NCBI RefSeq assembly: GCF_006345805.1
Contig: NC_042997.1
Location: 92,442,001-92,506,000 of the forward strand
Origin: Octopus sinensis
Lineage: Eukaryota
DNA: 64,000 bases
Direction: 5' to 3'
The position numbers and the translations under genes are program-made. The notes beneath the pieces were generated by a model that was not told the DNA's origin, ran no database searches, and was given only the letters and a program-made list of their open reading frames with translations. Positions 1-64,000 of this stretch are shown here, one piece after another. Numbering within the stretch: the stretch's first letter is position 1; the number at the start of each line of letters is the position of its first letter.

Positions 1-98
1 GGAGTGCTCAGCCACTTACACGTTAATTTCACGAGCAGGCTGTTCCGTTGATTCGGATCAACCGGAACCCTCGTCGTCGTAACCGACGGAGTGCTTCC
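1..98 (+). mobile_element. 3' end of a tRNA-derived SINE (same family as 16435-16820), truncated by the window edge
   Basis: Closely matches 16722-16815 (tgctcagccactt..cacgttaatt..gtcgtaacc.acggagtgct). Confidence 0.8.
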
Positions 99-188
99 AT
101 ATATATATATGAAGAAATTAATCAAAATTACTTTTTTAATGAAATCACAAAACTGTATTCAAAAGATAACATTATTTGAAAGGGAAGG

Positions 189-402
189 AAAGCGGTAGCT
201 GGCAGAATCGTTAACACACTGGACAAAATGATAAGTGGCATTCTGTCCATCTTTACGCTCTGAGTTCGAATTCCGCCGAGGTCGACTTTGCATTTCATCC
301 TTTTGGGGTCGATAAAAACAAGTACCAGTTAAATACTGGATTCGATGCAATCAACTTCCACCTCTCCTCAAAAACTACTTTATCTGCGCCAAAACTTGAA
401 AC
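189..402 (+). mobile_element. tRNA-derived SINE, 'ggcggcgagctggcagaa' family, common tail (tail B)
   Basis: Degenerate A box, B box GAGTTCGAATTCC; flanking duplication cattatttgaaag at 170-182 and 403-415. Confidence 0.85.
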
Positions 403-434
403 CATTATTTGAAAGTGAGGGAGAGAAAAATATT

Positions 435-1193
435 TTTTCTACTCTAGGAACAAGGCCCGAAATTTTTGGGGAGGGAGTGCCCGTTGATTAGATCGACTCC
501 AGTACGCAACTGGTGCTTAATTTATCGACCCCGAAAGGATGAAAGGCAAATTCGACCTCGGCGGAATTTGAACTTGGACGTAAAGACAGACGAAGTACCG
601 CTAAGCATTTCGCCCGGCGTGCTAAAGTTTCTTATTTCTTTACTGCCCACAAGGGACAATACACAGAGGGGACAGACAAACGGATTAAGTCGATTATATC
701 GATCCCAGTGCGTAGCTGGTACTTATTTAATCGACCCCGAAAAGATGAAAGGCTAAGTCGACCTCGACGGAATTTGAACTCAGAACGTGGCGGCAGACGA
801 AATACCTAGTTCTTTACTACCCACAAGGGGCTAAACACAGAGAGGACAAACAAGGAGAGACAAACGGATTAAGTCGATTATATCGACCCCAGTGCGTAAC
901 TGGTACTTATTTAATCGACCCCGAAAGGATGAAAGGCAAAGTCGACCTCGACGGAATTTGAACTCAGAACGTGGCGGCAGACGAAATACCTATTTCTTTA
1001 CTACCCACAAGGGGCTAAACACAGAGAGGACAAACAAGGAGAGACAAACGGATTAAGTTGATTATATCGACTCCAGTGCGTAACTGGTACTTATTTAATC
1101 GACCCCGAAAGGATGAAAGGCAAAGTCGACCTCGACGGAATTTGAACTCAGAACGTAGCGACAGACGAAATACGTTTCTGCCTGCTCGCCGCC
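435..1193 (-). mobile_element. SINE (tail B) interrupted in its head by a three-unit array of SINE body plus Tx1-like tail
   Basis: Head 1193-1174, rest of host 632-435; gtttct duplicated at 627-632 and 1174-1179 around the insert. Confidence 0.8.
633..1173 (-). repeat. Head-to-tail tandem array, three units of about 184 bp (SINE body from GTATTTCGTCTG to tail ...GTGGGTAGTAAAGAAATA)
   Basis: aatac anchors at 801, 985 and 1169 give a 184-bp period; the unit nearest 633 is slightly shorter. Confidence 0.9.
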
Positions 1194-1891
1194 TTGGGAG
1201 GGGAAAAATTAAGCAAATAATCAGTTAAGCAAATAATCTTGTTGCTATAATTTCGTTGTTTTATGTTTCACACGACTCAAGAACAAAAGTTACTTGATAA
1301 TATTAGTATATTAAAGGTAATGAACAAAGCTGAGACAATATTATCGTTCAACTGTCGTACAAAGTTGATTTTTCTCTCCATCCTTACAATATCAATAGAC
1401 AAGTACCAGTGATAATCCTTGTTCTGTTGCCAAAATACTTAATATCTACGCTCATTCTCTACGGCACCGCTATCTTGCAAGAGGAAATCTGGCGCTCTGT
1501 AATTTTGTTGATTACACTTTTCATTATGAAACAGTGAAAAGCAACTATTAGATTATGTTGGAATTCAATATATTTTGCCAAAGTGTCACCATCATATAAT
1601 TATTACTACTAACAGGACCCGTAAATATTTCACGGAATTAATGGTAAATTTATTGGATTAGAAGGCGGCGAGCTGGTAGAAACGTTAGCACGCCGGGCGA
1701 AATGCGTAGCCGTATTTCGTCTGCCGCACATGTGTTCGTGAAGTAAGAATTGCTGTTTCGTGGTGTTAATACTGTTAACAACTGTTGTTTCTTGTTAAAC
1801 TGTTGAATAACTTAACTGTTGGAGTTTTCAATTGAAAACACTTAGTGCTTGTGGTAGCACGCGTTGTTCATTCCCCCTTTGGGGGGGAAGA

Positions 1892-3421
1892 ATGTCGTCT
1901 AGCATGGAGCCTACCGTTGGAGCAGAAATACTTGTTTCTCCTGTTGAGAGGAGGAAATACATGTCCGGCGAGGAGCCAACTACAGACAAGGAAATAGGGG
2001 TTTCCCCCGCTACAAGAAGGAATAGCAGAGAGGATAATATATTTGATATTTTTGGAGATGTGTCTGAGAGCTCGTCAGAACTTTCACCAGAAGAGTTTCC
2101 GACTTTGCCAGAGAACAAAGGCATTGTGTCGAAGAGAATAATTGATGTGCCTAGCATCCAGATAGAACCAAAAAATGGAAAAAAAAGTTTTGCGTTGGCT
2201 GCTGGGGGTGGAACCCAGATACTGTCGATGAATAAAAGCGAAATTATGAAATACAGCAAAATGATGGAAATAAATGACAACAGTGTGAAAATTGAACCTC
2301 CGCAAAAGTTATTACAGGAAGAAAAGCAAAAAACAATAATTTTCAAAACATATTGTCTACAAAATAGAAAAATTGAAAGAATGTCAGAAGAGAAAATAGA
2401 AAAGTGCTTAAAGCCAATATTGGGCGACGTAGTATTTCTGAGAAGAGGAAAAAAATTCGGAACGGTGGAAGTAAGGTTCACCAATAAAGAAATAGCACAC
2501 AAGAACTCAGTGGAAACGTTGAAAACGAACGACGTGGAGTTAATACCCTATTATATGGGGATGAGGACGTCGCGAATAAAAATTACAAGGGTCCCGCCAG
2601 AGGTCGAACCTATGTGGTTGTTGGCGGCAGTCCTAATCAAAGAGGTAGAAAAAATTACTCTCCTCCAGGCTACCGCTACGGAAAACCCACGCTGGGATGG
2701 TAAAACAATTAATCTTCTCATTCAAGCGGACCCTAAAATAATTCAAACAATTCCTGAGACAATTGAGGTAGGGGAGGAGAACCTCGTGGTGTTTGTTGAG
2801 GGCCGAAAACCTCGATGTTTTTTATGTGGTCAATTAGGCCACATTCGAAGGAACTGCAAGGAAAATGAAGAAGAGGAGGAAGAGGAGAAAAAAGACAAAG
2901 AGGAAGAAGATAAAGAAGAAACAGATGAGAAAAAAACAACAAACAAAAGAAAAATACAACCAGCAACCCAGCCGAGAGCGGCGACTACTACAGAACAACG
3001 ACCAAAAAAGACTGCCAGAAGAGAAAAAGAAGAAAAAGGCATAATAGCCGTATACACTAAAGATACTGAGCTCATGAGAGACATTCAACTCATAAAGACT
3101 GTAAAAAAAATTGATAACCTTTCAGAGGAATTTATCAATTACGACATATATAAAGTCTCAAATAAGACTTATAGAATTCTACAAAATAAGTACAGAAAGA
3201 CTGTATCTTCATTGAGATTAGATTTTAACAAGTCGATATTTCATGGATTACCAGCTCCGATCCCGCGAGAAAAGGAAAAGGTGGAGATTCCCCCTCCACC
3301 TGATAATTCTGTGTCGGTGGTGAGACGGGATTTTGACAAATCTATTTCCCAAGACCGTCCACCTCCGACCCTGGATAAAAAAAAGGTGGAGGGTCCCCCT
3401 CCACCGGACAATCCTAATTAA
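1892..3421 (+). CDS. LINE ORF1, gag-like nucleic-acid-binding protein with CCHC zinc knuckle
   Basis: First in-frame ATG at 1892 (ORF track starts at TTG 1832); CFLCGQLGHIRRNC knuckle, acidic/basic stretch, Pro-rich C terminus. Confidence 0.88.
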   Translation: MSSSMEPTVGAEILVSPVERRKYMSGEEPTTDKEIGVSPATRRNSREDNIFDIFGDVSESSSELSPEEFPTLPENKGIVSKRIIDVPSIQIEPKNGKKSFALAAGGGTQILSMNKSEIMKYSKMMEINDNSVKIEPPQKLLQEEKQKTIIFKTYCLQNRKIERMSEEKIEKCLKPILGDVVFLRRGKKFGTVEVRFTNKEIAHKNSVETLKTNDVELIPYYMGMRTSRIKITRVPPEVEPMWLLAAVLIKEVEKITLLQATATENPRWDGKTINLLIQADPKIIQTIPETIEVGEENLVVFVEGRKPRCFLCGQLGHIRRNCKENEEEEEEEKKDKEEEDKEETDEKKTTNKRKIQPATQPRAATTTEQRPKKTARREKEEKGIIAVYTKDTELMRDIQLIKTVKKIDNLSEEFINYDIYKVSNKTYRILQNKYRKTVSSLRLDFNKSIFHGLPAPIPREKEKVEIPPPPDNSVSVVRRDFDKSISQDRPPPTLDKKKVEGPPPPDNPN

Positions 3422-3432
3422 ACAGGTAAGTG

Positions 3433-6400
3433 ATGGCTATTCACATTGGTTGTTTAAATGTTCATGGCCTGTTGTCAAGCTGGAAGCAAGGACGCTTTCT
3501 GAATGACATCAGGTCGAGAAATTTGGATGTAATTGTTGCAACGGAAACCCGGGTGAAGGGGCCAAGAGATCTGCTCCCCCTCCTGAACGGCTACGAGAAA
3601 TACGTTTCTCCGAGTCGGGCGGGAGGTGGGGGTGGGGTGTTGGTCCTACTAAAAAGAAACCGGGTAGCCGAGAAAAAGTTGGTTTTTTCTGACCCAGAAG
3701 GCAGTCTGGTCGTTCTCGACTTGACATTCAGTTGTGGCAAGACAATCAGGCTGGTCGCTATTTATGCACCAAACATTATTGGCCCGCAAACTGAATATTT
3801 TCGTGGCCTAGGAAAGTTCCTAGCCACGTCGCATTCACTAGTAGTGTTAGGAGACTCTAATACAATATGTGCAGCACACACAGATTGTGTTGGCTCAAAC
3901 TCGAACATGAACAGAAAATGTAACACAGGCTTTCGGGATCTGCTAAGTCAATTTCAGCTAGCAGATCCATATAGGTTGGAGCACCCGAACACTCCACAGT
4001 GGACGTGGTCAAATAGTGACGGGTCTACCAGAACATATCTAGATAGGATTTTAATTAGAGAAAAAGATAAGTCCATAGTTGAGTATCCACAGTTTTTTCT
4101 AGTCAGCTACAGTGACCACAAGATGGTTACCTGTAAACTGACGGTAGATAAGTTGCATAGACAGGGATCTGGCTACTGGAAACTCAATACGTCCCTTTTG
4201 GCGATTGAGGAGTACAGAAAGCGGATCAAGATGTTAATACAGAGGGTATTAACAGGTACCATCATTAATAACAAATGGTGGTACGCCCTAAAAAGAGCCA
4301 TCAAATATGAGTCTATTAGGTTTAGCATAAGTTTAGCTAAGAAGGGACGTAAAATAGGAGATGGTCTAGTTAAGGAACTAGAAGAAGCCTGGAGGACTGG
4401 TAATACAGACCAAGCGAGGGTGAAAAGACTGGAGTTAAACCAGCATCTTGAAGCCCACCACATGGGAAGTATTACCAGAGCTAAGTTACGGGCAATGGGA
4501 AGTGAAGGAATCAAAGCCGCTGGATGGGCCCGAGTGGTGGAAGCTCGGCAAGGAAATAGTTCCTCTATTCGGTCTTTGACGAATCAAAATGGTGTCTTGA
4601 TAAACGAACCCGAGAAAATGTGTGAGGTCTTTCGGGAGTACTTCGCCCAGCTGTTCGGGGGTGACGGCGGTCCTGGTGGTGGGAGAGCCCTCGAGGACTT
4701 TCTTACCGGGCTGCCGTGCCTCTCGGGGTCGGATGCGGAGTCTTGCGAAGGGCCAATCACACTTGAGGAGGTGATGGAGGCTTTGGCCGATTGTAAAGCG
4801 GGTAAGTCACCGGGACTTGATGGTCTTCCGTACGAGCTGTATAAATGTATGCCAGACTTGTTCGGGCAACTACTGACTGACGTGTACGCGAACTGGAAAC
4901 AGAATGGGTTTATCCCCAGATCTGTGCGCCGGGGAGTAGTGACGTTGGTCAGAAAGGACCCGGACAAGGGGGACGTTCTAGAGAATTTCAGGCCCATCAC
5001 TCTGTTAAACGCAGAAGTGAAGATTTTGGCCAAGGTTCTAGCAAAAAGGTTGGCGCGTGTCGCGAATGGTATAGTCGGGGAGGCACAGACATGTGCCATC
5101 CCAGGCAGAACCATTCAGGATACCCTCCATCTTATTCGCTATACCATAGAGAGGTTTGGTAATAAATCTGGCAAAGGTGGGGCATTGGTGCATTTGGACC
5201 AGTCTAAAGCTTTTGATAGGGTTGACCATCGATACCTAGCGACTGTACTTGCGCGGTTTGGCCTGGGCTTTGGCTTCCTCAGGTGGTTTATCGCTTTGTA
5301 CCACAACATTGACTCGATAGTTCGGGTGAACGGTTTCCTTTCGAAGCCGTTCTGCATCAGACGCTCGGTTCGTCAAGGATGTCCGCTTTCACCACTTTTG
5401 TATGTGATGGCTCTCGAGCCATTACTGCAAAGGTTGAGTGGCATCCCGAGAGAACCAGGACTAGAGGAGTTTGTTACGGCTTTCGCGGATGATATCACTA
5501 TCAGTGTAACCACAGTGGTACGCCTACGTGAAGTAGGTAAGACTATTGAGGCTTACGAGGAGGTAGCAGGAGCAAAGATTAACCGGGAAAAGTCGGTCGG
5601 CTTGCAGCTCGGCACCTGGGTTGGCAAGTCGATGCCTTCAGACAGTGTTGTTAGGCGCTGGATGGAGGGACCGGTTAAGTTGCTGGGAGTCTGGTTTGGA
5701 CCAGGCCTCCAGATAGAGAAGAACTGGACGGAGGTATTAAGCAGGGTGGCTGCAGTAGTCAAGACTTGGTCTTGGCGGTGGCTATCCCTGAAAGGGAGGG
5801 CGGAAGTGGCCAATGTGTTTATCGCATCGGTCATTACCTACCGCCTGACTGTCGTGCCCTGTCCGGATTCGTGGTTGATCAGGTTGGAGAGACAGCTCTT
5901 TCGCTTTTTGTGGAAGGGCAGGTCGCCACTTGTGAAACGCTCTGTCTGCTGTCAAAAGCCTTTAAATGGAGGTTTAGGGATGCCTTGGTTAATGATGCGC
6001 AGACATGCGTTGAGGTTGAGGCACCTCTGGATTCTCCTGGATAGTGAACGGGTGTGGTCTCCACTGGCCAGACAAATGTTCCCTGAGTTCAAGAGTTTTT
6101 GCGAACAGGAAGCCTGGTGTTCTCGTAGACCGAGGTCGAGTGAGTGGCATAAAGAGTGCCGTAAGGCCCTCTTGCTGTTCCGGCGCTCGGGCAACGCCAG
6201 CGGTGGGGGTTCCACACGGATTTTATATAGTGGGTTGGTAGAGTCTGAATGCGACGATGGCCTGGGGTCGACTCTAGGTCTCGGATTTATTCAACTGGAC
6301 AGCTTGTTTCATCGTACATTCGGGTTGAGAACGTTGGACAACTTCCAAAAGTCCTTAACCCGGCAATGCTACAGAGGTGCCTTGCCCGTTTGGGATAAGC

Positions 6401-6834
6401 TCGCAAGACATGGTAAACGTCAGTCGCCGACCTGTCCAAGATGCGGTGGGGACAGGGAAACCGTCCCTCACGCTATTGTTCAGTGTCCGGAGATAACTGA
6501 AATGTGGGCTTATGCTGAACATCTGTTGTCCGGCGAAGGAAGAGTACGGCTGTCGACTGAGTCAATTATAAAAATTGACCCACCGGGAGTTCTAACGAAC
6601 GAAGGTAAGAATTGTTTTCTCACGGTTGTAGCAATAGCAAAAGAGGCTGTATGGAATACTAGGATAAAAGGAATTAAGACAGGCAACTTTATCTCTGGTG
6701 ACAATTTACGATCCTTTTTTTCTTTTCATTTGAAAAGGAAACTGTGGCTGGAGAAGAGGTGTCTGTCAGAGTGTACGTTCCAAAAGAGATGGAAGTATGT
6801 TGCACGAGTGTTGTGCCTGCAAGGAACCGTGTGA
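3433..6834 (+). CDS. LINE ORF2: APE endonuclease, reverse transcriptase, C-terminal zinc finger
   Basis: LNVHG, GDSN, YLDRIL, YSDH (endonuclease); KSPGLDG, RPITLLN, KAFDRV, QGCPLSP, FADD (RT); CPRC..ETVPHAIVQC. Confidence 0.95.
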   Translation: MAIHIGCLNVHGLLSSWKQGRFLNDIRSRNLDVIVATETRVKGPRDLLPLLNGYEKYVSPSRAGGGGGVLVLLKRNRVAEKKLVFSDPEGSLVVLDLTFSCGKTIRLVAIYAPNIIGPQTEYFRGLGKFLATSHSLVVLGDSNTICAAHTDCVGSNSNMNRKCNTGFRDLLSQFQLADPYRLEHPNTPQWTWSNSDGSTRTYLDRILIREKDKSIVEYPQFFLVSYSDHKMVTCKLTVDKLHRQGSGYWKLNTSLLAIEEYRKRIKMLIQRVLTGTIINNKWWYALKRAIKYESIRFSISLAKKGRKIGDGLVKELEEAWRTGNTDQARVKRLELNQHLEAHHMGSITRAKLRAMGSEGIKAAGWARVVEARQGNSSSIRSLTNQNGVLINEPEKMCEVFREYFAQLFGGDGGPGGGRALEDFLTGLPCLSGSDAESCEGPITLEEVMEALADCKAGKSPGLDGLPYELYKCMPDLFGQLLTDVYANWKQNGFIPRSVRRGVVTLVRKDPDKGDVLENFRPITLLNAEVKILAKVLAKRLARVANGIVGEAQTCAIPGRTIQDTLHLIRYTIERFGNKSGKGGALVHLDQSKAFDRVDHRYLATVLARFGLGFGFLRWFIALYHNIDSIVRVNGFLSKPFCIRRSVRQGCPLSPLLYVMALEPLLQRLSGIPREPGLEEFVTAFADDITISVTTVVRLREVGKTIEAYEEVAGAKINREKSVGLQLGTWVGKSMPSDSVVRRWMEGPVKLLGVWFGPGLQIEKNWTEVLSRVAAVVKTWSWRWLSLKGRAEVANVFIASVITYRLTVVPCPDSWLIRLERQLFRFLWKGRSPLVKRSVCCQKPLNGGLGMPWLMMRRHALRLRHLWILLDSERVWSPLARQMFPEFKSFCEQEAWCSRRPRSSEWHKECRKALLLFRRSGNASGGGSTRILYSGLVESECDDGLGSTLGLGFIQLDSLFHRTFGLRTLDNFQKSLTRQCYRGALPVWDKLARHGKRQSPTCPRCGGDRETVPHAIVQCPEITEMWAYAEHLLSGEGRVRLSTESIIKIDPPGVLTNEGKNCFLTVVAIAKEAVWNTRIKGIKTGNFISGDNLRSFFSFHLKRKLWLEKRCLSECTFQKRWKYVARVLCLQGTV

Positions 6835-8361
6835 ATAGACGAGGAAAAAAAAAAAAAAGGAAAAATAAAAAGGTATCAGCGGTAGATCGGGGCTTGTGGG
6901 ATCGGAGCGTAACTTGATCATCGCTTCATTTGTATTGCTTTTGTACTGTGTATTCCATTCGATTTTTATGTATTGTATTTTATTTTTGATGTCACATTTA
7001 TGTAAAATCATATCGATTCACTGATCCCATCAGTTGTACTGTCCATATCTATGTTTGGCCCCCGGTGGGCAATAAAGAAATTCGTATTTCGTCTGCCGTT
7101 ACGTTCTGAGTTCAAATTCCGCCGAGGTCGACTTTGCCTTTCATCCTTTCGGGGTCGATAAATTAAGTACCTGTTACGCACTGGGTTCGATGTAATCGAC
7201 TTAATCCGTTTGTCTGTGCTTGTTTGTCCCCTCTGAGTTTAGCCCATTGTGGGTAGAAAAGAAATAGGTAAATTTATTGGATTATTTCTGAAAACTTTAT
7301 CCAAAAAGCCTGAAAGCCTAGCCTGTGCTGCGTCAGTATCGAAAGATAGTCGCTCACCAGCTAATCTTTGAAAAGTGAAGGAAATTGGAATACGATGATT
7401 ACTTAATGCACTTTATATATACACTTTATGCATAATTTTATAGACAATACACAAAACTCTCCCTCTTCGTCTTACTCTCTTTTTCTCTCTCCGTTTTCTT
7501 TCGCTCTTCACATTTCCCTCCAACTAATCACGTGAAAACGTTACAGCGGGCTAAGTAACAGAGGAAAAACAAACTTAATTAAAAAAGAAAATCACACATT
7601 TCATTCATCACCACCTCTTCTCTCTCTCCTCTTCAACTAATCACGTGGAAACGTTACGGACGGGCTAAGAAACGGAGTGACAAGCAGAATTATTATAAGG
7701 TAGTGATAACTCGTCTCCTACAGCATTTCTACAGTTATGAATTCCAACTCTCAAACTCTCAATGATTCAACAGCAAAATTTTTGTTTAGTCCAAGGTAAA
7801 TCCTGATGAGCAAGTTATCATAACTTTTCATATAGAACTGTATCACCCACTAAGCTTCCGTTTTTGAAGGCAGTAGAGTGTGATTTGAGGGAGATATGGC
7901 TGTTAGTTTTAGCAAGTCTAGCAACCACATAGAAGCACCTTCGTTAGTTTTGCTTGAAGTGACAATTTGTGCTTGCAACAATTATTCAGTTACAGCTATC
8001 ATTCAGAGGTAAACTCATCCAATCACTCTACTAACCAAGCGTACAAACCATTGTTTTTATCATCTCACAGTTTCTCTTGTATTAAACGGAATAGATGTAA
8101 CCGTATTTCTTCTGCCACGCGTTGCGATCGAATGATGGTAGTATCAGAAAGTGAAAAATCGGTGGACGCATAGTTTGCTTTTCCTTCCCCGCTTTTTTTT
8201 TTTTTTTATCGATCGGAATATTGGCAACGATGTTATTTTATTACAGTATCTATATAACCTTGTGTCGTTTTTGGACAATGCCGGAATTGCATTTGGTCAC
8301 CCGATTTGAAGTAACAAAACCATGGAAATATGCTTTCTGCTTTTCTTTTGTTTTAGTCATA

Positions 8362-8447
8362 GGCACCTTGGGCAAGTGTCTTCCATAGCCTCGGGCCGAC
8401 TAAAGCCTTGAGAGTGGATTTGGTAAACGGAAACTGAAAGAAACCCG

Positions 8448-8510
<63 letters not shown>

Positions 8511-8754
8511 TGTGTGTGTATTTGTATTTACGTGTCTGTTTGTTTCCCCGCCTTCGCTTGACAACCGATGCTGGTGTGCTTATGTCCCCATAACTTACCG
8601 GTCCGGTAAAAAGAGACCGATAGAATAAGTACTAGGCTTACAAAGAATAAGTCCTGGGTTTGATTTCTTCGACTAAAACCCTTTTAAGGTGGTGTTCTAG
8701 CATGCCCGCAGTCAAATGACTGAAACAAGTAAAAGAGTAAAAGAATAAAAGAAT
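8362..8754 (+). mobile_element. 5'-truncated SINE ('ggcgcaggagtggctgtgtgg' family) with internal (GT)n
   Basis: Matches 11060-11431 from ggcaccttggg to the tail gactgaaacaagtaaaagag. Confidence 0.85.
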
Positions 8755-8782
8755 ACCATTAAACAATATTTTACATTGTATT

Positions 8783-9000
8783 AGGCGGTGAGCTGGCAGA
8801 ATAGCTAGCACGCCGGACAAAATGTTAGGCGGCATTTCGTCCGTCATTACGCTCTGAGTTCAAATTCCACCGAGGTCGACTTTGCCTTTTATCCTTTCGG
8901 GAACCGATAAAATAAGTACCAGTGGAACACTGGGGGGCGACATAATCAACTTACCCACCTAGCCCCTCTTGCTGGCCTTGTGCCAAAATTTGAAACCAAT
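8783..9000 (+). mobile_element. tRNA-derived SINE, tail B
   Basis: aggcggtgagctggcagaa head, B box GAGTTCAAATTCC, tail ggccttgtgccaaaatttgaaacc. Confidence 0.85.
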
Positions 9001-9189
9001 ATTTAGTCTTAGATATCAGTAAGCAATAATAAATGAGATAACTATTGATTTTTTTTATTGTCTATTTCTGTTATAGGGACTTGATTTACTGGAGCAGAAC
9101 AAATGTCATCTCATTGTCTTTATTTTATGGCATGAAAACGTAGACTGAGACTGCAATGTTGCCTTTTACCGTTAAATTTGTTTCTACCA

Positions 9190-9363
9190 CCAGACTGCAG
9201 CTGTGCTGGGACACCGCCTTGAAGGGTTTCATTAAAAAAATCGACCCAATTAATTATTTTTGAAGTCCGGTACTTATTTTATTAATTTCTTTTGCCGAAC
9301 CGTTAAATTACGGGGGATGTAAATAAATCAACACTGGTTGTCAAGCGGAAATGGGGGATAAAC

Positions 9364-9405
<42 letters not shown>

Positions 9406-10095
9406 AGCATGCATATATATACCGTCATTCCTCGTGTATAATCCGTATTTTTTCCCCAAAATTTAAAGGTCAAAATCCCTAGTGCGTATTATACACGAGG
9501 TTAAAAATGAAAATTATTTTCTAAGCAATGTCCGCGTCTCTATTTGCTATCTGGCAATGTTTATTCAGACGCATTTTCTGATGTCGGGCGTGAAAATACC
9601 TTAAGCTGAGCCTGAAATCCATGAAGTCATAAAAGAATAATCCATAACATGCAGTAAGCAACATTTATTAAACGTTATTACTGTTATTTCTTTATTTTCT
9701 GAAAACAAAATGCACAAAAATGCTACACGTTTGCATTATAGTTATATATAAAATAATAATAAATGACATTACCGTATACATTTTTACAAACCAAGGACGT
9801 TATATAGACCTCCTTGACTCAAGTTAGAGAAGGGGTGCGTATTATACACAAGGTTTAGGTTTTTCTAAAAATCCTCTGCGTATTATACTCAAGGGCGGAC
9901 TATACTCGAGGATTTACGATATATATATGCATACCCGACAAGCTTCCACACAGTTTCCGCTTATCAAATTCACTCACAAAGCATTGGTCGTCTCGCCGCT
10001 ATAGTAAGGGACACTTGTCCAAAATACTACGCAGGAAGACAGAACTTGAAACCATGTAATTGCAAAGCGAGCTCCTTAAACACACAATCATACCC
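9190..10095 (-). mobile_element. Diverged SINE ('ggcgcagg' family) interrupted in its microsatellite by a MITE
   Basis: 9190-9400 and 9930-10095 are reverse-complement pieces of the 11060-11431 family. Confidence 0.7.
9422..9919. mobile_element. pogo/Tigger-like MITE
   Basis: Imperfect TIRs ccgtcattcctcgtgtataatccg / cggactatactcgaggatttacga, TA on both sides, subterminal repeats tgcgtattatac; no ORF. Confidence 0.75.
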
Positions 10096-11059
10096 GTTGT
10101 ACAAAGAAAGTAAACTCTTCCTCGTTCACAATCCATGTTATTCAACTTGTATTGATATCTTTGCTGAAGCTGTGTGATTTAATCCTTTCTGAAGAAATGA
10201 AAACGAAGGCGGTCTCTCAATTTCGACGGACAAGAATAAATTTCTACAACGGATATAAATCATGGGATGCATAGCAATATTTAATCTCAATGTTTGTAGA
10301 CTTGATCAAGAATTCAAATGATCTTGTTAATTTCGCTCGTCGTAGTGTCGGACCAAATATCCTGTGGTATTTACATTCCCAGTTCACATATCATTAAAGT
10401 TGATAGACTTTTACCCACAACCCCATCGTCAAGAAACTAAGCATCTGATAAGTATTGGGATAGAAGTAATCGATTATTCTTACGTCTTTCCTATTAACTG
10501 TGAACTTGTGCCTTGGTTAGAAATTAAAATTAGTATAACAAGATGGCGGTTGGGGGGGGGGGCATATAACTGAGTTTGTATAACACGACAGAAATAGCTT
10601 ACGGTTTTGTGTTTTTGAGTTCCGCCTTCAAATTCCGCTGAGGTTAAATTTACTTTCCATTTCTTATCGGTTAAAATAGCATAGTAACACTGAAATCGAT
10701 TCAAATTCTTTCTTATAAATAATATTCTTATAGCTAGTCGAGTAAATCAATATTTGTGAATAAGCTAATTCAGCTCAGATCGTTCGTTAATATCAAAAGT
10801 TTCGGTAAAGTCACATCTCATTAATTTAAGTGACAATAGAAAATCATACCATCTCATTAATTTGAGTGACAACAGAACATATATTGATAATTTATGTCGA
10901 ATAGAGATAACATTGAAAGAGTTAGAAGTTCTTTAAAAAATTGAGTTTGTAATTGAATTGAAATGATCATGTAAATTTCTGTCAACAAATTAAAAATAAA
11001 AACAAAACAAAACTGAGCCAGACAGAAAACTGAGCCAACGAATTCTAAATAGTACTATA

Positions 11060-11431
11060 GGCGCAAGAGTGGCTGTGTGGTAAGTAGTTTGCTTACCAAC
11101 CACATGGTTCCGGGTTCAGTCCCACTGCGTGGTACCTTGGGTAGGTGTCTTCTACTTTAGCCTTGGGCCGATCAAAGCCTTGTGAGTGGATTTGTTAGAC
11201 GGAAACTGAAAGAAGTCCGTCGTATATATATGTATATGTGTGTTTGTCACCCCAACGTCGCTTGACAATCGATTCTGATGTGTTTACGTCCCTGTAACTT
11301 AGCGGTTCGGCAAAACAGACCGATGGAATAAGTATTAGGCTTACAAAGAATAAGTCCTGGGGTCGATTTGCTCGACTAAAAGCGGTGCTCCAGCATGGCC
11401 ACAGTCAAATGACTGAAACAAGTAAAAGAGT
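11060..11431 (+). mobile_element. Full-length tRNA-derived SINE ('ggcgcaggagtggctgtgtgg' family)
   Basis: A box TGGCTGTGTGG, B-like box GGGTTCAGTCCC, central (TA/TG)n, tail gactgaaacaagtaaaagag. Confidence 0.88.
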
Positions 11432-13984
11432 AATTCGATCATATATCTGAGACACATTCAGTTGCCAGTGATAGCGTCTATGTTGTAAGATTAATATATA
11501 TTGACAAATAAAAATATTCTTCCATAAATCTGAAAATAAAAATTAATTTCGAGTGTCACAGATTAAGAAGTATCACTTTGTGCCGTTGCTGGAAAAAGAA
11601 ATTTGCTCTAAATTTCTGTGAATATGTTTGTATCTAGTCGTAGATTGTCAACATAGAATAGTTAGTGTTTTCTTATGGTAGTGAAGTAGAATTTGATACT
11701 ATATTAACATTAGTTATATTCTCCCACCCACAAAACACTTAGCTATGTATTAAACTTGATTCTTCTCACAGATGTAGATTAATGCGTTCACCGCTAAATG
11801 TCGTGAATACCCTCTTGAAGAAGAATATTTTTGTTGATAGGCGGTAAAATACTTATATCAGATTTGCAATGAGTTAGATTACAATAATAAAAAAAGACGT
11901 TGCTATTTTCTACTTATGCTATGGTGGTCTGTAGTGTACTGTAAAAATGTACTTCCTTTGTTTGGTAAAGTACAATGTATCATAAAAAATTTAAATACCA
12001 CACATTAAGAATTACGGTACACGTGTTACAATTCACATTAGTGGGTTGTTTTGAACCAACGCCTCTTTAATTTTACAAAGATTCTGTTTCATATTTCCTA
12101 CTTATTGAGGAAAGCCGCAGTTGACAATTCATATCATATCACCAGCACCGCACTGTGTTTATAGGCAAGACAACTGATCGCACACCAGTCTATTTCATTG
12201 GAATGTAAATAAGCTCCGTAGTGTTGAATAATACGCTGTAATAAACTGACACAATACGATAAAATTAAAAATAGTTTAATTTGCTGAAAGATACGCCTGC
12301 TGTATGTATACCTAGGAACAGGACGACCCCTACCAAATTGACTAAGCCCGGTGATTCTCAAAATGGACATAAACGACCCCACCAAAATAGGAGTAGATTC
12401 TTTTTACTTCTCTTCACTCCTTTATTAATGTGAAAGCAAAATAGTTTGCTCTTATTTTATGTCCATTGTCTTGAAATCTTTCGTCACACACCTGTGACCT
12501 TTTCAGCGACTCTCCATCCCACGTCTCTCCTCCTGAAGAGGTCACAGGTATGTGACAAAATATTTTGCATCCAGATAATTATATTTTTGCCAAGTTTAAA
12601 AAGTTTAAAACCATCTCTTCTTATTAAACATGGCAATTCGTTCGATCCACCTTCATTCCAAACCTTATTGTCTCACCCTATAAAAATTACTGACTTAGAT
12701 TAGCTATTCTAAAGAAAGATCATAACCAACACCCCTAAGGCTATCACTCTTAACCAAAGGTTAAGCTCTCTTTTGAGTTCTGATTCGATTTCCCTTTGCC
12801 TTCGTTGCTAGTTTCCTAATTTCTCTTCCATTATAAATATGGATAATTAGCTAAGAAAAAAAAACTGCTTTTGAATACTTCTCACACAAAATGGCATTCT
12901 TTTCAGTAAATATAAATAATGTTTTAACAAGTAAAAATAACCTGGAATTGAATAGATTCCCCATTTAAATACAATATAGGAAGAGAGAGTGGAACAGTTT
13001 GACTTTAAATCTAAATGTCAGAATTTAGGAATTGTACAGCAAACAATGTGAGTAGAATAGAATCAATATGATCGAAGTGTTTACCGGCAACTCTCCTTTT
13101 TTTCAGCGTTGGTCCCTCATATCACATAACTGCTGGGAGCTCCAGCGCTTTTGCTAATATTCTAAGGTCTTTATGTTACCAAGGGAAAGTAACATCCTTC
13201 TACAAAAATTACTGTAGCTCATTCATGGACAACATAGCCCGAAGTAATAGTTTATTCGTTAACTTTTTAGTGATCTTGAATTAGAAACGTGCTGTTGGGT
13301 ATTAGTATTATTTAGGGTTTCGCCAGGTGTGAACTTGATTTTTTCCTTATACTCGGTCCTAGCTAGTGCTTCATTGTAATAAGGTGCATGTATGTTGAAT
13401 ATTGTCTCGTTGGCTGACAGGCGTGATATATACAACGGGCTTCTTTCACTTTCTGCCTTCCAAATCTACTCACAAGGCTTTGGTCAGCCCGAGGCTATAC
13501 TAGAAGACACTCGACCAAGGTGTAATGCAGTAGGAGTGAACTCGGACCCTTCTTATTATACAACCACGCTTGGACTGTATATTTTCACCGCTCATAACCT
13601 TCATTGATTTCTGATATGAAAGTTTTCATTTTCGATTAACCTGAAACAATTTCCATTTCCATTAAAGTGTTACTGCTTTAAAGAACGATATAGCTGTCAT
13701 AACTTTCAAAAAGAAGGTTCAACCATCGAATAGGGCTCGAATTAATTCGCAACTCAGTTTTGAAAAAGCACCACAAAAAGTTTCTTTCTTTTTAATAAAT
13801 TCACGACGAATTCTTTTGTCTGAAATCAATATACAGAGTCGCAATTCTTAATCTAGGGAAAATTGCCCTCATATCCGGGTAAGATTTCAAGACTGCAGAG
13901 AGAAATATGGGAATTCCAGAGGGGAAATTATCTTCAGGTCGAAAAAATCTTTATCATTATTCGCACTATTATTTTCTTGAATTA

Positions 13985-14370
13985 AATGAGTTCAAATTCC
14001 GCCGAAGTCGACTTTGCCTTTAATCCTTCGGAATCGATGGAATAAGTACCAGTTGACCTCTGGATTCGATGTAATCGTCAAGTCACTTCCCTACAAAATT
14101 TCAGGTTTTGTGCCTATAGTAGAAAGGATTATTTCTTTAGATTGCGGTTTCGTGCTGGGGGAATTGTAAGCACACCGGACAAAACACTTCGTGGCATTTC
14201 ATCAGTCTTTGTATTTTCAATTCAAACTTTGTCGAGGCCGACCTATGCGTTTTGTCCTTTTGGGGTTGATAAATTAAGTACCAATCAAGCACTGGGGTCG
14301 ATGTAATCGACTAAATCCCGCCCTACTGAAATTTCAGGCTTTGTGCCTTCAAAAGAAAGAACTATTTTCC
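13985..14370 (+). mobile_element. Two adjacent diverged tail-B SINE copies
   Basis: gagttcaaattccgccgaagtcgac..aagtaccag..gtgcctatagtagaaagg (about 13985-14130) and a second copy (about 14150-14370). Confidence 0.7.
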
Positions 14371-16434
14371 TATATTTATTTTTCTCAATGCTGAATTTGG
14401 TGAAAAATTGGCGGAGTCATCAGTCGTTGGATACAATACCTTGCGATATGTGTTCCGACTCTCGGTGTTCCGAGTTAAAATGCCGCTGGGTCAACCGTAC
14501 CTTTAAATACTTTGAAAATTGATAAAAAAAAGGGTAGTAATCCAAGGTGGTGGATTGACAAAACTGTTAGAGAATCTGGCCAGGTGTCTTGCGATATTTG
14601 TTCCACTCTTGTGGTTGTGATAGCAACGCCTTCAACGATACTGGTGCAAGCTGTATTAGTGTAAGTTGTCTATCTTTTCTTTGGAGAAACATCGGTTGCA
14701 TGGAAGAGGGGAGACTTCTATACTGGAGATAGCTACTAATCTTCCTTTAAGAAAATGTTGCTCATATCTGCACACATATGTGCAAATATATGATCAACTT
14801 GATCAACAGATGCTTTAAAATATTGATTTTTAAGGGTGTTAACGTTAAATTAATACAGTGTCAATCTTCCTATTTTATTAGGCAAAAAATGGGCTGTATA
14901 CCAAACTACATTTTTCTCATCATATATGGGAGGGAAATCTTGATAGCGAACTGGTAAACAGAGGAAGTACTGAAAAAGTTTAAGACATTCTGGTAAGGAT
15001 GGAATCTCTATGTGGCCGCTCGAACTATTAGAAATACTAGCCAAATCGTCTTCAAATTGCATTCTGACTTCTTTAAAAAAATGTAGTCTACTTTTGGTGA
15101 AAAAATAAACATTACGACCTTTGATCTTAGCGCTGACTTGGGGTTAAACAACAAACAATCAATATTCTTACAAATTTAAATTTAAATTAGAATAATCTTA
15201 AAAAGTTGAATCTGTTGAAATTCAGATTTGATTGTTTTGGGAGGTAGTTTATTATTATTAGCACTGTTACCACACAAATGAGTAGTCACTGAATTAGCTT
15301 ATTTTGCATTTAGGTTATAAGGTTATTAATTTCCTTCAGGTTTTTTCTGTTTAATTTAATCTTTAATTAGATCTCATATGGTAAAAATATATATTCCTGC
15401 TAGAATATGAAAAATACGTTACGAGTGAGAGGCGTCAATCTTCCTAACCAAATATTTTGGATAATTAGACTGAAAAATAATTAGGCAAGGTTAGCAAGTG
15501 ATCAAAGAGACCCATGGCAAATTTTGAATCTTCCGTGTGTAATTTTCCAGGTGAAAAGGCATTTTCCTTATGCTCTTATAAGTAACTTTGTGTTAAGCTT
15601 ACAATAGTTCATCCTAAAGCTATCAGTCTGATAGTTGTTAGTAGTAGAGATGAGTAATTCATCATGGAGGTTTTGATGTCTAGGAGAAAGAAAGAAAAAA
15701 GCAGGAGGTTCTTAAATAATTTCAGCTGTTCATAAACTGCGAAAAAAATATTTTAAATAAAAACAGGTAAAATGAAAACAGGCCGTATTTTTTTTTTAAC
15801 GTTGACGACATAAGTTACATTGGATCATCTTCAAAGAACATCCAAGCTTTATTTGATTGTCTGCAGCAATTGTAACAAGCACATTTCTCCAAAAGAACGT
15901 CTTCAGTTACGCTCCGCTGGCTATAATATTTCAGTAACATTGAAAAACAAAAGCAAACAAACAGAAAAGGTCATGGATATCGTGAGTACGCACTTTGGGT
16001 ACTTGTCTACAGGAATTCTTCTGTAGAAATTACAACAGCACCAGATCTTTATTACTTACACAGAGCTCGAAGAGACAATAAAATGCAATGCACATTGAAC
16101 GCTGGACTTGCAAACAAGCGTGGGATGGAACAAAGAAGTTATATAAAGGCGAGAGCAACGGCGAACGACATAATAGAATTAAAGTGAGTAGAAGCTTTAA
16201 AAATTACAAAAGCATTCGAGTAATTACACAGTGTAAACAAAATAAAATTTTAAAAACATATAGGATTCTCACCCGCACACAGATGAGAAACCACTGGTCA
16301 GGTCGAGTTGGAGCAACGGATGTCTCTATCCACCCGTTCTTATTTATACTACAACGCAAAGGTAACCATTAGCATTTTCTGAGTCTTCAAGGTATGTCTG
16401 TTTCAGTTAATTATAAGTATCTTCTTTTGTTTTT

Positions 16435-16820
16435 CGGAGGCACAATGGCCCAGTGGTTAGGGCAGCGGACTCGCGGTCGTAGGATCGCGGTTTCGATTCC
16501 CAGACCAGGCATTGTGAGTGTTTATTGAGCGAAAACACCTAAAGCTTCACAAGGTTCCTGCAGGGGGTGGTGGTGAACCCTGCTGTACTCTTTCATCACA
16601 ACTTTCTCTCGCTCTTTCTTCCTGTTTCTGTTGTACCTGTATTTCAAAGGGCCAGCCTTGTCACACTCTGTGTCACGCTGAATCTCCTCGAGAACTACGT
16701 TAAGGGTACACGTGTCTGTGGAATGCTCAGCCACTTGCACGTTAATTCCACGAGCAAGCTGTTCCGTTGATCGTATCAGCTGGGACCCTCATCGTCGTAA
16801 CCAACGGAGTGCTCCTACTA
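16435..16820 (+). mobile_element. Full-length tRNA-derived SINE ('ggaggcacaatggcccagtgg' family)
   Basis: A box TGGCCCAGTGG, B box GTTTCGATTCC; 11-bp TSD cttttgttttt at 16424-16434 and 16821-16831. Confidence 0.85.
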
Positions 16821-16949
16821 CTTTTGTTTTTACAACAAACTGTCCTTTGAGTATCTCTTATACTCCAACACCAATTGCATCCCGGTATTCAGTACATCGT
16901 CATTATATTCGTTGCAACGCAAATGTAATAGTTTCTATTAGATCTTCAA

Positions 16950-18050
16950 AGGCTGGGGAAATGCAATTTGTTATTCTGAGGAGAGGCTTATTTTCATTCC
17001 GAGGAAAGAGTTCTAACCAATTTGTGCTTTCTGTTGGTATCACTCTTTTTTTTTGTAATTTCTTTCACTTGTTGTTTTTTGCATTCTCCCTAAATATTTG
17101 GCAACCTTCCCTTGCAATCACCATATTTCCCTCATCATGGAAAATGGTTTGGTATGACTGGTTGCTATTGTCAAGAAAATGGTACCTGCTTACTCATTCC
17201 AAGCCTTTCTAAGTGACCTTTTTCACCATTTCTGGAGCAGTGAGTTATGGTCCTATGGAAATTGGGGCCTGGTGATCGTATTCTTGCCTTGGTTGCTATC
17301 AGCCGCTTTTTATCTTTTTTCTGCTTTTCTAGTTTTCCAGTTCTTCAGTATAAACCCTCAATAGAGTTTTTCGTCCCTACCATTAGCTCCATGCATTTTC
17401 TCTTGGTATCTTCAACTTGGCATAGCTCCGGTATGGCCTTGTAGATTTCGGGGGTCATTAGGGCTTGCAAATCTCTTCTCATTCCTCCCGACCTCGTGTC
17501 ACCTTTTGTAACTCCTGCTCTAGCCATTCCCCATACAACGGCACAAAAGTGACAACCAGCTATTGGTTCACATCTTTTCTAATGTTCCTGTTCGTGATCC
17601 TTATCCAAACACTGGAGAACAACAGTATAGTGTGGAGATATGCTTGATTATTTCATCCTGTACTTTGACTGAGTTCTCGATCCGAAGATGCATCCTGTAT
17701 GCCTTACCCCACTCAATCGGGAGAACACCTTCAGATATTTCGTGAAGTATTTCCTTCCACTGCTGTTTTGACATCAGATGGAAATCAATACTATTGGTCT
17801 TCTCAGTCATTCTCTTCTTTCTTCACTTGGATTAGATCCTGGAGCAAACAGAAATTTTTGTTTGTTTCTTGTTTGTCAAATGTGTTATTTTGCTCAATTT
17901 CCGATTTCTTTTTGGGGCGTGGCTCGGAATGTTCGTAGCCATGTTTTTGTATGTGGGCTACATGAAGAAAAAACCAACTTTGTCCACAAACTAAAATCAC
18001 AAGCCATATTTCTCATTTTGCCGACTCTGTCGGAGTTAGCTCTAAGCTTT
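16950..18050 (-). pseudogene. Decayed gag-like ORF1 of a non-LTR retrotransposon, distantly similar to the Tx1 ORF1
   Basis: Frameshifted pieces such as LMTPEIYKAIPELCQVED resemble ADPKIIQTIPETIEVGE of ORF1; degenerate knuckle HCSRNGEKGHLER near 17214-17240. Confidence 0.45.
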
Positions 18051-18173
18051 CGGGTACTATCTATATGGGAATAGTCTTAGTAAAAACTCTTTTTCGCTTA
18101 GTAAAATCCTTTGCATCGGAGAGCGGTTTGAAAAAAATCATGTCTGACTTGGTCAGCGCTGAAATTATAATAA

Positions 18174-18385
18174 TTTCAGATTTTAACACAAGGCCAGCAA
18201 TTTCGGGGGAGGGAGTAAATCGATTACATCGACCATTGTGCTCAAGTGGCACTTATTTTATCGACTTTAAAAGAATGAAAGGCAATGTGGATCTCGGGGG
18301 AATTTTGAACTCAGAACCTAAAGACGGACGAAATGCCGCTAAACAATTTTCTTGGCGTGCGAACGATTCTGCCAGATCGCCTCCT
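18174..18385 (-). mobile_element. tRNA-derived SINE, tail B
   Basis: Reverse complement of the family head, B box and tail. Confidence 0.8.
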
Positions 18386-18387
18386 TT

Positions 18388-18423
18388 CTAATAATGATAA
18401 TAATAATAATAATAATGATGATG

Positions 18424-18457
<34 letters not shown>

Positions 18458-18468
18458 TAATGATGATG

Positions 18469-18502
<34 letters not shown>

Positions 18503-18537
18503 TAATAATGATAATAATGATAATGATGATAATAATG

Positions 18538-18571
<34 letters not shown>
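18388..18571. repeat. (AAT)n/(GAT)n compound microsatellite
   Basis: Directly visible. Confidence 0.95.
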
Positions 18572-18572
<1 letters not shown>

Positions 18573-18613
18573 CTTTTCTACTATAGGTACAAGGCCTGAA
18601 ATTTGGGGAGAGG

Positions 18614-18928
18614 TGTTGAAAGGAATTCTTAGGGGTTTGAATAATTCACTTCTGGAAACATGGGTGGTTCTTTCAATATCCTTAAACAACCCTTATTCAG
18701 GGACCTTTTGAGCGGGATGGGCTACTCAACCTGAAGAAAATTCTAACTGGGCCCCACCTGCAAGGTCATGTGCTGTTTATCTTGATATGAGATCACCATG
18801 TCGCGCACATATGGTTGTGATGCATGTGCCTGGTGTACCCTTATCAGATGGGTAGTCATGATGGGTATATTGGGCTTCGTATATTTTACCCCAGTGTCAC
18901 TTTGATGGCATGAACTGCTCTCTCACTC
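18614..18928 (+). mobile_element. 5'-truncated copy of the ~550-bp (AAT)n-flanked element
   Basis: Matches the 3' part of 19243-19797; followed by (AAT)n. Confidence 0.8.
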
Positions 18929-18935
18929 AATAATA

Positions 18936-19000
<65 letters not shown>

Positions 19001-19206
19001 CTTTTCTACTATAGGTACAAGGCCTGAAATTTGGGGAGAGGCGGTCAGTCGATTAGCTCAACCCTAGTAAGCAACTGGTACTTAATTCATCGACCCCGAA
19101 AGGATGAAAGGCACAGTCAACCTCGGCAGAATTTGAACTTAGAACGTAACGACGGGCGAAATACCGCTAAACATTTCGTCCAGCGTGCTAACGACTCTGC
19201 CAGCTC

Positions 19207-19207
<1 letters not shown>
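19001..19207 (-). mobile_element. tRNA-derived SINE, tail B, with (AAT)n on both sides
   Basis: Reverse complement of the family sequence. Confidence 0.8.
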
Positions 19208-19242
<35 letters not shown>

Positions 19243-19243
<1 letters not shown>

Positions 19244-19797
19244 TGCCCTGATGCAGTACCAGGCAGTGGCCCTCGTGGCTTCTGATCTTAACTGATTGGA
19301 AGTGTCATCATGTACATTATTTTGTCTTGGTATAAAAGACTGGCTACAGCAAATATTCTGCTCAATACCACAGATTTGCTTGTCATTTGTTTGACCTTAA
19401 CTAGTTGAGCATGCCCCTTAGTGGCTGACGATATCTGCATCTCTGATCACGAGCAGAAGTAGTTGGGGAGCATCATAGCCATGTGTTGAGAGGGATTCTT
19501 TGGGGTTTGACTAATTCACCTCTGGAAACATGGGTGTTTCGTTCAACACCCTTAAACAACCCTTATTCAGAGACCTTTTGAGCAGATGGGTTACTCGACC
19601 AGAAGAAAATTCTAACTGGGCCCCACTTGCAAGGTCATGTGCTGTTTATCTTGATATGAGATCACCATGTCGTGCACATACGGTTGTGATGCATGTGCCT
19701 AGTGTACCCTTATCAGACGGGTAGTCATGATGGGTATACTGGGCTCCATATATTTTACCCCAGTGTCACTTTGATGGCATGCACTGCTCTTTCACCC
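19243..19797 (+). mobile_element. Non-coding ~550-bp interspersed element bounded by (AAT)n (atgccctgatgcag...ctctttcaccc)
   Basis: Four copies in the window; two begin at the identical atgccctgat after (AAT)n. Confidence 0.75.
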
Positions 19798-22700
19798 AAT
19801 AATAATAATAATAATAATAATAACAACAACAACAATAACAACAATAATAGTGGTTTCAAATTTTGGCACAAGGCCAGAAATTCGGGGGAAGGGTAAGTCG
19901 ATTACATCGACCTCTGGCTTCAACTGGTACTTACTTTATTGACTCCGAAAGGATAAAAGACAAAGTCGATCTCAGTGGCATGTACAATGATCATAGTAAA
20001 CATTGGATAGAAATTTAACATATGACACGCAAGATATGAAATTAAAAGCAGAAAACACAAATTGTGTAAGTCACACTCACACACCAGAGTAACCAAGCTA
20101 AGTGGGACCAGAACATCTCACCTCAAACTCCGGTCCCCTCCAATCCCTGAAACTGGTACACTCGAAGGTGTCCGTGAGCATCTTTGGGCAAGAAATATTC
20201 AACGCTCACTAGATAAGTGCATTTTAGCCGATCATAAACTCATATAGCTTTTAACAGACTACGATTTGAATGTTTGACACAATCGAGTTTTTTTCACTCT
20301 CAATAAATAGCTTATAACTACTTTTCTCTTCTTTCATATCGTTTGGTAGCTTTATCAGTTCTTCGTTTCTTGTACGAAGAACTGAACTTTTTCCCAGTCT
20401 TGTGCACATGATAACCTCTTACATTTTCGTTCGCCTTTTCTAAGGGTATGTTGACATTTTAGTGGTGGTGCGCCTGTTTTCGTTTCTTGCATTTCGCATT
20501 GTTTTCAGAAGCCTTCCACACATCGTTTTTATATCTTCCTCGTCGTCGCAAAACTATGGAATGGGTCTGCTGTTTTAAACAATGGGAGGGAGTCTTTCAA
20601 CTTAGTGCTGAATTTTTGAAACCAGCTACGAAGCAAGCAATCACTTCTGACATTTTGGAGTCTGTGACTAGTGATACCCAATAGTACACTTTTGATATTT
20701 CATAGACCGGATGCCATATGATGAGTAAACCGTATCGTCAAAAGTGAATGTGAATGATACAGAAATTCTTGTCTTGTTGACGGTTACTACATATATGTCT
20801 ATGATCTGAGGTTGTTGAGCAAGTGACCTTGCCTCTAAGGCGATCCTGGTGCATGTACATTTGTTTTCCACTCTATGTTGAAAAGTGAAAGTCACTCAAA
20901 TTAGTACTGGTTACGTTTGTTTGTATTTGTCAAACTTGGGTAGTTTTGGATAGAAGTTTATCATAACCTTCACCTTCCGTAAAAATGTTTTTGATGTTGA
21001 TAACCCTCTTCATCAAAACACGGTTTTTTTCCCGAACAATATTGAAATTGATGATAGAAAGGAGGGGCTTGTGCGTTTGGTTCTGTTTAGTTGTTGCTAT
21101 AATATAATAATATAATATAATGATATCTATAATATAATATAATAATATCTGTCAGCTTCCATCTAGCTTGCGAATTTGTTTTCTGTAAGTTTCAGTTTTA
21201 AGAACAACGTACTCAACTTACATTAATAAATCGCTCTTGTTGCTGTCTTTGCTTATGTTTTTTGTTGCTTTGGTTATTGCTGCTCTTGCTGTTGCTGGAA
21301 ATAAGTAACTGGTAGGTTCTTGGATCTCTTACCTCTCTTTTAGAGGACTTTTCCTTCTTGGTGCTTACAACTTTTCATCCTTTGGAGTCTGTATCGTTGC
21401 TTGACGAGAAGTTGGAGGTTAACATGTGTTCATACATGTTTATATTTATATTGCCCTGATTGAGTAGAGATATATGATCATAGTAATTCCATCCGTGACC
21501 ACTTTGTATTTTAAGGAGTATCTGGATTAGATTATTCAGCTATATAGAGATACCCCCATTAGTGCATGTGATTGCTGCCGATGTTCCAATCATTAGTTAC
21601 GATCTTACTGTTGCTGCTACTTATGCGGTTGAGTTGGTACCTTTCCTGCCTTTTTGGTGTCAGAAGACTCAGAAGATTAGTGTTGCCGTAGTTATAGTAC
21701 AAGAGCATTCTATTTTATTCGACATTGTACAATGTAGTTGGGTGCATCTGTTGATAGATGCTTTCTATTGTTTGTGAAGTCTGAAATTTCAATGCAGTTT
21801 CTTAAGACGACCTGAAATTGATCACGTCTACATATTCACCCGCTTATCCAGCGTTGGCAGCACCTTATTGAAAGTAATTTTGGATCCTACGTAAAAAGGT
21901 ACGAAGTCAAATTACTTTCCGACATATTGATCAGCAGAGTGTTTCTGGACTTCGTATTTGTAAAACAATGCCTCTATAATAAATTCGTACAGTATCTCTA
22001 TTGTGACACCCCCCCCAAAGCAATATTCGCCCCGTTTAAGTATTTTTTCAGCGTTCCCGGTCTTCTTATCTATTTTAGATTTTCGGCCAACTCACATATA
22101 TTTTGAAATTTTGTTTTATTTCATTCCCTGGCGGAAAGATATCGTTATTTTTGTGCACTCGTTTCATATTTTCTTCCTTGGACACCAGAGAAATATGGAC
22201 GCAAGATCTACTTGTTCTGAGAAATAAGCCTCCCGCTTATGATCATTTTTGTTATTTTTTTTGTTTCTTAATCCCGAGCTGACTCTAGCTGAGCTTGACA
22301 AAAGGCATTCCAGCTATAACTATCAAATGTGTCCTCTTATATTTGTAAAATGGTATTCTGTGATTTAAGGTTATTCTGCAATTGTTGGCGGCGGGGTTCT
22401 TTGTGCTAGTGGTTATAGTAAATCAACTGTCGCTGCTAACAACTGTGATAGAGGAGGTGTTGATTGTGCTAATTCTGCTGTTGTTGTTGAGTAGTCTGAG
22501 CTCGGTTATGATCAAAGTGTTCCAGCCATAGCCATCTTATTTTATTTTCAAACTACATTATCCAATCTCTTCTTTTTTTTAAAGATATTAAGATGTTAGT
22601 TTGAGGAGAATTTTGTCTTTATTTCTAGCTTTGACTCGGTGATGTTTAAACCCGGGTCAGTTCTGATCGAGTTGTCCTAGGATGAAAGGGGTACCAGCAA

Positions 22701-23179
22701 TAACCATCAATATCTTCTCAAACAGCGTATCTTGGACTACATTAGCCAATGTATACTTCCATTTTTAATACGATGATTTGAGAGATATATTGCTGTTAAT
22801 TTAGCAAGTTGAGTGACTACGTAATGTCTTCTTCGCCGGCTTGTTGTATTGTTGTTGTTGCTTGTTGATGGTATCATTGATTTTAAGAATACTGCTTCTA
22901 ATATTATTGCCATCTGTCACGTTCTAGGCGTTGGTGGTGACGGTCCCCGAGTTAATCATCTGCCCCTGTCTTTATTTCCTACGATATCTTTTTTCAGCGT
23001 TTTTCTTTTGCAAATTTAAAAGAATTTTTTTTTTTACTGAAATAGAATTATGATCTCTTTCTGCTCCGCTAAAGGGGCGAGGAAAGGAACCCACCATCTC
23101 TTTCGGGTAGGGGTCAGTTTCCCGCCCCTCCAAAATAAAAAAAAAGAGAAAGCGACGGACAACATTCAAACTGAAAGTA

Positions 23180-23941
23180 ATAATGGTTTCAAATTTTGGT
23201 ACAGGACTAGTTGTTTTTGAGGGGAGGAGCAAGTAGATTACATCGATCCCAGTACTTGTTGGCATCCTTTTTGTCTCGGGAGATAATGGAGTTGCGCATA
23301 AAATAATCTAGTCCGGCTTTTACATTTCAATGTCCTAATACATCTCCTGCTGTGGCTGTGTAGTCCTATCCTGGACAAACACTCCCTCTGGCAGGTGCCG
23401 CAAATGTAGCGAAGACTTTGTCTGGCTGGTTGTAATGTCATAGTTTTTGTTGACGTCTTTTCTTGTCTTTCCATTTCTCCTTTCTCCCTCTGTCACTCCT
23501 TTGTGTTCCCTCTTTTATGGTACGTCGCCAATCTCCACGGTTGCTGGCAACTGCTTCCCAGTTGCTAATATTGATGCCGCAGGCCTTCATGTCCCTTTTG
23601 CAAACATCCTTGTATCGTATGAACAGTCTTCCCACAGACCTAGTGTCCCTAGCAAGCTCTCCGCAGAATATGTCCTTGGGGATTCTGCCTTTTTTCATAC
23701 GGCTAACATCGCCAAGCCATCTCATACGTCTTGGACATGTTACAAAGATGTCCTCAAGCAAGCAGGAATACCAAGCATGTTTGCACTCCTCCCAATACTT
23801 AACTGGTACTTATTTCATCAACCTCAAAAGGACGAAACGCAAATTCAACCTTGGTGGAAATTGAGCTCAGAACACAAAGACGAATAAAATGCCTCTAAGC
23901 ATTTTGTCCGGCGTGCTGATGGTTCTGCCAGCTCGCCGCCT
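23180..23941 (-). mobile_element. Tail-B SINE interrupted by an RTE fragment
   Basis: Head and body 23941-23790, remainder 23257-23180. Confidence 0.8.
23258..23789 (-). mobile_element. 5'-truncated RTE-clade LINE (C terminus of ORF2 and short 3' end)
   Basis: RMRWLGDVSRM..RIPKDIFCGEL..RYKDVCKRDMKACGI..WEAVASNR and YICGTCQRECLSRIGLHSHSRRC; 11-bp TSD with one mismatch at 23247-23257 and 23790-23800. Confidence 0.85.
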
Positions 23942-23951
23942 GGTCTGAAAG

Positions 23952-23992
<41 letters not shown>

Positions 23993-25204
23993 AATAATAG
24001 TAATAATAATAATAGACACATAAATCATTGTTGTTTGAAAATTCGGCAGCTGGAACCAAAAAATAGACAAAACAACAGAATCTTACGTCTTTTAAAGTTT
24101 ACAAAGCGTTCTGATAGCGGAAACAGCCAGAAATTGGTCATAAAAAGGCGTATATTAAGAAATTGTTTCTTGTTCTATTCTGAAAATTTGTGTACGAAAA
24201 ATATAGACTTGGAATAAATATGCTAACAATGATTCATAATAATTAATAAAATCTGAACTGAAGAAAGAAAAAAAAAAAAGAAAAACAAGACAATCTCGTT
24301 AGTTGTAAGACATTTTTGTTCAATTACTAGGAGAATGTTTGTTTAGGTTTTAAGGAGAATTTTCCAGACAAGCGCCATGTTACGCTATGCTGTATCTTCA
24401 GTGTGACTGCTAGAGTCATTATCTGCTCAGTGTTGTTTATTATCAATGTCATCACTGAAACAACATGTTTAGTTGGCGTCGAATTGGGATCGGATTGGCC
24501 ATTTACTGTCTCCCTTCTCATTCCCCATTTCGCTTATATCAGAACATAGTGCTTCGCTGCTAACAAATGTGATTGGCTGTCATTTTATTAACAATATCCT
24601 CTAGTTCTGTCAGTCAACCGTAATATTTCCACCCATATACCTATTTGATATCGTCAGCATTTTTGTTTTTGGAATCAAGGTTGAACTAAAGTATACGTTG
24701 TTTTAGAAAAGACAAGTTGATGTCAAAAATATTTCAACAAACTTAAAATCTCTGACCTAAAAGAAATTCCCAGAAGAATAACCACAAATACCTCTTAATC
24801 CATTTTGTAGAATAATTTTTAGCTGATACATTGAAGAAATACTATTATGGTTTAATACATGTCTCATACGTGATAAAATGGGATGAAATATAGAAAATTA
24901 AGGTTTATAGCACTTAAAAATCTAGCGATAGGTGTCAAGTAAAGTTAAAAAAAAACCAAAAAAACAAGACATCAAGCGGGTTAAATGAAACCTTAAATAC
25001 TTAAAAGACATGAAATTGTTTTATGATTTCAAAAGTCAACTCCTTACCGCAACATCTCTCACAACCGTAAAATTAACATATCAGCATCTAATTGAATAGC
25101 TGTTTTTATAGTTTTACTAATTTTAAGAAAACAATCTTTTGTAATGATAAATATTTAAGAACGGGGTTCATGTAAGAATATAAAATAAAAGTATGTCATA
25201 TTTA

Positions 25205-26495
25205 CGAGGGACGTTCAATAAGTAATGCCCCTGACCCACTTGCAGTTGTTTGATCTAGCTGAAATTTTGCATGTTCAATTATTTATATCTCTATAGATTA
25301 AGTGGCAAATTACAGCTCTGAACTAATTGTGGTTTCTGATTTACAGATGTTTGAACTGAGTCAAGTGTGAAATGGAGCCTGTTGAGTGTCGAGCAGTGAT
25401 CCGGTTTTTGTATTTGAAAGGACGCACACCACGGGAGACTTTTGATGAAATGAAAGTAACTTATGGTGATGATGCCCCATCATATGACCTTGTAAAACGC
25501 TGGCATCGTGAATTCAAACATGATCGGAACTCTGTGGAAACAGCTCCCAGATCTGGTCGCTCCCCTTCTGCCATTGATGAGGCATCTGTCCGTCAAGTTG
25601 AGGCTGCCATTTTGGAAGATCGACGCATAACTATTCGCCAAATAGCCCATGATGTCAAGATTAGTACCGGGTCTGTGGAAACTATCATTCATGACCATTT
25701 GCATATGCAAGGTGTCTGCCAGATGGATTCCCAGGTTGCTCACACCTTTCCAGAAGCAAGAACGCGTCGAGTGCTCGAGGATGAATTTGGAGATGTGCCA
25801 AGAAGATGAGTCAAAATTTTTCAAAAGACTGATTACACAGGATGAAACCTGGGTCTATCACTGTGATCCAGAGACCAAAGCCCAGTCAATGCAGTGGAAG
25901 CACCGTGACTCACCTCCTCCAAAGAAGGCAAGGGTGCAGCCCTCCGCTGGCATGGTCATGCTCACAGTCTTCTGGGACCAGGACGGAGTAGTGATGACAG
26001 ATTTTCTGGCAAAGGGTACCACAATTACAGGAGCCTATTATGCTTCACTTTTGAGGAAATTAAGAGAAGCTATCAAAATCAAGAGGCGGGGCAAGATCAG
26101 CAAAGGAATCCTCCTCCTGCAGGACAACGCTCCGGTCCACAACTCGCATGTCGCCAGATCAGAAGTACAGGCGTGCGGCTATGAACTCCTCCCACATCCC
26201 CCCTACTCTCCTGACCTTTCACCCTCTGATTTTCACCTCTTCCCAGCCATGAAGTTGTTTTTGAAAGGAAAGCGTTTCCCAGATGATGCAGCCTTGATTT
26301 CTGAAGTCACGTCATGGTTGGAGGACCAAGCTGGGGTCTTCTACAAAAACGGTCTCCAGAGCTGCATCAAACGATGGGAGAAATGCGTAACTCTGGGTGG
26401 TTCCTATGTGAAAAAAGACTAATAACTGTGCCAAGTTTCGTTGCTCTACTGCTATGGGAAGTGGGTCAGGGGCATTACTTATTGAACGCCCCTCG
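25205..26495 (+). mobile_element. mariner transposon (DD34D, irritans-like TIRs), full length 1291 bp
   Basis: 37-bp TIRs with one mismatch (cgagggacgttcaataagtaatgcccctgacccactt), TA TSD at 25203-25204 and 26496-26497. Confidence 0.95.
25372..26422 (+). pseudogene. mariner transposase with a single frameshift near 25708
   Basis: HTH N terminus, KVSARWIPRLLT, ITQDETW, LLQDNAP..H, YSPDLSPSDF with 34 residues between the second and third Asp; ORFs 25372-25809 and 25649-26422 overlap at the break. Confidence 0.9.
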
Positions 26496-29400
26496 TATAA
26501 GCACAATAGACGGATCTATTCCATCTGAATTACAGATTATTAGATTAAGTCTTTTAAACTAAACAGTTTGAAATTTCGTATACGAGTAGAATTTCTCACG
26601 TAGAACATGGTTTACTCTGAATAGTTTTGACAAAATTTCGTATTTTAGAAGTTATCTCGTGTTAAAGTTGTCGTATTTGGGTAATTTTAACCAATCAATG
26701 ACGTGTATTTAACTGAAGCAATGTACTGCTGTTTGCGGAAGAGCAACAACTTATAGGTCATCTCTACAAAATGCATTTGGATATTTTTACTTATTGCCTG
26801 TGATTATTTTCACCACTTTGTTCTATTTTATTTTTGTATACTTACCTGCGTTAATTTCGGGATTTATTTTCACCAACTTTTGTTTACTTGTCTGCGGTAA
26901 TTTGTATGTGTTACACCTGCCTGGTTATTTTTTTATATGCACCTTTGCCCGAACTGTGTATGTACTGCCATGGAATCTTACTGTGCATTTGAAAGTTTAA
27001 TATTCAGCATTAAAATCAATTTAATCTTTATCCGTTTGTATTGTTTTTCTTTTTGTGTACATCATATACATGCCTCGCTATTGGTTAGGTTAGGGTTAGA
27101 GCTATGGTTTAGAATTAGAGTTAGATAGCATGCTAAAGTGTAAATGGCCACGTATACTGTATGCTGAAGTGGCACTAAAGATTAATTGAAACAGATTATC
27201 TATCAAAAATTAAGTCATGAAAGGGTTAGCAGCATCAACACGCTTTACTTCACATTTCTATGTTTCTGAGGGCAATGAAATAAAATACTAGATAAGTACT
27301 GGGTCAATATAGCTGACTTATTGTGTCCTTCTATAAAATTTCTTCCCTTGTATCTTTGTTAGAAATTCTTATTAATACTATTATTTAGTACAAGCAAGAG
27401 AAAAAATGGCGTTTAGAGATCATCTGCAGGCTTTATAAAAAATTAGATTTTCACGCTTAAATTACAAATCCGCTTCCACTTTACCATGTGGAAAATTTGA
27501 CTGAAATCGGGCAAAAGGCGTCCAATCTAGACACCCAAGTGTCCCCCAAAATCAATAAAATCCTTGTTTTCACACCAAAGCAACAACTGTAGCGCCCCAA
27601 AACGTCTTCCAATCAATTTCTCACCTCAAGTTACCCCCTCCTGTAAATTTTAATCCCCTTCCAGCCCCATTTAAACCTCATTTTACATAAAAATTTGTAT
27701 CAACGTTTGCCTTCTTCATTTTATGGATTAGATTGTTTTACTTGTTTCGGTATTATAACCCGATTTCATTCGAGTCTACGCGGGCCACATTTTAAAACAT
27801 GAGGAATTTTACTCTAGAGGGCATGCCTTTCAGTTGAGCAAACTCAAAGTTACCATGCAAACTCGCAAGCACTTTTAACATAGGTGTGCATATTTTCAGC
27901 TCAATCTGACCACATATGTACACATTATATATATATATACATACACATTAAATATGTACATAAATATACGCATTATATATACGTCTACACACACACACAC
28001 ACACGTATATATATAGATGAATACACTTTATATATATACACATATAGATATGTATATACATTATATATATATTTATATAGACACACATATATATTAATTA
28101 ACACGATATTATGATTAATAATATTTGTTAGATTGTGCGGTGGTGGTGGGCGATAATAATTCACCGTTCTAAAAGACTTGTGGCGGCTGTCAACGCTTTC
28201 TCTCTATAGATAGACAGACGTACAGTGAAAGAGGTGGTGAGAGAAAGAGTGACAGAGAGACGGCGAAGCTGTCAAACGTCGTTATAGAGAGAAAGTGGAG
28301 GACAGGAAGGAAAGAGAGAGACGGTGGAAGACAGGGTGATATGCGAAAGAGGGAAACGACAAACACTTGTCAAAGTGTGGGTTTTGTTGCCCTAGTAACC
28401 ACAGCTTTTGAGATAGAGATTTCTAACCTAGTCCACTCACTTCTTCGCCTCATTTTACATGTCCCTGTAAATTTTGGAGCCAATCCGATCCCATCTAGTG
28501 CCCCTTAACCCGTTCCAATCCCAAAATGAGACAAAGAAACTTTTCGCATTTCAGCTTTATAGATATTGATTACTAAAAATAAAAACAAAACAAAACAAAA
28601 AAACAAACAAAAAACAAAAGTGAGCAGAATTGGTTTTAATTTTAAACACGTTTGATAATGCATGGTATAATTATGTATGTGGGGATGTGTAAATTTACAT
28701 ATAGATAAGTGTGTGTGTGTGTGTGTGTGCGTGTGTGTTTATGTTAATTTGTTGCGTTGATGATGGTAAATATTGTTTTGAAAAGTAAAGACAGTTACAA
28801 GGACCTAAATATGAAGTGTAAATCATTGTCTCTTAGAATTTACATTTTTTTCACATTCATTACATAATTACAAAGATGAACAAGTATATACATTGGTTCC
28901 CAACGAAAAGATGGGGGTTTATATAGCAACACCAACCCAAGTATGCTTATATAGAGTACTTGGAAATAATTTATATGGTTCAGTGACGAAATTGATAATA
29001 TATATTGTTGAATCATTAAACGTATTTCAGAATTGTTTCAGTATAATTCCTAAAAGCTTTTTGGTTATCAGATGTTAAAACAGCACCTGCTATATCCTTA
29101 CAATAACTATTTTAGTAGTACTGTAACTGATATACTATTACTGCTGTGATATCACAATTTTATATCATTACAATAACTTCTATATCGTTAAAATTTCTTA
29201 TAAAACTACTCTTCAGGAAATAATAAAAATATTACAGGAAACAATATTTTTTACATTAGTTCTTATATAACCATAACGGCAACTATATTGTTATGACACA
29301 AACTATTTCCTTACATTGACAGTTATATCTTTTCAATAAATATTGTTACAATGAATACTGCAACTACTACCATAACAATTTAAAAAATGTGAAGTTGTTA

Positions 29401-29951
29401 CAACGGCTGTCACATCGTTAAAATGATTGTCTTATGTTACAGAATTCATCATTTCTTCACATTTACTGTCGTTATGTAACAGTCTTACAACAATCTTCAT
29501 GTTTAAATAACTGTACAATTCTTATATCGAGCTAAGACTACAGCAATACTGTTACATCAATCGTTACAATTACAGCAATTGCAATATCTGTTGTATTTTT
29601 AAATGTCTTGATTTTACAGCAGTTTTTATAATATTATAACAATCATTAGCCATTATATCGTTATATCTACATATGATTAAAGCCCTGTTGTCCCATGTAT
29701 ATCTTAAATAATTTATTGTTAATAAAATGCAACAGCAGGACAATTAAAACCTGTTACTTTATAGTCTAACATAAATTATAAGTTTACTTCATCAGAGATG
29801 AACTATTTGAAATGGAAATTTATTCAGTACATGAACCTGGTGTAAAGCAATGTGAGCATTCGTTTAACAAATACTACAAAAGAAACATAGACTTGGATTG
29901 ATGTGTAACAAAGTTTGTACAGTAAATAATACAGTAAACAGAATAACGGCA

Positions 29952-60851
<30,900 letters not shown>

Positions 60852-61453
60852 GGTTTAGCGTTAATATAACACTATCTGGGAGTTAAAATTGCTTCCGATT
60901 CTTTTGATCCGATACAAGAAATGGGCGAAAATTGGTTATCAGCTGAGAAGGCTAACAGACCAAGCTAATCCCAACGAAAGTGAAGTGCTGTGTGACAGTC
61001 TTGCTTTCAATGACGACGTAAGCGCTCTCACTGACGACGAAAATCTGACTGATTTGCCAAAATCTAATGGTTTTTAATAACCATTGTGGGGTGGGCATGT
61101 ATGGGTGTGGAGATGTCAATAGTGATCGTAATGTTTGGCAAGCGGGTGTTGTATGTCTTGAGTCTTTTGATTGAAGAACGCCTCTATTGATTAGGTTGAA
61201 CAATATTGAGGCTCACTTGGGTCAAGAGAACTGGTAAATCGGGTTCTCTTCGTTGTTAAAAACACGAGGAAGAAGAGGAAGAAGAAAAAGAAAAAGAGCG
61301 AGAGAGTCTTCATACATAATGCTCTGGTGTACATATATGCATATTCAAGTGCCTTTGTAACCTCTATTCTTTGTCTATTCGTAATGTCCTGGATTTGTTT
61401 TGATTAGGAAATAGACGGGAAGAATATTTGTGGCATTTTTCTGTAGTCACACA

Positions 61454-61516
<63 letters not shown>

Positions 61517-61909
61517 CACACACACACAAACACACACACACATGCACACGTACACGTACAAAAGCACATGTATGTATGTGTTGTTTGTGGTGAGTATAGT
61601 CATGTGAGGTTCTAACCATTCTATAGGTAAATCAATATATCAAAAGAAAAACAAACCAAATAAATAATAATGAAAAAAAAAGTAAGCAGAACGGATTAAC
61701 AAAAACTTGTACTTGAAACGTTTCTTAAATGACGCCTGGATTGTATAACTACCTCTCTCTCTCACTACACACAGACACGCGCGCGCACATACACATACGC
61801 ACACACACATACACACACACATACACATCAATAGTATGAGTGAAAATTTCAACTTTCTTTTCAACCAAATAAACCCGTTCCCCACCCACCAAAAAAATTG
61901 CCCTTCAGA

Positions 61910-61928
61910 GAGAAAGAGAGTGAATGAT

Positions 61929-61971
<43 letters not shown>

Positions 61972-61973
61972 GA

Positions 61974-62022
<49 letters not shown>

Positions 62023-62033
62023 GAGAGAGAGAT

Positions 62034-62087
<54 letters not shown>

Positions 62088-62088
62088 T
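61910..62088. repeat. (GA)n microsatellite
   Basis: Directly visible. Confidence 0.95.
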
Positions 62089-62399
62089 GGGGATTTCTGT
62101 CTTCGCGCGCTCTGATATTTCCCACTCCATTGGATTGTATTCACATCTATAGAAATATGTGGTTAGTCCTATTTTCCAAGATGGCAATCGCTTTCGGCCT
62201 TCCACATATCAAAGTATCACCGTCACTTCCAGTATAATTAAGGTTATCAGTCAATGCTTCCATGACTCTGTCATTTCTCATTGACAATCATTACAATTTC
62301 CGAATAGCCAGATCTAGATTTGCACATATATTTGTTGCTCATACATGCTCTTTCGGAAAGTATTGTTGCTTTCCTTGAAGTAAAACCTTCGACCGTGCC

Positions 62400-63180
62400 C
62401 ATGAGTTAAGTTGCAACGGTTGACCCCCATCCGTCTTACATCTCATTATTAAATTTCTTATCCTGTCACTCTATTGACCATCCATATCCGACCTATATTC
62501 TATGAGCTTTGGTGTATACCAAGGTTTGATTATGTCTCCAGTACTCTTTCTATACGTTAATGACCTTCGTTCTTTTACATTTCGCACCCAGGCGTCACTC
62601 ATACGAAACCTTGTATGCCTTATGCCTAACCTGAATAAAGACATCCAAATAACATTCCCTGAGAATATGGCATTTTTTCTTCTTTGCTATTATAACGACG
62701 CAATCGCTAAACTTATCAAGCAGAAGAAATTTTGCAAAACAACCTCCCTATACCTGAACAACAGCCAAATCCCCGCTCTATTCAAAGTCGTTATAAATAC
62801 AAGCCGTTATATCTGAATATGTTTCATGTGATATCATTGCCAAACTTTTATTCCAAATATTAAATTTCTACTTTATGATAGAAAATACTTTAACCTTAAT
62901 CAGTTACTGAACTTAACATCCAAAAGAAAGCATTTAGCCGATTGACAAAATTCATTCACCGACATTCTATACCTACTGGTTCCAATATGTAATGTTGCTT
63001 TCTCTGACACTTTTTCTGCTAATAGCCAACCAATCCATTCGATGCATCTGTCTCCGCAATCTCCAGTCATCCTTAATGTATTTCGTTACTCAGGTTCTGC
63101 AATACACTCTTTCCTTCCTCTCCAGAACTCTGAAATTCCCATCTTTTCCTGAAGATGACGATATAGATCAATCACATTAA
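62400..63180 (+). mobile_element. Highly decayed LINE RT fragment (CR1/L2/Jockey-like)
   Basis: FGVYQGLIMSPVLFLYVNDL resembles the RT GVPQG..SP.LF..Y.NDL motif; RTLKFPSFP near the end. Confidence 0.45.
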
Positions 63181-63517
63181 TTTATTAGCCTAAAAGGGCC
63201 TACAAAGAGCTTAGTTGCTACCCTTTTCTCAAAATGTCAGATTTATGTTTAAGTTGGAAAGTGTTAAAGTCACTATTAAATCAATGATACTAAACACAAT
63301 TCTAGGTACCAATTTCTGGATTTGGAGAAAGTTGCGTTCTTTAATTTCATAATGGTATGTTGGCGTTTCTGCAATGTTAGTCACAGAAAGAAGCTGTTCA
63401 GCTCATATTCTTAAATAGATATTTCGATTTTTTTCACTAAATTTCTAATGCAGTGCTTAATGGTAAATGTCAGAACATGCTTACTTGAGCAGCGCAGCTT
63501 GTATAAATCCGTAATCA

Positions 63518-63686
63518 TGTATGTATGTATGTATGTATGTATGTATGTATGTATGTATGTATGTATGTATGTATGTATGTATGTATGTATGTATGATTGT
63601 ATGTATGTATGTATGTATGTATGTATGTATGTATGTATGTATGTATGATTGTATGTATGTATGTATGTATGTATGTATGTATGTAT
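63518..63686. repeat. (TATG)n microsatellite
   Basis: Directly visible. Confidence 0.95.
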
Positions 63687-63690
63687 TTAT

Positions 63691-64000
63691 GTACCTCAGT
63701 TGTTAGAGCGTCGGGCTCACAATCATGAGGTAGTGAGTTCGATTCCCTGACTAGGTGTGTGTTGTGCTCTTGAGCAAGACATTTTATTTCACGTTGCTCC
63801 AATTCACTCAGCTGTAAAAAGGAATCGTGAAGTTACTTGTGCCAAGTTGTATCCCTTTCCCTTGGATAACATCGCTTGCGTGGAGAGGGAAGTCTGGTAT
63901 GCATGGGCGGCTGCTGGTTTTTTATAAACAATCTTGCCCAGTCTTGCTCCTCGGAAGGGAACTTACTAGGTGCAAATCCCATAGTCATTCATGACCGAAG
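63691..64000 (+). mobile_element. tRNA-derived SINE with CORE-like segment, running off the window end
   Basis: B box GAGTTCGATTCC; cttgagcaagacattttatttcacgttgctcc shared with 55949-56206. Confidence 0.7.

What the first reader, a model, noticed from the sequence alone, without database searches (positions are those of the whole stretch)
633..7266. SINE subfamily shares the Tx1 3' tail and joins the same target site: a candidate self-targeting SINE mobilised by a SINE-targeting LINE
Seen: the LINE 3' end tgtttggcccccggtgggcaataaagaaat (7052-7081) matches the SINE tail A tgtttagccccttgtgggtagtaaagaaat (reverse complement of 992-1021) at 25/30 nt. Both can form a short CCC-5nt-GGG hairpin and neither has a poly(A) tail. 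Both join the target in the same register: LINE aaagaaatt|cgtatttcg (7082/7083); SINE aaagaaata|ggtatttc (array junction near 991 and 50119/50120; near 808 with one substitution). Established: many SINEs borrow the 3' tail of their partner LINE, and Tx1-clade APE endonucleases are often sequence-specific. Inference: this LINE cuts inside the SINE body, and tail-A SINE RNA is copied into its own family sequence, producing concatemers. I do not know of this arrangement being described, but I cannot check the literature.
Basis: partly seen in the sequence, partly recalled or inferred. Interest (0 to 1): 0.85.

Follow-up and report, generated by a model that had tools for sequence, protein, structure and literature searches.

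The report
SINE-targeting LINE with a tail-sharing SINE
An intact L1/Tx1-type LINE sits at one exact position inside a SINE, and a SINE subfamily carrying that LINE's 3' tail is joined to the same position in other SINE copies, building short head-to-tail arrays. This is a new twist on a known kind of target-specific retrotransposon, supported so far by one window only.

Summary
The LINE (1727-7082) is intact: ORF1 has a CCHC knuckle, and ORF2 has an APE endonuclease, an RT and a C-terminal zinc motif. It lies inside a tail-A SINE, flanked by a perfect 16-bp target-site duplication, CGTATTTCGTCTGCCG (SINE positions 48-63).

Its last 30 nt match SINE tail A at 25/30. The best unrelated 30-mer in the window scores 18-19. 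The similarity runs about 45 nt and is anchored at both 3' ends.

Of six tail ends in the window, four are followed by [C/G]GTATTTC at the same SINE position (P about 1e-10, counting only independent junctions). One stand-alone tail-A SINE sits in non-SINE DNA at GGTAAATTT with an 18-bp duplication. One junction is at a different SINE position.

The tail hairpin (4-bp stem, 5-nt loop) covaries across SINE tails A, B and C, this LINE, and LINE relatives at 38% identity.

Best reading: a site-preferring endonuclease nicks the SINE body, and tail-A SINE RNA is mobilised in trans to the same site.

Closest precedent is SINEU/Tx1-Mar (Kojima 2015). The new element is that the target is the SINE's own family.

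Unresolved: how arrays grow, why the founding array unit starts exactly at the nick position, and Tx1 clade placement. No genome-wide data could be obtained.

The parts
1727..7082 (+). Full-length LINE of the L1/Tx1 type, 5356 bp. Both ORFs are open and there is no poly(A).
   Evidence: Bounded by identical 16-bp duplications. ORFs, Pfam, human L1 ORF2p E=8e-64.
1892..3421 (+). ORF1, 509 aa, with a CCHC zinc knuckle at aa 309-322.
   Evidence: There is an internal diverged duplication, 3213-3310 versus 3321-3415.
3433..6834 (+). ORF2, 1133 aa: APE-type endonuclease (aa 22-229), RT (513-753, FADD at 684) and zf-RVT/CCHC (975-1025).
7037..7082 (+). LINE 3' tail shared with SINE tail A. It contains hairpin GCCC-CCGGT-GGGC (7058-7070), AATAAA (7071-7076) and ends ...AAAGAAATT.
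1711..1726 (+). Target-site duplication of the LINE, copy 1: CGTATTTCGTCTGCCG (SINE positions 48-63).
7083..7098 (+). Target-site duplication of the LINE, copy 2, identical 16/16.
1664..1726 (+). 5' part (positions 1-63) of the tail-A SINE that hosts the LINE.
7099..7266 (+). 3' part (positions 64-231) of the host tail-A SINE, ending ...GTAGAAAAGAAATA.
1643..1660 (+). 18-bp target-site duplication of the host tail-A SINE, GGTAAATTTATTGGATTA (non-SINE DNA). The second copy is at 7267-7284.
991..1174 (-). Array unit 1: SINE positions 48/49-231 with a complete tail A. Its left neighbour is the AGAAAC duplication of the host tail-B SINE.
807..990 (-). Array unit 2: positions 48-231. The tail of unit 1 joins its GGTATTTCG.
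   Evidence: It is 97.3% identical to unit 1.
633..806 (-). Array unit 3: positions 48-231, a tail variant with a 10-nt deletion and GGGCAG. Its tail joins position 14 (AGAAAC) of the host tail-B SINE.
   Evidence: It is 92.5-94.2% identical to units 1 and 2.
425..632 (-). Tail-B SINE from position 14 to tail B. Together with the head at 1175-1193 it forms the element into which the three units are inserted. It is flanked by an imperfect ~15-bp duplication, AAT(A)TTTTCYCYTCCC.
1175..1193 (-). Head (positions 1-19) of that same tail-B SINE.
49902..50119 (+). Full-length tail-A SINE whose tail joins position 48/49 of a tail-B SINE.
50120..50285 (+). Tail-B SINE from position 48/49 to tail B. The whole composite, 49902-50285, is flanked by one duplication, ATGAAAGNGNTGAAA (49887-49901 and 50286-50300).

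Best explanation
**Proposed mechanism.** The LINE encodes an APE-type endonuclease with a strong site preference. It nicks the bottom strand just 5' of [C/G]GTA(T/A)(T/A)T. The best and most abundant such site is positions 48-63 of the local SINE family. The top strand is nicked 16 nt downstream.

Reverse transcription is primed at that nick on RNA carrying a roughly 45-nt 3' module: a 4-bp/5-nt hairpin, then AAUAAAGAAAU, with no poly(A).

One SINE subfamily (tail A, about 231 nt) has acquired that module and is mobilised in trans. It therefore lands preferentially at the same position in other SINE copies, including its own subfamily, always sense-in-sense.

The incoming cDNA is homologous to the target. 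The 5' side is therefore resolved through that homology instead of leaving a duplicated head. What remains is a set of units [positions 48-231] stacked head to tail.

**Shown:**
- the anatomy and the duplications;
- the tail similarity;
- the covarying hairpin;
- the non-random coincidence of junctions.

**Inferred:**
- endonuclease specificity;
- trans-mobilisation;
- homology-assisted 5' resolution.

**Speculative.** AATAAA lies 7 nt before the LINE's end. Transcripts of site-embedded copies should therefore end inside the 16-nt site and could anneal to the nicked target, which would explain the precise, poly(A)-less junction.
For: - **LINE insertion.** A perfect 16-bp duplication flanks an intact LINE inside the SINE.
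- **ORF2.** It has APE, RT and zf-RVT domains with catalytic motifs present, and matches human L1 ORF2p over aa 5-867.
- **Tail.** The match is 25/30 against a background maximum of 18-19, anchored at both 3' ends. BLAST E=0.002 within the window.
- **Junctions.** Four of six tail ends are followed by [C/G]GTATTTC at the same SINE position and in the same orientation. P is about 1e-10 for three of five independent ends.
- **Non-SINE insertion.** The stand-alone tail-A SINE has an 18-bp duplication that also begins GGTA. This shows a DNA-level nick preference where homology to a SINE cannot act.
- **Unit termini.** Every array unit ends at the same 3' terminus as the stand-alone copy. This differs from internal tandem duplications of SINEs (PMC11481361).
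- **Unit divergence.** Unit 3 is as different from units 1 and 2 (92.5-94.2%) as unlinked copies are (90-95%).
- **Hairpin.** It is 92.6% paired across 17 tails. All four pairs show double changes, and 0/500 shuffles reach the observed score.
- **LINE relatives.** Relatives at 38% identity end in the same hairpin plus AAAUAAA(G/A/U). One makes a 16-bp duplication in a satellite, and others form tandem arrays.
- **Precedent.** SINEU/Tx1-Mar share a target, with a 16-bp duplication and tandem copies (PMC4494074).
Against: - There is only one LINE copy and five tail-A ends, all from one 64-kb window. No further copies could be retrieved from any collection.
- The array's founding unit starts at position 48/49 although its left neighbour is a 6-bp AGAAAC duplication. 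The last unit is not followed by the 16-nt site. Simple repeated site-specific insertion does not predict either.
- The 49902 composite has a single flanking duplication. Its two 16-nt sites differ at 5/16, so they are not a fresh duplication.
- All three array units share CCGTCGAGG, which the two other tail-A copies lack. That could reflect local duplication or gene conversion.
- Several GTATTTCG sites in the window are unoccupied.
- Tx1 clade placement is untested.
Confidence: 0.6

Rival explanations
1. Template switching, not repeated integration. During a single target-primed reverse transcription, the RT copies a SINE RNA back to positions 63-48. It then jumps to a tail-A SINE RNA, giving tail-A|position-48 junctions, composites and multi-unit inserts in one event. 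The jump could be driven by homology with read-through RNA that carries the 16-nt site after its tail. Alternatively, position 48/49 could be an RNA end or an RT stop.
For: The 49902-50285 composite has the architecture of a template-switch chimera: a full-length 5' partner, a 5'-truncated 3' partner and one flanking duplication. The three-unit insert inside the tail-B SINE begins exactly at position 48/49 and has its own 6-bp duplication, as if inserted as one piece. The tail-A unit contains no TTTT run in the sequences, so Pol III read-through across units is plausible.
Against: It cannot produce the perfect 16-bp duplication flanking the LINE at the same position. It also does not explain the GGTA start of the stand-alone copy's duplication in non-SINE DNA. 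None of about 15 tail-B or tail-C SINE copies in the window is 5'-truncated at position 48/49; truncated ones start at 66-82. And it still needs an initial DNA-level tail|site junction.
Confidence: 0.2
2. One insertion, then DNA-level amplification. A single tail-A insertion at the site created the junction, and the array grew by unequal crossing-over or replication slippage between homologous units.
For: Units 1 and 2 are 97.3% identical. All three units share a private substitution, CCGTCGAGG. SINE tandem arrays attributed to unequal recombination are described in bivalves and reptiles (PMC11481361).
Against: It does not explain the independent identical-register junctions at 50119/50120 and 7082/7083. 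Unit 3 differs from units 1 and 2 by a 10-nt indel and about 6-7% substitutions, as much as unlinked copies do. It concerns array growth only, not the shared target.
Confidence: 0.12
3. The 'LINE tail' is a remnant of a SINE tail-A unit. The LINE inserted into the first unit of a pre-existing SINE dimer with a deletion, so the tail similarity and the apparent 16-bp duplication are by-products.
For: In a dimer [1-231][48-231], any insertion after position 63 of the first unit would mimic a duplication of positions 48-63. The 45-nt stretch is about 82% identical to tail A, not far from the 90-95% between SINE-A copies.
Against: LINE relatives at 38% protein identity, from another organism, end in the same architecture: the CUUGU-loop hairpin followed by AAAUAAA(G/A/U). 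The module is therefore native to this LINE clade. AATAAA is a Pol II feature that makes sense in a LINE. No other 3' end is visible upstream. The 16 bp equals the relative's duplication length.
Confidence: 0.05
4. Coincidence. SINEs are abundant here, and the junctions fall at the same place by chance or through a generic AT-rich nick preference.
For: SINE fragments are frequent, with 24 BLAST hits in 64 kb.
Against: P is about 1e-10 for the shared heptamer register. Orientation is the same in all cases.
Confidence: 0.01

Closest known systems
SINEU SINEs and Tx1-Mar LINEs of crocodilians (Kojima 2015, PMC4494074)
   Same: A target-specific Tx1-clade LINE group and SINEs share an insertion preference for one site in another repeated element. 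The inferred duplication is 16 bp. Tandem SINE copies sandwiching the duplication are interpreted as sequential insertions. Preference strength varies, from 13% to 90% of copies.
   Different: The crocodilian target is a Mariner DNA transposon, not a SINE. SINEU heads derive from snRNA. For SINEU-1, the paper found no non-LTR family in Repbase similar to its 3' half, whereas here about 45 nt of tail are shared. Here the target lies inside the SINE family itself, so insertions nest and the 5' side is seamless.
Tx1L in Tx1D of Xenopus laevis, and other target-specific Tx1-clade families (Keno, Kibi, Koshi, Mutsu, Dewa)
   Same: APE-type LINEs that insert at one sequence in a multicopy target, including other transposons (as summarised in PMC4494074 and PMC3706591).
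   Different: Targets listed in the papers I could read are snRNA, 5S and tRNA-spacer genes, microsatellites, satellites, DNA transposons and LTR elements. I found no SINE target. Membership of the window LINE in the Tx1 clade is untested.
Stringent-type LINE/SINE pairs that share a 3' stem-loop (eel UnaL2/UnaSINE1; Kajikawa and Okada 2002, cited in PMC4494074)
   Same: The SINE tail copies the LINE's 3' end, with a short conserved hairpin near the terminus and no dependence on poly(A).
   Different: As far as I recall, those pairs insert without sequence specificity. Recognition of the hairpin here is inferred from covariation only.
SINE tandem arrays in bivalves (Martelossi et al. 2024, PMC11481361) and SINE-derived satellites in squamates
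   Same: Head-to-tail SINE multimers, some of the form TSD-(SINE-TSD)n.
   Different: In the bivalve TSD1-(SINE)n-TSD1 type, units are truncated in both head and tail, which fits internal duplication. Here every unit keeps the complete 3' terminus and starts at the LINE's nick position.
Template-switch chimeric retrocopies such as U6-L1 (Buzdin et al. 2002; from my own knowledge, listed in the reference list of PMC4494074)
   Same: A full-length 5' partner fused to a 5'-truncated 3' partner inside one duplication, like the 49902-50285 composite.
   Different: Switch points in those chimeras are scattered. Here the junction is at one fixed position that is also a bona fide LINE integration site.

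Membership tests
L1 superfamily of non-LTR retrotransposons (L1/Tx1 group) | ORF2 with an N-terminal APE-type endonuclease, a central RT and a C-terminal Cys/His motif | tested here: met
   Pfam Exo_endo_phos aa 22-229, RVT_1 513-753, zf-RVT 975-1025. Motifs N/E/D-N/D-H, FADD and CPRCG...HAIVQC are present.
L1 superfamily of non-LTR retrotransposons (L1/Tx1 group) | Closest characterised relatives are L1-type ORF2 proteins | tested here: met
   Human L1 ORF2p structures match at E=8e-64 over aa 5-867. R2 proteins match only at 1e-15 to 2e-20, over the RT alone.
Tx1 clade | RT-domain phylogeny places the element with Tx1 reference families, not L1 proper (RTclass1/Repbase) | not testable with these tools
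   No Tx1 reference sequences are reachable. The best database relatives are unnamed metagenomic proteins at 38% identity. The only supporting context is that L1-Tx1 families are reported as recently active in Octopus vulgaris (PMC13282606), and the window's organism is not known to me.
Tx1 clade | Sequence-specific insertion of the LINE into a repeated target, seen in many copies | tested here: inconclusive
   There is only one LINE copy, inserted in the SINE with a 16-bp duplication. Support comes indirectly from tail-A SINE ends at the same site. It also comes from relatives inserted in a satellite with a 16-bp duplication and arranged in tandem arrays.
SINE (tRNA-type) | Short, non-coding, multicopy, flanked by target-site duplications | tested here: met
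   24 copies or fragments in the window. Duplications of 15-18 bp surround the copies at 1664/7266, 41208-41371, 49902-50285 and 425-1193.
SINE (tRNA-type) | Head derived from a tRNA, with A and B boxes | tested here: inconclusive
   A B-box-like GAGTTCAAATTCC is visible in the sequence at about positions 72-84. ARAGORN and Rfam find no tRNA, even at E<=10.
SINE (tRNA-type) | 3' tail similar to the 3' end of a partner LINE | tested here: met
   Tail A against this LINE is 25/30, about 45 nt with one gap. Tail B resembles the 3' end of the LINE relatives in L001-L005.
Target-sharing SINE/LINE pair (SINEU/Tx1-Mar type) | SINE and LINE ends join the same position of a repeated target | tested here: met
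Target-sharing SINE/LINE pair (SINEU/Tx1-Mar type) | snRNA-derived head (defines SINEU itself) | tested here: not met
   No Rfam snRNA match anywhere in the window. It works like SINEU/Tx1-Mar but is not a SINEU.
SINE array by internal tandem duplication or unequal crossing-over | Repeat units truncated at arbitrary internal points of both head and tail | tested here: not met
   Each unit ends at the same terminus as the duplication-flanked stand-alone copy and begins at the LINE's nick position.

The most novel reading that the evidence does not exclude
A SINE subfamily integrates preferentially into the body of its own SINE family. It does so because it has borrowed the 3' recognition module of a site-specific L1/Tx1-type LINE whose endonuclease recognises a 16-nt-staggered site in that SINE. 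The SINE family thus serves as landing pad for both LINE and SINE. The SINE stacks into concatemers of [site + body + tail] units. This would be a built-in route from interspersed repeat to tandem repeat. It may include re-cleavage of nascent copies at their own internal site, which would explain units that start exactly at the nick position.
Probability: 0.5. Interest if true: 0.65.

Novelty: new variant of a known kind. Interest (0 to 1): 0.55.

Why it matters
If it holds genome-wide, it extends the target range of site-specific APE-type LINEs to a SINE. That SINE would act as a 'safe haven' made of the genome's most abundant repeat.

It would also be the first case I could find in which the dependent SINE carries its own target site. 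That has three practical consequences:

- It would mechanically generate nested and tandem SINE structures, a possible seed for satellites.
- It would distort repeat annotation and age landscapes, because seamless nested copies are counted as many 5'-truncated SINEs.
- It would offer a compact natural system for studying how APE endonucleases and stringent-type RTs choose DNA and RNA. The system has a 16-nt stagger, a short covarying hairpin and an intact LINE.

It also shows that three tail types of one SINE family share one hairpin. This implies that several related LINEs service the same SINE family.

Tried and rejected
- **More copies of the LINE or SINE.**
  - The exact-protein look-up of ORF2 found nothing on record.
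  - The homologue search found nothing above 40% identity.
  - Pattern scans used the tail (GCCCCYKGTGGGYARTAAAGAAAT) and the SINE core. They covered the metagenome, viral and prokaryote-genome collections and returned zero hits.
  - Protein-guided locus searches found no relatives.
  - A genome-wide test was therefore impossible.
- **tRNA origin of the SINE head.** ARAGORN and Rfam found nothing, even at E<=10 on one copy.
- **Single-sequence folding of the tails.** The hairpin appears, but energies are no better than shuffles (z from +0.55 to -2.5). I relied on covariation instead.
- **Literature.**
  - Full-text searches for the sequences themselves gave one irrelevant hit.
  - The supplement of the O. 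vulgaris repeat paper contains no library.
  - Phrase searches for SINE-targeting LINEs found nothing relevant.
  - One search was wasted on 'self-targeting', which returned CRISPR and nanomedicine papers.
- **A MAFFT alignment of whole tails (A1)** was poor, partly because I gave wrong coordinates for one tail-B copy. I replaced it with a fixed-length hairpin alignment (A2).
- **Two alternative readings of the array, considered and rejected.**
  - Positions 1-19 plus unit 1 as an internally deleted SINE-A lying next to an unrelated truncated SINE-B: no duplication supports it. Head and remainder together are flanked by one ~15-bp duplication.
  - A composite 'dimer SINE' family amplifying as a unit: the two loci have different architectures.

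Full report
**Anatomy.** Reading 1-7600 and mapping a reconstructed SINE against the window gives a clear picture.
- A 5356-bp LINE (1727-7082, + strand) interrupts a SINE of about 231 nt (1664-1726 plus 7099-7266).
- The LINE is flanked by a perfect 16-bp duplication, CGTATTTCGTCTGCCG (1711-1726 and 7083-7098). This corresponds to SINE positions 48-63.
- The interrupted SINE is itself flanked by a perfect 18-bp duplication, GGTAAATTTATTGGATTA (1643-1660 and 7267-7284), in non-SINE DNA.
- Both LINE reading frames are open. ORF1 (1892-3421) has a CCHC zinc knuckle. ORF2 (3433-6834) has an APE-type endonuclease, an RT and a C-terminal zf-RVT motif, with the catalytic motifs in place.
- Its best solved relatives are human L1 ORF2p structures (E=8e-64 over aa 5-867).
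- It is therefore an apparently intact, recently inserted L1-superfamily element.
- I could not test whether it belongs to the Tx1 clade proper, because no Tx1 reference sequences are reachable. The nearest database proteins are unnamed and only 38% identical.

**The SINE family and its tails.** The window holds 24 SINE copies or fragments.
- They share the head and body but carry at least three different 3' tails.
- Tail A is ...TGTTTAGCCCCTTGTGGGTAGTAAAGAAATA.
- Tail B is ...TTTCGGGCCTTGTGCCTAGAGTAGAAAAGAAT, often running into (ATT)n.
- Tail C is ...TGGCCTTGTGCCAAAATTTGAAACCAATATT.
- Only five copies carry tail A. They are three units in an array at 633-1174 (minus strand), the LINE's host, and a copy at 49902-50119.
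- ARAGORN and Rfam do not recognise a tRNA in the head. A B-box-like GAGTTCAAATTCC is visible in the sequence.

**Checking the observation.**
- The LINE's last 30 nt match tail A at 25/30 (22-24/30 for the other copies).
- Across all 128,000 30-mers of the window, the best unrelated score is 18-19.
- With one gap the similarity spans about 45 nt, and it is anchored at both 3' termini. Neither element has poly(A).
- The six tail ends in the window are followed by:
  - CGTATTTCG (the LINE);
  - GGTATTTCG, twice (array-internal);
  - GGTATTTCA (50119/50120, a tail-B SINE);
  - GGTAAATTT (the stand-alone host copy, non-SINE DNA);
  - AGAAACTTTAGC (633/632, position 14 of a tail-B SINE).
- GTATTTC occurs at 2.2e-4 per position. 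Three of five independent ends followed by it gives P about 1e-10.
- All insertions into SINEs are sense-in-sense.

**The hairpin.** Single-sequence folding shows the small hairpin in the MFE structures of the LINE tail and two of the four SINE-A tails folded, but without significant energies.
- Comparison is more informative. The same 4-bp stem with a 5-nt loop (CUUGU, or CCGGU in the LINE) occurs in tails A, B and C and in the LINE relatives.
- The stems differ: GCCC/GGGY in tail A and the LINE, RGGC/GCCU in tail B and the relatives, and UGGC/GCCA in tail C.
- On a 17-sequence alignment, 92.6% of cells pair. All four pairs show changes on both sides. No shuffle out of 500, and no slid register, comes close.
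- The hairpin is therefore a conserved RNA feature of this whole LINE/SINE group. It is the likely RT recognition element, as in stringent-type LINE/SINE pairs.
- What is specific to tail A and this LINE is the sequence around it: TCTNTGTTTRGCCCC...GGGYARTAAAGAAAT.

**Relatives elsewhere.** ORF2's closest database relatives (P0001-P0005, 38-40% identity) come from one ENA assembly.
- Their 3' ends carry the CUUGU-loop hairpin. A second hairpin follows, with compensatory differences between copies, and then AAAUAAA(G/A/U).
- One full-length copy (L004) sits in a ~460-bp satellite-like repeat with a 16-bp duplication, AATCCTTCATTTGTTG.
- Others (L002, L003, L005) are arranged head to tail with a 6.8-kb period.
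- This shows that the tail module is native to this LINE clade. It argues against the idea that the window LINE's 'tail' is a leftover SINE fragment.
- It also shows that a 16-bp stagger and tandem stacking occur in the clade.
- The sequence just upstream of their hairpin (CCCCCAAAA...) closely resembles SINE tail B. Tail B was therefore probably borrowed from another LINE of the same clade.

**Mechanism.** The simplest account covering the LINE's duplication, the shared tail and the shared register has three steps.
1. The endonuclease prefers to nick just 5' of [C/G]GTA(T/A)(T/A)T, with a 16-nt stagger.
2. The RT initiates on RNAs carrying the hairpin-AAUAAAGAAAU module.
3. Tail-A SINE RNA is mobilised in trans.

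The stand-alone tail-A copy supports a DNA-level preference. It lies in non-SINE DNA, yet its duplication starts GGTA.

Because the site lies in the SINE head shared by all subfamilies, tail-A SINEs land in tail-B SINEs (50120) and in each other (the array).

Every array unit ends at the element's true 3' terminus and begins at the LINE's nick position. This is unlike the internally truncated units of SINE arrays ascribed to unequal recombination in bivalves (PMC11481361).

Unit 3 is as diverged from units 1 and 2 (92.5-94.2%) as unlinked copies are. That favours separate insertions, although units 1 and 2 (97.3%) could be a local duplication.

**What the simple model does not explain.**
- The array is an insert of exactly three [48/49-231] units inside a tail-B SINE.
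- That tail-B SINE is flanked by its own ~15-bp duplication. The units lie between its positions 19 and 14, with a 6-bp AGAAAC duplication.
- So the founding unit also begins at position 48/49, although nothing there is a tail|site junction. The last unit is not followed by the site.
- Likewise the 49902-50285 composite has one flanking duplication and no duplicated head. Its two 16-nt sites differ at 5 of 16 positions.
- These features call for one of three things:
  - homology-assisted resolution of the 5' end;
  - template switching onto read-through tail-A RNA;
  - re-cleavage of the nascent copy at its own internal site.
- None of these can be distinguished with one window.
- I therefore keep template switching as a serious rival for how composites and arrays form. 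Site preference remains the best explanation for where the LINE and SINE land.

**Comparison with what is known.** Target-specific insertion is typical of the Tx1 clade. Known targets are snRNA, 5S and tRNA-spacer genes, microsatellites, satellites, DNA transposons and LTR elements (PMC4494074, PMC3706591).
- The closest precedent is Kojima 2015. SINEU SINEs and Tx1-Mar LINEs share a preferred site in Mariner-N4_AMi, with an inferred 16-bp duplication.
- That paper reads tandem SINEU-3 copies sandwiching the duplication as sequential insertions.
- So the principle is known: a SINE inherits the target preference of a site-specific Tx1-type LINE.
- Three things differ here. The target is a SINE. 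It is the dependent SINE's own family. And about 45 nt of tail are visibly shared.
- Searches of the paper library found no description of a SINE-targeting LINE or of these sequences.
- I rate it a new variant of a known kind.

**Limits.** Everything rests on one LINE copy and five tail-A ends in 64 kb. No additional copies could be obtained. The source organism is not known to me.

Noticed in passing
window 8970-8990, 18180-18200, 19860-19880, 19010-19030, 41170-41190, 50255-50285, 58560-58575 and other SINE tails: SINE tails B and C carry the same 4-bp/5-nt-loop (CUUGU) hairpin as tail A, with covarying stems. One SINE family therefore appears to be serviced by several related LINEs. Tails B and C end in or next to (ATT)n, and some copies are flanked by (ATT)n on both sides (e.g. 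19047-19206). Duplications of tail-B copies begin with AT.
   Followed up: partly
L004:573-588 and 7196-7211; L001 same site: A LINE relative (38% ORF2 identity, ENA assembly ERZ21867824) is inserted in a ~460-bp satellite-like repeat with a 16-bp duplication, AATCCTTCATTTGTTG. L001 and L004 are 97% identical over 8 kb including flanks, so they may be duplicates rather than independent insertions.
   Followed up: partly
L002/L003 (ctg88761c, period 6821 bp) and L005: Full-length LINE relatives lie head to tail in tandem. In L002 they are separated by a stretch of roughly 20-30 nt whose 3' part (CATTGTTG) resembles the satellite target site. In L005 the tail abuts the next 5' UTR directly. The P0001 cluster has 732 member sequences, so the family is highly repeated in that organism.
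   Followed up: partly
L001:8143-8190, L002:8147-8186, L004:7158-7196: The 3' end of the LINE relatives (CCCCCAAAA..AGGCCTTGTGCCTA) is nearly the same as octopus-type SINE tail B. A second hairpin follows that differs between copies in a compensatory way (CCUGUGAAUCUACAGG versus CCAUUUUUGUAAAAUGG).
   Followed up: partly
window 1173-1193 and 627-633: The founding unit of the tail-A array starts exactly at the LINE's nick position, although it abuts a 6-bp AGAAAC duplication rather than a tail. This is unexplained.
   Followed up: partly
window 7071-7076: An AATAAA signal lies only 7 nt before the LINE's 3' end. Polyadenylated transcripts of site-embedded copies would therefore be expected to end inside or just after the 16-nt target site. 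That would give RNA complementary to the nicked target. This is an inference and was not tested.
   Followed up: no
window 3213-3310 and 3321-3415: A diverged internal direct duplication (72% identity over ~98 nt) lies in the proline-rich C-terminal part of LINE ORF1.
   Followed up: no
window 25372-26422: A Mariner/Mos1-type transposase is split over two overlapping frames (HTH_48, Transposase_1, DDE_3), so it is probably a frameshifted copy.
   Followed up: partly
window 197-408 (+) against 425-632 (-): A tail-C SINE and the tail-B SINE that hosts the array lie tail to tail in inverted orientation, only about 15 nt apart.
   Followed up: no
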